A stretch of DNA of 64,000 nucleotides. Origin: Sedimenticolaceae bacterium. Its GTDB lineage: Bacteria; Pseudomonadota; Gammaproteobacteria; Chromatiales; Chromatiaceae. The DNA is taken from NCBI GenBank assembly GCA_050288625.1, contig JBNKEE010000046.1, positions 5,145 through 69,144 of the forward strand. The letters are read 5' to 3'. The position numbers and the translations under genes are program-made. Below are positions 1 through 64,000 of the stretch, one piece after another (position 1 is the stretch's first letter; every line of letters begins with the position of its first letter). The notes beneath the pieces were generated by a model. The model was not told where the DNA came from. It made no database searches and saw nothing but the letters and a program-made list of their open reading frames with translations.

Positions 1-540
1 GTCTTCCCCTTCATCAAGTTCCCTGGTGTGGACACCTTGCTAGGTCCGGAGATGAAATCTACGGGCGAAGTGATGGGGGTGGGCAAGACATTTGGTGAGG
101 CCTTCGCCAAGGCGGTGGAGGGTGGCGGTACGGCCCTGCCCAAGAGTGGACGTGCCTTGTTATCAGTGCGTGATGCAGATAAGGTCCGACTGATAGATGT
201 GGCCCGTACTATGCGTGAGCTGGGATTTAAGCTATACGGTACTGGTGGAACAGCAAGAGCGGTGCAGGCCGCCGGTATCGAATGTGAGCGCGTAAACAAG
301 GTGGCCGAGGGTAGGCCACACATAGTGGACATGATCAAAAATGACTTCTTTAGCATTATCGTAAATACCACGGAAGGGAAACAGGCGATAGCGGATTCTA
401 GAGAGATCAGATGCTCCGCGCTGCAACACAAGGTAAGCTATACCACCACCATGTCTGGAGCCGAGGCCTATTGCATGGCGGTGAAACAATTAGATGATGT
501 CGACGTAAACAGTCTGCAAGAGCTGCACGCACAGGTTTGA
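1..540 (+). CDS. carB: carbamoyl-phosphate synthase large subunit, C-terminal fragment (5' end outside window)
   Basis: Frame 1 is open from base 1. VFPFIKFPGVDTLLGPEMKSTGEVMGVG followed by an MGS-like allosteric domain is typical of the CarB C-terminus. greA follows, as in many Proteobacteria. Confidence 0.9.
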   Translation, partial: VFPFIKFPGVDTLLGPEMKSTGEVMGVGKTFGEAFAKAVEGGGTALPKSGRALLSVRDADKVRLIDVARTMRELGFKLYGTGGTARAVQAAGIECERVNKVAEGRPHIVDMIKNDFFSIIVNTTEGKQAIADSREIRCSALQHKVSYTTTMSGAEAYCMAVKQLDDVDVNSLQELHAQV

Positions 541-561
541 TGAGGTCGAAGGAAGGTAGAT

Positions 562-1038
562 ATGAGTAAGGTACCGCTTACCGTCAGAGGTGCTGAGATG
601 CTGCGGGCAGAGCTGACGAAGTTGAAGAATGAAGACCGCCCAAAGGTCATCGCGGCCATTGCTGAGGCCCGTGCCCACGGCGATCTGAAAGAGAACGCAG
701 AGTATCACGCTGCCCGTGAGCAGCAGGGGTTTATCGAAGGTCGCATCAAGGACATTGAGGGGAAGCTGTCCCATGCCCAGATCATCGATGTCACCACCAT
801 AGACGCTGGCGGTAAGGTGGTGTTCGGCGCAACCGTAGACGTGTATGAAGAAGAAGACGATACGGAACATACCTTCCGGATAGTGGGTGAAGACGAAGCC
901 AATTATAAAGACGGTCTTATCTCTGTGAGCTCACCTATGGCCCGCGCCTTGATCGGAAAAGAAGAAGGGGATGTGGCCGTCGTGGATACCCCTAAGGGCC
1001 CAAGGCATTTGGATATTCTAGAAGTGAGATACGAGTAA
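562..1038 (+). CDS. greA: transcription elongation factor GreA
   Basis: 158 aa with full-length GreA pattern (PLT..G...L..EL..LK...RP.....[20 protein letters not shown]). GAAGG Shine-Dalgarno (SD) sequence upstream of the ATG. Confidence 0.95.
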
Positions 1039-1051
1039 AAGCGCATTATTT

Positions 1052-1342
1052 CTACACCTTGATCTTAGGCCTCTTCGGATGCCTGCGATAGAGGGCGGCA
1101 ATATGTCCTATAGAATGGACAAAGTCTGCACCGGTCTTTTCGCATATTTCTTCAATCATTGCTTTTTTCTTATTCCGCTCCCCGCCGCTTAGTTTAAGCT
1201 TGATAAGTTCGTGGGAATCCAGGGCGATATCGATCTCGTTTAAAACACCCTCGCTCAGGCCGTTTTGGCCGATTATGACCACTGGTTTGAGGTGATGGAC
1301 CAGTTTCTTCAATCCGCGGCGCTGTTGTTCGGTTATTGCCAT
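1052..1342 (-). CDS. yhbY: ribosome assembly RNA-binding protein YhbY (CRM domain)
   Basis: 96 aa. LK.L.H.LKPVV.IG.NGL.EGVL.EI..AL..HELIK.K matches E. coli YhbY along its length. It is divergent from rlmE, as in enterics. Confidence 0.85.
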   Translation of the reverse strand: MAITEQQRRGLKKLVHHLKPVVIIGQNGLSEGVLNEIDIALDSHELIKLKLSGGERNKKKAMIEEICEKTGADFVHSIGHIAALYRRHPKRPKIKV

Positions 1343-1488
1343 TTTTGTCTCTCAGGAAAAATGCCGATTATAGCCTAGTTCTTACATAAGGCCTGATTGT
1401 CGTGACTTTGGTAGTATACAATCATCCTGATTACTGATGGTTTGAGAATCGTCACCACAATTTCTCGCATGATCTGATAGATTGAAGA

Positions 1489-2109
1489 ATGAAACGCAGC
1501 AAAAGTAGCCGACAATGGCTGGATCGCCATTTTAAGGACGAGTATGTTCAAAAATCCCATAAGGATGGGTTTCGTTCCCGTGCGGCGTACAAGCTACAGG
1601 AGATACAGGAGCGTGATCGCCTGATCAAGCCGAGCCATCTGGTGGTGGATCTGGGGGCCGCGCCTGGGGGGTGGTCTCAGTACGCCAGAAGGCTTGTAGG
1701 AGGTAACGGTGGGGTGGTGGCGCTGGATATCCTGCCAATGGACCCTATTGATGGCGTTTCTTTTATTCAGGGAGATTTTCGGGAGGAGTCTGTATTGGCA
1801 CAGTTGCAGAGGTTACTTGATGGTTCTGAGGTGGATCTTGTTATTTCAGATATGGCCCCCAATGTAACCGGTATGGCGGTTGTGGATCAGCCCAGGTCTA
1901 TGTATCTGTGCGAGTTGGCCCTGGACTTTACACGGAATTGCTTGAAACCAGGCGGATCTATGGTGGTCAAAGTCTTTCAGGGAGAGGGTTTTGATCAGTA
2001 TATGCGCGATCTGCGCGCCGTGTTTAACAAGGTGGTCGCCAGGAAGCCCAAGGCCTCTAGACCTAAGAGTAGGGAGGTCTACCTGGTAGCTACCGGGTTT
2101 AAAGGGTAA
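1489..2109 (+). CDS. rlmE: 23S rRNA (uridine2552-2'-O)-methyltransferase RlmE/FtsJ
   Basis: 206 aa. [26 protein letters not shown] motif [13 protein letters not shown] and [10 protein letters not shown]. It lies immediately upstream of ftsH. Confidence 0.93.
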
Positions 2110-2217
2110 ATAGCCGTGGTCTAAAAAAGACCGAATAAGTTGCCAGATTTTAAATTAAACTGTGGCTATACACAGGTTAATAGCTGATATCTAGATAGAT
2201 CTGCAGAGGATTGGACA

Positions 2218-4134
2218 TTGAATGACTTGGTAAAAAATCTGATTTTATGGGTAATCATCGCGATCGTCCTGATGTCAGTATTCAACAATTTTAACGCGCA
2301 AAAGATGAACTCAACCAGCATGAACTATTCTGAGTTCATCTCTCAGGTTAAGAATGGATCGGTTGAATCGGTGAAGATCTCCGGTAACACCATCGAAGGT
2401 AAACTCCGTTCCGGTGATACCTTTGTCACAGAGAGCCCCGGTGACGGAGGTCTAGTGGGTGACCTGTTGAACAACGATGTTAAGATTCAGGCCGTACCGC
2501 CAGAGAAGCCATCGGTCCTGATGTCAATACTTATCAACTGGTTTCCGCTGTTTATCTTGATCGGACTGTGGATCTTCTTCATGCGTCAGATGCAGGGCGG
2601 AGGAGGTGGCCGTGGCGCCATGTCCTTCGGTAAGAGCAAGGCCCGTATGCTCACAGAGGATCAGGTGAAGGTGACCTTTGCCGATGTGGCCGGGGTTGAG
2701 GAGGCCAAGGAAGAGGTGTCGGAGATGGTGGAGTTCCTACGCGATCCTGGCAAGTTCCAGAAGCTTGGGGGCAAGATACCCCGTGGTGTGCTGATGGTAG
2801 GTTCCCCGGGTACCGGTAAGACCCTCCTGGCCCGCGCCATTGCGGGGGAGGCCAAGGTGCCTTTCTTTACCATCTCCGGTTCTGACTTTGTAGAGATGTT
2901 TGTGGGAGTGGGTGCGTCCCGTGTCCGTGATATGTTCGAACAGGCCAAAAAGCACGCTCCATGTATCATCTTCATTGATGAGATAGACGCGGTCGGTAGA
3001 CACCGTGGCGCCGGCTTGGGTGGTGGTCACGATGAGCGCGAGCAGACCCTGAACCAGTTGCTGGTTGAGATGGACGGCTTTGAGGGTAACGAAGGCGTTA
3101 TCGTGATTGCCGCAACCAACCGTCCTGATGTCCTTGACCCTGCACTGCTGCGTCCTGGCCGCTTCGACCGCCAGGTGGTGGTACCTCTGCCAGATATCCG
3201 GGGCCGCGAGCAAATCCTTAAGGTACACATGCGTAAGGTGCCGATCTCCGAGGACGTAAAGCCCGAATTGATTGCGCGCGGCACCCCTGGGTTCTCCGGT
3301 GCCGATCTGGCAAATTTGGTAAACGAGGCAGCGTTGTTCGCCGCCCGTGAGAATAAGCGCCTGGTAGATATGGAGGATATGGAGAAGGCCAAAGACAAGA
3401 TCATGATGGGCACCGAACGCCGCTCTATGGTCATGAGTGACGATGAGAAGAGGCTGACCGCATATCATGAGGCCGGACATGCCATCGTTGGGCGTCTGGT
3501 CCCGTCCCATGACCCTGTATACAAGGTAAGCATCATACCACGTGGCCGAGCCCTGGGTGTGACCATGTTTCTGCCGGAAGAGGATCGCTACAGCATGAGC
3601 AAGGAGCGCCTGGAGAGTCAGATCTCAAGCCTGTTCGGGGGACGCATTGCCGAAGAGATCACCTTCGGTCCGGAGAAGATTACCACCGGCGCCTCCAACG
3701 ATATCAAGCGGGCAACCGAGATCGCCCGCAACATGGTTACCAAGTGGGGCCTTTCAGAAAAGCTTGGTCCTCTTGCATATGGTGATGAAGAGGAAGAGGT
3801 GTTTTTGGGACGATCAGTAACCCAACATAAAAATGTGTCTGATGACACGGCTCACGCTATTGATAGTGAGATCAGGGAGATTATTGACTGTAACTATAAG
3901 CGGTCTGAACGGATACTCAAAGAGAACCTGGATAAGCTGGAGACCATGGCGCAGGCCTTGATCAAATACGAGACTATCGATTCCAATCAGATCGACGACA
4001 TCATGGCCGGAAAGACACCAAGGGAGCCGGAAGGGTGGAACGACTCTGAGCCTAAATCCGGGAACGGAGTAAAGGTTGGACCGAAGAAGAAGGACTCCAA
4101 AGGCGAGATCGGAGGACCGGCTGGACAGCACTGA
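2218..4134 (+). CDS. ftsH: ATP-dependent zinc metalloprotease FtsH
   Basis: 638 aa with two N-terminal TM segments. Walker A GPPG-like GSPGTGKT, Walker [12 protein letters not shown] region and zinc site HEAGHA. TTG start with an AGAGGA SD. Confidence 0.97.
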
Positions 4135-4146
4135 TAGTCTGAAGAC

Positions 4147-4977
4147 ATGATTCTTGATTGTGCAGGAATGCAGCTGGACCTCACGCGCTGCAAGGTGATG
4201 GGGATCCTAAATGTCACCCCCGATTCGTTTTCCGACGGGGGTGATTTTATTTCGCCTGAGAGTGCCCTCCGTCATGCGGAGCAGATGGTACGAGACGGGG
4301 CCGCTATCATTGACGTAGGCGGCGAGTCGACCCGGCCTGGGGCCGAGGCCGTTTCTGAACAGCAGGAACTGGATCGGATAATCCCGGTTATAGAGGCGAT
4401 CAAGCAACGGCTATCCGTCATAGTATCCATCGATACCAACAAACCCGCGATCATGCGTGAGGCGGTGGCGGTGGGGGCCGGGTTGATCAACGATGTAATG
4501 GCGCTACAGGCACCGGACGCCATAGAGACGGTCCGGTCCCTTAATGTGCCGGTCTGCCTCATGCACATGCAGGGTGAGCCGCGCACCATGCAGCAAAACC
4601 CCGAATATATCGACGTGGTCTCGGATATTATGGATTTTTTTGAACGGCGCATTGCTGCCTGTGTGGCCGGAGGTATACCTAGGGGGCGTCTGTTGTTGGA
4701 TCCAGGGTTTGGCTTCGGCAAGACCCTGGAACACAATCTTACGTTGCTGAGACATCTTGGGGAATTCAAGGATATCGGTCTGCCGATTTTGGTGGGTATT
4801 TCCCGCAAGTCCATGCTCGGTGCCATCCTAAATGGCGCCCCGGTGGATAAACGCCTCTACGGCAGTTTGGCCGCTGCGGTGCTGGCCGTGGAGCATGGAG
4901 CTGCAATCGTACGCGCGCATGATGTCAAACCAACGGTAGATGCTTTGAAGGTGGTAGATGCCGTTCGTTGCGGTTAA
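4147..4977 (+). CDS. folP: dihydropteroate synthase
   Basis: 276 aa. GILNVTPDSFSDGG, IIDVGGESTRPG, DPGFGFGKT and VRAHDV motifs. Canonical ftsH-folP-glmM order. Confidence 0.93.
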   Translation: MILDCAGMQLDLTRCKVMGILNVTPDSFSDGGDFISPESALRHAEQMVRDGAAIIDVGGESTRPGAEAVSEQQELDRIIPVIEAIKQRLSVIVSIDTNKPAIMREAVAVGAGLINDVMALQAPDAIETVRSLNVPVCLMHMQGEPRTMQQNPEYIDVVSDIMDFFERRIAACVAGGIPRGRLLLDPGFGFGKTLEHNLTLLRHLGEFKDIGLPILVGISRKSMLGAILNGAPVDKRLYGSLAAAVLAVEHGAAIVRAHDVKPTVDALKVVDAVRCG

Positions 4978-5031
4978 TGGTTTATAATCCGTGGATGGTG
5001 GACAAGGTCTTATAAATTATGGGGACTGATT

Positions 5032-6375
5032 TTGAGTAGAAGATATTTTGGTACTGATGGCATTCGCGGACGAGTGGGTGAAGGCAAGATCACCCCGGAA
5101 TTTGTCTTGAAGCTGGGCTGGGCCACCGGGCGCGTATTCGGCCAGCATGCAGGCAGCAAGGTGCTGATCGGCAAGGACACCAGGATATCCGGCTATATGC
5201 TGGAGTCTGCCTTGGAAGCGGGACTTGCGGCAGCAGGAGTGGATACCCACCTGTTGGGGCCGATGCCGACCCCCGCCATCGCCTACCTGACGCGCACCCT
5301 GCATGCCCAGGCTGGAATAGTGATCAGCGCCTCCCACAACCCTCACTACGATAACGGTATCAAGTTTTTCTCCGCCGAGGGTAAAAAGCTACCGGATGAT
5401 GTTGAAATATCGATAGAGCAGGAGCTAGATCAGGAGATGACCACGGTCGAGTCCGGGCTACTGGGAAAGGCCTTCCGTGTAACGGATGCGGCCGGTCGCT
5501 ATATAGAGTTTTGTAAGGGCGCGACATCCTGGGAGACCAGCTTTAAGGGCATGAAGATCGTGGTGGACTGTGCCAATGGTGCCACCTATCACATCGCACC
5601 ATACGTATTTGAGGAGCTGGGCGCCGAGGTCATGGCCATAGGCGACAAACCAGATGGTCTGAACATCAACGCCGGGGTAGGTTCCACCTACATAGATAAT
5701 CTGCAAAAAGAGGTGATCGCCAACGGTGCTGATCTGGGCGTGGCCTTGGACGGCGATGGTGATAGGGTGATTATGGTGGACGGTGATGGCAATGTGGTAG
5801 ATGGGGATGACATCCTCTACATCATTGCCCAGGCCAGGCAAAATTGTGGCGGGCTGGTCGGTTCTGTCGTGGGCACCGTTATGACTAATCTGGGGTTGGA
5901 ACACGCCCTGGCCGATCTGGGTATAGGTCTGGAGCGGGTCCAGGTGGGCGACCGCCATATCATGGAGAGATTGGAGGCAGAGGGCTGGGTCCTGGGAGGG
6001 GAGCCTTCAGGGCATATCATCTGTCTGGATAGGACCACGACCGGCGACGGTATCGTCTCCGCGCTACAGGTGCTTTCTGAGGTGGTGCGTTCTGGGAAAA
6101 GTCTGAGTGATCTGCGCAAGCCAGTGATCAAATACCCACAAGAGCTTGTCAACGTACGTCTGGAGAATGGCGTGGATGTTATGGGCTCTGTCCTTATGCA
6201 AGAGGCGGTACGAGATGCGGAGTCAGAGCTATCAGACCGGGGGCGGGTTCTGTTGCGGCCATCAGGCACCGAGCCGCTGATCCGGGTGATGGTGGAGGGT
6301 AGTGACCAGGGTCAGGTGAAGCAGCTCTCAGAGAGGCTGGCTGAGGTGGCCAGGGGGCTGGTCAACGCGGGTTAG
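5032..6375 (+). CDS. glmM: phosphoglucosamine mutase
   Basis: 447 aa. YFGTDGIRG start, phosphoserine loop SASHNP, DGDGDR metal loop, GGEPSGH. Confidence 0.95.
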
Positions 6376-6378
6376 TCT

Positions 6379-7188
6379 TTAATCCTCTTCCTTATCGTGC
6401 TCAATCAATGCATACGCCGAGTGGTTGTGGATAGACTCGAAGTTCTCTGATTCCACCACATAGGCGCTTATACGGTCATCCTCATTCAGACGCATGGATA
6501 CATCGCGCACCATATCCTCCACGAACTTTGGGTTGTCGTAGGCCCGTTCGGTCACATGTTTTTCATCTGGACGCTTCAACAGTCCGAACAGTTCGCATGA
6601 TGCCTCAGCTTCAACTAAGTCTATAATCTCCTCAATCCAGACAAATCCTCTTACCTTTGCCTGTACTGTTACATGGGAGCGCTGATTATGGGCGCCTCGG
6701 TCGGATATCTTTTTGGAGCAGGGGCAGAGGCTTGTCACTGGAACCACCACACGTATGATCATGGTGGGAATGCCTTTATGTATTTCACCGATCAGGGTTA
6801 CATCATAGTCCAGCAGACTCTTGACCTTAGATACCGGCGCCTGCTTCCTGATGAAATATGGAAAATTCATCTCGATGTGCCCTGCTTCCGCTTCCAGCAG
6901 TTTCGCCATCTCTTTTAACATGTCGTTGAAGGACTCAACGCCGATTTCAGTGTCATGGCTGTTGAGGATCTCCACAAAACGGGACATGTGAGTACCCTTG
7001 AAGTTGTGGGGTAGGTTGACGTACATGTTGAAGTTAGCAACCGTGTGCTGCTCACCCCCACTACGGTCCTTGATCCTTACAGGATGGCGTATATCCTTGA
7101 TTCCTACCTTGTTTATAGCAATATGGCGGGTATCTTTACTGCTCTGAACATCAGCGATCTCAGGTTGTTTGGTGACATCTTCCGTCAA
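6379..7188 (-). CDS. folE2: GTP cyclohydrolase I type 2 (FolE2/MptA family)
   Basis: 269 aa. [23 protein letters not shown] and GAHNQRS motifs are characteristic of FolE2. Confidence 0.85.
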
Positions 7189-7349
7189 GGTGGAAATCCT
7201 CTAGCACTTGTGGGGCCGCATCTTCTACCCCAGCATTCTGAAAAGCCATACATTATGAGTCTAGCAAAGGAGCGGCGCAACTCTAGGCCCTAAATAAATG
7301 TGTGAATTGACAAAATACTTTGATATCAATACAAAATGAAGGGTCTCTG

Positions 7350-8258
7350 TCAGCTGTTGCGTGAAACAATATAGTCCGCCAGCCAGCGTAGGTGGTCTGC
7401 CTTGTCATCAAAGACGTCCAAGCTCTCAATGGACTCTAGGTGTAGCTGGTTGAGCAGATCGCGCGCGCCCTGCAATCCGAGTAGCGATGGGTATGTAGGC
7501 TTGTTGTTGGCCTGGTCCTTGCCTTTTGTCTTACCTAGGGTCTCGGTATCTCCTTCAATATCTAGGATGTCGTCCTTCACCTGAAAGGCCAATCCTATGC
7601 GTTTGGCATATTGGTCTAGACCAGAGATCTGATCTGGAGTTGCATCTGGTGCAGCTAGATATCCCATGCGGACAGATGCCAAGATCAGGGCTCCGGTCTT
7701 GTGTATGTGCATATTTTCCAATTCTATCAGGGTCAGCTCTTTTCCCACCGAATCCAGGTCCATCGCCTGTCCACCTGCCATCCCCCTGGAGCCGCTGGCG
7801 ATTGCCAGGTTATCCAACATCTGCGTACGAGCTTGAATGTCTACCTCCATACTTTGATCCTGGCACAGCACCTTAAATGCAAGTGTTTGCAGGGCGTCGC
7901 CAGTCAGGATGGCCGTTGCTTCATCAAATCTTTTGTGACATGTGGGTTGACCGCGTCTTAGATCGTCGTCGTCCATGGACGGGAGGTCGTCATGCACCAG
8001 GGAGTATGCATGTATCAGCTCCACTGCGCAGGCCGGTCCATTTAAGTGATCCAGATCGACCCCCAAAGCTTGACCGGTGGCATACACCAGTACCGGGCGT
8101 ACACGTTTGCCACCGCTCAGCACCGCATAGCGCATGGCTCGATGAAGTCTATGGGGTAAGGTGTCTTCTGAAGGTAGCCACTGCTGGAGGGCGCGCTCCA
8201 CCCGAGATTGGGATGCGACTAGGAACCTGCTCAGGTCTTGTTCATTATTGGTCTTCAA
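7350..8258 (-). CDS. ispA: (2E,6E)-farnesyl diphosphate synthase
   Basis: 302 aa. First DDxxD motif [17 protein letters not shown] and second FQVKDDILD. Overlaps the xseB stop by 14 nt (xseB-ispA operon). Confidence 0.9.
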
Positions 8259-8481
8259 ACGGCTCTGGCTCGGCGTCTGGATTGTTCTCTGTGAGGATCT
8301 GTATCTTCTGCTCCGCCTCTTTTAGCGCTTGTTGGCATGTGCGGGTAAGTAGCACGCCCCGTTCGAAGGATTTCAGGGACTCTTCCAACGATAGTTCGCC
8401 CTGTTCCATGGTTTCCACCAGGGATTCCAGTTCGGCCAGGGCCTGCTCAAAAGATGGCGTTTTTTTTGATACTTTGGGCAC
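8245..8481 (-). CDS. xseB: exodeoxyribonuclease VII small subunit
   Basis: 78 aa. [27 protein letters not shown]...C pattern of XseB. Position upstream of ispA. Confidence 0.85.
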
Positions 8482-8611
8482 GTTGATTACCTTTCTGCTT
8501 TGGAGGGATAAAACTACCCTGATGCGTGGCCAGGGTCAATCTCCGGTTCGCTTGATTGATGCGCTAGGTGTAAACTCTACGGGTTTTAGTAGCAGATGGT
8601 ATTTATCCAGC

Positions 8612-10501
8612 ATGAGCAACAGTTCCTACGATGCATCAGCGATTGAAGTCCTGAGCGGTCTTGAGCCGGTACGCAAGCGTCCCGGTATGTATACAGACAC
8701 TAGTCGTCCCAATCACATGGCCCAGGAGGTGATTGATAACAGTGTGGACGAGGCAGTGGCCGGTTATGCCACTACCATAGATGTATCCCTATATAAGGAT
8801 GGATCTCTGGAGGTGACTGATGATGGCAGGGGGATGCCGGTTGACCTACATCCGCAGGAGGGCAAGCCGGGGGTAGAGGTGATCCTGACCAAGCTGCATG
8901 CCGGTGGCAAGTTCTCTAATAAGAACTACCGTTTCTCAGGTGGTCTGCACGGTGTTGGTGTATCAGTGGTAAACGCCCTGTCTGAACATCTGGAGGTGTG
9001 GGTGAAGCGCGGAGGTCAGCAGTACAATATGGCCTTTGCCGGTGGCGAAAAAGTGTCAGATCTGGAGGTGGTAGACAAGGTAGGAAAAAGCAACACCGGG
9101 ACCACAGTACGGTTCTGGCCAGATCCACAATATTTTGACTCCGCTAAGTTTTCCAAACGCCACCTGCTGCATCTGCTGCGGGCCAAAGCTGTACTATGTC
9201 CTGGACTGTTGGTGCGTTTTTGGGAGGAGGCGACTGGAGAGGATGCGGAGTGGATTTATGAAGATGGCCTAAAGGACTATCTATTGGATGAGTTGCAGTC
9301 TGTGCCTATATTGCCGGATGAGCCGTTTATCGGTTCCATGTCAGGTAACAACGAAGCGGCAGATTGGGCTGTTGCATGGCTACCTGAGGGTGGAGACGCC
9401 ATAACAGAGAGCTATGTCAACCTAATCCCTACGGCCCAGGGCGGCACACATGTGAATGGACTGCGCACCGGTCTTACTGACGCGGTGCGAGAATTCTGTG
9501 AATTTCGCAATTTGTTGCCGCGCGGCGTTAAGCTGGCCCCGGACGATGTGTGGAACCGTTGCAGTTATATCCTGTCAGTTAAACTGGCAGACCCTCAGTT
9601 TTCCGGTCAAACCAAGGAACGGTTGTCATCCCGCGAATGCGCGGCCTTTGTAACCGGCGTGGTGAAAGATGCCTTTGGTCTATGGTTGAATCAGCACACA
9701 GAGATCGGCGAGGCCATTGCCGATCTTGCCATAACATCGGCCCAGGCCAGATTGCGTTCCGGACGCAAGGTTCAACGCAAGAAGGTGACTCAGGGCCCAG
9801 CTCTACCAGGGAAACTGGCGGATTGCACCCTGGCCGATCCGGAACGTAGCGAGTTGTTTCTGGTGGAGGGAGACTCGGCGGGAGGTTCTGCCAAGCAGGC
9901 ACGAGATCGCGAGTTTCAGGCGGTGATGCCGCTTAGAGGTAAGATCCTGAATACTTGGGAAGTGGATTCCTCTGAAGTGCTGGCATCCCAGGAGGTGCAC
10001 GATATATCGGTGGCGATAGGGGTAGAGCCGGGTTCGGATGATATTTCCGGCCTGCGCTTCAATAAGATCTGTATCCTGGCGGACGCCGATTCGGACGGGG
10101 CGCATATTGCAACCCTGTTGTGTGCCTTGTTTCTAAGGCACTTCCGCAAACTGGTGCGAGAGGGGCATGTCTACGTAGCCATGCCGCCGCTCTATCGCAT
10201 AGATGTGGGCAAACAGGTGTTTTACGCCTTGGACGATGGTGAAAAACAGGGCGTGCTGGATCGCATTGAGGCGGAGAAGATCAAGGGCAAGGTGAGTGTG
10301 CAGAGATTCAAAGGTCTGGGTGAGATGAATCCCATGCAGCTGCGGGAGACCACTATCCTGCCGGATACTAGAAGACTGGTGCAGTTGACGGTGGGGGCTG
10401 CGGATAATACCAACAGCGTGGTGGATATGTTGTTGGCAAAAAAGCGTGCGCCAGATCGTAAAGAGTGGCTGCAGAAGAAGGGCGACCTGGCAGAGGTCTA
10501 G
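8612..10501 (+). CDS. parE: DNA topoisomerase IV subunit B
   Basis: About 630 aa from the ATG at 8612 (MSNSSYDASAIEVLSGLEPVRKRPGMYTD...). Near-colinear with E. coli ParE, including LHAGGKFS, EGDSAGGSAKQARDR, ILADADSDGAHI and KGLGEMNP. The track ORF starting at 7877 is an upstream read-through of the frame. Confidence 0.95.
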   Translation: MSNSSYDASAIEVLSGLEPVRKRPGMYTDTSRPNHMAQEVIDNSVDEAVAGYATTIDVSLYKDGSLEVTDDGRGMPVDLHPQEGKPGVEVILTKLHAGGKFSNKNYRFSGGLHGVGVSVVNALSEHLEVWVKRGGQQYNMAFAGGEKVSDLEVVDKVGKSNTGTTVRFWPDPQYFDSAKFSKRHLLHLLRAKAVLCPGLLVRFWEEATGEDAEWIYEDGLKDYLLDELQSVPILPDEPFIGSMSGNNEAADWAVAWLPEGGDAITESYVNLIPTAQGGTHVNGLRTGLTDAVREFCEFRNLLPRGVKLAPDDVWNRCSYILSVKLADPQFSGQTKERLSSRECAAFVTGVVKDAFGLWLNQHTEIGEAIADLAITSAQARLRSGRKVQRKKVTQGPALPGKLADCTLADPERSELFLVEGDSAGGSAKQARDREFQAVMPLRGKILNTWEVDSSEVLASQEVHDISVAIGVEPGSDDISGLRFNKICILADADSDGAHIATLLCALFLRHFRKLVREGHVYVAMPPLYRIDVGKQVFYALDDGEKQGVLDRIEAEKIKGKVSVQRFKGLGEMNPMQLRETTILPDTRRLVQLTVGAADNTNSVVDMLLAKKRAPDRKEWLQKKGDLAEV

Positions 10502-10504
10502 AAT

Positions 10505-11113
10505 ATGGAGCGAAAAAACATTATGCAACATTACCTTTTAACAATTGTATTAATATTAGTGATGTCGATACAGACGGGCAGTGCCTATGCAAGAAAGATC
10601 GTAGTGGATGGAAATCAACAGAGCCTGCCGGACCAAAAATACCAGTTTGAAGAGGGCGAACCTTGGAAGGAGATTGAGGCAAAGATTCCTCCGTATCCTG
10701 AGGATGGCGACCTGATGGAGCTGCAGCTGGACGACCCCAATAAAAGATTTACCTACTATATGGATGAGGAGTCCTTATCCGTATCCGAAAATGATTACGT
10801 AGTGCGCTATACCATGGTGATCGAATCCAAGACGGGCACCAGAAATATCTTTTACGAAGGCATCCGTTGTAATACAGAAGAGTATAAGACCTATGCCTTT
10901 GGTATGGGAAAAGGCGGGAACGGCAAGTTTCGCCCTAGTAAAAAACCCGAATGGAAGAACATCAGCAGCAGTGGATATAAAAAGCTAAGAATGGATCTTC
11001 TGGAATTCTACCTGTGTGATCCGCGCAAGTTGCCGCGCAAGAAGAACGAAATCGTAACCAGGATTAAATATCCTGCCCCGAATGAATCATATAAAAACGC
11101 GCTCAATAGATAA
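10505..11113 (+). CDS. CNP1-like periplasmic protein (probable signal peptide; function unknown)
   Basis: 202 aa. N-terminal hydrophobic leader ending SAYA. The central block RYTMVIESKTGTRNIFYEGIRCNTEEYKTYAFG recalls the CNP1-like family as I remember it. The in-frame ATG at 10523 has the better SD spacing. Confidence 0.5.
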   Translation: MERKNIMQHYLLTIVLILVMSIQTGSAYARKIVVDGNQQSLPDQKYQFEEGEPWKEIEAKIPPYPEDGDLMELQLDDPNKRFTYYMDEESLSVSENDYVVRYTMVIESKTGTRNIFYEGIRCNTEEYKTYAFGMGKGGNGKFRPSKKPEWKNISSSGYKKLRMDLLEFYLCDPRKLPRKKNEIVTRIKYPAPNESYKNALNR

Positions 11114-11167
11114 TAACCATAAGTCTAAAGTGAAATCAGCCAAGTTCTTATTTGAGAAGCAGTCAAT

Positions 11168-13417
11168 ATGTCCAATGAAATAAACCATAGCCTGGAAGGC
11201 ATCGAGCAGATGCCGCTAAAGGTCTTCACCGAGAAGGCATACCTGGATTACGCTATGTATGTGATCCTGGATCGCGCTCTGCCTCATATCGGTGATGGCC
11301 TGAAGCCAGTGCAGCGCCGCATCGTATACGCCATGTCTGAATTAGGGTTGTCCGCTACGGCAAAGTTTAAGAAGTCGGCTCGCACCGTTGGCGACGTCCT
11401 GGGTAAGTTTCATCCTCATGGTGATACCGCCTGTTACGAGGCCATGGTCTTGATGGCGCAGGATTTCTCTTATCGTTATCCCCTGATCGATGGACAGGGA
11501 AACTGGGGTTCGCCGGATGATCCCAAGTCGTTTGCCGCCATGCGTTATACCGAATCGCGCCTCACTGCATACTCCCAAGTAATGCTGTCTGAATTGGGGC
11601 AGGGCACGGTGGATTGGAACCTTAATTTTGACGGTACTTTACAAGAACCAGCTGTGCTGCCCGCGCGTCTTCCGAACCTATTGTTGAACGGTACTACGGG
11701 TATCGCCGTAGGTATGGCGACGGATATACCACCGCACAATCTGAAAGAGGTGGTCAGCGCCTGCATTCGTCTGTTGGAGAGCCCCAAGAGTAGTGTGGAA
11801 GAGCTGTGTGAACATGTTTTGGGACCTGACTACCCGACCGAGGCTGAGATCATCACCCCAAAAGATGAACTGCAAAAGCTCTATCAGACAGGCAGTGGCA
11901 GTGTGCGTATGCGGGCCAGTTTTGAGAAGGAGCAAGGTGAGATCGTAATAACCGCCTTGCCGCATCAGGTGTCTGGTGCCAGGGTATTGGAACAGATAGC
12001 CGCCCAGATGCAAGCCAAGAAACTACCAATGGTGGAAGATCTTAGGGATGAATCAGACCATGAAAATCCCACCCGTCTGGTGATTGTGCCCCGCTCGAAC
12101 AGGGTGGACGTAGAACGTATGATGTTGCATTTGTTTGCAACCACCGACCTGGAGCGTAGCTATCGGGTCAACATGAACGTGATCGGTCTTGATGGTCGAC
12201 CCCAGGTCAAAGATCTACGCGGCATGCTCAAGGAGTGGTTGGAGTTCAGGTTTGAGACGGTGCGCAGGCGCTTGGAGTATCGGTTGGGCAAGGTGCGGGA
12301 TCGACTGCATTTATTGGATGGTTTGCTCATAGCCTTTCTCAATATAGATGAGGTTATAAAGATCATACGCACCGAAGATGAGCCCAAGAATGAGTTGATG
12401 GTCCGTTTCGGTCTCAGTGATATACAGGCGGATTATGTATTAGACACCAAGCTGCGCCAGTTGGCTCGTCTAGAAGAGGTGAAGATCAGGGCCGAACAGA
12501 AGGAGCTGGAGCAGGAACGTGAACAGCTAGAGATCACTCTGAAATCCAAGCAGCGCATGAGGACCATGATCCGCAAGGAGTTGCTGGAAGATGCCGAGAA
12601 GTATGGGGACGAACGCCGCTCACCCATTATAGAGCGTGATAGCGCCGTGGCATTGGATGAAACGGAGATCGCCCCCAGCGAGCCGGTCACTGTGGTTCTA
12701 TCAGAGAAGGGTTGGGCTCGGGCGGCTAAGGGGCACGACATCGATCCGGCCGGTCTTAGCTTTAAATCTGGTGATGGCTATCTTGGCGCAGCAAAGTTGC
12801 GCAGTAACCAGTCGGCCGTGTTTATCGATAGTTGTGGACGCTGTTATTCTGTTCAGGCGCACACCTTGCCGTCTGCACGCAGTCAAGGTGAACCACTTAC
12901 AGGGCGTTTGGCGCCACCCAATGGCGCCACTTTTCGTGCGGTGATCGGTGGCGAGCCGGAACAGTGGTATTTGGTGGCCTCTGATGCTGGTTATGGTTTC
13001 CTGGTTCAGAATAAAGAGCTGCACTCTAAGAATAAGGCCGGGAAAGCCCTGCTTACACTACCTAAGGGTGCGAAGGTGCTAGCCCCCTCGGTAGTGACAG
13101 ATATGGAGACAGACCGGGTGGTGGCGATTACCAACGAAGGGCGTATGTTGGTGTTTAATATAGCTGATCTACCTGTCCTCAATCGTGGTAAAGGAAACAA
13201 AATCATAGGTATCCCGCCCAAGCGTGTGGCCAGTAGAGAAGAGTTTGTTGTTGCGATTGCTGCTGTACCGGAATCTGGTAAGTTGATCGCCTATTCTGGT
13301 AAGCGCTACATAGCCTTGAAGCGTTCTGATCTGGAACACTATGAAGGTGAGCGTGGACGCAGGGGTAGAAAATTACCGCGTGGTTTTCAGAAGGTGGATG
13401 CCGTTTCCGTTGAGTAG
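11168..13417 (+). CDS. parC: DNA topoisomerase IV subunit A
   Basis: 749 aa. [28 protein letters not shown] and active-site AMRYTE motifs, with a C-terminal beta-pinwheel region. Confidence 0.95.
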
Positions 13418-13434
13418 CTGTCTGGAGTAGTTAA

Positions 13435-14484
13435 ATGAAAGAGTCGGTAAAAGAGTACTATGGAAAGGTGTTGGCGGGTACGACCGATCTTAAGACAGAT
13501 GCATGTTGTACTGATACTGGGTTGCCTGATTATCTGAAGACGGCCATGTCTAATATACATGTGGAAGTTGCTGCGCGATATTACGGCTGTGGCTTGGTTG
13601 TGCCGCATGTTTTGGAAGGAGCGCGTATTCTGGATCTGGGTAGTGGTTCTGGCCGCGATTGCTATCTGTTGGCGCAGCTTGTGGGTGAACATGGATCCGT
13701 GGTTGGTGTTGATATGACCGAGGAGCAGTTTGAGATTGCCAATACTCATATTGAGTGGCACCGGGATAGATTTGGTTACGCTAAATCAAACGTAGAGTTC
13801 AAGCTGGGGTATATAGAACGTCTGGATGAGCTTGGTTTGGAAGACGACAGCTTCGATATCATTGTCTCAAACTGTGTAATAAACCTTTCGCCAGACAAAG
13901 AGGCCGTGTTGAAAGAGGCTTATCGATTACTTAAGCCTGGTGGCGAACTCTATTTTTCCGATGTCTATTCCGATCGCAGGGTACCACAGGAGTTGCTGCA
14001 GGATCCTGTGTTATACGGAGAGTGTCTCAGTGGCGCCCTTTATTGGAATGACTTTCTGCGCTTGGCCGCCAGCGTTGGATTTACCGATACGCGTCTGGTG
14101 GAGGATCGTCCGATCGCTATCGATAATCCAGATATTGCGCAACGCATCGGCCACATCAATTTCTATTCAGCTACCTATAGACTATTCAAGATAGAAGGCC
14201 TGGAGAACGCATGTGAAGATTATGGTCAGGCCGTAGTTTATAAAGGCGGAATTGAGAACAGTGAGCATGTCTTTCTTCTGGATAAGCACCACGTAATTGA
14301 AAAAGGTCGCCAATTTCCAGTTTGTGGTAACACCTTCCGCATCCTAAATGGGTCACGCTTTAGCGACTATTTTGAGTTTTATGGCAATTGGGATACCCAC
14401 TTCGGCATATTTGATGGTTGTGGAACAGATTTACCTTATGACGCAAAAATCAGCTCTCAAGATGATGTGGGTAGCTGCTGTTAA
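13435..14484 (+). CDS. arsM: arsenite S-adenosylmethionine methyltransferase
   Basis: 349 aa. Class I SAM motif ILDLGSGSGRD plus the four ArsM-type cysteines in context (KTDACCT, YYGCGLVVP, VSNCVINL, YGECLSGALY). Starts 18 bp after the parC stop. Confidence 0.8.
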   Translation: MKESVKEYYGKVLAGTTDLKTDACCTDTGLPDYLKTAMSNIHVEVAARYYGCGLVVPHVLEGARILDLGSGSGRDCYLLAQLVGEHGSVVGVDMTEEQFEIANTHIEWHRDRFGYAKSNVEFKLGYIERLDELGLEDDSFDIIVSNCVINLSPDKEAVLKEAYRLLKPGGELYFSDVYSDRRVPQELLQDPVLYGECLSGALYWNDFLRLAASVGFTDTRLVEDRPIAIDNPDIAQRIGHINFYSATYRLFKIEGLENACEDYGQAVVYKGGIENSEHVFLLDKHHVIEKGRQFPVCGNTFRILNGSRFSDYFEFYGNWDTHFGIFDGCGTDLPYDAKISSQDDVGSCC

Positions 14485-14506
14485 ATTCGCTGTTGCTCGG
14501 TAATCG

Positions 14507-16573
14507 TTATGCCCTATGTTTTACCTGACCCTGATCTGATGCCGGCAGCCATATAGTGAATGTTGTCCCCCGGTTTATTTCACTCTCGACTTCGATATGA
14601 CCTCCGAGCTTATCCACAAGAGTAGAGTAGGCTAGCGAAAGTCCCTGACCCGTTCCCACGCCAGCCTTCTTTGTGGTGAAGAAGGGGTCGAATATCTTTG
14701 AATGTAACTCTGTGGGGATGCCGGTCCCATTGTCGCTTATAGAGATTATTGCCCAGTCATCATATTTTCTTGTTTGTATATATATCTCGCCATTTCTTGA
14801 TGTATCTATTTCCTTTGCTTCTTTTATAGCGTGTGCCGCATTTACAATCATATTAAGTATCGCCTGATCAAACTCCCCTGAGATACAAGGAATGGTTTGC
14901 AGGTTGGAATCAAGCTCTGTGGATATGTCAGCATCATATTTCCATTCGCTGCGTGATATGTTGATAGCGTTTTCTATGACAGGGTTGATATCAACAAATT
15001 CCTTTTCATGTGTTCCTGGATGTGAGAAATACTTCATTGACTTTACGATGTTTGACACCCTATCTACACCCTTCAAAACCTCTCTTATAGCGCAGGGTAT
15101 TTCTTCCCGAAGTTCATCCAGCTCAATCTCATTAGTCAGAGATTTTGTGTTAGTTACAGCTTCTTCTAGTTGGTGGCTATACCCAGTTGAGTTATGAAGA
15201 CGGTCATATGCCTTAAATAACGATTCTATGTCTTCGAATGCCTCTTGTAGGAAATGTGCGTTATCCCCAATAAATTGAATTGGAGTGTTAATTTCATGCG
15301 CTATTCCAGCAGCCATCTGTCCAAGAGATTCAAATTTTTGTATTTGTTGTAGCTTGGTCTCATGCTCTTTTGCTGTAGATTCAGCCTCCTTCCTCGCTGA
15401 TATGTCATGTAACATAATTAAGTGAGCGAATGATCCGTTCCACAAGGTCTTGCTTACGTTTACCTCGGCCACTACAGTGCTGCCATCATCTCTAGTGATT
15501 TTCAACTCGGTACTGCTTTCGGTATCCAGTGGATACTCTAGGTCTCTTTCAACGAGATCTGATCGCTCTTTACCGATTATCTCTTCTGCAGCTCCGTTAG
15601 CGTATACGCAGATGCCAAGTCTGTTAACGGCAAGTATGCCGATGTGGTTTCTTTCAACAACGTTAAGAAACATCTCTTTGCTCGCCCGTTGTGAGGATTC
15701 GGCCAGCTTGATTTTTGTAATGTCATGTATTGAGCATATGATGTGCCACTCATTATTGTACTGAAATGCGGATGCAGATAGTTCTATTGGAAATACAGAA
15801 CCACTTCTGTGTTTTGCAGCAAGTTCGATAGTGTGATTTACCGAGAGATCGATGTTGATTGTAGATAGGTTGGTGATCTCATTTAGAATGTCAATATGAT
15901 CCTGATTCTTAACCAAGATAATGTTTAGGTTCTTGCCTAATGCTTCATCTGCTGAATAACCAAACATATGTTGGGCTGCGTTATTCCAGTATGTAATCTC
16001 GAAAGAGGTGTCAATCATTACGACCACATTGTGTCTGCTGAAGGTTATTCCATGGAATAGTCTTTGAGTGTTTTGTTGTAGTGTGTCGTATGCAGGCTCC
16101 GCCAGGGAATAATCTGTTGCGTTGTATGACCTTAATATGGAGCTGTCTATGTCTTCAATTAACGGTGTCCTGATAGAGGGTTGGTTGTCTCTAAGTAGTA
16201 AGGTGTCCTTGATAAGTTGAACAAGTTCATCAGGATTCCACGGTTTTTCTATGAATGCATGCAGGCAACCGCTGTGGATGGAGTCGGCCACCTTTTTGTG
16301 GTCGGCGTGGGACGTGATAAGTATGCGCAAAATATGGGGCCAGTAGGAACAGATCTGTTGCATAAGGTCTGTGCCGGGCATGCCAGGTATCGCGATCTCA
16401 GATATTACAAGATCGATCTGAACCTGTTGTATTATTCCTATAGCTTGGTCACCACTGTTTGCTTGGATGCATGTGAAGCCGTGAGGAGTAAGTGTGTCTT
16501 TGAGTGAATCTAGGATCACTTGTTTACCATCAACAAGTAGTAGTGTTTTAGTTAGGTCGGCGTTGGCTGGCAT
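14507..16573 (-). CDS. hybrid sensor kinase: N-terminal (pseudo)receiver - PAS - PAS - HisKA/HATPase
   Basis: 688 aa. CheY-like fold at aa 10-125, two PAS-like blocks, H-box AAGIAHEINTPIQFI, N-box NMIVNAAHAI, G-boxes SDNGTGIP and GVGTGQGLSL. Confidence 0.85.
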   Translation of the reverse strand: MPANADLTKTLLLVDGKQVILDSLKDTLTPHGFTCIQANSGDQAIGIIQQVQIDLVISEIAIPGMPGTDLMQQICSYWPHILRILITSHADHKKVADSIHSGCLHAFIEKPWNPDELVQLIKDTLLLRDNQPSIRTPLIEDIDSSILRSYNATDYSLAEPAYDTLQQNTQRLFHGITFSRHNVVVMIDTSFEITYWNNAAQHMFGYSADEALGKNLNIILVKNQDHIDILNEITNLSTINIDLSVNHTIELAAKHRSGSVFPIELSASAFQYNNEWHIICSIHDITKIKLAESSQRASKEMFLNVVERNHIGILAVNRLGICVYANGAAEEIIGKERSDLVERDLEYPLDTESSTELKITRDDGSTVVAEVNVSKTLWNGSFAHLIMLHDISARKEAESTAKEHETKLQQIQKFESLGQMAAGIAHEINTPIQFIGDNAHFLQEAFEDIESLFKAYDRLHNSTGYSHQLEEAVTNTKSLTNEIELDELREEIPCAIREVLKGVDRVSNIVKSMKYFSHPGTHEKEFVDINPVIENAINISRSEWKYDADISTELDSNLQTIPCISGEFDQAILNMIVNAAHAIKEAKEIDTSRNGEIYIQTRKYDDWAIISISDNGTGIPTELHSKIFDPFFTTKKAGVGTGQGLSLAYSTLVDKLGGHIEVESEINRGTTFTIWLPASDQGQVKHRA

Positions 16574-16719
16574 ATCACTTCATCTCCCTGTGGCTGCGTC
16601 CTGATTACTTGGGTTCCTAAAGTAAAAGAACTACTTGCCGATAACACTACAATACAGGGAGTATAGACCGTAGTTTTGACCTATGTTCAAGTTTTTGTAG
16701 TACTTTTTAGGGGCTGTTC

Positions 16720-19700
16720 ATGCCTGATCATCAGCCGTACATAAAGAAAATAATACTACAGTTCCTAAGGTTGGTGCTGCCGTGGACTGCGCTGCTATTA
16801 GGTGCGCTCCTCTTCTTCTATCTCATTGAGGTGGATGTAGAAAAGAGCAAGATCGAGACGAATGAGTCTTTGAATGTTGCGATCGGTAAGAAGGTTGTAG
16901 CCAAGGATCTTGATTCGGTACGTACTGATCTGTTAGTTCTTGCAGGAAATAACAGATTCGTAGATTTCATCAACCGGCCTATCCCGCGTGATGTCAGGCA
17001 TCTCGCGAACGAGTTCCTGGTTTATGCAAAAAATAAACAACTGTACGATCAGGTTCGGTATATCAATGAGAAGGGCAAGGAAGTTGTCAGAATAAATTAT
17101 GCGAATGGCAAAGTAACTCTTGTACCGCCGTCAGGGTTGCAGGACAAGTCTGATCGTTACTATTTCTTAGAAGCGTTAGCTCTGGAAAAAGGTGATGTCT
17201 ACGTATCTCCTTTCGATTTAAACATTGAACATGGGGGTGTTGAGATCCCTTATAAGCCTATGATTCGTTTTGCCACGCCAGTGTTCAACAGAGATGGGGG
17301 CAAAGTAGGGATAGTGATCCTCAATTACTTTGGTTCCAGGTTGCTTGACAATCTAAGGCAGAGCCTGGCTAATATCATTGATCACACCATGCTGCTTAAC
17401 TCTGAAGGTTACTGGTTACTAAGTCCAGAACGGGAGAAAGAGTGGGGCTTTATGCTGGGCTCCGGTGCAGTATTCGGCGCAAGCGATGCGGAAGCATGGA
17501 AGATAATAAAAGGTTCAGACTCAGGGCAGTTCTATAACGACAGAGGTCTATATACCTACGATACCATCTATCCTTTGAAGGAGGTGGGGCCAAGAGATAG
17601 GGTGGGTGATATAGCCTCTGTGCGGAGTGATGCTGTAAATGCGTATCAATGGAAGCTGGTTTCTCATCTATCCAAGGATAGGATCGATTCCATCGCCTCC
17701 GGAATGGTCGAAAAGATACTATTTTTCATATTGCCGCTTTATGTGATCTTTCTATTAGGTGGGGCTTGGCTGACCGTTATCAGAGTCAGGCAGGCAGAAA
17801 CCGAACAGGGTTTGCTGATAAGGGAAAAGGCGCTGATGGCGGCGGCAAACATGGTGGTTATCACAGATACGGATGGTGTCGTACAGTGGGTCAATCCCGC
17901 TTTTACGGAGTGCACGGGATATACCTTTGATGAGGTGGTCGGCAGTAGTGCTCAAATGTTGAAATCGGGTAAACATGACATCAACTTTTATAAGGAGCTG
18001 TGGGATACCATTAATGCCGGTCATGTGTGGCGAGGTGAGTTTATAAATAAAAAGAAAGATGGAACTCTCTACCATGATGAGGCAACCATAACGCCGGTGA
18101 AAGACAAAACCGGCAATATTGTTCGTTACATCGCAATAAAACAGGATATTACTGAACGAAAGAAGGCGGAAGAGAGATTACGCAAAAGCAAGGCAAACCT
18201 AGCCTATGAGATAAAGCGTCGTGAAAGAAAAGCGGTTGAAGATGAGGTGATGGCAACCCTGTTTCAGTTGGCGCTTACCTCAATACCGCTGAAAGAGTAT
18301 CTGAATCAGTCCATTGAATCGCTTGTTATATCTGTGCCTTGGTCCGGTATCCTTCCAAAAGGCGCCATCTTCCTTACTGGTAAGGATAAGGAGATATTAC
18401 GGTATACAGCTGCGCACAACATGAGCGCTGAGGTCGAAGAGCGTTGTGCTACTGTCCCGTTTGGAAAATGTCTCTGTGGCAAGGCTGCGCTGAATAGGGA
18501 GATTACATATTCTTCATGTGTTGATCATAGTCATGACGTTAGCTTCCCGGAGGTACCGAAACATGGGCACTATGCAGTGCCGATTATGGATGATGATGAT
18601 GTCATTGGTGTGATGTTGGTATATCTGCCAGAGCAACATGAACGCGATATGCATGAGGAGATCTTTCTTGGCAGGGTTGCAGATATCATAAGTATGGGCA
18701 TAACACGTCGCTATGCCAACCTCTCACTGATTCGGGCTAAGGAAGAGGCGGAAGCAGGATCCAGGGCCAAGAGTGCATTTCTTGCCGCAATGAGTCACGA
18801 GATCCGTACTCCGATGAATGGAGTCCTCGGTATGTCTGAATTGCTCATGGATACATCGCTCAACGAAGAGCAGCAGGAGTTTGCTGAAATAATCATTACT
18901 TCCGCCAGGGCGCTGCTGACTATAATCAACGACATACTGGATTTCTCCAAGATTGAAGCAGGCAAGATGGATTTATCACCTAGCAACTTCGATCTGGAGA
19001 GAGCGGCCTATGAAGTGACTCAGCTGATGCTGGGCGAGGCTGAAATGAGAGGCCTTGAATTGATGTTTCAGTATGAGCCCGGATGCCATAAATGCTTCCA
19101 TGCCGACGCAGGACGTATACGTCAGATCCTAATGAACCTTATCGGAAACGCCTTAAAGTTCACCTCGGAAGGCTTTGTGTCGGTAAACATTAGCGGCAAA
19201 CAGCTTGATGATAAACATATGGAGATGAGGGTATCCATACAGGATACAGGCATAGGGATAGAGTCTAACGTGATAAAGGACATTTTTCAGCCATTCTCAC
19301 AGGCGGATGTATCCACCACGCGCAAGTTCGGGGGGACCGGCCTCGGACTTACCATATGCAAACAGTTGGTAGAGATGATGGATGGTGCTATAGGTGTAGA
19401 TAGCGCCCCTGGGGTTGGATCAACGTTCTGGTTTACGTTGCGCCTGCCTATGGTCGAGTCTATGGATGCGATACCGGAAGCTGACCTGGAAGGCGTTCGG
19501 GTACTAGTGGTAGACGATAGTGAGGTCAATCGTCGATTGCTTCAGGAGCAGCTCGAATATATGTTCATGAATGTTGATTCGGCTGCAGATGCAGATGAAG
19601 CCGTTAGGATGCTCAAAAAGTCCTTGGCAAAGAACGATCCATATAGGCTGTTATTGCTTGACCACCACATGCCGCAGATAAGTGGTGAGGAGTTGGGTAA

Positions 19701-20736
19701 GATCATACTTTCGGATAAAGAGCTGTCTGGAACTTCATTGATATTGCTGACATCGGCAGGACAGCGTGGGGATGGGAAGCGTTTTAAAGACCTTGGGTTT
19801 TCGGCCTATCTTACTAAACCAGTGCATAGTGAAACGTTACGCCACACTATGGCAGGAGTTTTGGGGTTAAAGCAGGAGTCTAGAGAAGAGCAGGTATTCC
19901 TGACAAGTTATCATGTCCCAAACCCTGAACATGGTACTACAGAATTCAAAAAGAAATATGCAGGTCGACATATCATCCTGGCCGAAGACAACCTGGTCAA
20001 CCAAAGGGTGGCCTGTACCCTTCTTAAGAGATTGGGTCTTGAGGTAACTGCTGTAGATAACGGCAAAAGGGCGATCGACGCATGGCGCAAAGCAGGATGT
20101 GATCTGATTCTAATGGACTGTCAAATGCCGGAGATGGACGGCTATGAGGCCACGAGAAATATTCGGCATATTGAAAAAGAGCAGGGTGGACACGTCCCAA
20201 TAGTAGCCCTAACAGCCAATGCCATGGAGACAGACAGAGAGAGGTGTTTTGATTCAGGGATGGACGACTACGTGGCTAAGCCATTCAAACAGAGGCTGTT
20301 GATCACAGTGTTGCAAAGATGGCTCTCTGTCGACGGCGGCGCTATGCTGGAGGATGAGCGCGCCGTTCAGACACAAGATCCAATAGAGAACGAAGAGGCG
20401 ACTATCGACAGGACAGTGTTCGAGAGTCTAAAAGAGCTTATGGGAGATGAATTCTCGGTCCTGATCGATGCCTACAAGGAAGACACGACAGAGTTTTTGC
20501 GCATATTGAAGGATGCGTGTGAAAAAAATGATCATGCATCACTACAGGTGCCATCCCATAGCATGAAGTCAAGTAGTGCGAATATCGGTGCGATGAGACT
20601 TTCAGCGCTCGCTAAGAAATTAGAGGAACAGGTGCGTTCAGGCACTTTAGAGAATGTGGCGCAGCAGGTATCCGAGATAGAAAAAGAGTTTGGGAGGGTT
20701 GTTGAAGAGTTAGGGAGTGTAACCAGAGAAGCATAA
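16720..20736 (+). CDS. hybrid sensor histidine kinase: TM - Cache-like periplasmic domain - TM - PAS - GAF - HisKA - HATPase - REC - REC - Hpt
   Basis: 1338 aa. Two TM segments flank a periplasmic domain of about 290 aa. PAS (VITDTDGVVQWVNPAF), H-box MSHEIRTPMNGV, N-box LMNLIGNALKFT, GGTGLGLTICK. Two receivers (VLVVDDSEVN..LLLLDHHMP; ILAEDNLVNQ..LILMDCQMPEMDG). Hpt HSMKSSSANIGA. Confidence 0.85.
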   Translation: MPDHQPYIKKIILQFLRLVLPWTALLLGALLFFYLIEVDVEKSKIETNESLNVAIGKKVVAKDLDSVRTDLLVLAGNNRFVDFINRPIPRDVRHLANEFLVYAKNKQLYDQVRYINEKGKEVVRINYANGKVTLVPPSGLQDKSDRYYFLEALALEKGDVYVSPFDLNIEHGGVEIPYKPMIRFATPVFNRDGGKVGIVILNYFGSRLLDNLRQSLANIIDHTMLLNSEGYWLLSPEREKEWGFMLGSGAVFGASDAEAWKIIKGSDSGQFYNDRGLYTYDTIYPLKEVGPRDRVGDIASVRSDAVNAYQWKLVSHLSKDRIDSIASGMVEKILFFILPLYVIFLLGGAWLTVIRVRQAETEQGLLIREKALMAAANMVVITDTDGVVQWVNPAFTECTGYTFDEVVGSSAQMLKSGKHDINFYKELWDTINAGHVWRGEFINKKKDGTLYHDEATITPVKDKTGNIVRYIAIKQDITERKKAEERLRKSKANLAYEIKRRERKAVEDEVMATLFQLALTSIPLKEYLNQSIESLVISVPWSGILPKGAIFLTGKDKEILRYTAAHNMSAEVEERCATVPFGKCLCGKAALNREITYSSCVDHSHDVSFPEVPKHGHYAVPIMDDDDVIGVMLVYLPEQHERDMHEEIFLGRVADIISMGITRRYANLSLIRAKEEAEAGSRAKSAFLAAMSHEIRTPMNGVLGMSELLMDTSLNEEQQEFAEIIITSARALLTIINDILDFSKIEAGKMDLSPSNFDLERAAYEVTQLMLGEAEMRGLELMFQYEPGCHKCFHADAGRIRQILMNLIGNALKFTSEGFVSVNISGKQLDDKHMEMRVSIQDTGIGIESNVIKDIFQPFSQADVSTTRKFGGTGLGLTICKQLVEMMDGAIGVDSAPGVGSTFWFTLRLPMVESMDAIPEADLEGVRVLVVDDSEVNRRLLQEQLEYMFMNVDSAADADEAVRMLKKSLAKNDPYRLLLLDHHMPQISGEELGKIILSDKELSGTSLILLTSAGQRGDGKRFKDLGFSAYLTKPVHSETLRHTMAGVLGLKQESREEQVFLTSYHVPNPEHGTTEFKKKYAGRHIILAEDNLVNQRVACTLLKRLGLEVTAVDNGKRAIDAWRKAGCDLILMDCQMPEMDGYEATRNIRHIEKEQGGHVPIVALTANAMETDRERCFDSGMDDYVAKPFKQRLLITVLQRWLSVDGGAMLEDERAVQTQDPIENEEATIDRTVFESLKELMGDEFSVLIDAYKEDTTEFLRILKDACEKNDHASLQVPSHSMKSSSANIGAMRLSALAKKLEEQVRSGTLENVAQQVSEIEKEFGRVVEELGSVTREA

Positions 20737-20880
20737 AAAGCCATGCGCGTAAAAGTGTCCACAAAAGTGGTGCTAGATCAGCCGGAGCGAAGCGGATGTC
20801 CCAGCACGCGTTTTTTGCGGGCGATCTTGAACAAATTGTTATGCGCATTAGACATCAAATACCCTCGCTAACATTCCTTG

Positions 20881-21333
20881 CTAAGGAATAAGCATGCTAA
20901 CCATGAGGTTCATTGATACCAAGAATATCAAAATACACCCACAAGATATAAGCAAGGCAGCTAACAAGACCGATATTGAATTATTTGCTTTTTCTAAACC
21001 TGCAAAAGCATAGTTTGAAGTTATTGCTGAAAACAAGACTGGCACAATAAGAACACAGATAAATAATATTAAATTTGTATGTTTGCTCCATATCATTATT
21101 GTAAAAGGATCGTTTATCTTATTTGTAATAGATACGCAGCTTGAAAATGACACAATTTCTCGATAATTGTAGCAATCAATATTTTCTATCTTATTTGCCA
21201 GATAAAGCAAAAAAATAGAAATGGGTATTGAAATGGCACTCAATATGAATGTGTATCTAATCATCTTGGTTTTACGCATAACATCTAAGTAGAAGGCAGT
21301 TTGCCCTCTAATCCGACTATTTCCCAGATTCAA
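20881..21333 (-). CDS. hypothetical small membrane protein (3-4 predicted TM helices), AT-rich orphan
   Basis: 150-aa ORF with a TTG start in the track; in-frame ATGs at 21279 and 21264 are more plausible starts. Very hydrophobic, with no recognisable family and no clear SD. Confidence 0.35.
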   Translation of the reverse strand: MNLGNSRIRGQTAFYLDVMRKTKMIRYTFILSAISIPISIFLLYLANKIENIDCYNYREIVSFSSCVSITNKINDPFTIMIWSKHTNLILFICVLIVPVLFSAITSNYAFAGLEKANNSISVLLAALLISCGCILIFLVSMNLMVSMLIP

Positions 21334-21602
21334 CAGGTAATTTGCTTGTTAATCCGCCGTATTACGCAAGATAGAAGGCAGGTTGCCCGAATATAGGCGT
21401 GCTGTTTGCCTTATATCTTCAAAAAGGGAGGGAGAGGTTTATATGATTCCACCTCCCTGTATCATTAATTATTTGCTAATTATCACAACCTTGCGGTTTG
21501 TCGTGATTACTACCTGCTAGTTTTACCAGCTATTTACCATTTCATCAATTCGGGCAATTTGCACTCTAAGTCCTAAAAATCGCGAATTGTTTCCAGAGTT
21601 AT

Positions 21603-22220
21603 CTAATTATAAAAATCTCCTAACCGCACCAAATCCTCCGGTCTGTCTACATCCCACAAGGTATCCAGCACGACATAGTCTAAATTAAGCTGTTTTAACC
21701 TAGATAAGGTTTGGCTAAGGACATCTTTTCCGCCCCAGTGAATGTCTTTGAAGATCCTACTGTTAAAACGACTTAAGCCGATCAGTATATATCCTCCATC
21801 TTCAGCAGGGCCAATGACCGCATCTGCGCCTGCCTGCAGTGCATGGAAGGCTTGGGTTATGTAAGCGCCATCAAGTGGAGGGCAATCCGTACCGATGAGT
21901 ACAGTGTTGTGATTATCCTTGACGTAACCTTGCATAGCATTAGCCATGCGTTCACCCAGGTCATCTCCTTGCTGGGGATGTAGTTGTATGCGGTATCTGG
22001 ACTGTGCGTGTTGGAAGTAGGGGTGGCGTGTATCTGGCCAACAGTAGAGTTCGACATCTGCAATATAGTGGTCATGGGCGATGCGTAGTTTTTGTTCCAG
22101 CATCTCCTGGTGCAGTCTAGCTGTTCCCTCCGCGCCAAGTGCAGGGATTAGTCGTTTTTTTACTTGCCCAGGAATGGGCGCCTTAGCAAAGACTACCAGC
22201 TTATCGCCAGGGAATAACAT
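21603..22220 (-). CDS. DUF2064/TIGR04282-type glycosyltransferase (arsenosugar-cluster associated)
   Basis: 205 aa. N-terminus LVVFAKAPIPGQVKKRL and GTDCPPL resemble the DUF2064 family. It lies 2 bp downstream of the GT2 gene in the arsS string. Confidence 0.7.
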   Translation of the reverse strand: MLFPGDKLVVFAKAPIPGQVKKRLIPALGAEGTARLHQEMLEQKLRIAHDHYIADVELYCWPDTRHPYFQHAQSRYRIQLHPQQGDDLGERMANAMQGYVKDNHNTVLIGTDCPPLDGAYITQAFHALQAGADAVIGPAEDGGYILIGLSRFNSRIFKDIHWGGKDVLSQTLSRLKQLNLDYVVLDTLWDVDRPEDLVRLGDFYN

Positions 22221-22222
22221 GG

Positions 22223-22909
22223 CTATGAGTTATATATTGCCGCTAGGTATTTAGGGGGCACACCGAAAAAATAGGCCAGGCGTAACCACCACATCAATAG
22301 GACAGTTTTAACGATACCTTTTTGTTCCCATCTCCTGCTGGAAGTAATCAATCTCTGTTTGACGCAGACGGGTGATTTGAATCTCTTTAACCTAGTGCTT
22401 ATGGCTATATCTTCCATCAGTGGTATCTCAGGGAAGCCGCCTATCTGGTCGAATGCATAGCGCAACATAAATATACCATGGTCACCTGTGGCTATGCCGG
22501 TTATACATGAACGTAGGTTAATCATGAATTCGATTATACGGAAGATAGGCTGTCGGCCGGTAAGGCGCACATCAAATCTGCCCCAGATATTTTCTTTGTT
22601 GGTTAGGCATTCGATTATAGTGGCTTCTGCTGATGGGGGTGCGCTGGTATCTGCATGCAGGAACCAAAGTATATCGCCGGTGGCCTTGTTTGCCCCCTCG
22701 TTCATCTGAGTGGCGCGTCCCGTCTTGGATGTTACTACCTGATCCACCAGTGGCTGTGCAATCTCTACGGTGCGGTCGCTACTGCCGCCATCACTCAAGA
22801 TGATCTCATGGCCGCTGCTGCGGAGATGTTGTAGTGACGTAAGGGTGCGCTCAATACCCTCCTCTTCATTTAGTGTTGGGATGATGACGGATATCTTGAT
22901 ACAGAACAT
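22223..22909 (-). CDS. family 2 glycosyltransferase (TIGR04283-like, arsenosugar-cluster associated)
   Basis: 228 aa. ISVIIPTLNEE...EIILSDGGSSDRT and a DxD-like region typical of GT2. Lies 18 bp downstream of arsS. Confidence 0.7.
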   Translation of the reverse strand: MFCIKISVIIPTLNEEEGIERTLTSLQHLRSSGHEIILSDGGSSDRTVEIAQPLVDQVVTSKTGRATQMNEGANKATGDILWFLHADTSAPPSAEATIIECLTNKENIWGRFDVRLTGRQPIFRIIEFMINLRSCITGIATGDHGIFMLRYAFDQIGGFPEIPLMEDIAISTRLKRFKSPVCVKQRLITSSRRWEQKGIVKTVLLMWWLRLAYFFGVPPKYLAAIYNS

Positions 22910-22927
22910 TATTATATTTGTCAGGCG

Positions 22928-23890
22928 TTAGGTTAATGATCCACCACAACTGCTTCCACTACCTGCGGTGCAGCCATAGCAGTGGTCAGCCACGACAATC
23001 CGGTTGTTTTCGACGTCCTTTTGCAAAAGGTCTTTTAGATGCATGCGTTTATGTCCGTTGTATTTGAGTGGCAGATCAAGCATCTGATTAAAATCACAAT
23101 CATATATGTAACCTTCCCAATTAACGCTTAATAGATTCTTACACATGACGTTCTCAAGATTCTCATCCTTATGAGATGATTTGAGTAGCTGCATGTACTC
23201 ATCGAACTGGCCGTTTGAAACCAGAGAACTACCAAAACGTTTAATAGGCATGTTGGTTAGGGTGTATAGATTGTTGAAGACAATGCCGAAGCGTTGTAGA
23301 AGCTCTCTCCTATAATCTGCCATCAGACCTTCCTGGGAAGGAGGCAATGCGGGACCTGCGGGATTGTATACCAGGCTCAATTGTAGGTCGCTACCATCGC
23401 TGCCATAACCCTTTGAATTTAGTTTTTTCAAAGCGCTGACGCTGGACTGATAGACTCCTTCGCCGCGCTGCGCGTCCACGTTTTCTTGCAGGTAACAGGG
23501 AAGGGACGCCACGACTTCGACTCGATGCTTTGCCAGGAAGTCTGCCAAATCTTCATATCCCGGTTCATTCAGTATGGTCAGGTTGCAGCGATCGATGATC
23601 TTTATCCCGGTGTCGCTGGCATTCTGCACCAGGAACCTGAAATCCGGGTGCATCTCTGGGGCTCCGCCGGTGATGTCCAGCGTCTCTACTGATTTGTTAT
23701 TAAGTAGTTCTAGCAGCAGTCTGATGTTGTCTTGCGACATCATCTCTTTGCGTGTGGGTCCGGCATTTACATGACAATGCAGACATCTTTGGTTGCATCT
23801 GTAACCTAGATTAACCTGGATTGTCTTCACTTTGTTGCGGCGAATCTCAGGGAAGTTACTATCTATCAGTAGCGGAAGGGTGTCATGCAT
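22928..23890 (-). CDS. arsS: arsenosugar biosynthesis radical SAM protein ArsS (radical SAM/Cys-rich family)
   Basis: 320 aa. CxxxCxxC as CNQRCLHC near the N-terminus and the C-terminal Cys-rich tail CYGCTAGSGSSCGGSL characteristic of this family. Confidence 0.8.
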   Translation of the reverse strand: MHDTLPLLIDSNFPEIRRNKVKTIQVNLGYRCNQRCLHCHVNAGPTRKEMMSQDNIRLLLELLNNKSVETLDITGGAPEMHPDFRFLVQNASDTGIKIIDRCNLTILNEPGYEDLADFLAKHRVEVVASLPCYLQENVDAQRGEGVYQSSVSALKKLNSKGYGSDGSDLQLSLVYNPAGPALPPSQEGLMADYRRELLQRFGIVFNNLYTLTNMPIKRFGSSLVSNGQFDEYMQLLKSSHKDENLENVMCKNLLSVNWEGYIYDCDFNQMLDLPLKYNGHKRMHLKDLLQKDVENNRIVVADHCYGCTAGSGSSCGGSLT

Positions 23891-23937
23891 TTGTTACCAC
23901 CTGTGCTGCTCGATTGGATTGGTATGATTGTATATTC

Positions 23938-24342
23938 CTATATCCTCTTTGGGATTTCGGTGATTACCTTCTCGATCATTTCATCCAGGTTCTGATCCAG
24001 TACTTCAGTCAATTGATTCCTTATCCTCTGCTCCAGCTCCGAGGCTATTCCTGATACCGCTTTGGCGGCAACATCCTGTGCAATATCGTCAAGATTTTTT
24101 TTAACCTTTGATCTGAGTTGGTTCCGCAAGGCGTTGGCCAGGATCTCATTATTGGGGACTGTTAGAGCGCGCTTAAGTGTATCGGACGATGTCTTGGCTG
24201 GTGCGTGTGTTTCTGGCCTTGGCTCAGTCTTGTCAGGGATTATCTCTTCCAGTATAGGGATACCCATGTCATCTACAGCTATGTCGTTGCCGTTGTTTCC
24301 TGTCTGATCTGGAATTGGGTTGTCGGGACGGTCATTGCTCAT
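23938..24342 (-). CDS. hypothetical acidic protein
   Basis: 134 aa. Disordered Pro/Asp/Asn-rich N-half and a helical C-half, with no recognisable motif. Tightly packed (3 bp) behind holC, so probably expressed. Confidence 0.45.
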   Translation of the reverse strand: MSNDRPDNPIPDQTGNNGNDIAVDDMGIPILEEIIPDKTEPRPETHAPAKTSSDTLKRALTVPNNEILANALRNQLRSKVKKNLDDIAQDVAAKAVSGIASELEQRIRNQLTEVLDQNLDEMIEKVITEIPKRI

Positions 24343-24345
24343 AGT

Positions 24346-24771
24346 CTATATCTCGTGAGTCTTAAGTTGGTAGCCGCGGTCTCGATAGAAACAATAGCGA
24401 CTGCGTCCTGAGTTCTTTATCTCGCTGTCATGGTCTATAAATTCGGCCACCCTTTGAAATCTACTGAAAAACTGCGGGACCTCGGTGGCCAGGTTAAGCA
24501 GCACATCATGTTCATCTCCTATATCTCCCTGGTGACCAATCAATACTGGATTTAGTTCCGTATCGGCGTTTGAAAACATGGAGTGGGGTATAAAGCTGTC
24601 CTGACGTAAGGTCCAAAGCAGTCTATCTATGTGCTGTGTTTCCGCATCGGAGTTGGTATGTAGGTAGACCCTATGACCCTGTTGCCAAGCCTTTCCAGCC
24701 AGACGACAGGCCATGGTGAAGCGGTCCCCACTTGATTGGTCCCTCAATATATAGAAGTCTACCTGAGTCAT
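24346..24771 (-). CDS. holC: DNA polymerase III subunit chi
   Basis: 141 aa. VDFYIL......R...ACRLAGKAW..GHRVY.......A..ID.LLW......FIPH matches HolC. Classical pepA-holC pairing. Confidence 0.88.
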   Translation of the reverse strand: MTQVDFYILRDQSSGDRFTMACRLAGKAWQQGHRVYLHTNSDAETQHIDRLLWTLRQDSFIPHSMFSNADTELNPVLIGHQGDIGDEHDVLLNLATEVPQFFSRFQRVAEFIDHDSEIKNSGRSRYCFYRDRGYQLKTHEI

Positions 24772-24778
24772 AATGTAG

Positions 24779-26278
24779 TTATCCGTCCAGACGGCAACGT
24801 TTCAGCAGAAATTGCGTTAGGAGCGGAACTGGGCGTCCGGTGGCTGATTTGGTGGATCCTGTGGTCCAGGCACTGCCTGCTATATCCAGATGCGCCCACT
24901 TGAACTCCTGAGTGAAGCGGGAGAGAAAACAGGCTGCAGTTATGGTGCCGGCCCACTTGCCACCGATGTTGGCAATGTCTGCCGCCTTGCTGTCGATCAT
25001 CTCCTGATACTCATCCCATAGGGGGAGTTGCCATGCTCGGTCCCCAGTGACACAGCCTGCATCCAACAACTCTTGGGCTAGGTCGTCATTGTTTGCCAGC
25101 AGGCCCGAGGCATGTTTTCCCAGTGCGACCACGCAAGCACCGGTGAGGGTGGCTATATCGATCACTGCTGCAGGGTTGTAACGTTCGGCATAGGTGAGAG
25201 CGTCGCACAGGATTAGTCTGCCTTCAGCGTCCGTGTTTAAGATCTCTATGGTCTTGCCAGACATGCTGGTGACTATATCGCCTGGCTTATTGGCGGCGCC
25301 GTCTGGCAGGTTCTCTGACGTGGGTATCAGCCCAATCAGGTTTATCGGCAGTTTTAACTCGACACAGGCGGACATCACTCCTAATACGCTGGCGCCTCCA
25401 CACATATCGTATTTCATCTCTTCCATGCCGGCAGATGGCTTTAAGGATATGCCTCCGGCATCGAAGGTGAGACCCTTACCAACTAGCACGACCGGTTTGG
25501 ACTTGGGTTTTCCTCCCCGGTATTCCATCACGATAAGCTTGGCCGGCTGTCTACTGCCCTTGGCCACCGAGAGTAGAGAGCCCATGCCCAACTTTTTCAT
25601 CTGCGCCTCGTCTAGTATCTCCACCTTCAACTTGCGTGACTTGCGTTTCAGCCCTTTAGCTTGATCGGCCAGATAGGTGGGGGTACAGATGTTGCCAGGC
25701 AGGTTGCCCAGGTCCTTAGTCATGGTGACAGATGCGGCTATGGCCTGACCATGCTCCAGTCCTAGTTTGGCCTTCTTGTTCTGTCTGCCATCGGTTAGCA
25801 TCAGGGTTAGTTTCTTCAGGGGGCGTTTGCCATTATCGGAATCGCTTTTGCACTGGTTGAAACTATATATTGCCTCCTCCGCTGCTATGACAGTATCCCG
25901 GTAGATGGAGTAAGTTGAAGCGTCTTTGGGGGCAAGTAGCGGTAAACATGTTGACGCCTCGGCGGCACCGCCATCCTTCAGTGCGGATACGGCCATGCTC
26001 ACAGCCTTGCGATAGGCGGTCATGGTGAAGTCCTTCTCTTTGCCGCAACCTATTAGCAGTATGCGTTTGCACGGGAGCCCCTGGGGGTTATAAAGCATCA
26101 GGGTCTGCCCCAGTTTGCCGTCGATATCTCCACTTTTCAGGATCTGTCGCAGCTGGCCTTTGCTCGCTTTATCAACGGAATCTGAGCACTCTGGTAATCT
26201 ACGTTTTTCAAAGACCCCTAGGATCAGACAGGCGGTGCGCTGAGTGGATGGAACACCGGATTTGACATGAAATTCCAC
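24779..26278 (-). CDS. pepA: leucyl aminopeptidase (M17)
   Basis: 499 aa. VGKGLTFDAGGISLKP, MKYDMCGGA and NTDAEGRLILCDAL signatures. Confidence 0.95.
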   Translation of the reverse strand: MEFHVKSGVPSTQRTACLILGVFEKRRLPECSDSVDKASKGQLRQILKSGDIDGKLGQTLMLYNPQGLPCKRILLIGCGKEKDFTMTAYRKAVSMAVSALKDGGAAEASTCLPLLAPKDASTYSIYRDTVIAAEEAIYSFNQCKSDSDNGKRPLKKLTLMLTDGRQNKKAKLGLEHGQAIAASVTMTKDLGNLPGNICTPTYLADQAKGLKRKSRKLKVEILDEAQMKKLGMGSLLSVAKGSRQPAKLIVMEYRGGKPKSKPVVLVGKGLTFDAGGISLKPSAGMEEMKYDMCGGASVLGVMSACVELKLPINLIGLIPTSENLPDGAANKPGDIVTSMSGKTIEILNTDAEGRLILCDALTYAERYNPAAVIDIATLTGACVVALGKHASGLLANNDDLAQELLDAGCVTGDRAWQLPLWDEYQEMIDSKAADIANIGGKWAGTITAACFLSRFTQEFKWAHLDIAGSAWTTGSTKSATGRPVPLLTQFLLKRCRLDG

Positions 26279-26540
26279 TTTAACTCCCTGGTATTTTCAT
26301 AGGTCTTAGGGCTATAGGACCTTGGATGAACTACTATGATAGCCCGGATGTCATACTTGCCATCGTTGCCATTTGAACACAAACTCGGCCTGTCAGCGAA
26401 TTGATCAGACGCACCTTGTTCTCAAATATCCTATTTTTCGATAGGATGGGCAGATACCGACTAGTCTACAAAAAATGACAATATTTACCACTGCATTCAC
26501 ATAAACAGAGAAATAGCATTAATAGGCCCCAATTCACCAC

Positions 26541-27647
26541 ATGATTTCGATTATCGATCGTTATATTTTGCGGGAGGTTACCAAAACCTTCCTGGCTATT
26601 CTCTCTGTACTGTTTCTTATATTTACCAGTAACAGCTTTATCAAGATATTGCAGAAGGCGGTATCTGGCACCATAGGTAATGATGTGCTGTTTCAACTGG
26701 TGGCGCTGAAGTCGGTAGTCATTCTGGGGACGGTCATACCTCCGGCCTTCTTTTTTGCGGTCCTCTATGCCATAGGGCGTATGTATAGAGATAGTGAAAT
26801 GACTGCCCTGGCAAGTTGCGGCTTCGGATTTAGAAGGATCTACCGTGCAGTTAGCTTTGCATCGGTACCGGTCTCCATTATTGTGGCTCTGTTGACGATC
26901 CTGGCAATGCCCTGGTCGGAAAGCACGTCTGCCAAGATCTATGACCGACAGGAGGATGAAGCTGAGTTAAGTAGCGCCACGGCCGGTAGTTTTAATGAGT
27001 TTAAGCAGGGCGATGTGCTTTTCTTTGCGGAGGAGATGTCCAGCGACAAGACCAAGATCCTGAATATCTTCGTGCAAAATAGGCAGCAGGGTGAATTGGG
27101 CCTTATGACAGCGGCAAAAGGATATCAATATGTTGAGGAAGAGACGGGGGACCGTTTCATTGTATTGCAGAACGCCCACCGTTATGTTGGAAATCCTGGA
27201 GAGACTGAGTTCTCGGTAGGAGAGATGGAAGAGGTCGGTTTCAGGGTAGAAACAAAACAGGATAGAGTGGTGGTTTTGGAGAGAGAGGCTCTTAGTACCT
27301 TGTCTCTTTTTGGTTCTAAAGACAAAGGCCAGATGTCGGAATTGCAATATCGTATTTTTATGCCGTTGTCGGTATTTGTTTTTGCTTTGGCCGGTGTGAT
27401 CCTCAGCAGGTCCATGCCACGTGAAGGCACTTCTGTCCGCATTGTCCTGTCGATACTGTTTTACACGATATTTCTCAATCTGCAGGCGATGTCGAGCAGT
27501 TGGATGAGGAATGGCGTTACACCGCTTTGGCTTGGTAGATGGTGGGTATATATCGTTGTCTTATTGTTGATATGGGCTATGTATGTTGTTAGGTCTCAAC
27601 AGTTCGGACAGACCGCCAAGCAGCTGTTCAGGAAGTTTGCCCGATGA
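26541..27647 (+). CDS. lptF: LPS export ABC transporter permease LptF
   Basis: 368 aa. N-terminal IIDRYILREV, six TM pattern with a periplasmic insert. 4-nt overlap with lptG and divergent from pepA, as in E. coli. Confidence 0.88.
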   Translation: MISIIDRYILREVTKTFLAILSVLFLIFTSNSFIKILQKAVSGTIGNDVLFQLVALKSVVILGTVIPPAFFFAVLYAIGRMYRDSEMTALASCGFGFRRIYRAVSFASVPVSIIVALLTILAMPWSESTSAKIYDRQEDEAELSSATAGSFNEFKQGDVLFFAEEMSSDKTKILNIFVQNRQQGELGLMTAAKGYQYVEEETGDRFIVLQNAHRYVGNPGETEFSVGEMEEVGFRVETKQDRVVVLEREALSTLSLFGSKDKGQMSELQYRIFMPLSVFVFALAGVILSRSMPREGTSVRIVLSILFYTIFLNLQAMSSSWMRNGVTPLWLGRWWVYIVVLLLIWAMYVVRSQQFGQTAKQLFRKFAR

Positions 27648-28708
27648 GATTGTTGCAGAGACATATCGGCAAAACGGTAATTGTAAATATCGTCATCGCA
27701 TTGGTAGTGCTGTTAGGTTTGGTGTCGGTAGGCACCTTTATGTCCGAGTTAAGCGATGTAGGCGAGGGTACTTATCAGACTTCAGATGCGTTCATATATG
27801 TGATGATGGTTACGCCGCGCAGGATCTACGAGATATTTCCCATAGCGGTACTGTTAGGCAGTCTTATCGGTCTTGGGGGGTTGGCCAGCCACTCTGAACT
27901 GACAGCCATGCGCGCTGCAGGTGTTTCGCTAAAAGAGATAATTATGTCTGCTCTCAAGGCTGGTGTCCTGATGATGTGCATAATCGTGGTGATTGGAGAG
28001 ATCATTGCCCCGAATACAGAGCAGTATGCTGAGACCATGCGGGCATCCAAGCTGTCAGACCAGATTACCCTTAAGTCAGAATACGGTTTTTGGGCCAGGG
28101 ATAGGAACACCTTTGTCAATATTCGCAAGATATTGCCGGGGGCCAGACTTCAGGATATCTATATATATGAGTTCTCAGATGATCGAAAGCTGAAGGTCGC
28201 CAGTTATGCGTCATTCGCCCAATACAGGGACGACCGTTGGTTGCTGAATAACATTAAGCAGTCTCTATTTACTTCAAACGGTGTGATCAGCAGGAATATC
28301 GAGCGGGCTGCATGGGAGTCCATGATAGATCCTGGCGTGCTGAGTGTGGTGGTGGTTAGACCTACCATGCTTGCTGCCTGGGGGCTGTTTAAGTACGTCA
28401 GCTTTTTGCATAGCAACGGTCAAAGTGCCATCCCTTTTGAGGTGGCGTTCTGGAGCAAGATAGTCTCTCCGGTGATGACGCTGGTTATGGTGTTCCTGTC
28501 GGTTCCGTTTGTTTTCGGTTCACTCAGGAGCGTTGGCATAGGTCAGAGGGTGTTTGCAGGGTCGTTGCTTGGCACGGGATTCTTTCTTTTGAGCAAGATC
28601 CTAAGCCACATGGCTGTGGTGTATGAGCTTAATCCTCTATTTGCGGCAACGTTCCCGGCGTTTGCCATGTTGGGATTGGCGGCTTGGCTATTTAGAAAAG
28701 TACATTAA
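27644..28708 (+). CDS. lptG: LPS export ABC transporter permease LptG
   Basis: 354 aa with the same YjgP/YjgQ architecture. ATGA overlap with lptF. Confidence 0.88.
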   Translation: MRLLQRHIGKTVIVNIVIALVVLLGLVSVGTFMSELSDVGEGTYQTSDAFIYVMMVTPRRIYEIFPIAVLLGSLIGLGGLASHSELTAMRAAGVSLKEIIMSALKAGVLMMCIIVVIGEIIAPNTEQYAETMRASKLSDQITLKSEYGFWARDRNTFVNIRKILPGARLQDIYIYEFSDDRKLKVASYASFAQYRDDRWLLNNIKQSLFTSNGVISRNIERAAWESMIDPGVLSVVVVRPTMLAAWGLFKYVSFLHSNGQSAIPFEVAFWSKIVSPVMTLVMVFLSVPFVFGSLRSVGIGQRVFAGSLLGTGFFLLSKILSHMAVVYELNPLFAATFPAFAMLGLAAWLFRKVH

Positions 28709-28836
28709 TCTTTCTCATGTGAGCGCCATACTGCGTTAACATCCTATTCAAGACGCTCATTTACCATGTGTTAATTGTACATTTTCGGATGGTATTGCTT
28801 TGTCTTGCTCTCACCTGAGCGAATTTAAGTAACAAG

Positions 28837-29304
28837 CTATTTCTTTATTAAAACTAGTCTGGTCTTTGATATGCGGTCGTGCCAGGCCAAGCCCTTCTTG
28901 TCCACCAGAATCCAGATAAAGCCAAGACCAAAAATCACCCAGGAGAGTATGGCGGCAAAGTAGCGCAAAAGGGCGTCTTTGAATCTCAGATTCTGACCGT
29001 TATCACGTATTACCTTGAGTCGCCAGGCCCGCATACCTAGGGTTTGGCCGCCACGCATCCAAAACAGGATGTGAAATCCGATCATGACACAGAAGAGATA
29101 GGCGATATAGAACGGGTTGGAGCGAAGGTTCGTTGCGTCGAAGTTTTCCTGCCCGTGGATCAGGTTAAGTGGGATCGTTACCAGGGCGACGGCCATCAGC
29201 AGCACAGCTGTGACCAGCAAGGCATCATAAAAGATAGCGATCAGGCGGCGCCAAAAACTGGGAGTGGTCCACTGTCCTGGGTCAATGTCGTTGCTGGTTA
29301 TCAT
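28837..29304 (-). CDS. RDD family membrane protein
   Basis: 155 aa. R..A...YD near TM1, GQTLGMRAW.LKV and WHDRISKTRLV are typical of RDD. Confidence 0.75.
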   Translation of the reverse strand: MITSNDIDPGQWTTPSFWRRLIAIFYDALLVTAVLLMAVALVTIPLNLIHGQENFDATNLRSNPFYIAYLFCVMIGFHILFWMRGGQTLGMRAWRLKVIRDNGQNLRFKDALLRYFAAILSWVIFGLGFIWILVDKKGLAWHDRISKTRLVLIKK

Positions 29305-29318
29305 CTGGATTCTGGTTA

Positions 29319-29762
29319 TTAGTTACAGAGCTTTGAAAGCTTGATGTCACCGTTTTGTTTTATCGACAGAGGCACATCTGCTTCCCCTGCGTAGACCACA
29401 AGCAGTTCCGTATCTTCAGTAAATATGCCTTTATGCCAGGTATTCATCACCTCAATAAATGCTTCCCCCGCCTTAAACAACTTCTCTTTTCCCGTTGACC
29501 TCACCACTTTGACGCTACCTTTCAATACATAGGCCGCAAGCGGTATGGTGTGACAATGCAGTGGGAGGATGATCTCCTGGTCGTTCACATCTATGGCGAT
29601 CTTTTGCACTGTCATCTCTGGGTTTTTGTGTGGGTATTGAATGGCGCCGCCGTCCCAGCTTGTTGAGCCCTTAGCGAGGATCTCAGCGCTTACCTCTTGT
29701 GCTATGGTTGGGTTTTGTATGAGCAGCAATAGACAGGCTGCAACTGTTAAACAATATTTCAT
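29319..29762 (-). CDS. secreted cupin-domain protein
   Basis: 147 aa. Signal peptide ending TIAQE. A beta-barrel region with LHCHTIP...G and W.KG resembles cupin_2. No specific family recognised. Confidence 0.55.
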   Translation of the reverse strand: MKYCLTVAACLLLLIQNPTIAQEVSAEILAKGSTSWDGGAIQYPHKNPEMTVQKIAIDVNDQEIILPLHCHTIPLAAYVLKGSVKVVRSTGKEKLFKAGEAFIEVMNTWHKGIFTEDTELLVVYAGEADVPLSIKQNGDIKLSKLCN

Positions 29763-29789
29763 CTTGTCCCCTTTGTTGTGAAAACTTAA

Positions 29790-30386
29790 CTAGCCAACTA
29801 TACCTAATACCCGTTTTCTAAACTTAACTCCTGACTCCAAAGCTATCTGCTCACAGGCCTGGATATCCACCCCGTCCAGCCCTTCAAGTGCGGTGGCTGT
29901 AACATCATTAATGTATTTTGGTGCCAGCCTAAGAAAATTTAGTACGGCTTGATATGATCCCTCCATTGCCGGTAGGCAGTGGCGGTTATATACATCCTCA
30001 TCCTGGGCGTTTATAGACACTGATAGGGCGTCTACACACTCACTTAGCTCTGGCAGAACGTTGCGTTTGTGTACCAGATTGGCCAGGCCGTCGGTATTGA
30101 TACGCACTCGGCCACCATTTTCTTTGATGTGGCGCGCCACCTCTAGCAGTACCTTGAGACGCAATGTGGGTTCGCCATAACCGCAGAAGACGAATTCGGA
30201 ATAGGCCGAGACATCATCTATTGAATCTATCACCTCTTGTGCAGATGGGCGGTGATCCAGGCTTAGGTCATACTCATGCAACTGCGTGGTCCCGCAGTTT
30301 TTGGGGCAGAAAGAACAGCCTAGGGTACAGCGGTCTGTGATATTCAGGTAGAGACGATCGTCTATCTGATAACTGATCTGGTTCAT
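29790..30386 (-). CDS. small radical SAM protein (TatD-associated TIGR04038-like)
   Basis: 198 aa. LYLNITDRCTLGCSFCPK (CxxxCxxC variant C-x3-C-x2-C) and FCGYGEPT. The size and N-terminus resemble the TatD-family-associated radical SAM group. Confidence 0.65.
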   Translation of the reverse strand: MNQISYQIDDRLYLNITDRCTLGCSFCPKNCGTTQLHEYDLSLDHRPSAQEVIDSIDDVSAYSEFVFCGYGEPTLRLKVLLEVARHIKENGGRVRINTDGLANLVHKRNVLPELSECVDALSVSINAQDEDVYNRHCLPAMEGSYQAVLNFLRLAPKYINDVTATALEGLDGVDIQACEQIALESGVKFRKRVLGIVG

Positions 30387-30396
30387 CTAATCTACT

Positions 30397-32040
30397 TCAA
30401 CTACTGATCTGGCCCAGGGTTAGGCTCAGTTTTGCACACAATTGTTTAAAATCTGCGTAGTTATCTTCGTTCAGCACATATGTTCCATCGGCATAAATAA
30501 AACCAACTGCCTCGCCGCGGACAAATATGGACATGCAAAAAAATCCGTTTTGATCGAGAGAGTCACGCAGGTCTTGCGGGATCATGGGAAGAAACTTTTC
30601 CCGGTTATCTGATTTTAACCAAAATCCTTGCTGTTTCGACAGCAAGAGTTTGAAAAGATTTTCTTCCTTAATGTTGACGATAAAGTTGTTCAATCCCGAG
30701 TCTGCCTCAGCACCTTTCAGTTCACAAACCTTGGCGTACTTTTTATTCTCATTGATTATGGCGAACATGACCCGTTTCAGACCCAGATCGTTGCGCATCT
30801 TGCGCATATAATCGGATAGACTGGCCTCCCAGGGCAACGGGGCACTGGCCTTTTGAACGACCTTGGGCAGGGTCGGCCTATCTACTGCAGGCTCGGACTT
30901 CTGGGTAACGCTACTCTGTTTGGGTGGTTTGATATCTTTAATCTCTTTCTTCTCAATCACAGGTTTGTCTTTTGACTTATTAACCTGAATCGGCCTGGGT
31001 TTTTTGGGTGGATCTTTCGGCATCTGCTTTATAAGTTCGGTCAGCGATGGCCTTTTTTCTGTTTTTTTGGGTTTTTCCGGTGGTCGTTCGATCTCGATGC
31101 GCATCGGCCTTTTTATCCGTTTTTGGGGGATTATCTCAATAGATCCTTTTTCCGGTGTCTTCTTCTCACTGATGATCGTGACGGGAGGCTGTCGCAGCAT
31201 ATTGAAGGAGGATGCGGGCAAGGGTAGTCCGAATAGCTGCCTGTCAGCCTGGGCCGCTAACGAGTGGATGAAAGCCGCGGTCTTCTCCTTATTGTGCTGG
31301 ATGTATCCACCTAAGAGTTCAATCAGGTCTTCGACCTCGCTGGAGTTCCACCCAGTTGCCGATTCACGTGCAATAGAACAGGCAATCTGCACCGCCATGG
31401 AACGAGATTTCCCGAACCAGGTGTGGTCTGTGGTCTCGGTAATAAGGCGCGAGAACTGCCATCTTTTAGACAGTTCTGTATTCAGCTGTTTCATGGTGAA
31501 GCCAAGAACAGAATAAGAAGCAGACCCATAATCTGCGCCCTTCTGCACCAGTTTGTATATTTCTAACATCGGTTTATGGGCGTAGGCCCATAAGGCCATT
31601 TCACCACAGTTGTGTAGCAGAGCGGCAAGCCCCATCTCATCAGGATTCTTGTCGTTGCGTAGTTCACCTAGGGCCTTTGCATATATGGCGGCATGTGCAG
31701 CGCGCGAGTATGTATGGTAGATGCCTATCTTTGCGGCGTCTGGCAGGGTCTTATCCAGTGTTGGTAGATTTTTGGCTGCAATCTTGACCGGTAGGGGGCC
31801 GAGCATAGAAATGGCGTGGGCCACGTCGGTTGCTGGTCCTTTTTCGTCACCATGAGATGCCCCATAGCTACGGAAGATGTCCATGGTAAAGCCAGGGTCC
31901 AGACCAATCACCTTTTGCAGGTCCTGGTTGCTGGTTATGGGGTCATCCTGTAGATATCTGACCCGTTGAATTGTGACGGCCATCGCCGGAAGAGGACGTT
32001 TCGCTAAGTTGGCAACCAGGCCCTCGAGAGAAATTGCCAT
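30397..32040 (-). CDS. HDOD-domain signalling protein with Lys/Pro-rich linker and GAF-like C-terminal domain
   Basis: 547 aa. N-terminal HDOD pattern (LP.MP.....V..L..DP..S...L..VI..DP....), HN.G. A KP-rich segment of about 120 aa. The C-terminal 150 aa are globular (ending EAVGFIYAD). Confidence 0.7.
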   Translation of the reverse strand: MAISLEGLVANLAKRPLPAMAVTIQRVRYLQDDPITSNQDLQKVIGLDPGFTMDIFRSYGASHGDEKGPATDVAHAISMLGPLPVKIAAKNLPTLDKTLPDAAKIGIYHTYSRAAHAAIYAKALGELRNDKNPDEMGLAALLHNCGEMALWAYAHKPMLEIYKLVQKGADYGSASYSVLGFTMKQLNTELSKRWQFSRLITETTDHTWFGKSRSMAVQIACSIARESATGWNSSEVEDLIELLGGYIQHNKEKTAAFIHSLAAQADRQLFGLPLPASSFNMLRQPPVTIISEKKTPEKGSIEIIPQKRIKRPMRIEIERPPEKPKKTEKRPSLTELIKQMPKDPPKKPRPIQVNKSKDKPVIEKKEIKDIKPPKQSSVTQKSEPAVDRPTLPKVVQKASAPLPWEASLSDYMRKMRNDLGLKRVMFAIINENKKYAKVCELKGAEADSGLNNFIVNIKEENLFKLLLSKQQGFWLKSDNREKFLPMIPQDLRDSLDQNGFFCMSIFVRGEAVGFIYADGTYVLNEDNYADFKQLCAKLSLTLGQISS

Positions 32041-32293
32041 TGTTTATTATATCCCTACACTTTATCTTCAGGCTGAAATGAAAGCACAACACAGCGCAGA
32101 TGGGAACATTGATAGTTGATATAAATATAGAGCAAAACAGAGAAGTCGTAGTACAGATCAGGAGCAGGCCAACATGTGGGTTTTACGGCCGTTATGCCGT
32201 CTCAGCAACAAAAAGCTGGCAGAAGGTGTCCTGATCACCCTCTGGAATGATAAACTTTGCGCCAATGTATTAACGAGTATTTGAGGATGTTTC

Positions 32294-33040
32294 ATGGCTG
32301 GACATAGTAAATGGGCCAATATCAAGCATAAAAAGGCGGCCAACGATAAAAAACGCGGCAAGATCTGGACCAAATTGTTACGCGAGGTAACGGTGGCGGC
32401 CAAAGAGGGCGGTGGGGATATCGACTCCAATCCCAGGTTGCGTCTGGCTGTGGATAAGGCCAACGGGGCCAATGTGCCCAGGGATACCATCGATCGCGCC
32501 ATCAAGCGTGGTGCCGGTGCCGGCGAGGGCGACAACTACGATGAGATCCGCTACGAGGGCTATGGTCCCGGCGGAATCGCAGTAATCGTCGACTGCATGA
32601 CCGACAACCGTAACCGCACCGCATCCGAGGTGCGTCACGCCTTCACCAAACATGGCGGCAATCTCGGGACAGACGGTTCTGTGGCCTACATGTTCAGCAA
32701 GCAGGGCATAATCAGCTTCGCTCCAGGGGCGGATGAGGACGGCATCATGGAGGCTGCCCTTGAGGCCGGGGCCGATGACGTGGTAAGCAACGATGACGGT
32801 TCCATAGATGTGATGACCACCCCGGAGGTATTTACTGCGGTTAAAGACGGTATGCTTGCCTCTGGACATACACCAGATAACGCCGAGGTTACCTTCACCG
32901 CATCCACCAACACCGAGCTGGACCAGGAGACGGCGGAAAAGCTGATGAGGATGATCGATACTCTGGAAGACCTGGATGATGTGCAGGAGGTCTACACCAA
33001 TGCCGAGATCTCGGACGAGATCATGGAAGCCTTGGGCTAA
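32294..33040 (+). CDS. yebC: YebC/PmpR family DNA-binding transcriptional regulator
   Basis: 248 aa starting [14 protein letters not shown]. Sits upstream of ruvC, as is usual. Confidence 0.93.
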
Positions 33041-33049
33041 GGTATAGTC

Positions 33050-33550
33050 ATGCGGCGCATACTGGGCATAGATCCCGGCTCGCGCATAACCGGCTATGGT
33101 GTGATCGAGAGCGACGGCAGCAAGAGTATACACATAGCTAGTGGTTGTGTCCGTCTGCAGCAGAACGATATACCGGAAAGGTTGGGCGAGATATACCGAG
33201 CAATCACCCAGGTGATTGCCGATTTTGCTCCGACCGAGATGGCGGTGGAAGAGGTGTTCGTATCCAAGAATCCATCGTCCGCACTAAAATTGGGGCATGC
33301 TCGCGGGGCAGCGGTTTGTGCCGGGGTAATGGCCGGTCTGCCGATCGCCGAATATACCCCGCGCAGGATCAAGCAGACGGTGGTGGGAACCGGGGGCGCA
33401 GATAAAGAACAGGTACAGCACATGATTAAACTGATCCTGCAACTGGATGAGAAACTTGCTGCGGACCAGGCGGACGCACTGGCAGTTGCGATCACTCATG
33501 CCCACTCCAACAGTATGCTGCTCAACCTTAAAGCGGGAGGCAGGATATGA
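33050..33550 (+). CDS. ruvC: crossover junction endodeoxyribonuclease RuvC
   Basis: 166 aa. ILGIDPGSRITGYGV and ADALAVAITH catalytic acidic residues. Confidence 0.93.
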   Translation: MRRILGIDPGSRITGYGVIESDGSKSIHIASGCVRLQQNDIPERLGEIYRAITQVIADFAPTEMAVEEVFVSKNPSSALKLGHARGAAVCAGVMAGLPIAEYTPRRIKQTVVGTGGADKEQVQHMIKLILQLDEKLAADQADALAVAITHAHSNSMLLNLKAGGRI

Positions 33551-34152
33551 TCGGGCGTCTGCGCGGCGAACTAGTGTCCAAGACTCCGCCTTTTTTGCTA
33601 CTGGACGTAAATGGGGTGGGTTATGACGTTGAATCACCCATGTCCACCTTCTACAACCTACCGGCCGTGGGAGAGCAGGTAACCCTGTTTACCCATCTGG
33701 CGATTAGGGATGACGCACATGTGTTGTATGGATTTGCCAGCGAAGCTGAACGTTCTCTGTTCCGTTCACTGCTTAAGGTGAGCGGTGTGGGGGCCAAGAT
33801 GGCGCTGGCAATCTTGTCTGGCATGAGCGCCGACGAGTTTGCAGCCTGTGTGCAGGCCAACGATAGCGCCGCACTGGTACGTCTTCCAGGGATCGGAAAG
33901 AAGACCGCTGAGCGCCTCATTGTGGAGATGAGGGATAGATTGGATAAGCTTGAACTTGGTGACATTGCCGTCCGTTCCGCTGGAACGTCTTCGGTCGTAG
34001 AACACTCCCCGGTTTCAGATGCGGTGGGTGCTTTGATTGCTTTAGGGTACAAGGCCAACGACGCAAGCCGTATGGTCCGTGGTATTGATTGTGCTGGACT
34101 AAGCAGCGAGGAGATAATCCGCGCATCCCTTAAGGCGGCGGTGACAAACTGA
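33547..34152 (+). CDS. ruvA: Holliday junction branch migration complex subunit RuvA
   Basis: 201 aa. MIGRLRG, GVGY.V and HhH motifs ([26 protein letters not shown]). Confidence 0.93.
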
Positions 34153-35201
34153 TGACAGGACATGACCCCATAATCATCCCAGAGGCCGCTTCTGACGATG
34201 CCGCCGTAGATCGAGTGATTCGCCCTAAAAGACTTAGCGACTACGTTGGACAGCCCACGGTGCGGGATCAGATGGAGATCTTTATTCAGGCTGCCCAGGG
34301 CCGAGAAGAGGCCCTGGATCATGTGCTGATCTTCGGTCCGCCCGGTCTGGGTAAGACCACCCTGGCTCATATCGTTGCCAATGAGATGGGGGTGGGTCTG
34401 CGTCATACCTCCGGCCCGGTGTTGGAAAAACCAGGGGATCTGGCGGCGCTATTGACCAACCTTGAGCCGAATGACGTCCTGTTTGTGGATGAGATACACC
34501 GTCTGTCCGCAGTGGTGGAAGAGGTATTGTATCCGGCCATGGAGGATTTTCAGCTGGATATCATGATAGGGGAGGGGCCGGCAGCACGGTCCATTAAATT
34601 GGACCTTCCTCCTTTTACCCTGGTTGGCGCCACCACCCGAGCGGGTCTCCTTACCTCGCCGTTACGCGATCGTTTCGGCATAGTGCAGCGGCTGGAGTTC
34701 TATTCCACCGATGATCTTACCCACATCGTCAAGCGTTCTTCTGGGATCATGAATATCGCCATTGACGATTCAGGTGCCAATGAGATCGCCTGTCGTTCTC
34801 GTGGTACGCCTCGCATAGCCAATCGTCTGCTGCGCCGAGTTAGAGACTTCGCTCAGGTCAAGGGGGATGGCAGTATCACCAAGGGGATCGCCGATCAGGC
34901 CCTGGGTATGCTTAAGGTGGATAACAACGGTTTTGATAGTATGGATCGTAGACTGCTATCGGCGGTGATCAACAAGTTCGACGGTGGTCCGGTCGGTGTA
35001 GACAGCCTGGCGGCGGCCATAGGGGAAGAGCGCGGCACTATAGAGGATGTGCTGGAGCCGTATCTGATCCAGCAGGGGTTTCTGATGCGCACCCCCCGGG
35101 GGCGGGTAGCCACCAGGGCGGCCTATCTGCATTTTGGCCTGACCCCAACCTCTGATACGGACACCGGCAAGCCGGATACCCCTGATCTGTTTTCCGAATA
35201 G
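34152..35201 (+). CDS. ruvB: Holliday junction branch migration DNA helicase RuvB
   Basis: 349 aa. Walker [10 protein letters not shown], Walker [10 protein letters not shown] and [13 protein letters not shown]. Confidence 0.96.
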
Positions 35202-35410
35202 CCGATAATCTTGCTCAATTCGCGTGTAAGGCCTTTTAGGATAGGCGTAATTGTTGGACAATACGCGGTTACTGAATTGGGGCTAGGGAGTGATAGTTGT
35301 AAATAACAGGCTGACGGAGTGGCTCTAAATTGATCGCTATCGAGTAGGAAACCGTGCTTGTGTCACTGTTCCGCTATGAAAAAAACTATTAAATATCCTT
35401 TATTGAAAAA

Positions 35411-35830
35411 ATGACATCTACCAAGGAATTTATCTGGCCTATCAGGGTCTACTACGAAGACACGGATTCGGGTGGTGTGGTGTACTATGCCAACTACCTG
35501 AAGTTCATGGAAAGGGCCAGAACGGAGTGGCTTAGAACCCTGGGGTTTGAACAAGACCAACTAGCGGAGCAAGAGGGTATTATCTTTGCTGTACGCAGGG
35601 CGGAGATAGATTTCATTTCAGCCGCAAGATTCAATGATGCGTTGGAGGTACGCGTGGGGATAGTGGAGCGTAAGCGAGCAAGTTTAATATTTAGACAAGA
35701 AATAACCAATACAACCGACGGACGAGCAATTTGCAACGGAACAATACAAATAGCCAGTGTGGATGCCACAGAATTCCGTCCTCGCCCCATACCTGATTCA
35801 ATCCTGAAGGAGTTGCCGGATGTCGACTGA
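35411..35830 (+). CDS. ybgC: tol-pal system-associated acyl-CoA thioesterase
   Basis: 139 aa. Hotdog fold with VYYEDTDSGGVVYYANYLKF. First gene of the tol-pal cluster. Confidence 0.85.
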   Translation: MTSTKEFIWPIRVYYEDTDSGGVVYYANYLKFMERARTEWLRTLGFEQDQLAEQEGIIFAVRRAEIDFISAARFNDALEVRVGIVERKRASLIFRQEITNTTDGRAICNGTIQIASVDATEFRPRPIPDSILKELPDVD

Positions 35831-36491
35831 GCTTTCATTTTTTCATCTGGTACTCAACGCCAGCCCTTTGGTGCAGCTGGTCATGGCATCCTTGATGCTG
35901 GCCTCAGTCATATCCTGGACCATGATCTTTGATCGGGCCAGGGTGCTGAAAAAGGCGCGCAAGGCGGCGGATGCGTTTGAAAAACGTTTTTGGTCTGGCG
36001 GCGACATGGGAGAACTTTACAACCAGGTTGGGGGGAGTGATTCTCCAGCCGGGCTGGCCAACATCTTTTATGCTGGTTTTCAGGAGTTTACCCGTCTGCG
36101 TCAACATGAAGACATCGAACCAATGGCTGTGGTGGAAGGCGCTAGACGCGCTATGCATGTGGCACTGAGCAGGGAGATGGATGGACTGGAAACCAATCTT
36201 TCCTTTCTTGCCACTGTAGGTTCCACCAGTCCCTATGTAGGTCTGTTTGGAACGGTGTGGGGCATCATGAACTCGTTTCATGCCCTGGGAAATGTGAAGC
36301 AGGCTACCCTGTCCCTGGTGGCTCCTGGTATCGCCGAGGCCCTGATCGCAACTGCCATGGGGCTGTTCGCAGCTATCCCTGCAGTAGTGGCATACAATAG
36401 GTTCTCTAACGATGCGGAACGGCTGAACGGCCGGTATGAAGACTTCCTGGACGAGTTCACCACCATACTCCAGAGGCAGGCCCATGTATAA
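35820..36491 (+). CDS. tolQ: Tol-Pal system protein TolQ
   Basis: 223 aa. MotA/TolQ/ExbB signature GLFGTVWGIM..F. 11-nt overlap with ybgC. Confidence 0.92.
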   Translation: MSTELSFFHLVLNASPLVQLVMASLMLASVISWTMIFDRARVLKKARKAADAFEKRFWSGGDMGELYNQVGGSDSPAGLANIFYAGFQEFTRLRQHEDIEPMAVVEGARRAMHVALSREMDGLETNLSFLATVGSTSPYVGLFGTVWGIMNSFHALGNVKQATLSLVAPGIAEALIATAMGLFAAIPAVVAYNRFSNDAERLNGRYEDFLDEFTTILQRQAHV

Positions 36492-36524
36492 GGGTATGCC
36501 CGAAAATCGTCTGCGGAGGACCGC

Positions 36525-36950
36525 ATGAGTCGGCAGAAGAACAGCCGTCGCCCCATGGCCGAGATCAATGTGGTGCCCTACATTGATGTGATGTTGGTGT
36601 TGCTGGTGATCTTTATGATCACTGCACCTCTGCTGACCCAAGGGGTAAAGGTGGACCTGCCGGTGGCGGACGCCAACCCCCTGCCACCGGATGCGGACGA
36701 TCCGGTCATAGTATCTGTAAACGCCAAGGGCCAGATGTTTATCGACATAGGCGAGGGCAAGAACGCCCCGGTTGAACCTGAGACGTTGATGACCAGGGTG
36801 GCTGCGGTGCTGAAATATAAACCGAAAACCCCCATAATGGTACGTGGCGACCGCAACGTGGACTACGGCCATGTGGTCAAGGCAATGGTTATGATACAGC
36901 AGGCGGGTGCGCCCAATGTCGGTCTGATAACGGAAACGCCGGAAGAGTAG
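36525..36950 (+). CDS. tolR: Tol-Pal system protein TolR
   Basis: 141 aa. EINVVPYIDVMLVLLVIFM (conserved Asp in the TM segment), ExbD/TolR fold. Confidence 0.9.
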   Translation: MSRQKNSRRPMAEINVVPYIDVMLVLLVIFMITAPLLTQGVKVDLPVADANPLPPDADDPVIVSVNAKGQMFIDIGEGKNAPVEPETLMTRVAAVLKYKPKTPIMVRGDRNVDYGHVVKAMVMIQQAGAPNVGLITETPEE

Positions 36951-36963
36951 GGTAGAGAACCAG

Positions 36964-37797
36964 ATGTTCCAGATTCTCAAGACCAATCCGTTAGCCGCGG
37001 CCATCGCCATTGGCATGCATCTGGTCATCATCCTGTTGATGGTCTTCGGCCTGGACTGGCTGGAGAAACCTAAACCGGACAGGTTTAAGGCGAATGTGGT
37101 GCAGGCCACGGTTATTGACGCATCAAAGGTGGATGCCGAGGTAAAGAAGTTAAAGCTGGCGGATGAGAATAAAAAGAAAAAAGAGGAAGCGGCCAAGCTT
37201 AAAGAGAAAAAACATCTTGATGATTTGAAAAAGAAGCGTCAGGCAGAAGAGAAAAGACTGGCAGATCTGAAAAAGAAACGCCAGGCGGAAGAGAAGAAAA
37301 AGCTCGAGCTAGAGAAGGAGAATAAACGCAAGGCGGCGGAGGCAAAGAAGAGAGAGGCAGAAGAGAAGAAACGTAAGGCAGCTGCAGAAAAAAAGCGCAA
37401 AGCGGCCGAGGAGAAAAAGCGCAAAGCAGAAGCGGAAAGGAAGCGTAAACTGGAGGAACAGCGTAAGTTGGAGGCCCAGATGCGGGCCGATATGGAGGCC
37501 GAGCGAGATGCGACTGAGATCGAGCTCTATATGGCCAAGATACAGCAGACGGTTGAAGATAGCTGGCTAAGGCCAAGCACTGTAGGCGATGGATTGAAGT
37601 GTACTTTGAGGATTCGTATGGCGGCTGGCGGTAATGTGATAGCAGCGCAGGTGGTTCAGAGTAGTGGCAATAGCGCCTTTGACCGCTCTGCAGAGGCGGC
37701 CGTACGTAAAGCCGATCCACTTCCTGTGCCTAGTGGACGGTTGTTCGAAAAATTTAGAGACATAAACTTTGTGTTTGCACCGAGAAGCGGGGAGTAA
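36964..37797 (+). CDS. tolA: Tol-Pal system protein TolA
   Basis: 277 aa. N-terminal TM anchor, a Lys/Glu/Ala-rich helical domain II (repetitive [10 protein letters not shown]) and a C-terminal globular domain ([20 protein letters not shown]). Confidence 0.8.
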
Positions 37798-37808
37798 CTG
37801 AAACTGTT

Positions 37809-39113
37809 ATGAGAAAGATCTTACTATCTGTAGTGCTATATCTAATCAGTATGCAACAATTGGTTGCGGACCCCCTGACCATTCGTATCACGGAAGGTGC
37901 CAAGGGTGCATTGCCTATCGCAGTGGTGCCTTTCGCCTGGACGGGATCGGGCCAGGGTCCTAGTCAGGATATTTCTGAGATTATCCGTGCAGATCTAGCG
38001 CGTAGCGGACTGTTTCGTCCTATGCCCCCGGAGGATATGCTATCCCGTCCCAAGGATGGCAAAGAGATACAGTTTAAGGATTGGCGCGTGCTAAAGATGG
38101 AAAACCTAGTGGTGGGCCAGGTGCAGTCACAGGGATCGGGCCAGTATCTGGTCAGATTTCAATTGTTTGATGTGTTCAAGCAGGAGCAGTTGGCAGGTTA
38201 CAACGTGCCGACCAATGAGCGCGATCTGCGTGCTACCGCTCACCATATAGCGGATATAATATATGAGAAGATCACCGGGAAGAGGGGCGCTTTCTCCACC
38301 AAGGTGGCCTATGTCACCTCCATCATCCAGCGCAACGGCAGGGAGAAAGTTGTTCTGCAGGTGGCAGATGCTGACGGTTATAACCCTCAGACCATAGTGA
38401 CTTCCACTGAACCTCTGATGTCTCCCTCTTGGTCACCGGATGGGCGTAAGTTGGCCTATGTGTCGTTTGAGGGCAGAAAGGCCTCTATTTATGTGCAGGG
38501 TGTATATACCGGTCAGCGTCAGAAGGTTGCATCCTTCAGAGGTATAAACGGTGCTCCAGCCTGGTCACCGGATGGAACTAAACTGGCATTGACCCTATCC
38601 AAAGACGGCAATCCAGACATATATGTGCTGAATCTACAGAACAAATCGTTGCTAAGGCTGACTAAGCACTATGGGATAGATACAGAGGCTGCATGGTCGC
38701 CGGACGGAAAGTACGTCGCTTTTACTTCGTCACGCGGTGGTCAGCCACAGATCTATAAGGTTCCAGCGTTCGGTGGGAAGGTTCAGCGCGTTACCTATAA
38801 AGGTAAGTATAACGCGCGTGCAACCTACTCTCCTGATGGCAAATTACTTGCGATGGTTAACAGAAAAGCAGGATCTTTTCGTATAGCGTTATTGGATCTT
38901 GCTACAGGATCTATGAATATCCTAAGCCAAGGACGATTGGACGAGTCTCCTAGCTTCGCTCCTAACGGTGGCATGGTAATATATGCAACCAAGATAGGGG
39001 GCAAAGGCGAGTTGGCTGCCGTCTCGGTGGATGGAAGTGTAAAACAAAGGCTGGCTCTCCAGGTGGGAGATGTTCGTGAGCCAGCATGGTCCCCATTTAG
39101 TCGATCAAAATAG
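37809..39113 (+). CDS. tolB: Tol-Pal system beta-propeller protein TolB
   Basis: 434 aa with a signal peptide and repeated W/SPDG propeller blades ([34 protein letters not shown]). Confidence 0.93.
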
Positions 39114-39127
39114 AGGAATTGACAGAA

Positions 39128-39634
39128 ATGAAATTGAAAATGGTAAAACTAATCCCGGTGTTGACTGTGGCACTGTATCTTGCTGGCTGTTCCAGCATGC
39201 CAGGCGTAGGCAATGAGGATGGCGCCGATGTCGCAGAAGCAGGAACCGCTGGAGCAAGTGAGGGTGGGGCATGGACCGGTAGTCCTCTGGATGATCCCAA
39301 CAGTCCTCTTTCCACCAAGATCATCTACTTCGGTTATGATATAAGTGAAATCCCGGCAGATTACAGGGATATCGTTGTGGCCCATGGTGCCTATCTTGCG
39401 GCCAATCCTCAGGCTCGGGTGTCTGTTGAAGGTCATGCGGACGAACGTGGTTCTAGGGAGTACAATATCGCCCTTGGCGAAGATCGTGCTAAGGCGGTTA
39501 AGCGTTTGTTGCTGGCGCAGGGTGCATCTGAGAGGCAGATTTCAACCATTAGTTATGGTGAAGAGCGTCCGGCAGATATCGCTTCCAATGAAGCGGCCTG
39601 GTCGTCTAATCGCCGTGTAGAGTTACGCTACTGA
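39128..39634 (+). CDS. pal: peptidoglycan-associated lipoprotein Pal
   Basis: Lipobox LAGC, OmpA-like domain (GHADERGSREYNIALGEDRA, NRRVEL). ATG at 39128 sits 10 nt after an AGAGGA SD; the track ORF starts at TTG 39119. Confidence 0.92.
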   Translation: MKLKMVKLIPVLTVALYLAGCSSMPGVGNEDGADVAEAGTAGASEGGAWTGSPLDDPNSPLSTKIIYFGYDISEIPADYRDIVVAHGAYLAANPQARVSVEGHADERGSREYNIALGEDRAKAVKRLLLAQGASERQISTISYGEERPADIASNEAAWSSNRRVELRY

Positions 39635-39653
39635 TTTTGAGGGGAAGATTGGT

Positions 39654-40706
39654 ATGAGGGTCTTGGTTGGTGCTGTGATTTTGCTCCTGGCTGCGCCAGT
39701 ATCTGCAATAGATTTTTTCTCGTCCAAGAAAGATGACAGCAGTACATCGTCCAAGGGACCATCTCTGGAACAAAGGGTGCAGATGTTAGAGCGGAGGATA
39801 AATACCCTCTCTAACATCGTCCTGCGTCTGGATAGTCTGCAACAAGAGATTCAAGATCTCAGGGGCGACGTCGAGGTGCAGAACCATACTATGGAAGGCC
39901 TGCGAAAGCGCCAGCTGGATTTCTACAACGACATGGATCAGAGGATATCCAGATTGTCTGGCGAGGCCCCTGCCGGACAGCCGGGAGACACCGTTGGTGG
40001 GATGGTACCCCAGACCGCGGAGCGAACCAATAATTCGGTTCAGTCTCAGGCGCCACAACCGGCCGGTGAGCCTAATTGGGAGTCCAGCCCTGTTACCCCA
40101 GCACCTAACCAACCTACATCTATGGCGCAGGATCAATCTGCTGCTCCTGCCGCAAGCAGTGCTCGGATTCAGTCAGGAGGGGCAAATCTGCCACCGGTAG
40201 TAAGCTCAACATCTCCATCCCCGTCCGTATCATCATCTTCAGCAATGGATTCTCCCGGTCAGCTTCAGGCTACCACAGTGGCTGTGGCGCCTAGGCCTTC
40301 TGCACCATATCGCGAAGCCGAAGGTGAAAAGTCTAGCTATCAGCAAGCGTTCAATATGCTGATGGATCGGAAGTATGACCAGGCAAAACAGTCGTTTCGC
40401 TCATTCCTGGTCAAGTATCCCAACAGCAGATTGGCAGATAACGCTCAGTACTGGTTAGCTGAGGCAAACTATGTGACCAGGGATTTCGATGCGGCCCAGA
40501 CCGAGTTCACCAAGGTGATAAAGACTCACCCTGGTAGCCCCAAGGTTTCAGATGCCATGCTGAAGATAGGTTATATTCAGTATGAAAAGAAACAGTGGTC
40601 TGCGGCGAAGAATACACTGAATGTGGTGATCAACAGATACCCAAATTCCACCGCAAGCCAACTGGCAAAAAAACGTCTAACCAAGATGCGGGCTCAGGGG
40701 CACTAG
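39654..40706 (+). CDS. cpoB: cell division coordinator CpoB (YbgF), with extended low-complexity linker
   Basis: 350 aa. Signal peptide, N-terminal coiled coil, Ser/Pro/Ala/Gln-rich spacer, then C-terminal TPR block (YQQAF.....KYDQA...F..FL.KYPNS.LADNAQYWL.E). Last gene of the tol-pal cluster. Confidence 0.85.
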   Translation: MRVLVGAVILLLAAPVSAIDFFSSKKDDSSTSSKGPSLEQRVQMLERRINTLSNIVLRLDSLQQEIQDLRGDVEVQNHTMEGLRKRQLDFYNDMDQRISRLSGEAPAGQPGDTVGGMVPQTAERTNNSVQSQAPQPAGEPNWESSPVTPAPNQPTSMAQDQSAAPAASSARIQSGGANLPPVVSSTSPSPSVSSSSAMDSPGQLQATTVAVAPRPSAPYREAEGEKSSYQQAFNMLMDRKYDQAKQSFRSFLVKYPNSRLADNAQYWLAEANYVTRDFDAAQTEFTKVIKTHPGSPKVSDAMLKIGYIQYEKKQWSAAKNTLNVVINRYPNSTASQLAKKRLTKMRAQGH

Positions 40707-40732
40707 GTGTAGTTCAGGTTTTCTATATGTAT

Positions 40733-40760
40733 AAAGGGGCATCTTGATGCCCCTTTTTTT
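40733..40760 (+). terminator. rho-independent terminator after cpoB
   Basis: GGGGCA (40736-40741) pairs with TGCCCC (40748-40753) around a 6-nt loop, followed by T7 (40754-40760). Confidence 0.7.
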
Positions 40761-40768
40761 GTTAAGGT

Positions 40769-41416
40769 GTGCTGGTGTCCAGTTTGCAGATAACAGAGAT
40801 ATTCTATTCACTCCAAGGTGAGTCCAATACCGTTGGCATGCCCACGGTTTTTGTACGCCTAACCGGATGCCCCCTGCGCTGCAATTACTGTGATACTGAG
40901 TATGCCTTCAGTGGGGGAGAGCGGTTAACCATCGAAGCAATAGTAGATCAGATCGCCTCACATAGGTGTAAAAGGGTAACCGTTACCGGTGGTGAGCCCT
41001 TGGCCCAGAGACAGTGTTTAGAACTCCTCACCAGATTGTGTGATGATGGTTATCTGGTCGCACTAGAGACCTGTGGTGCTCTAGATATCTCAGGGGTAGA
41101 CCATCGAGTCACCAAGATCATGGACATAAAAACACCGGGTTCTGGTGAGGGGGATAACAACCTGTTTTCAAATCTCAATTTCCTGTCCAATACCGACCAG
41201 ATAAAGTTTGTGATATGTGACGAAGCGGACTACGTATGGTCTCGGCAGATCATGGATAAAGAGGTACTAGCGGAGAAGGTGGAGGTGATAATTTTGCCAG
41301 CTCATGGAGTTCAAGATCCGGTGGAACTAGCGGAGTGGGTATTGCGTGATAGACTTCCTGTGCGCTTTCAGATGCAGTTACACAAACAGCTTTGGGGTGA
41401 TGAGAGAGGCAAATAA
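40769..41416 (+). CDS. queE: 7-carboxy-7-deazaguanine synthase (radical SAM)
   Basis: 215 aa. [33 protein letters not shown] start in the track; the exact start is uncertain. Confidence 0.88.
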
Positions 41417-41433
41417 AACACTATGGAGATAAG

Positions 41434-42102
41434 ATGAAAAAGGCAGTGGTCCTGCTTTCCGGTGGCCTGGATTCTGCTACAACCCTGGCTATTGCCAGAG
41501 AGCAGGGGTATGAGTGCTATGCCCTTAGCTTGAGCTATGGCCAGCGGCACTCCGCTGAGTTGCTGGCGGCCGATCGAGTCGCAAACTCAATTGGGGTGGT
41601 GGAACATCGAACCATACCCATAGCCCTGGATGCCTTTGGCGGATCGGCCTTAACCGACAGGTCGATAGCTGTCCCTGAAGAGATGGGCAGCGGTATACCG
41701 ATAACATATGTTCCGGCGCGCAACACCATCTTTCTGTCATTGGCCCTAGGCTGGGCCGAGGTCCTAGGTGCCGAAGATATCTTCATCGGAGTGAATGCGG
41801 TGGACTATTCAGGTTATCCCGATTGTCGTCCAGAGTTTCTGCAGGCCTATGAGGCAATGGCCAACCTGGCCACCAAGGCCGGGGTTGAGGGTAAGGGGTG
41901 TGAGATTCATGCGCCGCTGGTGCATCTGACCAAGGCGGAGATTATTCAGGAGGGGATCCGTCTGGGGGTGGACTATTCTGCCACGGTCTCCTGCTATCAG
42001 GCCGACAGTGCAGGCAGGGCCTGCGGCGTATGTGATTCCTGTCGTCTACGATCCCAGGGGTTTAAAGATGCCGGGGTGCCTGATCCGACACCATATAAAT
42101 AA
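41434..42102 (+). CDS. queC: 7-cyano-7-deazaguanine synthase
   Basis: 222 aa. PP-loop [10 protein letters not shown] and a C-terminal zinc Cys cluster (SCYQ..., CGVCDSC). Confidence 0.93.
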
Positions 42103-42221
42103 CGCTGTTCCCACCCTATAAATATCTGACTAGTTAATTTGATATCTTCTGCGCTACCATAAATCAAAAGAGGTTCAGTAAGAACCCGTCGACAACGAAG
42201 ATAGATATACCGGAGGAGGGT

Positions 42222-43430
42222 ATGGACTTGGAGATTACTACACAGGTAGTACTGCTTGGCGCTGCCTTGGGCACGGCCTTGGGGGCAGTGGCTAACGGTA
42301 CCAACTTTTGCACCATGGGTGCAGTTTCCGACTGGGTCAATATGGGCGACATGCGTCGGCTTAGATCATGGTTTCTGGCCGTTGCCATCGCTATCATCGG
42401 CGTTAGCTGGTTCGAGTCGGCTTCCTTGATAGAGATGGCAGGGTTGCGCGTACCATACCGCAACAGTATGTTTTTCTGGCCAAGATACATCCTGGGTGGT
42501 TTGATGTTTGGTATTGGCATGACCCTGGCGTCAGGTTGTGCCAACAAAAATCTGATCCGCATTGGCGGTGGCAATCTTAAGTCCATCGTTGTGTTTTTCG
42601 TGGTTGGATTGGCTGCGTATGCCATGACGCGAACCGACTTTTATGGTGTGGTATTCCATAGCTGGATGGCGCCCATAAGCCCTGATCTTGCCACTTTAGA
42701 TATACCTGATCAAAGTATCGGAACCATTTTGGGTAGTATATTTGGGTTAGATAATCCTTCTGATCTTAATCTCTATCTGGGGAGCATTCTGGCTCTTGGT
42801 TTACTGTTGATTATATTCAAAGCAAAGGATTTTCGTGGCAGCGGCGAGTTGTTGTTCGCTGGTATAAGTATTGGCGCACTCACCATGATTGGCTGGTATG
42901 TGACCGCTGGTAGTATGGGCCAGGAGTGGGTTGAGACCGCGGAGTTCATGGAGGTGCCACCGCCAGGAGTGGGCCCGCAATCTTTTACATTTGTAAATCC
43001 GATGGGTGAGACCTTGGTTTTTCTTCAGGGAGGTGCTGAGCTGAACCTGATTACATTCGGTGTAGCGACCATGTTTGGGGTGATCTTAGGCTCCTTTATA
43101 TATGCCATCGTCAGCCGTAGTTTCAGGATCGAATGGTTCGCCAGTTTCAAAGATTTTGTAAACCACATAATAGGTGCCATCCTCATGGGTATAGGAGGCG
43201 TACTTGCTATGGGCTGTACCCTCGGTCAAGGTGTTACCGGTGTTTCCACCATGGCGCTGGGATCATTTATCGTCCTGGGTACAATAATCCTGGGTAGCGC
43301 ACTGACCATGAAGGTGCAGTATTACAAACTGGTCTACGAAGAAGAGGCCAGCTTCCGTAAGGCTCTGGTCTCAGGCATGGTGGATCTGCGCCTGTTGCCC
43401 CAGGGGATGAGGAGGCTGGATGCTATCTAG
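42222..43430 (+). CDS. YeeE/YedE family sulfur-compound (thiosulfate) transporter
   Basis: 402 aa, polytopic. Three conserved Cys contexts of the family (NFCTMGAV, LASGCANKNLIR, LAMGCTLGQG). GGAGGAGGG SD upstream. Confidence 0.8.
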   Translation: MDLEITTQVVLLGAALGTALGAVANGTNFCTMGAVSDWVNMGDMRRLRSWFLAVAIAIIGVSWFESASLIEMAGLRVPYRNSMFFWPRYILGGLMFGIGMTLASGCANKNLIRIGGGNLKSIVVFFVVGLAAYAMTRTDFYGVVFHSWMAPISPDLATLDIPDQSIGTILGSIFGLDNPSDLNLYLGSILALGLLLIIFKAKDFRGSGELLFAGISIGALTMIGWYVTAGSMGQEWVETAEFMEVPPPGVGPQSFTFVNPMGETLVFLQGGAELNLITFGVATMFGVILGSFIYAIVSRSFRIEWFASFKDFVNHIIGAILMGIGGVLAMGCTLGQGVTGVSTMALGSFIVLGTIILGSALTMKVQYYKLVYEEEASFRKALVSGMVDLRLLPQGMRRLDAI

Positions 43431-43471
43431 GGCCTGCTACACTCTAGGGGTATTCGTGGGGTAATACTGCT

Positions 43472-43499
43472 TTGACAGTGGGGAATCGTCCGGTATAAT
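43472..43499 (+). promoter_or_regulatory. near-consensus sigma70 promoter for tRNA-Lys
   Basis: TTGACA (43472-43477), 16-nt spacer, TATAAT (43494-43499), then a GC-rich discriminator CACGCGC. The tRNA starts at 43518. Confidence 0.6.
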
Positions 43500-43517
43500 C
43501 ACGCGCTTTGATCCATC

Positions 43518-43593
43518 GGGTCGTTAGCTCAGTCGGTAGAGCAGTGGATTTTTAATCCATTGGTCATAGGTTCGATTCCTATACGACCCACCA
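43518..43593 (+). tRNA. tRNA-Lys (anticodon UUU)
   Basis: 76 nt cloverleaf folded by hand. Acceptor GGGTCGT/ACGACCC, D-arm GCTC-AGTCGGTA-GAGC, anticodon stem GTGGA/TCCAT with loop TTTTTAA (TTT at positions 34-36), T-arm ATAGG-TTCGATT-CCTAT, and an encoded CCA. Confidence 0.95.
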
Positions 43594-43603
43594 TATAAAA
43601 CAA

Positions 43604-43635
43604 GGGGTTAGCGTAATGCTAGCCCCTTTTCTTTT
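43604..43635 (+). terminator. rho-independent terminator after tRNA-Lys
   Basis: 9-bp stem GGGGTTAGC/GCTAGCCCC (one G-U pair), loop GTAAT, followed by TTTTCTTTT. Confidence 0.75.
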
Positions 43636-44241
43636 GATCTCCTGTCAGACTTACCCATAACCGAGAAGCCGTCTTAGGATTTTAAGGTTTAAATCTTTAG
43701 AATAGTTGTGTATGATTTTCTGCTAAATCGGGGTGGTGGCGCAGAATAATAAGAGAACAACGTTAGCAATCTTGGCTATATCTGCATAGCTGTTTATTGC
43801 AAAAGGACCGTTCCAATGTTTCTATCACACAAATTTACTATCGAATCCATTACCATTGTTACAGCAGTGGCCATTCTGGCACTGGTATTTGGCGGTATGC
43901 TGGGAGATCGGGCCGGGTCAGAGAGCGGGAAACAGCTTTCGCTCAAACAGGGTGTGGAACAGTCCCAAGGGACAACTGCTGGAACGATACAGGCGAACAA
44001 ATAAAAATAAGAGCATCGCCTGTTTTTCTACCTTATCTGCTGCTGTATCAAGCCTTAGCGTTCCCACGTTCGGGCGGGTGAGTGTGCGTAACCTTGGCCA
44101 GAAGTTGTTTCTGTTACATTTTGTTACATAAATGTCCTGGCGATGTGGGTAATAATAACTGTAAACTATGTTGCCTCGATGTGGCGTAATAGAGTTCTTC
44201 CAAGATACGCATCAAATCAGTAGTTGATTAGGAAGTTGCAC

Positions 44242-45396
44242 ATGAAGTTATTGCATTTTCGTTTCTTGTTGATCTGCACACCATTTGTATTCATTGCCGC
44301 CTGTGGTGAATCATCTCAACCGAATACTGCAGCACAAGCACAAAGACCGCCTCCAGAGGTAACGGTGATCAAGGCCCATGCCGAGTCGGTACCGCTGACT
44401 CGTGAACTGGTGGGGCGACTGGCTTCCACCAGGATTGCGGAGGTGCGGGCGCGTGTGGCCGGCATTATCCTGGAGCGTAGCTATAAAGAGGGTACAGATG
44501 TTAAAGCTGGACAGACCCTGTTTCAGATTGATCCGGCTCCTTTGAGTGCGGAACTGCATGTGCAGGAGGCGACACTGGCCAAGGCCAGGGCGGACGCCGC
44601 CAATGCAGCCTCGATCGCAAAACGTTATCGTGAACTGGCGGCCAAGAAACTACTCTCAACTCAGGAGAGGGATACAGCCTTGGCTAACGAGCGCACTACC
44701 GCTGCCGCTGTTAAGCAGGCCAAGGCCAATGTGGAGAAGGCACGGCTGGATCTGGGCTATGCGACTGTAACGGCTCCTATCGCTGGACGCGTAGGCCGTG
44801 CCCTGGTCACCGAGGGTGCCTTGGTAGGGCAGGGCGAAGCGACCAAGCTCACCACCATTGAACAGATGGATCCGGCGTATGTGAACTTCAGTCTTTCGGT
44901 TTCGGAACTACAGCAGTTACGTGCTGAAGGAGCTAAGATGGACGGCCTGTCCGGCAGAGGTAAGCAACTGCCGGTGACAGTGATACTATCGAATGGTAGC
45001 GACTATCCGCATACAGGAACCCTCGACTTTTCTGACTCTGTGGCCGATCCAGGTACTGGCACCATTTCCTTGCGTGCGCTTGTCCCCAATCCGGAACATC
45101 AGCTGCTTCCAGGCATGTTCGTGAACCTGCGTCTTACCTTAGGTACCCTGGAGCATGCGTTTTTGCTGCCTCAGGCCACACTGTTACGGGATGCCCATAG
45201 TGCATCTGTGTTGGTGGTGAATGGCGAGGGTAAGGTGGAATCACGTAAAGTCGTTACCCACGGCACCACCCAGGACGCCTGGATAGTAACCGGTTCCCTG
45301 AAGGAGGGAGACCTGGTGATACTGGAAGGACTGCAAAAGGTGCGTCCCGGTGGTGAGGCCAAGGCGGTTTTACTAGACGACAAGCCAAAGGGGTAG
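44242..45396 (+). CDS. RND efflux periplasmic adaptor (membrane fusion lipoprotein, AcrA/MexA-like)
   Basis: Lipobox IAAC, coiled-coil hairpin, barrel-sandwich motifs (TVTAPIAGRVG, G.FV.V.L). ATG 44242 has an AGGAAG SD; the track ORF starts at TTG 44224. Confidence 0.88.
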   Translation: MKLLHFRFLLICTPFVFIAACGESSQPNTAAQAQRPPPEVTVIKAHAESVPLTRELVGRLASTRIAEVRARVAGIILERSYKEGTDVKAGQTLFQIDPAPLSAELHVQEATLAKARADAANAASIAKRYRELAAKKLLSTQERDTALANERTTAAAVKQAKANVEKARLDLGYATVTAPIAGRVGRALVTEGALVGQGEATKLTTIEQMDPAYVNFSLSVSELQQLRAEGAKMDGLSGRGKQLPVTVILSNGSDYPHTGTLDFSDSVADPGTGTISLRALVPNPEHQLLPGMFVNLRLTLGTLEHAFLLPQATLLRDAHSASVLVVNGEGKVESRKVVTHGTTQDAWIVTGSLKEGDLVILEGLQKVRPGGEAKAVLLDDKPKG

Positions 45397-45399
45397 TAG

Positions 45400-48300
45400 A
45401 TGCCGCGTTTTTTCATCGATCGTCCTATCTTTGCCTGGGTGGTGGCGATCCTCATCACCTTGGCAGGGAGCGTGGCAATTTTTCGGTTACCGGTATCCGC
45501 CTACCCACCGATCGCTCCACCTCAGGTAGGTATAAACGCCTCCTATCCCGGGGCAAGCGCCGAGGTGGTGGAGAAGACCGTGACCTCTGTGATTGAGCAG
45601 CAATTGACCAGCGTCGATAATCTGCTCTACTTTACCTCCACATCTCGTTCTACCGGTAGTGCCCAGATCACCCTTACGTTTCAGAGTGGGACCGATCCGG
45701 ATATCGCCGCAGTTCAGGTACAGAACCGGCTTAGTGTGGCTGAGGCCCGTCTGCCTCGTGAGGTAGTGCAGAACGGCATCACCGTGGCCAAGGCCAACAA
45801 CGACTTTTTGATGGTGGTGGCCCTCAAGTCCACCGATCCCAATTTTGATACCTATGCCCTGAATAACCTGATCGCGTCACAGGTGTTGGATCCGATTCAG
45901 CGCCTGCCCGGTGTGGGTAACGCCAGATTGTTCGGTGCCGCCTACGCCATGCGTATCTGGCTCAATCCGGACAAGCTACGTGGCTATGGCCTTAGTGCAG
46001 CCGACGCGCTGAACGCGATTCGCAACCAGAACGTGCAGATCGCCGCCGGTAATATAGGTGCGGAACCGGCCGTGCCCGGTCAGGGCTTCACTGCCTCGGT
46101 GACCGCAGCCAGCCGCTTCACCGACCCGCAAGAATTCGCCCGTATAATTCTGCGCACCAATGCAGATGGCAGCACGGTACGTCTGCAGGATGTGGCGCGC
46201 ATTGCCCTCGGGGCCGAATCCTATGGACATGACGTACATGTAAACGGAGAGCCGATAGCCGGTTTCGCCATCATGCTGGCTCCTCAGGCCAATGCCCTGC
46301 AGACTGCGGAGGCGATACGAAGCAAGATGGAGCAGGTGCAGCAGTATTTTCCGGCCGGGGTGAGCTGGTTCGTACCCTATGACAGCACCCAGTTTATAAC
46401 CATATCAATCGACGAGGTGGTCTACACTCTGATAGAGGCGGTGGTGTTGGTATTCCTGGTGATCCTGCTGTTCCTGCAGAACCTGCGCGCAACCATCATC
46501 CCCACTCTGGTGGTGCCGGTGGCGCTTACCAGTGCCTTTGCCGGCATGTATCTGGTCGGATTCTCCATCAATGTATTGAGCATGTTCGCACTGGTGCTGG
46601 CCATAGGCCTGGTGGTGGATGACGCCATCGTAGTGGTGGAGAACGTGGAGCGCATCATGACCGAGGAAGGTCTGCCTCCTAAGGAGGCGGCACGCAAGGC
46701 CATGGATCAGATCACCGGCGCGGTCATCGCTATGACAACGGTGTTGGCGGCGGTGTTTATCCCTATGGCATTGGTGAGCGGAAGTGTGGGAGCCATATAT
46801 CGCCAGTTCGCCCTGACTATCGCCATATCTATGGTGATCTCGGCGATCATGGCCTTGAGTTTCACCCCGGCGCTGTGTGCTACCATCCTCAAGCCCCAGC
46901 ATGGGGAGCCGAATATCCTGCTGCGCGGTTTCAATAAGTTCTATCAACTGGGTAACGACTTCTATCTGCAACGGGTGGCCCAGGCCATTCGCCACACCCC
47001 GCGCTGGATGATGGCCTTTATTGCGCTGGTGGTGGTTACGGCATTCCTGTACATACGTCTGCCCAGCAGCTTCCTGCCTGAGGAAGACAAGGGCTACGCC
47101 CTGGCCCTGATCCAGCTGCCGCCCGGCGCCAGCATGGAGCGCACCGGCAAGGTACTGAGTCAAGCGGAGGGGATCATTCGACAGCATAAGGCGGTGGATA
47201 AGGTGGTGACCGTGGGAGGGTTCAGCTTTATCGGTCAGGGCGAAAACGTAGGTCTCGGCTTTATCCGCCTGCATGACTGGAGTCAGCGTAAGACGCCGGA
47301 TCAGCAGATCAAGGCCTTTATCGGCTGGGCCAACGGTGCCCTTCAGAGTATCAAAGGGGCACGCATATTCGTGGTAAATCTACCCACTATTCGCGGTCTT
47401 GGACGTTTTGGCGGTTTCGATCTGCGCCTGGAAGACCGGGCCGGACTTGGCCATGATGAGTTGGTCAAGGCGCGCAATATGTTGTTGGGCGCAGCAGCCA
47501 AGCAACCCACTCTGATGGGGGTGCGCCCGAATCAGCTAGAGGACGCCCCGGAACTGCAACTGCACGTAGATAGGGTGCAGGCCCAGTCCATGGGACTGAA
47601 GCTGACGGATATATACGACGCCATTCGTCTGATGTTGGCGCCGGTCTACGCCAACGATTTTAATTTTCAGGGACGGGTCTTGAAGGTGTTGGTGCAGGCC
47701 GATGCCGCCTTTCGCAGCCGTCCGGAAGACCTTTCCCGCTACTATATTCCGTCGAATGATGGCGGTGTGGATGAGATGGTGCCACTGAGCAGCGTAGTCA
47801 ACTCAAGTTGGCACACGGCGCCACCGGCAATCGACCACTATAACGGTTTTCCATCAATCCAGATCAACGGCGGGGCGGCGCCCGGGAGCAGTTCAGGGCA
47901 GGCAATGGACACCATGGCGCAGATCGTGAGCAATGAGCTGCCCAACGGCATAGGCTTTGAGTGGTCCGGTCAGTCGTTCCAGGAGATACTGTCGGGACAG
48001 CAGACCCCTATCCTGTTCTCACTCTCTCTTCTGGTGGTGTTCCTGGCTCTGGCGGCGCTGTATGAGAGTTGGTCAGTCCCGGCTGCGGTACTGATGGTGG
48101 TGCCCCTCGGGGTGCTGGGGGCGCTCAGCTTTACCTGGCTGCGTGGTCTGGAGGATGACGTATTCTTCAAGGTGGGCATGATCGCGGTCATTGGCCTCTC
48201 GGCCAAGAACGCCATACTTATCATCGAGTTCGCCAACACCATGCGTCGCGAAGGACGCGATCTGCTTGATGCGACCATGGAGGCATGCCGGCTACGTCTG

Positions 48301-48498
48301 CGCCCCATCCTTATGACCTCTATAGCCTTTATCTTCGGCGTCATGCCGCTAGCCCTTTCCACCGGTGCTGGCGCCAACAGCCGCCATGCCATCGGAACTG
48401 GTGTGATGGGGGGAATGACGGGCGCCACGGTGCTTGGAGTACTGTTCGTGCCAATATTCTTCGTGGTGGTGCGGCGCCTGATCGGCGATCGGACCTAG
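45400..48498 (+). CDS. RND multidrug efflux permease (AcrB/MexB-like, HAE1)
   Basis: 1032 aa. MPRFFIDRPIFAWV start, 12-TM/two-loop architecture, conserved TM4 VVDDAIVVVEN. Confidence 0.95.
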   Translation: MPRFFIDRPIFAWVVAILITLAGSVAIFRLPVSAYPPIAPPQVGINASYPGASAEVVEKTVTSVIEQQLTSVDNLLYFTSTSRSTGSAQITLTFQSGTDPDIAAVQVQNRLSVAEARLPREVVQNGITVAKANNDFLMVVALKSTDPNFDTYALNNLIASQVLDPIQRLPGVGNARLFGAAYAMRIWLNPDKLRGYGLSAADALNAIRNQNVQIAAGNIGAEPAVPGQGFTASVTAASRFTDPQEFARIILRTNADGSTVRLQDVARIALGAESYGHDVHVNGEPIAGFAIMLAPQANALQTAEAIRSKMEQVQQYFPAGVSWFVPYDSTQFITISIDEVVYTLIEAVVLVFLVILLFLQNLRATIIPTLVVPVALTSAFAGMYLVGFSINVLSMFALVLAIGLVVDDAIVVVENVERIMTEEGLPPKEAARKAMDQITGAVIAMTTVLAAVFIPMALVSGSVGAIYRQFALTIAISMVISAIMALSFTPALCATILKPQHGEPNILLRGFNKFYQLGNDFYLQRVAQAIRHTPRWMMAFIALVVVTAFLYIRLPSSFLPEEDKGYALALIQLPPGASMERTGKVLSQAEGIIRQHKAVDKVVTVGGFSFIGQGENVGLGFIRLHDWSQRKTPDQQIKAFIGWANGALQSIKGARIFVVNLPTIRGLGRFGGFDLRLEDRAGLGHDELVKARNMLLGAAAKQPTLMGVRPNQLEDAPELQLHVDRVQAQSMGLKLTDIYDAIRLMLAPVYANDFNFQGRVLKVLVQADAAFRSRPEDLSRYYIPSNDGGVDEMVPLSSVVNSSWHTAPPAIDHYNGFPSIQINGGAAPGSSSGQAMDTMAQIVSNELPNGIGFEWSGQSFQEILSGQQTPILFSLSLLVVFLALAALYESWSVPAAVLMVVPLGVLGALSFTWLRGLEDDVFFKVGMIAVIGLSAKNAILIIEFANTMRREGRDLLDATMEACRLRLRPILMTSIAFIFGVMPLALSTGAGANSRHAIGTGVMGGMTGATVLGVLFVPIFFVVVRRLIGDRT

Positions 48499-48571
48499 GA
48501 GCGATAGCACTACTTGATGTTGCGTGCCATCTAATTGATGCATATCATGTTTCACACAACCAAAGACTTTA

Positions 48572-48973
48572 TTGATTAAAGGTGACACCACTGTGAGAGC
48601 TATACTATTGATCCTTGTTGTACTTTCCACATCCGTTCAGGCAGAGAGTATAACGCCCAAGGTTTGGGGCTATGGGACCAAGAGCTGCAAAGATTATATC
48701 GGAGCCTATAAGGCCAAGGAGACAGGAAAGCAGGAGCAGGTATGGGAGTACTTCCGTTATCGTGACTGGCTTACCGGTTTCATCAGTGGGCTCACCATGG
48801 CTACTGGTATGGATGTAATGCAAGGGGTAGATCCTCAGAGCTCCATGCGCAGGATCAAGCTTATCTGTGAAGAAGACCTAGGAAACGATTTTTTTACTGC
48901 CACCATGGAGTTCATTCGAGTCATCGGGACAAATAAGTTGCCGGATAAGGATGGCAGTAGTGGTTCTGAATGA
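48572..48973 (+). CDS. hypothetical secreted protein
   Basis: 133 aa. Signal peptide (ILLILVVLSTSVQAES), probably starting at GTG 48593. Two Cys. No family recognised. Confidence 0.5.
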   Translation: MIKGDTTVRAILLILVVLSTSVQAESITPKVWGYGTKSCKDYIGAYKAKETGKQEQVWEYFRYRDWLTGFISGLTMATGMDVMQGVDPQSSMRRIKLICEEDLGNDFFTATMEFIRVIGTNKLPDKDGSSGSE

Positions 48974-48976
48974 TAC

Positions 48977-49005
48977 AAAAACCCGCCTTGAACAGGCGGG
49001 TTTTT
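48977..49005. terminator. bidirectional rho-independent terminator between convergent genes
   Basis: AAAAACCCGCC-ttgaaca-GGCGGGTTTTT: a GC-rich 7-bp stem flanked by an A-run and a T-run, so it can terminate either strand. Confidence 0.75.
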
Positions 49006-49055
49006 GTTGTCTATCTTGGAAGATTTTTGCTCCGTTGCGTGGTAATGGCGCAGGA

Positions 49056-52000
49056 TCAATACGAGTTCGCGGTTGCTAACTCACCTTCATAGGAGTTGTC
49101 AGACCACCTTTCGTCGTCGACCCCGGTATCCGCAGCCGCTCGATAGTAACGCTCCGGCCCCATGGTTTTGAGTAGTGCCAGGGTAAGCAATTCCTGGTTG
49201 ACGTCGCCGTCGGCGGAGAACAGGTGCTGTACCCGTCCCTGTTTTCCGCTGGCGTGTTGCAGCGCAGGGGTAAGTGCCTCGCCCATGGAAGATACCATGC
49301 AGCCGTTAGGCGCGATGTTGAATACTATATCGGTGCCGTGGCGCAGCTCCGTCATAACCTCACCAACGTATGGACTGATCTCACCCAAAGGACGCAGTGT
49401 CGGCAGGATCTTGCGCGCTTTGTGTGTGGCGGTGGTGGTTGATACCGGCAGTGGCACTCCTGCCGCCCGGTACAACGGGCGTGCAACAAGAGTGCGCATT
49501 GAGAACTGCAGCATGCGTGTTGCAAGGATTCTGGATTGAATCGTTTTAACCTGTGTGACGTCATGATCTGGCGTGGCATACAGGCGCTTCAATTCTTCGT
49601 TGTGCGTCTCAATCTCCTCTTCGCATAGCCATTCCATATAGCTCCATGTCGGGGTAAAGGCCAGGTTGAAGCGACGGAATCCAAGATTAGCCAACAGCAG
49701 GCGGAAGATATCCTCGCACTGGGCTACGCGCATGTAGGCCTCGCCGGTCATAGCGATATTTAGAGCATCGCTGCGTGGCGGGCGGCCATGAATCCAGGTC
49801 TTAGCAAAGCGATGCAGGGGTTTGGCGATGTCTCTACCATGCAGGCGGTAGGCGAAATATTTCACCGCTGGACCCAGATAGCTTACTGTACCGACCCGGT
49901 CGAGCAACTTGCGCATTAATTTCCCCGGTCCTTTGAAGGCTTCCAGGGCCGCGAACAGCTCACGTTTGAGTAGACGATAATCGGCTAGAAAGCGTTTGTA
50001 TTCCGCAAAGTCACGGCAAGCCACGCCCCCGGTGAACAGCAGGCTGTGCAGTACCCCCTCCAGGACCAGGGCCTGATGGGCGCGCGCCAATACCCACTCA
50101 TCTATACCTATGTTGTAGCCTTCCGACTCCTGACCAACCAGGAATTTGAGCACGCCTTGTCCAGGTAGCGCACTGCACGATGTATCACTGGTGTGTTTGC
50201 CGTAATAGAGGAGCTGATGCACATGCATATATTGCCCCTGGCGACAGGGTCCAGTGCCCTTGTTATCGAAATAGAGCAGACGCTTTTTATCCACGAACTG
50301 CGGATCACCGGAATCGCGACGGTTGTGGAAGGCCTCTACCGCGCGTTCCAGATCGGCGTAGACACCGGCCAGCGGGGCACAGATGGCATCGCCGGTCGAG
50401 CGGCGCCCCTGCTTGATCAACTGTTCAAGATCATGATCCTCGTGGTAGGTGTCGAGACAGGTGAAACCAGCGCCGCGTAACACGGCGGTTAGCATGCGGT
50501 TGTCGGACATGGTCGGGAAGCAGATCACATCGCTGTCCGGATTGATAGGGCCGGATTGACTGATCTCGTCCAGGGTACGGATATCGAACTGTTTCCCACC
50601 ATTGATATGTAGCCGTTCGTGTAGTCCGAGATCAAGCTGTTTGACGTAGGTGTTCACTCGGTTCTCCAAGTGGGCCAGTTCTTTGATAACCGCGTCCGAT
50701 TGAATCAATAAGAACGGTCGCTGTTTCATGATCTCGGCGATCAACGGTTGGATGGTGCTGTCTGGTCCGCAACTGAAGGTGGAGATCTGTATCACCGGCA
50801 GCAGGTCAGGTCCGGACTCGATGCGTCGGAACAATTCGCTCAAGCGCGGATGGTGCAGGCGTTTGTGCAAAGCGCGTTGCGATACCGCATCGAGGATGGT
50901 CACGATGGCGTGCGGGTTGCGCCAGTAAATGTGTTCATACTCTGCATTGAGTTCAAGATCCAGCAGATATGAAGGCAACGCCACCATGCGTTTATCGCGC
51001 AGGAGTCGACGCACGTGACTGTCATATATCCCGGGATTAAGGATGTACTCACGTCCAACCACCAGCGCCACCGGTATATCTTTTTCCAGAGCTTCTTCCA
51101 TCAGGTCGGCAGCAAAATCTGCGGTTTGGGCACGTAATTCCAGATGGTCATCGATGGCACCGGAGATTGCGTCCAGCAGACTATTCCGGTCGGGATGGAT
51201 TCCATAATGCCTAAACAGCGGTGTTAGGCGATCCCACAGTTGACTGTATATGGTTTCGCTGTCGAGTTCGCTCAGGTCAAGATTGAAAAGGTGTAGACGC
51301 GCATCCGCATGGTCCATGCGTGCCAGATTCATGGCCACCGCCACGCCACCCTGGTTCAGGGTGCAGGTGCGTCCCATACTCTTGCCTGCAGTAGGGAGAA
51401 ATTCGATCTGTGGCGCCAAAATCATCCCGTGCGGCTGTGCTGCCAGGCGGCGGTAGTGTCCGACTGCGCCCATGTGCGGTGCACAGGAGTCCACGTTGAA
51501 CAGCGGTTGCGCCGCGGTCAGGTCGCTCTCCTGCACGTTGTCCACATGTACCGGCAGCCCTAGGCGTTCGAACAGACGCGCCAGCAGATAGGACCATTCG
51601 GAGACGGCGAAGCTGCGTGGGATAACTAGTCGGTCCTGCGCCTCACTGCGAGGCTGCTGCCTGTCGATGAAGTCCCATATCTCCTTATAGGTGTCGCGCA
51701 CGGTTGCGTTGGCGTCACCGCTGTTTTTCTTTTTCGCGATCAACTCATTGATGGCGCTACAGCCACCGAGGGTAAACGACAGTGGTTTGGTCTCCTTATC
51801 GTCCTGTTGGCGACAGGTCAGTTTGGTACGGTTGCAGATTGCGGCATCGTCACCGCATGCGGTGCCGCGGCACTGGATGATGCGTTTCTCAAAACTCGTT
51901 TCAAGGAATCTGGCGATGTCGATCTGCACAGCATCAAGCAGCGCACTCTGTTCCGTCGTACGTACCAGTCCGAAGCAGGCCCGATGGCCCGGGTTCGGTG

Positions 52001-53921
52001 GTACCAGAGCATAGCTTGGTGCCTTGATGAATGTCTGCAGACGGTGTGTTACCGCCACCGGCAGAGGTTCGGATAGCATGGTCTGACCATGTAGCAACAC
52101 CACGGCATTACCCGGGAGCTCCACCTGTGACCAGAGCGTGCGTGCCATGTTTTCTACCACCGCCCAGTTGGCGGAGGCCAAGATCTCACTGCGTGGAACA
52201 CCCTGTGCCTGTAGTTTGCTGGCGTTTTCCATCAGGAACACCGCGCAGGTGGCGTTGATCGCGTGTCCCTTTGCTGCCTGATAAGCGTCGTTGCAGGCAT
52301 CGGCCACGCTTGGCAGGCCGAACAGGGTGGCCAGAGTATCCATAAGGCTGCCGGTGCCGGCTGAGCATTTTAGGTTCATGGCGTTGTTGAAAAGTTCAGC
52401 CTCGCGCAGGGCGATGGTGGATATCTTGGTATCCTCGCCGCCGATATCTACCAATATGCAAAACTCTTCGTTTATATCCTCTATCCCCTGATCCTTTAAA
52501 CGCTGAACATGTTCACGCGCGAGAGCGATCGATCCCCGGGCGTGGGCATAGTTCTCAACCAATACCGAAACGCGTTCGGCCAGTTCCGGGTAGATGCGCT
52601 GCAGTGCCTGCTGCACCTGATAGCGCGCCGAACCCGTTATACCGATGCTGCGTACTGTCAGGGATTCGATACCGGCGGTGTGCAGATCGGAAAAGAGTTG
52701 TTTGATGGTTTCGATGGTGTCGCCCGCATTACTATAGGCGCGTACCGCCAGTACCGCACCGGTTTCGGAGTCGGTTATCAATATCTTGGCCATGGTTGAA
52801 CCGACGTCGAGGCCAAGATTCAGGCTATGGCCATTCAGTATGTCGAGATCAGTATGCTCGATATCGTCGTTGAGACGAAGATAGCGGGCATTTGCCTGGT
52901 ATCTTTGCTTGAGCTCGGTAAAGGCAGGATAGGTCTGCGTGTTTTCACGATGCAGCAGGCGTGAGTCCGGCTGCACGATACCCTGGTCACCGAGGCGGGT
53001 AACCATCTCGCGTAGCGCCGTCAACACCATGGTATTGTCGGGGTCACAGACCACCTCTTTTACCCCTAGGGTAGTCAGATAGTCTTCGGCGCATTCGCGT
53101 GCGAAACGCCAATGAAATACGCGACCGGTAAGGCACACTTTGTCAAAGCCTGGTGTAACCTTGCGGCAGGCCTTGAGTACCTCGGATTTGAGGGTGGTGG
53201 CGAGGGCCATCTCCAGAGGGATGCCCTGATTCTTGTCGGAGATGGTGGCGGATGAACTAAAGACTCCGCAACGATCAGCACGCTCGTTGATCTGCTCTCG
53301 CGCCGCGCGCCCGGCATCACCGGCATAGTCGTTCAATATGCCATCGACCTCCTGGCGACCCAGCCCCAGCTTCTGCAATACCCGGTCGAGATTTACACCA
53401 GAACCGGCGCCGCAGCGTGGATTCACTACCAGTAGATCGTCCTTGAGATCACCGGAACGGTCTACGCCTACCACCAGATAACCAGAGGCGGACAATTCCA
53501 CGATGGCGAGTGATTGTGCATCATCGTTCCCGTTCTGTAGCAGAAGATCATGTGCCGCGAGCCAGGCGGCGGCGCTGGACATAAATACCTTGCCGCAGCC
53601 CAGTGCCTCACGAACCAGCGGACCCAGCTTGCCGCTGATATATATTGGAGCGGTTGAATTGGTTCCGAAGCGCTCGTGCACCTGTTGGCGTGACAACAGT
53701 TCCGGCAGGTCGGTGTTGCTCGGGAACAGTGTGTCGGTGACGATGGTGCCGCTACGATCGAATGTGATGAATCGGATATGGCCGACACCGGCATCAATGA
53801 ACAGGCTCATTCCTGTGTGTACGTCACTTTTCGGACCCGTGACCTGTGTGGTGGCAAGGCTCTTTCCGAAAGGACCATGAGCTGTGATGGCATCTCGCAT
53901 ATATGGATTAGGTTTTGTCAT
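49056..53921 (-). CDS. giant fused BCR/HAD-family protein: tandem BcrAD/BadFG (HgdC-like) activase ATPase modules + two DUF2229/HgdB-like dehydratase-component modules (PlsA/PlsR-like architecture; function unknown)
   Basis: 1621 aa. Module 2 (aa ~365-640) has LDVGSTMAK, DIGGEDTK, KCSAGTG and TCAVF. Module 1 (aa ~38-310) keeps RCGAGSG and RCGVF but has degenerate phosphate loops. The downstream half has STFSCGPD (aa 1047-1054) and GPCRQGQY (aa 1224-1231), typical of activase-related DUF2229 proteins. GGGAG SD 6 nt upstream of the ATG. Confidence 0.85.
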   Translation of the reverse strand: MTKPNPYMRDAITAHGPFGKSLATTQVTGPKSDVHTGMSLFIDAGVGHIRFITFDRSGTIVTDTLFPSNTDLPELLSRQQVHERFGTNSTAPIYISGKLGPLVREALGCGKVFMSSAAAWLAAHDLLLQNGNDDAQSLAIVELSASGYLVVGVDRSGDLKDDLLVVNPRCGAGSGVNLDRVLQKLGLGRQEVDGILNDYAGDAGRAAREQINERADRCGVFSSSATISDKNQGIPLEMALATTLKSEVLKACRKVTPGFDKVCLTGRVFHWRFARECAEDYLTTLGVKEVVCDPDNTMVLTALREMVTRLGDQGIVQPDSRLLHRENTQTYPAFTELKQRYQANARYLRLNDDIEHTDLDILNGHSLNLGLDVGSTMAKILITDSETGAVLAVRAYSNAGDTIETIKQLFSDLHTAGIESLTVRSIGITGSARYQVQQALQRIYPELAERVSVLVENYAHARGSIALAREHVQRLKDQGIEDINEEFCILVDIGGEDTKISTIALREAELFNNAMNLKCSAGTGSLMDTLATLFGLPSVADACNDAYQAAKGHAINATCAVFLMENASKLQAQGVPRSEILASANWAVVENMARTLWSQVELPGNAVVLLHGQTMLSEPLPVAVTHRLQTFIKAPSYALVPPNPGHRACFGLVRTTEQSALLDAVQIDIARFLETSFEKRIIQCRGTACGDDAAICNRTKLTCRQQDDKETKPLSFTLGGCSAINELIAKKKNSGDANATVRDTYKEIWDFIDRQQPRSEAQDRLVIPRSFAVSEWSYLLARLFERLGLPVHVDNVQESDLTAAQPLFNVDSCAPHMGAVGHYRRLAAQPHGMILAPQIEFLPTAGKSMGRTCTLNQGGVAVAMNLARMDHADARLHLFNLDLSELDSETIYSQLWDRLTPLFRHYGIHPDRNSLLDAISGAIDDHLELRAQTADFAADLMEEALEKDIPVALVVGREYILNPGIYDSHVRRLLRDKRMVALPSYLLDLELNAEYEHIYWRNPHAIVTILDAVSQRALHKRLHHPRLSELFRRIESGPDLLPVIQISTFSCGPDSTIQPLIAEIMKQRPFLLIQSDAVIKELAHLENRVNTYVKQLDLGLHERLHINGGKQFDIRTLDEISQSGPINPDSDVICFPTMSDNRMLTAVLRGAGFTCLDTYHEDHDLEQLIKQGRRSTGDAICAPLAGVYADLERAVEAFHNRRDSGDPQFVDKKRLLYFDNKGTGPCRQGQYMHVHQLLYYGKHTSDTSCSALPGQGVLKFLVGQESEGYNIGIDEWVLARAHQALVLEGVLHSLLFTGGVACRDFAEYKRFLADYRLLKRELFAALEAFKGPGKLMRKLLDRVGTVSYLGPAVKYFAYRLHGRDIAKPLHRFAKTWIHGRPPRSDALNIAMTGEAYMRVAQCEDIFRLLLANLGFRRFNLAFTPTWSYMEWLCEEEIETHNEELKRLYATPDHDVTQVKTIQSRILATRMLQFSMRTLVARPLYRAAGVPLPVSTTTATHKARKILPTLRPLGEISPYVGEVMTELRHGTDIVFNIAPNGCMVSSMGEALTPALQHASGKQGRVQHLFSADGDVNQELLTLALLKTMGPERYYRAAADTGVDDERWSDNSYEGELATANSY

Positions 53922-54090
53922 TATTACTCCCTGTGGGCGGATCGTCTCTTCTGTCGGATCCGCGTTTCTTGTTACCTAGTGCGAGATATAGCCGCCAGTA
54001 GCCATTATTTGCAACCACAACGGAAAAAGTTGATACATAATGCCCTGCGGGTAGCGTATTTTGATACTAAATTGGTGCTCTCCCCATGTT

Positions 54091-54837
54091 TTATTTCAAC
54101 AGGATCTTGTCAAACTGGCTGAACATGCCAACCGTCCATGGGCGCATGGCCAGGACCACTGTGGTGCCGAAGCGTTGATCAAACGGCAGGCCGGCATCAT
54201 CGCTAGAAAGCTCATCGAACTCCTTGGCCAGGCGCTCCATCTTTCTATGGAAGACCGATATTGAGCTTTGCGCCAGCATCCCGTTGATCACAATTAGATT
54301 CTCTTGTTGTTTGGAAAAACGGGAATTAAAGAAATCTGATTGTAACTTTTTTAGAAAGAATTGTTGAATGGGGCCGTTCTCTCTCCACTGGAAGTTCGGC
54401 GCCACCAACAGCTTGATGCGATTCTTTGGCAGCAATTCGATCATTTTCAGCCGGTCGAGCTGCGCCAGTAGCTTGATACATCTGGCCTCAGACATCCCGG
54501 AGTGTTCCACTATCTGTTCAAAGGTCCAACGGTTCAACACATAGACGGAGACAAGCAGCAGTTCTATATCACTTACGATCTCTTGCTCCTGCTCCTGGGA
54601 CAAGCCGGTGATCTGGGTGGAGGCATTGTCCTTCAGCATCTGCAAGAGATCGGTGAATTCAATGCCGAGCATGCGGCATATCTCATCTATTCGTTGCAAA
54701 GTGAAGTTCTTTTGCGAGAAGGCCCTCTTCACGCTGGCCTCTGAGATCCGCAGATGTCTTGCTGTATCCGCGTAGGTCTTTCCGTGTGTCTTGAGCGCCT
54801 TTTTGAGCATATTGATTAACAGTGCGGTTTGGGCCAT
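54091..54837 (-). CDS. XRE-family helix-turn-helix transcriptional regulator
   Basis: N-terminal HTH (KTYADTARHLRISEASVKRAFSQKNFTLQRIDEICRMLGI) plus a C-terminal domain of about 170 aa of unknown type. ATG at 54837 has a GGGAG SD; the track ORF extends to 54906. Confidence 0.7.
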   Translation of the reverse strand: MAQTALLINMLKKALKTHGKTYADTARHLRISEASVKRAFSQKNFTLQRIDEICRMLGIEFTDLLQMLKDNASTQITGLSQEQEQEIVSDIELLLVSVYVLNRWTFEQIVEHSGMSEARCIKLLAQLDRLKMIELLPKNRIKLLVAPNFQWRENGPIQQFFLKKLQSDFFNSRFSKQQENLIVINGMLAQSSISVFHRKMERLAKEFDELSSDDAGLPFDQRFGTTVVLAMRPWTVGMFSQFDKILLK

Positions 54838-54892
54838 GCTATTAACTCCCGGTTGGTCTCGAATAATAATACCAACGGGTAAATATAATTCA

Positions 54893-54909
54893 ACGATGTC
54901 TAACATCGT
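54893..54909. promoter_or_regulatory. perfect 7-3-7 palindrome in divergent promoter region (candidate operator)
   Basis: ACGATGT-CTA-ACATCGT lies between the regulator ATG (54837) and the lplT-aas fusion ATG (54973). Confidence 0.35.
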
Positions 54910-54972
54910 AGTACGAATGGACGCGTTGACCTAATCTAGCCCCATCATCAATAACACTAAAGGGCGGGTTGC

Positions 54973-57900
54973 ATGGATAAGCTGTTCAAGGTATCTGGTT
55001 TCATAGCGTTTCTGGTTGTGGTCTTTCTCAATGGCTTTATCGACCTGGGCCACAAGATTCTGATCCAAAACACTATTTTCAAGATCTATGACAGTCAGGA
55101 TCAGATCATCCTGTCTGCCCTGGTCAACGGTTTAATTCTGTTGCCGTTTGTACTGTTGTTCACGCCGGCCGGATTCCTGGCGGATAAATATCGCAAACCC
55201 AGGGTTATGCAGGTCAGCGCAGCGATAGCGGTGGTCCTTACCCTGTTGATTACCTACTCCTACTATATGGGCTGGTTCCAGGTCGCATTCGGCATGACCT
55301 TTCTCCTGGCTGTGCAGAGCGCCTTCTATTCGCCGGCTAAATACGGCTATATAAAGGAGTTGACCGGCAAGGAACAGTTGACCCGGGCCAACGCTGCAGT
55401 GCAGGCGGTGACCATAGTGGCCATCCTGTCTGGTATCTTTGTCTTTTCGGTGCTCTTCGAGCGCTGGCTGACTGACGTCAACTTCAGCAGCGAGAAGGAG
55501 ATATTGCAGATCATCTCGCCGTTGGGTTGGGTGTTGGTGGCCTGTGCCATGCTGGAGTTGCTATTGACCCTCAGGCTCTATCCCACTAAGGCCGAGGCGC
55601 CAGAACTCCTCTTTGACTGGAGCAGCTACGGCACAGGCCGTTACCTAAAGAGCAACCTGAGTAAGATTTGGGGTGACAGCACCATCTGGCATTCCATAGT
55701 CGGCCTATCTGTCTTCTGGGGTATCTCCCAGGTGGTGCTGGCGGCCTTCCCAGCATTCGCAAAAGAGACCATAGATATAACCAACACGGTTGTGATTCAG
55801 GGAATGATGGCATGCTCAGGCATCGGCATTATCATAGGTTCGGTGGTGGCCGGCAAGTCATCCAGGGACTATATCGAGACCGGCCTGATACCCCTGGGTG
55901 CCCTGGGTATAGTGGTAGCGCTGTTCTTTATACCGCAACTGGAGTCTACTGTTCTGCTGGCGATGGTCTTTCTCCTCCTGGGTATCTCCGGCGGCGTCTT
56001 TATCGTACCTCTGAACGCCCTGATCCAGTTCCATGCCAGGGACAGCGAACTGGGCACCGTGCTGGCAGGCAATAACTGGATCCAGAATATCGTAATGCTG
56101 GCTTTTCTCGGGCTCACCGTCATGTTCGCGGTCAACGGGATGGAGAGCATAGGCCTGTTCCATCTGTTGAGCGCCGCTGCTGTGGTGGGCGCCATCTATA
56201 CGGTCTATCAACTGCCGCAGTCGCTGGTGCGTTACGTCATTGCCCGACTGTTCGCCAGCACCTATCGCATCGAGGTAATGGGCTTCAATAATCTTCCGGC
56301 GCAGGGCGGTGTCCTGATGCTGGGGAACCATATAAGTTTTCTGGACTGGGCCATGATCCAGATCGCCTGCCCACGCCCAGTGCGTTTTGTCATGCACCGT
56401 GGTATCTATCAGCGCTGGTATCTGAAATGGTTTCTCGACTTTTTCGGCGTCATTCCGATAGCCCGAGGGCATAGCAAGGAGGCGCTGGAGCAGATAAATG
56501 GTCTTCTCAAGGCGGGTGAGGTGGTCTGCCTCTTCCCCGAGGGGGCCATCAGTCGCAACGGTCAGTTGGGAGAGTTTCGTCGCGGCTATGAACGGGCCGT
56601 AGAGGGCGTCGATGGTGTCATCCTGCCTTTCTACCTGCGCGGACTCTGGGGTAGTCGTTTCTCCCGCTCCAGCGAGAAGCTACAGCGCATCCGCAACCTG
56701 CATCTGCGTAGCGAGGTGATCGTGGCATTCGGCGCCACCCTGCCGCTCAATACTCCGGCCCATGAGCTAAAACAGAAGGTGTTCGATCTCTCCATCGATA
56801 CCTGGGAGCAGCATACCGGTCATCTAGATCCGGTTCCGCTTGCGTGGTTGCGTAGCGCCAGACGGGTAGGCAGTGAATTAAGCCTGGCCGACGCTAGGGG
56901 TGATGTAACCTTGTCCGGCTATAGGGTGATTGCTGCGGTACTTGCCTTTTCCCGTCTGATACGCCGGCGTAGTCCGGAGCGCAACGTCGGTCTGCTTCTA
57001 CCTACCAGCAGTGCTGGGACCATCACTAACCTGGCCTGCCTGTTGCTGGGCAAGACGGTGGTCAATCTGAATTACACCGCCAGCATGCAGGCATTGCAGG
57101 CAGCGGTAAAGAAGGCAGAGATACGTAATATCTACACCTCGCGGCGCTTTATCGAAAAGCTTGTCCAGAAAGGCATGGAGATCAATCCGCTGTTGCAGGA
57201 GGTAGAGGTGATCTATCTGGAGGATATGCGGCATGAGATCAGCAAGGCGCGGCAACTCCGGCTCCTGGCTGCGGCCGTTCTGTTCCCTGCCAGGTTGCTG
57301 TATGCGTTCTTCGGCAAGCGGGTGGGGATAGAGCATCCGGCGGCTATACTCTTCTCCAGCGGCAGTGAGGGTGAACCCAAGGGGGTGGTGCTCAGTCATC
57401 GCAACATTATGGGCAATATCCGTCAGGTCTCGGATGTGCTCGATACCAGGGATGAGGACGTAGTCATGGCTACCCTGCCACTGTTTCATGCCCTGGGACT
57501 GACGGTGACCGGGTTTCTGCCCATGGTGGAGGGTATCCCCGCCATCTGTCATCCCGATCCCACCGATGTCCTCAATATCGCTCAAGCCATCGGAAAGTAT
57601 CAGGCCACTTTCTACTGTGCCACTTCCACCTTTCTGCGGCTGTTCATCCGCAACCGGCGTGTCCATCCCCTGATGCTGGCCTCGCTCCGCATCGTGGTGG
57701 CCGGCGCCGAGCGCCTCAGCCCCGAGGTGCGCGATCAGTTCAAACTCAAGTTCAACCAGGATATATACGAGGGCTACGGCACCACCGAGACCACACCGGT
57801 GGCCAGCGTGAACATACCGGACCGTATTGATCCGCGGGATTGGCAGGTGCAGGAGGGGAATAGGATTGGCACCGTCGGTATGCCATTGCCGGGAAGCAGT

Positions 57901-58428
57901 TTCCGCATCGTCGATCCGGATAGCCTGGAAACCCTCCCGTCCGGGGAGGATGGCCTGATCATGATCGGCGGCACCCAGGTGATGTTGGGTTATCTGGACG
58001 ACCAGGAGAAGACCACGGATGTGATGGTCGATCTGGACGGCAAACGCTGGTACAAGACCGGAGATAAGGGACATCTGGATACGGATGGTTTCCTCACTAT
58101 CGTAGATCGTTACTCCCGTTTCGCCAAGATAGGCGGAGAAATGATCAGTCTCGGCGCCATCGAAGGCATGATCGGTAGGCAACTGCCAGATGAGGTGGAG
58201 ATACTCACCGCCGCTTTGCCGGATGGCAAGAAGGGGGAGAAGGTGGTACTGCTGGTTGCCGGTGATATCCAGGTGGATGAACTCAGGCAGCGTATTGCAG
58301 AGTCTGGGCTAAATCCATTGATGCGTCCGGTGGAGATCATCCCAGTGGATGCAATACCCAAACTGGGCAGCGGCAAGAACGACTACAAGCGTGCCAAAGA
58401 GATTGCACTGGAAGGAGCCTCGACATGA
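54973..58428 (+). CDS. aas: triple fusion: MFS lysophospholipid transporter (LplT-like) / 2-acyl-GPE acyltransferase (PlsC domain) / acyl-ACP synthetase (Aas-like)
   Basis: 1151 aa. About 12 TM helices in aa 1-430. Acyltransferase HX4D as NHISFLD, then FPEGAISRNG. Adenylation motifs SSGSEGEPKGVVLSH, YEGYGTTET, YKTGDKG and GSGKNDY. Confidence 0.88.
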   Translation: MDKLFKVSGFIAFLVVVFLNGFIDLGHKILIQNTIFKIYDSQDQIILSALVNGLILLPFVLLFTPAGFLADKYRKPRVMQVSAAIAVVLTLLITYSYYMGWFQVAFGMTFLLAVQSAFYSPAKYGYIKELTGKEQLTRANAAVQAVTIVAILSGIFVFSVLFERWLTDVNFSSEKEILQIISPLGWVLVACAMLELLLTLRLYPTKAEAPELLFDWSSYGTGRYLKSNLSKIWGDSTIWHSIVGLSVFWGISQVVLAAFPAFAKETIDITNTVVIQGMMACSGIGIIIGSVVAGKSSRDYIETGLIPLGALGIVVALFFIPQLESTVLLAMVFLLLGISGGVFIVPLNALIQFHARDSELGTVLAGNNWIQNIVMLAFLGLTVMFAVNGMESIGLFHLLSAAAVVGAIYTVYQLPQSLVRYVIARLFASTYRIEVMGFNNLPAQGGVLMLGNHISFLDWAMIQIACPRPVRFVMHRGIYQRWYLKWFLDFFGVIPIARGHSKEALEQINGLLKAGEVVCLFPEGAISRNGQLGEFRRGYERAVEGVDGVILPFYLRGLWGSRFSRSSEKLQRIRNLHLRSEVIVAFGATLPLNTPAHELKQKVFDLSIDTWEQHTGHLDPVPLAWLRSARRVGSELSLADARGDVTLSGYRVIAAVLAFSRLIRRRSPERNVGLLLPTSSAGTITNLACLLLGKTVVNLNYTASMQALQAAVKKAEIRNIYTSRRFIEKLVQKGMEINPLLQEVEVIYLEDMRHEISKARQLRLLAAAVLFPARLLYAFFGKRVGIEHPAAILFSSGSEGEPKGVVLSHRNIMGNIRQVSDVLDTRDEDVVMATLPLFHALGLTVTGFLPMVEGIPAICHPDPTDVLNIAQAIGKYQATFYCATSTFLRLFIRNRRVHPLMLASLRIVVAGAERLSPEVRDQFKLKFNQDIYEGYGTTETTPVASVNIPDRIDPRDWQVQEGNRIGTVGMPLPGSSFRIVDPDSLETLPSGEDGLIMIGGTQVMLGYLDDQEKTTDVMVDLDGKRWYKTGDKGHLDTDGFLTIVDRYSRFAKIGGEMISLGAIEGMIGRQLPDEVEILTAALPDGKKGEKVVLLVAGDIQVDELRQRIAESGLNPLMRPVEIIPVDAIPKLGSGKNDYKRAKEIALEGAST

Positions 58429-59411
58429 AGACCGTAGATATCCATACCCACCTGATGAATCCGCAGGTGCGCTTCGATCGACTCTTTGACAAGGTCACCA
58501 TCCGCTTCTTCGCACAGGGGTTGGGTGTGGATGCGGCGGCACTTATGGCCGATCCCTACGAGGTCTATGTGGCATCCATGGCCCGGGCGATCCGCGAATC
58601 CGAACATGTGGAGCGTGCCTGCCTGTTCGGTGTCGACAGCCGCCTAGACGAGCAGGGTAGAGAGATTGATCGAGATCGGACCGTATGTGCCACAACCGAA
58701 GATACGCTGGCAGCGGATCAACGCTATCCAGACACATTCATCCCCTTCTTCTCCATCAACCCCAGACGACAGAATGCACTGGACCTGATCGACGAGTATG
58801 TGGAGAGGGGGTGCTGCGGCGCCAAGTTCCTGCAAAACTATTGGGGTGTGGATCTCAACGATGAGAGATTCATCCCATACTATGAGAGATTGGTCGCCCA
58901 CAAGATGCCGCTGATCATCCACATCGGCAGTGAGTACAGTATCGACTCGGATGCCAGATATGAACGCATAGACATGCTTGATCTTCCTCTGGAGTGTGGC
59001 GTGACCGTCATCGCCGCCCATATGGGTCTGGGACGCATCAACTTCAAACTATGTTTCTGGCGCAACCTATCACAGCGCCCCTACTGTTTCGATGATGACT
59101 ATTTCAGGATGTTGGAAAGACTATGCCGGCACGAAAACCTATATGCTGACATCTCCGCCATCCTGGCGCCGTTGCGTGCCAGGGCTTTGCGTCATCTCTC
59201 TAAACAGATTGATGTGCATCACAAGATTCTGTTTGGTACTGATTACCCGGTGCCATTCTCAGTTCGCTTTAACAGCTACGATCTGCCAGTGGCGAAACGC
59301 AAACAGATCGCACAAATTAAAAACCCGTTCGATCGAAATCTTGCTGTTTTGCTGGAATACTTTCCGGAAGGGAATCCCATCTATGAGAATTATCGGAAGT
59401 TGTTGGGGTAA
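58425..59411 (+). CDS. metal-dependent amidohydrolase (TIM-barrel, Amidohydro_2-like)
   Basis: 328 aa. N-terminal VDIHTHL (HxH metal site), IHIGSE, AAHMG and GTDYP motifs. The start overlaps the aas stop in ATGA. Confidence 0.7.
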   Translation: MKTVDIHTHLMNPQVRFDRLFDKVTIRFFAQGLGVDAAALMADPYEVYVASMARAIRESEHVERACLFGVDSRLDEQGREIDRDRTVCATTEDTLAADQRYPDTFIPFFSINPRRQNALDLIDEYVERGCCGAKFLQNYWGVDLNDERFIPYYERLVAHKMPLIIHIGSEYSIDSDARYERIDMLDLPLECGVTVIAAHMGLGRINFKLCFWRNLSQRPYCFDDDYFRMLERLCRHENLYADISAILAPLRARALRHLSKQIDVHHKILFGTDYPVPFSVRFNSYDLPVAKRKQIAQIKNPFDRNLAVLLEYFPEGNPIYENYRKLLG

Positions 59412-59561
59412 TAGTACATGGAAAGTATATTTGTTACATCTCATCACTCAGCGCCTTGACTACGGGATCCGGCATTAATAGATTGAGAGATCAGGATGCA
59501 AGCATTTAAATGCGTGTGAAATAATTATCCTGTCCTCGTAATTGACAAAATTGAGGCTGCC

Positions 59562-59864
59562 ATGTTTATTGCAATGAATAGATTCAAAATCAGATCAGGT
59601 TGCGAACAGGAATTCATAGATATCTGGGAAGGTCGCAATTCATATCTCCATGCCGTTCCAGGCTTTAAACAATTTCACCTATTGCAAGGTTCGGGCAATG
59701 ATGAATTTACACTATTTTCCTCCCATGCTACATGGGAATCGCGCGAGGATTTTGAGGCATGGACAAGATCCGAAGCGTTTAGAAAGGCGCATGCAAATGC
59801 CGGCAGTAGACAGGATATTTACCTGGGACCGCCACAGCTAGAATGCTTTGAGGTTGTTTTGTAA
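59562..59864 (+). CDS. antibiotic-biosynthesis-monooxygenase (ABM, ferredoxin-like fold) family protein
   Basis: 100 aa. NRF.I..G.E.EF...W..R.S.L...PGF..FHLL.G..........W.S...F..W..SE.F..AH pattern of small ABM/heme-oxygenase-like proteins. Confidence 0.7.
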   Translation: MFIAMNRFKIRSGCEQEFIDIWEGRNSYLHAVPGFKQFHLLQGSGNDEFTLFSSHATWESREDFEAWTRSEAFRKAHANAGSRQDIYLGPPQLECFEVVL

Positions 59865-60058
59865 AAACTATATCGACAGCCAAGAAGAAACATTAGGAAA
59901 GTGCTTTATCAAGTGAGGTTGGGCTGATATTCTGCAAAATAGTAAGGATAACTAAAAAGACAGGATGCATTTCTCACAAAGTAACTAATCATTAGCTAAT
60001 CTATAGGGAATTGATGCGTTCGTTAAAAGTGGCGCATTTGTTTTTAATGATCGGGAAG

Positions 60059-62593
60059 ATGACTAAATTGAGAAAGATAAATGCGTCCCCTTTTTCTGTT
60101 GTGACGCTCTTTGTGGCGTCTATAGTGACGGTCATGACGGCCGTGGCTGCCACAAGACAGGTGCGTTACGAGACAGCGCCGCGTGAGGCCGGTGAGCCGA
60201 TCATGGCGATCGTATCGATCAAGTCGCAACAGGTCACGTTCTACGACGCCAAAGGCTGGATTCTGCGCGCACCGGTGTCGACCGGTATTCGGGGACGTGA
60301 GACCCCGGCCGGTATCTTTGCTGTACTTGAGAAGGAGAAAGTGCACTACTCCAGCATGTATGACGATGCGGAGATGCCTAACATGCAGCGCATCACTTGG
60401 AATGGCATCGCGCTGCACGGCGGACCACTGCCCGGATATGCGGCCTCTCACGGTTGTATTCGAATGCCATTCGGCTTTGCGGCGAATGTGTTCAACAAGA
60501 CTCGGATCGGTATGCGGGTGATCATTTCGCCGCATGATGTTGCCCCAATCGACATTTTTCACCCGACTCTATTTTCATCGGATGCCGAGGTGGTAGCAGC
60601 TGCTCCAGAGCGAGCGCTAACACTCAAGCGCCAGGCGAAAGAGGCTGCCAAGTCATTCTTAGAAGCAAAGAAAAACGCCAAATCCATGGCGCGTAAGGTG
60701 GTATTACAGAAGCGGTCACTACGCGGGTTGGAACGGCGCAAGAAAAGAGCTGACGCCGTACTCAGAAGCGCCGACAAGGCGCTTTCCACCGCGGATAAAA
60801 CCAAGGTGCGGGCATATGAGCGGCTACAAAAGGCCACCTCAGAAGCCACACAAGCGGCAGCGCAGCTCGCCGCTGCCAAATCAGCCTTGGAGGAGAAGCT
60901 TTCCGCCGTTGCTGTTACAGCATCAGCTGCAAATGACGCCACTCAGAGGAGCGAAGAAGCCAAGAAAGTAGAAAGCAGTGCGGTAAGCGAGGTGGCGTTA
61001 GGCAAGGAGACTCTAGGTAAACTGGAAAGTCTCAAGGAGAGCGCAGACGCAGAACTTAAATTGGCTGACATTGCGCTTTCCACCGCAGATGAAGCCAAGG
61101 CGCAGGCCGAGGAGCAGTTGCGAATGGCTCGCACCGAAACCGCAGAGTTGGCGACACAGATCCAGGCCGCTAAATCAGATTTGAAGGGGAAAGTCGTTGC
61201 CTCTGAGGTTGCGGCAGCATCTGCAAATGATGCCGCCCAGAGAAGCGATGAAGCCAAGAGAATCGAGATGAGTGCGGTACGCATGGTGGAGTTACGCAAG
61301 GCGACGCTACACGAACTGGAAAGTCTCAAGGAGAGAGCAGCCGATGCCACAGAACTGGCGACGCAGATTGAGACTGTCGAATCAGACTTGAGGACGAGAA
61401 TGGTTGCCGCAGCCGTTGTTGCTAAAATTGCAAATGAAGCCACAAAGAGGAGCGATGAGACCAAGAGAGTCGCGAGCAGTGCGGCGCACGAGATGGCGTT
61501 AGGCAAGGAGGCGCTTGGGAAACTGGAAAGTCTCAAGAAGATAGCCGACGCAGAACTTAGAAACGCTGAGGAGGCATTATCCTCAGCGGATAAGGCCAAG
61601 GCGCAGGCCGAGAAGCAGCTGCGTAAGGCTACTGCCGAGACAACGGAATTGGCGATGCAGGTCGAGATAGCTGAATCGGATTTAAAGGTCATGGTCGCTG
61701 CAGCTGAAGCTGCAGCCTCAGCTGCAAATGACGCTGCTCAGAGGAGGGACGAAGCCAAGAGAGTTGAGAAGAGTGCGACGCGCGAGGCGGAGTTACAAAA
61801 GGGTGTTCTACGTAAACAGGAAGGTCTTAAGAAACGGGTCGACTCCGAACTCAGACGCGCAGACAAGGCGTTCTTACTCGCAGATGAGGCCAAGGTGCGG
61901 GCTGAGGAACGGTTGCGTAAAGCGACCGCCGAAGCTGCAGAGTTGGCGATGCAGATTGACACCGCTGAATCAGACTTGCAGGCGAGAGTTGCTGCGGCTG
62001 CTACTGCAAAGGATGCGGTCAAAACGGCCAAGATTAGGAAGGCTGAGGCTGTCCAGGCCGCATACGACGCCAAGCTTGCACTAGAGCCGGTATCCGTATA
62101 CATCAGTCGCGCGACACAGAAACTTTACGTGCGGCGTAACACACATAAGCCGGCCATTGACGGGGGCGGTGAGGAGTTCGATGCGAGCATAGAGGTCCCG
62201 GTTACCATTTATGATCCTGACAAACCGATCGGCACCCATATATTCACGGCCATGGAACATAATGATGCAGGTCTGCGCTGGACAGCGGTTACCATCGATA
62301 ACGGAGAAGATGCCAGGAGGGCGCTTGACCGCATCACTATCCCGCAGGAAGTGTTCGATCGTGTCGCGCTGACCGCATTGCCGAGATCCTCAATCATTAT
62401 CTCGGACGAGCCTTTGAGCAGGGAAACCAACTATCGCACCGAGTTTGTCGCTGTGCTCAGCAATCAGCCGCAGGGTGGCTTTATTACTCGCAAAGTGACC
62501 CAGAATCGTGATGCAGAAGATGATGATACAGATGAGATTGATACAGAAGAGAGTGATTATGTTTTGAAAACACCTGGCTTTTTAGGCCTCTAA
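60059..62593 (+). CDS. L,D-transpeptidase (YkuD) with long repetitive coiled-coil and Cys-less C-terminal domain
   Basis: N-terminal TM/signal anchor. YkuD domain with catalytic HGG....SHGCIRM (Cys codon 60455-60457). About 460 aa of Ala/Glu/Lys-rich repeats, a C-terminal globular domain and an acidic tail. ATG 60059 has a GGGAAG SD; the ORF is open from 60011. Confidence 0.8.
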   Translation: MTKLRKINASPFSVVTLFVASIVTVMTAVAATRQVRYETAPREAGEPIMAIVSIKSQQVTFYDAKGWILRAPVSTGIRGRETPAGIFAVLEKEKVHYSSMYDDAEMPNMQRITWNGIALHGGPLPGYAASHGCIRMPFGFAANVFNKTRIGMRVIISPHDVAPIDIFHPTLFSSDAEVVAAAPERALTLKRQAKEAAKSFLEAKKNAKSMARKVVLQKRSLRGLERRKKRADAVLRSADKALSTADKTKVRAYERLQKATSEATQAAAQLAAAKSALEEKLSAVAVTASAANDATQRSEEAKKVESSAVSEVALGKETLGKLESLKESADAELKLADIALSTADEAKAQAEEQLRMARTETAELATQIQAAKSDLKGKVVASEVAAASANDAAQRSDEAKRIEMSAVRMVELRKATLHELESLKERAADATELATQIETVESDLRTRMVAAAVVAKIANEATKRSDETKRVASSAAHEMALGKEALGKLESLKKIADAELRNAEEALSSADKAKAQAEKQLRKATAETTELAMQVEIAESDLKVMVAAAEAAASAANDAAQRRDEAKRVEKSATREAELQKGVLRKQEGLKKRVDSELRRADKAFLLADEAKVRAEERLRKATAEAAELAMQIDTAESDLQARVAAAATAKDAVKTAKIRKAEAVQAAYDAKLALEPVSVYISRATQKLYVRRNTHKPAIDGGGEEFDASIEVPVTIYDPDKPIGTHIFTAMEHNDAGLRWTAVTIDNGEDARRALDRITIPQEVFDRVALTALPRSSIIISDEPLSRETNYRTEFVAVLSNQPQGGFITRKVTQNRDAEDDDTDEIDTEESDYVLKTPGFLGL
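60716..62086 (+). repeat. in-frame tandem coding repeats, 294-bp (98-aa) period, five units (third unit carries an 87-bp in-frame deletion)
   Basis: Equivalent anchor codons (L/Q of the L-E-S/R-L-K motif) occur at 60728, 61022, 61316, 61523 and 61817, giving spacings of 294, 294, 207 and 294 bp. Identical DNA blocks such as CTGGAAAGTCTCAAG recur at 61022, 61316 and 61523. Confidence 0.85.
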
Positions 62594-62665
62594 CTGTCCA
62601 GTATTCAAGACATTAAGATTTATGATCTATTAGAAAAATATCTACAGTATTATAAAGAAGGAAAA

Positions 62666-63175
62666 ATGAGAGTCGCATTTATTTGTTTATTGATAATCTC
62701 GACTGCATGCGCGGAAAATGTGCCCTATCGTTTCTTTAAACCAAAAGCAGGGTTACTAATTAATACCCTTAATGAAGCGGAATTGGAGGCAGATCCAAAA
62801 GCCAGAATGATTTTGCGAACCGGCAGAGAGATGACGTTGGATGAAAAGGCTGTCGTCATAGGTGGATGCTGGGATTATGTTGATGCTGTCTATTCCAGAG
62901 CTGGATTTCCTAGAGATAAAAGAAGAGTAGTCTTTAAAGGAACTCTACAAAACGGGCCATATGCCAATAAAGATATGTTGCAGCCAGGGGATTGGCTTTA
63001 CCATATTAACCATTCCTATAACGATATCGAGCACAGTGGAATATTTATCAAATGGCTTGATAAGGAGAATGTTATCGGACTTCTTTTGAGCTACCGAGGA
63101 GAAAAGAGCAATACGCCGGCTCGATACAGAGGCTATGATCTTTCAAATGTCTATACGATAACAAGAGCAAAATAA
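62666..63175 (+). CDS. secreted NlpC/P60-like (papain-fold) putative cell-wall peptidase
   Basis: 169 aa. Signal peptide (LLIISTACA). Candidate catalytic Cys in GGCWDYVDAVY and His in IEHSGIF, in the order and spacing of NlpC/P60-type amidases. Motif-level assignment only. Confidence 0.45.
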   Translation: MRVAFICLLIISTACAENVPYRFFKPKAGLLINTLNEAELEADPKARMILRTGREMTLDEKAVVIGGCWDYVDAVYSRAGFPRDKRRVVFKGTLQNGPYANKDMLQPGDWLYHINHSYNDIEHSGIFIKWLDKENVIGLLLSYRGEKSNTPARYRGYDLSNVYTITRAK

Positions 63176-63242
63176 ACAACCGGATAGAGATTAGTAACCG
63201 TTAGTATAATCGTAATGCCGCTATCAACAAGGAGATCAGACT

Positions 63243-63683
63243 ATGCGGTGCCTGATGGATCATATAGTTCTAAATGTGGAAGATGACGAGAGAATGATCG
63301 AATTTTACTCGAAGGCGCTAATGCTTGAGACCGAACGCTTGGAAGAATATAAACAAGGGCGGGTTCCATTTCCTTCTGTGAGGCTAAATCCTGATACGGT
63401 CATAGATCTGTTTCCGAAGAAGCTGTGGCAGGCGACAGACGCAGATGAAGAAGGGCGCAAGCATTTAAATCACTTCTGCATTTCGCTCAGTAAGAAGGAG
63501 TGGGATGGACTCTTTGATCGTCTTAAGGGGTATGGTGTTGTTATAGAAGAGGGTCCTGTTACCCGTTGGGGCGCGCATGGAAGCGGGACCTCTTTCTATT
63601 TCCGTGACCCGGAAGCCAACCTGATAGAGGCGCGTTATTACGAGGGACACAATAGCTCAGAAGAGTGTTTACTTGGTACATAG
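63243..63683 (+). CDS. VOC (glyoxalase/bleomycin-resistance/dioxygenase) family protein
   Basis: 146 aa. MDHIVLNVEDDERMIEFY and HFC....., F.DP..N.IE are typical of the VOC fold. AAGGAG SD. Confidence 0.75.
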   Translation: MRCLMDHIVLNVEDDERMIEFYSKALMLETERLEEYKQGRVPFPSVRLNPDTVIDLFPKKLWQATDADEEGRKHLNHFCISLSKKEWDGLFDRLKGYGVVIEEGPVTRWGAHGSGTSFYFRDPEANLIEARYYEGHNSSEECLLGT

Positions 63684-63770
63684 AACTGTAGGGCGGGTTT
63701 GCGCAGTGTAATCAGTCGAACGTTTTAATAATGGATAAGGGGTACTACTGATTGACGGTTCACTCTGGTC

Positions 63771-64000
63771 CTATTTGCACGCGCCCTTGCTGTCGTCTGG
63801 CATGGTTGCGTCGCAGGTATTGGCGTTGGTGAAGTTGGCCCCATCACCGGTGGCACCTGATAGATCTGCCCCAGACAGGATGGCGTTGGAGAAATTGGTA
63901 TTGGAAATGTTCGTGCCCGTAAGTTTGGCATTGGAGAGTATCGCGCCGGAGAAGTTGGCGCCGATCAAGGAGCATCCACTAAGATCTGCGTTCTGGAGAA
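63771..64000 (-). CDS. pentapeptide-repeat protein, C-terminal part (5' end outside window)
   Basis: Continuous A(D/N)LxG-type pentapeptide repeats (NADLSGCSLIGANFSGAILSNAKLTGTNISNTNFSNAILSGADLSGA). The frame stays open to the window edge; stop at 63771-63773. Confidence 0.8.
   Translation of the reverse strand, partial: LQNADLSGCSLIGANFSGAILSNAKLTGTNISNTNFSNAILSGADLSGATGDGANFTNANTCDATMPDDSKGACK

Follow-up and report, generated by a model that had tools for sequence, protein, structure and literature searches.

The window analysed here, a stretch of 64,000 nucleotides from a Sedimenticolaceae bacterium (contig JBNKEE010000046.1), carries on its minus strand a gene for a protein of 1,621 aa with a GGGAG Shine-Dalgarno sequence upstream of its ATG at 53921. 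The domains of the product follow the order Act1, linker, Act2, Cys-rich linker, DUF2229 and C-terminal HgdA/B-like part. The interval 52002-53810, which an initial annotation made from the sequence had described as an asymmetric fused activase, corresponds to aa 38-640, and the eight motifs that it quoted all lie where it had placed them:

49056..53921, minus strand: whole gene, 1,621 aa (open reading frame and translation)
53811..53921, minus strand: N-terminal leader (aa 1-37) of low conservation, modelled by AlphaFold as disordered
52992..53810, minus strand: module 1 (Act1), aa 38-310, a cryptic HgdC-type ASKHA module missed by Pfam
53769..53801, minus strand: Act1 phosphate-1 equivalent FIDAGVGHIRF, aa 41-51; Asp43 and Gly45 kept, Ser replaced by Val46 and Lys by Arg50
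53577..53579, minus strand: Act1 Ser115, in the column of DCCP-R E69, the candidate catalytic base (PMC9351452)
53481..53501, minus strand: Act1 phosphate-2 equivalent VELSASG, aa 141-147; acidic residue kept, Gly-Gly-Gln-Asp replaced by Ser-Ala-Ser-Gly, Lys lost
53397..53417, minus strand: Act1 first cluster-Cys motif RCGAGSG (C170), aa 169-175, by alignment
53259..53273, minus strand: Act1 second cluster-Cys motif RCGVF (C218), aa 217-221, at the N-terminus of helix 219-231
52830..52991, minus strand: inter-module linker, aa 311-364 (54 residues), weakly conserved, dN/dS 0.26
52002..52829, minus strand: module 2 (Act2), aa 365-640, a canonical BcrAD_BadFG ATPase module
52785..52811, minus strand: Act2 phosphate-1 motif LDVGSTMAK, aa 371-379, by alignment
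52554..52556, minus strand: Act2 Glu456, equivalent of DCCP-R E69 (PMC9351452)
52425..52448, minus strand: Act2 phosphate-2 motif DIGGEDTK, aa 492-499, aligned with DCCP-R D89-K96
52350..52370, minus strand: Act2 first cluster-Cys motif KCSAGTG, aa 518-524; C519 aligned with HgdC C127 and DCCP-R C115
52236..52250, minus strand: Act2 second cluster-Cys motif TCAVF, aa 558-562; C559 aligned with HgdC C166
49059..52001, minus strand: catalytic part, aa 641-1621, comprising the Cys-rich linker, DUF2229 and the C-terminal region
50976-51623, minus strand: DUF2229, aa 767-982, by Pfam

At the end of the leader, M38 (53810) is a possible alternative start. Beyond the activase modules, the Cys-rich linker holds four invariant cysteines (C684, C689, C696 and C721), and further invariant Cys residues follow at 813, 853, 1051, 1155, 1181, 1226, 1302 and 1541.

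Profile searches respond very differently to the two activase modules. The sole match to Pfam BcrAD_BadFG (PF01869) spans aa 369-632, that is Act2, with 60.5 bits (cut-off 31.5), and the Pfam search returned no match of the PF01869 family within aa 1-340. TIGR00241 gives 18.7 bits for Act1 and 82 bits for Act2, both under its cut-off of 125.4 bits, and 254 bits for a stand-alone activase of the same genome, while a canonical-module HMM trained without this protein's family scores Act2 at 127-162 bits and Act1 at 3-15 bits. Further downstream PF09989 (DUF2229) matches with 50 bits (cut-off 29.4), and PF06050 (HGD-D) has no match in the protein even at E up to 10. The Pfam pattern of the protein is consequently written 'B D' (one PF01869 stretch, no HGD-D); other branches of the superfamily show two PF01869 stretches in Pfam.

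Structure models place Act1 among the activases nonetheless. The AlphaFold model of Act1 on its own (pLDDT 92.7, pTM 0.90) finds Fe–S-bridged activases as all of its ten best PDB matches in Foldseek, with TMt 0.70-0.79 over 272-293 columns; these include MbdP/Q (9gai), DCCP-R (7yyl), HadI (4eht/4ehu) and HgdC (1hux), and the sugar and pantothenate kinases that rank next reach TMt ≤0.67. The model of both modules together (pLDDT 87.6, pTM 0.84) has the same activases as its best matches, at TMt 0.80-0.86. The predicted structure thus confirms an HgdC/BcrAD-type fold for Act1, an ASKHA domain with an inserted Fe/S domain, and with Act2 recognised by Pfam the proposal of two such modules in one chain holds.

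The initial annotation relied on a hand alignment, which could have hidden a shifted nucleotide-binding motif in module 1 or paired the cysteines wrongly. A MAFFT alignment of all modules with a canonical activase and an hhalign comparison of the module-1 profile with the canonical-module profile (Prob 82%, E 1.1e-5, 252 columns) both uphold it and uncovered no shifted nucleotide-binding motif in module 1. C519 and C559 align residue for residue with C127 and C166 of HgdC, and C170 and C218 fall in the same columns, aligning with the equivalent cysteines of MbdP and with those of module 2. In the AlphaFold models the second Cys of each module lies at a helix N-terminus, matching the cluster helix of DCCP-R, whose cluster ligands are C115 and C152 (PMC9351452). 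In the AlphaFold secondary structure strands 137-144 and 147-154 are joined by a hairpin that holds VELSASG, and this hairpin is the phosphate-2 position. A weak hhalign match between the Act1 and Act2 profiles of the family (E 0.04) suggested VGVDRSGD (aa 151-158) for this role instead; however, the distance to the Cys (28 vs 27 residues), the order of strands in the AlphaFold model, MAFFT and the stronger profile comparison all favour VELSASG, and we rejected the alternative.

With the alignment settled, the two ATP sites can be compared residue by residue. Act2 has all eight core positions (phosphate-1 D-x-G-S/T, phosphate-2 D/E-x-G-G-Q/E-D-x-K and the Glu base), so that both of its phosphate motifs are canonical as first described, with every phosphate-binding and catalytic position kept; its adenosine motif is unusual, reading LHGQTMLS in place of QGGVA.N in the MAFFT alignment. 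Act1 keeps two of the eight (D43 and E142), the others being V46, S115, S144, A145, G147 and L149. The initial annotation had the Ser/Thr and the Asp/Gly residues of module 1 lost. This stands for the phosphate-1 Ser and the phosphate-2 Gly-Gly-Gln/Glu-Asp-x-Lys, to which the Glu base has to be added as a further loss, but not for the phosphate-1 Asp and Gly (D43 and G45) or the acidic residue of phosphate-2, all of which are present; Act1 also retains a basic R50 and G266, and the position of E142 is E/D in the family. The remaining pattern, D-x-G-x-G-x-x-[KR] plus [DE]-x-S-x-S-G, is reminiscent of phosphate loops found elsewhere among ASKHA ATPases, for instance in actin. The consequences of the losses can be read from DCCP-R, in which the phosphates are gripped by S9-N11 and Q92-D94, hydrogen-bond networks to the cluster start at G92/Q93 and at E69-K96-D94, and E69Q/N lowers ATPase activity ∼10-fold (PMC9351452). 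These functional positions read V46, S144, A145, S146, G147, L149 and S115 in Act1 and are all kept in Act2. Since in DCCP-R the residues lost here hold the phosphates and connect the ATP site with the cluster, Act1 most likely no longer hydrolyses ATP.

Conservation was assessed in a family set of 116 full-length homologues of 58-84% identity. All four predicted cluster ligands (C170, C218, C519 and C559) are invariant in this set, in line with the original proposal that each module retains both Cys contexts. The same holds for D43, for G45, for the loop [E/D]-x-S-A-S-G-Y and for the motifs of module 2. Because it is invariant across the 116 homologues, this motif pattern is not a product of chance. 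Against a relative of 82% identity, dN/dS is 0.048 for Act1, 0.077 for Act2 and 0.26 for the linker; Act1 is therefore under purifying selection as strong as that on Act2. Over longer range the constraint is uneven, as dN amounts to 0.52-0.75 in Act1 subdomain I (with phosphate-1 and the lost Glu) vs 0.17-0.27 in the cluster-bearing subdomain II and 0.17-0.24 in Act2, meaning that the rate of subdomain I is about three times that of the rest, and the tip of the Act1 phosphate-1 hairpin (aa 46-49) varies within the family. The invariant phosphate-2-like loop and the retained residues look unlike a freely decaying site, and nucleotide binding or slow hydrolysis by Act1 may remain conceivable.

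Each position was tabulated in 140 fused PlsA/Ger-like proteins, 13 from the family and 127 from outside it, which form a biased sample. One scan of genome contigs gave 80 loci; these came almost entirely from MAGs and included no organism whose PlsA or Ger has been characterised. All eight core positions are present in Act2 of every protein (140/140), but in Act1 of only 54 of the 127 outside the family and of none of the 13 inside. The Glu base, the phosphate-2 Asp and Lys and the phosphate-1 Ser are found in 140/140 Act2 modules (the Act1-Ser115 column is Glu throughout) and are absent from Act1 of all 13 family members, with the exception of the phosphate-1 Ser (absent from 12/13). Both Act1 cysteines, by contrast, occur in all but one of the 140 sequences, and the exception looks damaged. 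Clustering at 60% identity leaves the picture unchanged: Act2 is complete in 48/48, Act1 in 22/48, and the Act1 cysteines are kept in 48/48. Module 1 is thus degenerate in 13/13 of the family and in the majority of this biased sample of 140 fused proteins, and judging from these alignments it is a superfamily-wide trend with this family as its extreme rather than a peculiarity of this protein. The family itself is a deep, patchily distributed clade, which the tree places inside the PlsA/Ger superfamily on a very long stem of 5.55 substitutions per site, and the nearest proteins outside it (1,400 aa) share 25-29% identity.

The closest characterised systems are two kinds of ether-lipid enzyme. 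PlsA/PlsR is the anaerobic plasmalogen synthase, encoded by CPE1194-1195 in C. perfringens and by a single plsA gene in E. faecalis, L. cremoris and B. longum (PMC12838417, PMC9702350). Like PlsA, our protein is encoded by one self-contained gene with Act1 and Act2 at the N-terminus followed by DUF2229 and HgdAB-like reduction/dehydration modules, and belongs to the BCR/HAD family with conserved Cys for Fe–S clusters (PMC12838417, PMC9702350); unlike the E. faecalis enzyme, which is reported as 'BBDH' and has a pair of activation domains in Pfam (bioRxiv 10.1101/2022.04.21.487849), it reads 'B D'. Ger, the glycerol ester reductase of T. maritima (Tmari_0479) and D. alkenivorans, uses oxygen-sensitive Fe–S chemistry and shares the fused Act-Act-DUF2229 build in a stand-alone gene (PMC13159169), but its pattern is 'BBD...', as Pfam sees both of its activation domains, whereas Act1 is invisible to Pfam here. 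The reaction expected of a member of this superfamily is the anoxic conversion of a glycerolipid sn-1 acyl ester into a vinyl or alkyl ether, and an ether-lipid-type substrate may be suggested by analogy. An LplT-Aas neighbour of the gene likewise hints at lipids; its value in defining the function is weakened, however, by its being conserved only in the 82%-identical relative and not in three more distant ones.

Among the activases proper, HgdC (1HUX), HadI (4EHT) and DCCP-R (7YYL) share the fold of each module and the two cluster cysteines at equivalent positions, but in them separate subunits form a symmetric dimer whose two identical ATP sites act on one cluster, where this protein has fused halves and one complete site. 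Closer in one respect are BcrAD, BzdPQ and MbdPQ of the class I benzoyl-CoA reductases, in which two different paralogous ASKHA subunits hold one bridging [4Fe-4S] cluster (PMC11971306). MbdP is the best match of Act1 in both sequence and structure, although the subunits of these enzymes are separate polypeptides. Duplicated NTPases that keep one inactive half for structure or regulation are represented by the N-terminal half of hexokinase I, by TsaB beside TsaD and by ABC exporters with a degenerate site, and the ASKHA examples appear in our Foldseek lists. To our knowledge none of them has a bridging Fe–S cluster, and they are analogies of principle only.

The explanation that we consider likely as a whole is that the gene product is a self-contained ATP-driven iron–sulfur enzyme of the BCR/HAD radical-enzyme family with a PlsA/Ger-like build. 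Act1 and Act2 would pack together within one chain, mimicking the HgdC/DCCP-R homodimer, as the pTM of 0.84 of the two-module model suggests, and would hold one [4Fe-4S] cluster between them through C170 and C218 of Act1 and C519 and C559 of Act2. Act2, with the full phosphate-binding and catalytic set, would be the working ATPase, and Act1 a structural partner contributing two of the four cluster ligands together with the second cluster helix, such that each electron would be energised by one ATP site and not two. We judge this combination of intramolecular pairing, a shared cluster and ATP hydrolysis by Act2 alone to be probable.

Three other arrangements have to be weighed against it. Act1 might be remodelled rather than dead, binding ATP or ADP without hydrolysis, or another phosphorylated ligand, and serving for regulation or as a latch during turnover by Act2; a parallel is offered by ABC exporters in which one site is degenerate. 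Such a role would fit the retention of D43, G45, R50, E/D142 and G266, the invariant S-A-S-G-Y loop, a dN/dS as low as that of Act2 and the pLDDT >90 of the pocket-forming strands, but it sits badly with the variable hairpin tip (aa 46-49), the roughly threefold faster evolution of subdomain I and the replacement of every residue by which DCCP-R grips the three phosphates (PMC9351452), and we regard it as unlikely. That Act1 is instead a fully active ATPase with an unorthodox motif set, giving two working sites, is highly improbable: D43 and E/D142 are the acidic residues usual for coordinating Mg2+ or water in ASKHA enzymes, yet the Glu base and the phosphate-2 Asp and Lys are missing from every Act1 of the family (the phosphate-1 Ser from all but one), and its 3-15 bits against the canonical profile are far from the score of Act2.

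The remaining arrangement concerns the pairing itself, as Act2 could pair with Act2 of a second chain to form a symmetric, fully active activase and Act1 with its own counterpart to form a second, ATP-independent cluster site. Sequence alone does not separate pairing within from pairing between chains, and a linker of 54 residues permits both. However, the pTM of the single-chain model of both modules points to a confidently predicted placement of the two, and published AlphaFold3 models of fused PlsA label Act1 and Act2 as activation domains within one chain and show a [4Fe-4S] cluster (PMC12838417), which makes inter-chain pairing quite improbable.

Going furthest, the clade may be a natural 'half-site archerase', an Fe–S electron activator with a single ATP-hydrolysing site, the other pocket having been rebuilt into a conserved non-catalytic anchor or allosteric latch with the invariant S-A-S-G-Y loop; we put this forward tentatively, at somewhat short of an even chance.

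An activase with one degenerate half bears on how fused PlsA/Ger-type enzymes are counted. Ether-lipid studies class PlsA/Ger homologues by their number of Pfam 'B' domains and doubt the 'one-B' proteins, whose functionality has been left open (bioRxiv 10.1101/2022.04.21.487849; PMC13274423). Here the 'missing' B domain is present, folded in the model and equipped with predicted cluster ligands, and domain counts therefore underestimate complete enzymes; the cryptic Act1 settles the annotation puzzle of the 'one-B' homologues. HgdC/BCR-type activases place two ATP sites on one bridging [4Fe-4S] cluster for a power stroke of ∼100 kJ/mol (PMC9351452), and the real ATP cost of each electron is a point to which work on these enzymes keeps returning. 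A clade with one complete site under strong purifying selection is a natural single-site enzyme for work on ATP/electron stoichiometry and conformational coupling. If the half-site reading is true, the mechanism of this enzyme class would need no more than one ATP (∼50 kJ/mol, ∼500 mV) per electron, and the decay of Act1, repeated across the PlsA/Ger superfamily and strictly one-directional, would reflect a built-in functional asymmetry of the fused enzymes in which Act2 is the motor and Act1 the stator.

The fused activase occupies the N-terminal part of one giant gene:

49056-53921, minus strand: giant gene, 1,621 aa; the activase pair forms the N-terminal 640 residues

The motifs quoted in the initial annotation are all present in this protein at the positions it had assigned. 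Pfam finds a single BcrAD_BadFG domain (aa 369-632, 60.5 bits), a single DUF2229 domain (aa 767-982, 50 bits) and no domain in a search of aa 1-340, and in a PDB sequence search aa 419-609 match HgdC (1HUX), HadI (4EHT), DCCP-R (7YYL) and MbdQ/MbdP (9GAI). The ATG at 53921 has a GGGAG Shine-Dalgarno sequence upstream; aa 1-37 show little conservation and are modelled as disordered, and an alternative start at Met38 (53810) is possible. Between the activase pair and DUF2229 lies a Cys-rich segment (51759-51872, aa 684-721), in which C684, C689, C696 and C721 are invariant and C703 occurs in 80% of the 61 sequences of the family compared; it is a candidate for an extra metal or Fe-S site.

Module 1 (Act1, aa 38-310) is a genuine activase module. 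Searched alone against PDB sequences, aa 1-340 weakly match MbdP (E 0.008) with both Cys motifs aligned, and a module-1 profile built from ~100 members of the family could be aligned over 252 columns with one made from 128 canonical modules (Prob 82%, E 1.1e-5). In this alignment IDAGVGHIR falls on the phosphate-1 loop, VELSASGY on the phosphate-2 loop, LTGRVFHW on the adenosine motif, and both Cys motifs on their canonical counterparts. MAFFT alignment of all modules against the genome's own stand-alone activase returned identical equivalences, and the hand alignment behind the initial annotation was thus not shifted. When aa 34-335 were modelled by themselves with AlphaFold2 (pLDDT 92.7, pTM 0.90), the ten best PDB hits in Foldseek were all Fe-S-bridged activases (MbdP/Q, DCCP-R, HadI, HgdC), at TMt 0.70-0.79 over 272-293 columns; sugar and pantothenate kinases ranked after them (TMt ≤0.67). 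In a model of both modules (pLDDT 87.6, pTM 0.84), VELSASG is the hairpin joining strands 137-144 and 147-154, and C218 and C559 each sit at a helix N-terminus, like the cluster helix described for DCCP-R (PMC9351452).

In DCCP-R, S9-N11 and Q92-D94 grip the three phosphates, hydrogen-bond networks to the cluster begin at G92/Q93 and E69-K96-D94, replacing E69 with Q or N lowers ATPase activity about tenfold, and C115 and C152 ligate the cluster (PMC9351452). Module 2 (Act2, aa 365-640) has all of the positions mapped from DCCP-R: by HMMER alignment D492-K499 correspond to D89-K96, C519 to C115 (HgdC C127) and C559 to HgdC C166, and E456 was placed on E69 via its E-x-x-A-H-A-R-G motif. In module 1, V46 replaces the Ser, S115 the Glu and L149 the Lys, and S144-A145-S146-G147 stands where the canonical loop has Gly-Gly-Gln-Asp, while D43, G45, R50, E142, G266 and both cysteines remain. 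The proposal that cluster-ligating cysteines persist in both modules is therefore borne out, and so is the loss of the Ser and of the phosphate-2 Gly-Gly-Gln-Asp; the accompanying claim of Asp/Gly loss was only partly right, as two acidic residues, D43 and E142, remain together with G45. Module 2, though otherwise canonical, is unusual at the adenosine motif (52068-52100, aa 608-618), where LHGQTMLS takes the place of QGGVA.N. Related branches whose module 1 is degenerate carry QGKPA or QGMPF at this site, and the two changes thus tend to go together.

PlsA/PlsR make plasmalogens in anaerobes, with fused PlsA in facultative anaerobes (PMC9702350, PMC12838417), and Ger, a 'modified PlsA', yields alkyl ethers (PMC13159169). 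Published AlphaFold3 models of fused PlsA proteins divide them into Act1, Act2, Red1 and Red2 (PMC12838417). Studies of PlsA and Ger sort homologues by Pfam domain strings, in which Ger and E. faecalis PlsA are both 'BBD...', and a later paper correlated plasmalogen production with one B (PMC13274423). Nowhere in the literature examined on PlsA/Ger homologues is the 'missing' B described as a cryptic module that keeps cluster ligands without an ATP site.

Searching 1.8 billion representatives, we found the query's own family (>900 bits, ≥44% identity, about 1,550-1,620 aa) separated by a sharp gap from the next full-length relatives, of ~1,400 aa, 25-29% identity and PlsA/Ger architecture. Both modules were excised from 140 proteins, comprising representatives and 77 of 80 loci from named genomes of Actinomycetota, Myxococcota, Acidobacteriota, Bacteroidota, Spirochaetota, Desulfobacterota and others (loci L008-L087, proteins P0121-P0270). 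All eight core ATP-site positions are present in module 2 of 140/140 proteins, and in module 1 of 54/127 outside the query's family and 0/13 inside it, fractions that are not population estimates because the sample is biased toward the query's relatives. The comparison of homologues thus agrees with the proposed degeneration of module 1. Both module-1 cysteines are present in all but one protein, which looks damaged. Across 48 clusters at 60% identity, module 2 is complete in 48, module 1 in 22, and the module-1 cysteines are present in 48. Loss of the ATP site is unambiguously one-directional, affecting module 1 and not module 2.

Module 1 has degenerated in at least six flavours, among them ICLGAS/VSAGGET, INIGS/VSMGGED, IDIGAET/VSIGSHGFS and LDLGK/VRIGGxGFS. 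A tree of module 2 only gathers most proteins whose module 1 is degenerate into one clade (31 rows, SH-aLRT 94); the query's family is nested within that clade, and its stem is very long. Degeneration is most extreme in this family: against the canonical-module HMM its module 1 reaches 3-15 bits, compared with 33-300 bits for every other module 1, and among the branches tested it alone has one Pfam BcrAD_BadFG stretch instead of two.

Module 1 is not decaying. Relative to an 82%-identical homologue, module 1 has a dN/dS of 0.048, compared with 0.077 in module 2 and 0.26 in the linker; these values are approximate because dS exceeds 1. Across 116 homologues, conservation over aa 141-280 ranges from 72 to 92% in 20-residue windows, and the S-A-S-G-Y loop does not vary. 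Over longer range, dN is 0.52-0.75 for subdomain I (aa 38-136, with phosphate-1 and the lost Glu), 0.17-0.27 for subdomain II, which bears the cluster, and 0.17-0.24 for module 2. The former ATP-handling half, with threefold more replacements, is under relaxed constraint, and the cysteine-carrying half under full constraint.

These data demonstrate the fold of module 1, its alignment, the residue losses, the selection acting on it and the direction of loss, and they support an asymmetric fused activase, with the residue losses corrected as described. Act1 and Act2 would pack within one chain, as the two-module model suggests, mimicking the HgdC/DCCP-R dimer and holding one common [4Fe-4S] cluster through four cysteines. 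Act2 would bind and hydrolyse ATP, and Act1, its own ATP hydrolysis having been lost, would contribute half the cluster's ligands along with a second cluster helix, so that one ATP site would energise each electron. The electron may then pass to the Cys-rich linker and on to the DUF2229/HgdAB-like catalytic part. The inactivity of Act1 as an ATPase is something we infer, as is the enzyme's substrate. The main rival, that Act1 still binds nucleotide or another ligand non-catalytically, is plausible, and both the invariant loop and the acidic residues retained in Act1 speak for it.

The giant gene is monocistronic and self-contained. An XRE-type regulator gene, a divergent 1,151-aa MFS-acyltransferase-AMP-binding (LplT/Aas-like acyl-ACP-synthetase) fusion and an amidohydrolase occupy 54091-59411. 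Only the 82%-identical relative shares the adjoining regulator and fusion; three more distant members of the family lack them, and one of these three has a 7Fe-type ferredoxin and an ArsR regulator upstream. Any link of this neighbourhood to the giant gene is therefore lineage-specific. Just beyond the 3' end of the giant gene, on the opposite strand, lies a 1,032-aa AcrB-type RND pump (45400-48498), and a 133-aa ORF between the two matches no known family. Such a pair, a 7Fe-type ferredoxin (Fer4 + DUF3470) with an ArsR-type regulator, immediately precedes the homologue on the Formivibrio citricus contig (P0088; L005:7100-7867), and the ferredoxin is a possible electron donor. Additionally, contig C45 of the query's own genome (L001:201-2292, plus strand) encodes a classical pair of separate proteins, a 428-aa HGD-D protein and a fully canonical 267-aa activase (254 bits with TIGR00241), with a gene for a 237-aa membrane protein after them; an ordinary BCR/HAD-type system is thus present in the genome as a second one.

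Most named homologues belong to MAGs or genomes of Thiobacillaceae, Burkholderiales, Sulfuritalea and Formivibrio. Module 1 occurs in 2/8 other genomes of the genus, 4/36 of the family sample and 0/24 from other families of the class, making the giant gene a patchy accessory gene. Its product is a PlsA/Ger-type fused BCR/HAD enzyme and probably a natural single-site activase, and throughout the superfamily the first ATP site is lost in this one direction, with the query's family at the far end.

Follow-up and report, generated by a model that had tools for sequence, protein, structure and literature searches.

A predicted L,D-transpeptidase with a five-unit helical stalk and a putative inactive copy of its own fold in a Sedimenticolaceae genome

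In a 64,000-nucleotide stretch of DNA (the window) from a Sedimenticolaceae MAG in 62 contigs, we find an intact gene predicted to encode a secreted cell-wall cross-linking enzyme, i.e., an L,D-transpeptidase, which appears to carry a long helical stalk and an inactive copy of its own fold. The basic design is common, in a family for which we found no published work, and the length of the stalk alone is special here. L,D-transpeptidases have roles in cross-linking, outer-membrane tethering and beta-lactam tolerance, and the specificity of their paralogues is largely unexplained.

Results

The gene (60011..62593, + strand, as are all features below) is open throughout and encodes 860 aa matching the profile of the NF009120/PRK12472 family. 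Candidate starts are a TTG at 60011, an ATG at 60014 with AGGGA 5 nt upstream, and an ATG at 60059 (MTKLRK), the last being the start annotated in some orthologues. The protein consists, in order, of an export segment, a YkuD domain, an Ala/Glu/Lys helix of ~500 residues and a C-terminal domain of 138 aa. Read from the sequence, the N-terminus has a Lys/Arg stretch, then a 20-residue hydrophobic segment (aa 28-47, 60092..60151; FSVVTLFVASIVTVMTAVAA then TRQ) and Ala-x-Ala-like sites, a pattern which recurs in orthologues; this export segment holds no lipobox Cys and may be cleaved as a Sec signal peptide or retained as a signal anchor. At the opposite end lies an acidic, poorly conserved tail (aa 828-860, 62492..62590) which holds a 15-nt tandem repeat.

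The catalytic YkuD domain (aa 66-172, 60206..60526) was identified by Pfam (PF03734, 63.8 bits, gathering score 23.4, E 3.5e-17), by alignment to LdtMt1 and in our alignment A2. It contains His136 (60416-60418) and, within the motif LHGG...SHGCIRM, the residues S146-H147-G148-C149 (60446-60457; Cys149 at 60455-60457), which align with the SHGC of LdtMt1. The catalytic His and Cys are invariant throughout A2, and Cys149 is the sole Cys of the protein. A normal YkuD domain with SHGCIRM, as an earlier sequence-only reading of this DNA had claimed, is therefore present, and with its catalytic His/Cys motif intact the protein is predicted to be a competent L,D-transpeptidase.

Between this domain and the C-terminal one, a first helical linker segment (aa 191-239, 60581..60727; AlphaFold and heptad analysis) precedes a series of repeats, of which the unit HMM counts exactly five. 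Units 1 (aa 240-337, 60728..61021), 2 (aa 338-435, 61022..61315) and 4 (aa 505-602, 61523..61816), each found by both the repeat search and the unit HMM, have 98 aa, i.e., 14 heptads. Unit 3 (aa 436-504, 61316..61522; unit HMM and AlphaFold) has 69 aa, with 29 aa missing near its start, and unit 5 (aa 603-689, 61817..62077; unit HMM), with 87 aa, runs into the C-terminal domain and is the unit common to the one-unit members of the family. In the repeat search, the starts lay 294/207/294 and 501/294 nt apart. The five anchors proposed in the sequence-only reading (60728, 61022, 61316, 61523 and 61817) all lie in frame, and the 87-bp in-frame deletion that it placed in the third unit proved correct, the same 29 aa (87 nt) being present in the other units and in the full third unit of three orthologues (P0004, P0006 and P0007). 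Taken at the level of sequence, this supports repeats that are real, in frame and born of tandem duplication.

The linker shows a strong heptad pattern: its Fourier spectrum peaks at 3.48 residues with a power of 2.72, where shuffled sequences reach at most 1.53, and its register is unbroken, the unit length of 98 being 14 x 7. Ala occupies 71% of heptad position 1 (55 heptads) and Leu/Ile/Val/Met/Phe 50% of position 5; Pro is absent from aa 200-690, and Gly and Pro together are almost absent over the ~500-residue linker. An AlphaFold run of the full-length monomer gave four helices of 99-131 aa (pLDDT 85-93), crossing the unit borders, with breaks that are symmetric around residues 442-444. 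The deletion junction in unit 3 matches this break and coincides with the midpoint of the ~500-aa linker. In four orthologues the deletion junction likewise lies at most about 17 residues from the linker midpoint, as do the sole linker prolines of P0004, P0005 and P0006, while P0007 fits poorly, its only linker proline being about 57 residues away; a coincidence with the midpoint is expected by chance in roughly 6% of cases.

These three lines, i.e., the heptad pattern, the deletion at the midpoint and the AlphaFold breaks, lead us to favour a linker modelled as a folded-back antiparallel stalk of the Alacoil type with its tip at the unit 3 deletion. The claim that a fully extended helix of this length would be longer than the periplasm is wide is supported. 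The hairpin comes from a monomer run with pTM 0.44, and the YkuD domain is poorly modelled there (pLDDT 30-60), so that this run is unfit for reading inter-domain contacts; AlphaFold is also prone to folding long single helices back onto themselves.

The linker could instead extend fully and form a parallel, homo-oligomeric coiled coil. Such a rod, ~74 nm long and lying within the sacculus plane, would keep the catalytic and the pseudo-YkuD domain far from each other and serve as a ruler or bridge for wall sites at a distance. Strong heptads that run unbroken for ~500 residues, nearly free of Gly and Pro, are in keeping with such a rod, a relative of 1968 aa and about 20 units is hard to see as a single compact bundle, and the conserved unstructured tail could serve as an inter-subunit element. 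However, Ala recurring every seven residues is a usual mark of close antiparallel packing, as in the Alacoil that Gernert and co-workers reportedly described in 1995, the deletion or Pro loop sits at the linker midpoint with AlphaFold breaks symmetric about it, and in coil-less PRK06132 relatives both domains adjoin. We consider the rod unlikely, though well worth keeping in mind, and continue with the antiparallel hairpin.

The C-terminal domain (aa 690-827, 62078..62491), recognised through NF009120, hhalign and Foldseek, opens with ...LEPVSVYISRATQKLYVRRN, lacks Cys and holds a conserved segment, SDEPLSRETNYRTEFVAVLSNQPQGGFITR, which is without a confident model. At E<=10 Pfam gave no match for either the coil or this domain, and PDB sequence searches with the domain alone or with profile A1 returned only low-complexity coil noise and weak matches to uL14. 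A search with HMMs matched it to positions 319-473 of NF009120, at 282 bits for this part alone.

Profile comparison with hhalign on diversified alignments paired the domain with YkuD over 109 columns (Prob 81.5%, P 1.1e-5; reversed control P 0.28), a significance reached only once 21 distant family members had been added, shallow alignments (Neff 2.2) being not significant (P 0.17-0.3). In this pairing Asp763 (62297-62299) takes the position of His136 and Arg774 (62330-62332) that of Cys149. When a model of the domain (pLDDT 83) was fed to Foldseek, ranks 1-6 were all of YkuD fold (LdtMt1, M. abscessus Ldt2, Pgp2, DpaA, Csd6 and LdtGo), with a best probability of 0.97, weak E-values (best 0.012) and TM of 0.33-0.38. 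Profile, fold and the lack of any Cys after residue 149 together support the earlier suggestion of a catalytically dead YkuD-like end, i.e., a probable degenerate YkuD with Asp in place of the His and Arg in place of the Cys.

Constraint on the protein is strongest in this domain, which has a dN/dS of 0.05, compared to 0.09-0.11 for YkuD and 0.28 for the repeat units, and is 84-86% identical to its Bradyrhizobium counterparts, compared to 78-80% for the catalytic domain. Arg774 is kept in 178 of 179 sequences, and an N-terminal YkuD was present in all 21 of the distant carriers of the domain that we examined. The conserved tail past the pseudo-domain, running SDEPLS...GGFITR, is unstructured in both the domain model and the full-length model, so that intramolecular docking is not predicted.

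A conservation exceeding that of the catalytic domain, with several polar residues invariant over the 179 sequences, might also be expected if the domain were alive with another chemistry, e.g., through His743, Arg774, Ser793/794, Ser798 and Asp799. We judge this improbable, given that the YkuD active-site position holds Arg and no nucleophile, that Asp763, the His equivalent, varies among distant members, and that the domain has no likeness to other enzyme families in Pfam, NCBIfam or PDB sequences. A degenerate YkuD is the reading we retain.

The repeat units might also be spectrin-like three-helix bundles in series, as the sequence-only reading had considered, and both the unit length of 98 aa, near the 106 aa of spectrin repeats, and the clustering of Gly by the unit borders are in line with this. 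It is nevertheless a very improbable description, as no Pfam family was matched at E<=10, the heptads run through each unit with no breaks every ~30 residues, the AlphaFold helices span 99-131 residues across the borders rather than about 30, and the expansion in a related locus (L003) is built of units of 76/80 aa. The continuous antiparallel hairpin is more in keeping with these observations.

The units are 40-63% identical to one another in amino acids and 50-72% in DNA when compared in register. Tandem Repeats Finder reported no array at the 294-nt period because the units are too diverged. Identical in-register DNA blocks are indeed present between units, as had been noted, and measure 14-18 nt (18 nt for units 2/4). 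Simulation at the observed identities produced runs as long in 8-38% of trials, so that the blocks, which had been taken as a sign of duplication and recombination in situ, are within chance and give no evidence of recent exchange.

A comparison of unit number among relatives found the same five units in independently assembled genomes and loci (P0002-P0008, L001 and L002). Units 1, 3 and 5 are position-orthologous in eight relatives, the count of five is kept at dS 0.5-0.9 among relatives, and the units are under purifying selection (dN/dS 0.28). From these comparisons the five-unit array is judged to be old and stable, neither an artefact nor recently recombining, and the suggested strain-level variation in length is not supported. 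Fragmentation of the MAG into 62 contigs would speak for a misassembled array or a hypervariable contingency locus, either of which is scarcely credible when unit DNA identity is 50-72%, the longest exact run (18 nt) is far under assembler k-mers, eight independently assembled relatives hold five units in the same order, and the units are under purifying selection.

The protein scores 806.5 bits against NF009120 (PRK12472, "hypothetical protein"; curated cut-off 369), the N-terminal part corresponding to model positions 14-299, and repetition of the coil unit splits the match into four stretches. The family has thousands of members, chiefly from relatives of Bradyrhizobium, and our homologue search found the plan of YkuD, coil and C-domain in more than 6,800 database proteins (>6,892). 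The earlier statement that ordinary L,D-transpeptidases have no such region is therefore true of the studied enzymes and not of these proteins. It had also been asked whether the region belongs to a domain family already known and given a role: the family is catalogued, and no role is assigned to it. A literature search found nothing relevant on a coiled-coil, degenerate or inactive YkuD, or on PRK12472, PRK06132 or NF009120.

Linker length differs by lineage. In 30 alphaproteobacterial loci it is fixed at 135-138 aa, i.e., one unit, whereas gammaproteobacterial linkers measure 499, 524 and 1615 aa, the present one having 499 aa; the Sedimenticolaceae relatives have five units, as here, and a Chromatiales MAG relative has about 20 units in 1968 aa. 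Within the family the linker differs by whole units, with one in Bradyrhizobium, five here and about twenty in the Chromatiales MAG, and the expansion is independent in several lineages.

Scores above the NF009120 cut-off were found in 3 of 81 Sedimenticolaceae genera, the gene is absent from one genome of the same genus, and the C-domain was found in none of 200 other gammaproteobacterial families sampled. This patchy spread would be compatible with lateral acquisition. No gene neighbour that might mark a partner is conserved over 31 Bradyrhizobium-type loci, and the only shared neighbour is a downstream ORF of 169 aa, common just to two Sedimenticolaceae loci.

Discussion

We consider it probable, with some reserve, that the PRK12472/PRK06132 proteins are exported L,D-transpeptidases in which an active YkuD is accompanied by a degenerate one, with a folded-back stalk and the pseudo-domain serving as a binding module. 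The two YkuD domains may have arisen by internal duplication, as their profile similarity suggests, with convergence or separate acquisition as alternatives. In the mechanism we propose, the linker would fold back antiparallel in the manner of an Alacoil, turning where unit 3 lacks its 29 aa, and would thereby return the pseudo-YkuD to the side of the catalytic domain, the arrangement of the coil-less PRK06132 relatives. There the pseudo-YkuD could act as a non-catalytic module that binds a stem of peptidoglycan or an acceptor protein and so guides or gates the active domain. The stalk would serve as a spacer or for oligomerisation, tolerated and open to selection, and may have lengthened in this gammaproteobacterial lineage after lateral acquisition.

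A bolder reading, which we offer as speculation and think rather unlikely, is that PRK12472/PRK06132 form a pseudo-enzyme-guided class in which the dead YkuD, its nucleophile replaced by an invariant Arg, captures the stem or acceptor and hands it to the live one next to it, and an evolvable antiparallel Alacoil arm of 1 to ~20 units sets the envelope site or partner. If true, it would be a previously undescribed route to substrate or site specificity in L,D-transpeptidation. What is at hand is a large catalogued family in which an active YkuD is always paired with a still more conserved dead copy. If the dead domain does bind a substrate or partner, it would be to YkuD what the degenerate LytM regulators are to their own fold, and specificity could be tested through it in Bradyrhizobium, for which a study of Agrobacterium gives 21 L,D-transpeptidases (PMC11527210). 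The present locus adds a modest share, namely a Sedimenticolaceae MAG in which an expansion to five units is stable and may have been acquired laterally.

The nearest known proteins are the Bradyrhizobium members of NF009120, e.g., that of Bradyrhizobium canariense (SDT06649.1 / WP_146688672.1; P0108), which have the same order of parts with the single-unit linker and domain identities given above, but whose tails are Gly/Tyr/Arg-rich and Trp-ended where that of the 860-aa protein is acidic. Members of NF004785/PRK06132 (e.g., L016 5215-6264, 349 aa) have a YkuD domain of the same subfamily with the same degenerate C-domain behind it, but no coiled-coil insert, and their C-domain is far more diverged (31-46% identity).

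Among characterised YkuD enzymes, LdtMt1 of M. tuberculosis (4JMN/5E51), Ldtfm of E. faecium (1ZAT), YkuD of B. subtilis, and LdtA-E and YcbB of E. coli share the catalytic domain with His...SHGC; none of them is described as having a stalk of coiled coil or a dead YkuD beside the active one. The accessory modules of characterised L,D-transpeptidases are Ig-like, LysM, PG_binding_1 and scaffold modules (PMC12729407). Csd6 and Pgp2 (4XZZ, 6XJ6), structural neighbours of the C-domain model, are YkuD-fold proteins with dimerisation and C-terminal modules, but their extra C-terminal domain is NTF2-like rather than YkuD-like, and they have no long coiled coil. Liberibacter LdtP, considered as a precedent for a protein with two YkuD domains, is a YcbB-type enzyme and unrelated.

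Functional analogues are found outside the YkuD fold. In EnvC, a degenerate LytM domain adjoins a periplasmic coiled coil. EnvC, NlpD and DipM, the last a regulator with a degenerate LytM domain (PMC10336132), resemble the present protein in using a dead cell-wall enzyme fold as a binding or regulatory module; in contrast, their fold is LytM, not YkuD, and their dead domain regulates a separate enzyme on another chain. The 860-aa protein itself has no match to LytM (Peptidase_M23), YkuD being the only domain given by Pfam. As for the stalk, Lpp (Braun lipoprotein) and domain II of TolA are periplasmic helices rich in Ala that act as spacers of defined length. Unlike the linker described here, neither is fused to an enzyme domain, and Lpp is itself a substrate of L,D-transpeptidases.

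Gene and protein family

The L,D-transpeptidase gene is an open reading frame of 860 codons (60011-62593, forward strand), although the choice of start codon is uncertain, the candidates being a TTG at 60011, an ATG at 60014 with AGGGA five bases upstream, and an ATG at 60059. The protein begins with a basic stretch, a 20-residue hydrophobic segment (residues 28-47) and then TRQ, as do its orthologues, and the 28-47 region is a predicted Sec signal peptide or signal anchor. YkuD is the sole Pfam domain (residues 66-172, E 3.5e-17). The catalytic motif is entire, i.e., His136 and Ser146-His147-Gly148-Cys149, and its SHGC aligns residue for residue with that of M. tuberculosis LdtMt1. Cys149 is the only cysteine, in agreement with the sequence-only reading of a normal YkuD domain without any later Cys, and the catalytic domain is an ordinary YkuD.

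The protein belongs to NCBIfam NF009120 (PRK12472, 'hypothetical protein'; model length 508 positions), with a score of 806 bits (cut-off 369), and an HMM search with the final 171 residues alone places them on model positions 319-473 with 282 bits. By word-index search the homologues number more than 6,892, mostly of 490-640 aa and mostly from Bradyrhizobium, Xanthobacteraceae and metagenomes, while an exhaustive search with the C-terminal domain alone returned 1,516 cluster representatives. When the unit HMM was run on the best 120 homologues and the query, one unit was found in 57 proteins, two in 45, three in six, four in three and five in ten, the last being the window clade (P0001-P0008), the query and P0009, which is irregular. 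The distance from YkuD to the C-terminal domain is 135-138 residues in 30 of 30 named alphaproteobacterial loci, 499 in the window and in one Sedimenticolaceae locus (L001), 524 in another (L002), and 1615 in a Chromatiales MAG. The feature in the window is a lineage-specific, stable five-unit expansion in a widespread and already catalogued enzyme family.

The Chromatiales member (L003, contig JANQEV010000054, 5962-11868, forward strand) is 1968 aa long, with about 20 units alternating between 76 and 80 residues, and is an independent expansion whose unit borders differ from those of the window. It has Pro at every second unit border, and a 705-aa paralogue (P0021) directly adjoins it on the same contig. 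At the other extreme, a coil-less form is known (NF004785/PRK06132), and the distant carriers of the C-terminal domain in Hyphomicrobiales and Sedimenticolaceae genomes have an N-terminal YkuD in 21 of 21 cases, with linkers of approximately 40 to 340 residues. In a Xanthobacteraceae MAG (L016) a coil-less PRK06132-type gene (5215-6264, 349 aa) and a PRK12472-type gene (7778-9382, 534 aa) lie on the forward strand about 1.5 kb apart, and thus both forms coexist in one genome.

Repeat array

The unit HMM found five units in the window protein, no more and no fewer, a repeat search of the DNA recovered the 294/207/294 spacing, and the five proposed anchors are all in frame, beginning units of 98, 98, 69, 98 and 87 residues. 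Identity between units is 40-63% for protein and 50-72% for DNA, which explains why Tandem Repeats Finder did not detect the array, and this divergence also makes assembly collapse or expansion very unlikely as its source. Since 98 residues are exactly 14 heptads, the heptad register continues across unit boundaries. In the linker (residues 190-689) hydrophobicity repeats every 3.48 residues (power 2.72; the highest of 200 shuffles reached 1.53), and over 55 heptads position 1 is Ala in 71% and position 5 is Leu, Ile, Val, Met or Phe in 50%. Pro is absent from residues 200-690, and the few Gly are mostly near unit borders.

The identical DNA blocks shared by units had been taken as a sign of recombination in situ. 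The longest exact runs between units in register are 9-18 nt, and simulated units at the observed identities reached such lengths in 8-38% of trials, so these blocks are no signal of recent exchange. A potential for length variation, also proposed, was not borne out. In a unit tree built from eight five-unit proteins, units 1, 3 and 5 form one clade each across proteins and units 2 and 4 are mixed together; the position-wise clades imply that the array was already present in the common ancestor of the proteins compared, which now differ by 25-38% overall (dS to nearest relatives 0.5-0.9). The repeat units are under purifying selection (dN/dS 0.28, versus 0.09-0.11 for YkuD and 0.05 for the C-terminal domain) and are neither recent nor hypervariable. 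Overall, the observation made in the sequence-only reading is confirmed and its interpretation partly supported.

C-terminal domain

More interesting than the array is that the family pairs an active YkuD with a dead one. The C-terminal domain is the best conserved portion of the protein: identity is 87-95% among clade members and 84-86% in comparison with Bradyrhizobium, the corresponding values of the catalytic domain being 77-88% and 78-80%. It has no direct match in Pfam or among PDB sequences. An AlphaFold model of residues 670-840, built on a 51-row alignment, is a beta-rich domain (pLDDT 83) with the strand and helix order of YkuD, and Foldseek against the PDB returned only YkuD-fold proteins at the top ranks, the best being LdtMt1 (E 0.012, probability 0.97), followed by M. 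abscessus Ldt2, Pgp2, DpaA, LdtMt3, Csd6 and LdtGo. TM scores were 0.33-0.38, depressed by a flanking helix and disordered tail in the model.

Profile-profile comparison with YkuD was not significant with shallow alignments, but after distant members were added it reached Prob 81.5% and P 1.1e-5 (reversed control P 0.28), over 109 columns running end to end across both domains. In this alignment structural Trp, Gly and Pro residues and the last 'IIIS' strand coincide, Asp763 falls at the position of the catalytic His and Arg774 at that of the catalytic Cys. Across the family Arg774 recurs in 178 of 179 sequences (20 of the 21 distant ones); Asp763 varies among distant members. The profile match, the fold match and the Arg and Asp at catalytic positions therefore support the proposed catalytically dead YkuD-like end domain. 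A strongly conserved segment after the domain, SDEPLS.ETNYRTEFVAVLSNQPQGGFITR, has low confidence in both AlphaFold models and may contact something outside its own chain.

The modules described in a review of L,D-transpeptidases (PMC12729407) and an Agrobacterium study (PMC11527210) are Ig-like, LysM, PG-binding, lipoprotein and small C-terminal ones, and include neither a coiled-coil stalk nor a second dead YkuD domain. A targeted literature search found no paper on the NF009120/PRK06132 family. In function, the closest parallel is with EnvC, NlpD and DipM, whose degenerate LytM domain has a fold unlike YkuD; Pfam gives no LytM match in the window protein.

Linker shape

For the linker we favour a folded-back antiparallel stalk, as a model rather than a result, because of the Ala at every seventh position, the fixed linker of Bradyrhizobium and the adjacent domains of coil-less relatives, together with the AlphaFold breaks and midpoint positions given below. 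Such a stalk would measure about 37 nm if folded once into a hairpin and about 18 nm with a second fold, and would put both globular domains at one end. The full-length AlphaFold run (pLDDT 70.6, pTM 0.44) has four long helices (191-295, 311-441, 445-571 and 590-688; pLDDT 85-93), with loops 296-310 and 572-589 at equal distance from a central break at 442-444. The 29-aa deletion of unit 3 has its junction at this break, which lies at the linker midpoint (438.5, P0001 numbering). Among clade members, P0002, P0003 and P0008 have the same deletion, likewise at the midpoint, P0004, P0005 and P0006 have the sole prolines of their approximately 500-residue linkers within 17 residues of it, and P0007 fits less well. 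Against these points, AlphaFold is prone to folding an isolated helix back on itself, and the midpoint coincidence has a chance expectation of about 6%. An extended parallel rod is a live rival. Spectrin-like three-helix units, as once suggested, are not supported by the Pfam search, the linker periodicity or the helices of the full-length AlphaFold run.

Distribution and gene context

The nearest relatives of the protein are in Sedimenticolaceae MAGs. Across 81 genera of this family, three genomes exceed the NF009120 cut-off (frames of 865, 663 and 591 aa) and five further genomes have the coil-less type; the gene is absent from one genome of the window's own genus. The C-terminal domain was found in none of 200 other gammaproteobacterial families sampled, and in none of 200 alphaproteobacterial genomes spread evenly over the class. 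Within the order of Bradyrhizobium, 26 of 151 genomes carry it. Lateral transfer between Gammaproteobacteria and Alphaproteobacteria would fit a tree built from both globular domains, since only about 0.3 substitutions per site separate the gammaproteobacterial sequences from Bradyrhizobium.

No conserved operon surrounds the family gene among the loci compared. Seven YkuD genes are present in the window's genome, and only that at 60011-62593 has the C-terminal domain. It is followed after 72 nt by a 169-aa open reading frame with a signal-like N-terminus (62666-63175, forward strand), for which Pfam (E<=0.1) gave no match and PDB sequences no meaningful one, and which is syntenic in L001 and L002 (70-77% identity) and in no other family locus. 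The intergenic flanks (59865-60010 and 62594-62665) have approximately 39-40% G+C, compared with about 55% for the gene and its neighbours, and the genes upstream are not common to L001 or L002; both observations are compatible with an inserted gene pair.

Some family members (P0074 and P0082) are annotated 'ribosomal protein L14' by JGI, a mislabel probably due to weak, chance-level matches of the C-terminal domain profile to uL14 in the PDB (E 0.6-1.8). Alphaproteobacterial C-termini (e.g., P0108 of Bradyrhizobium canariense, P0125-P0128 and P0238-P0268) have a Gly/Tyr/Arg-rich tail with a final Trp or Phe (…GSWW, …RSWW, …FSWW), and those of the window clade have an acidic tail ending in …FLGL.
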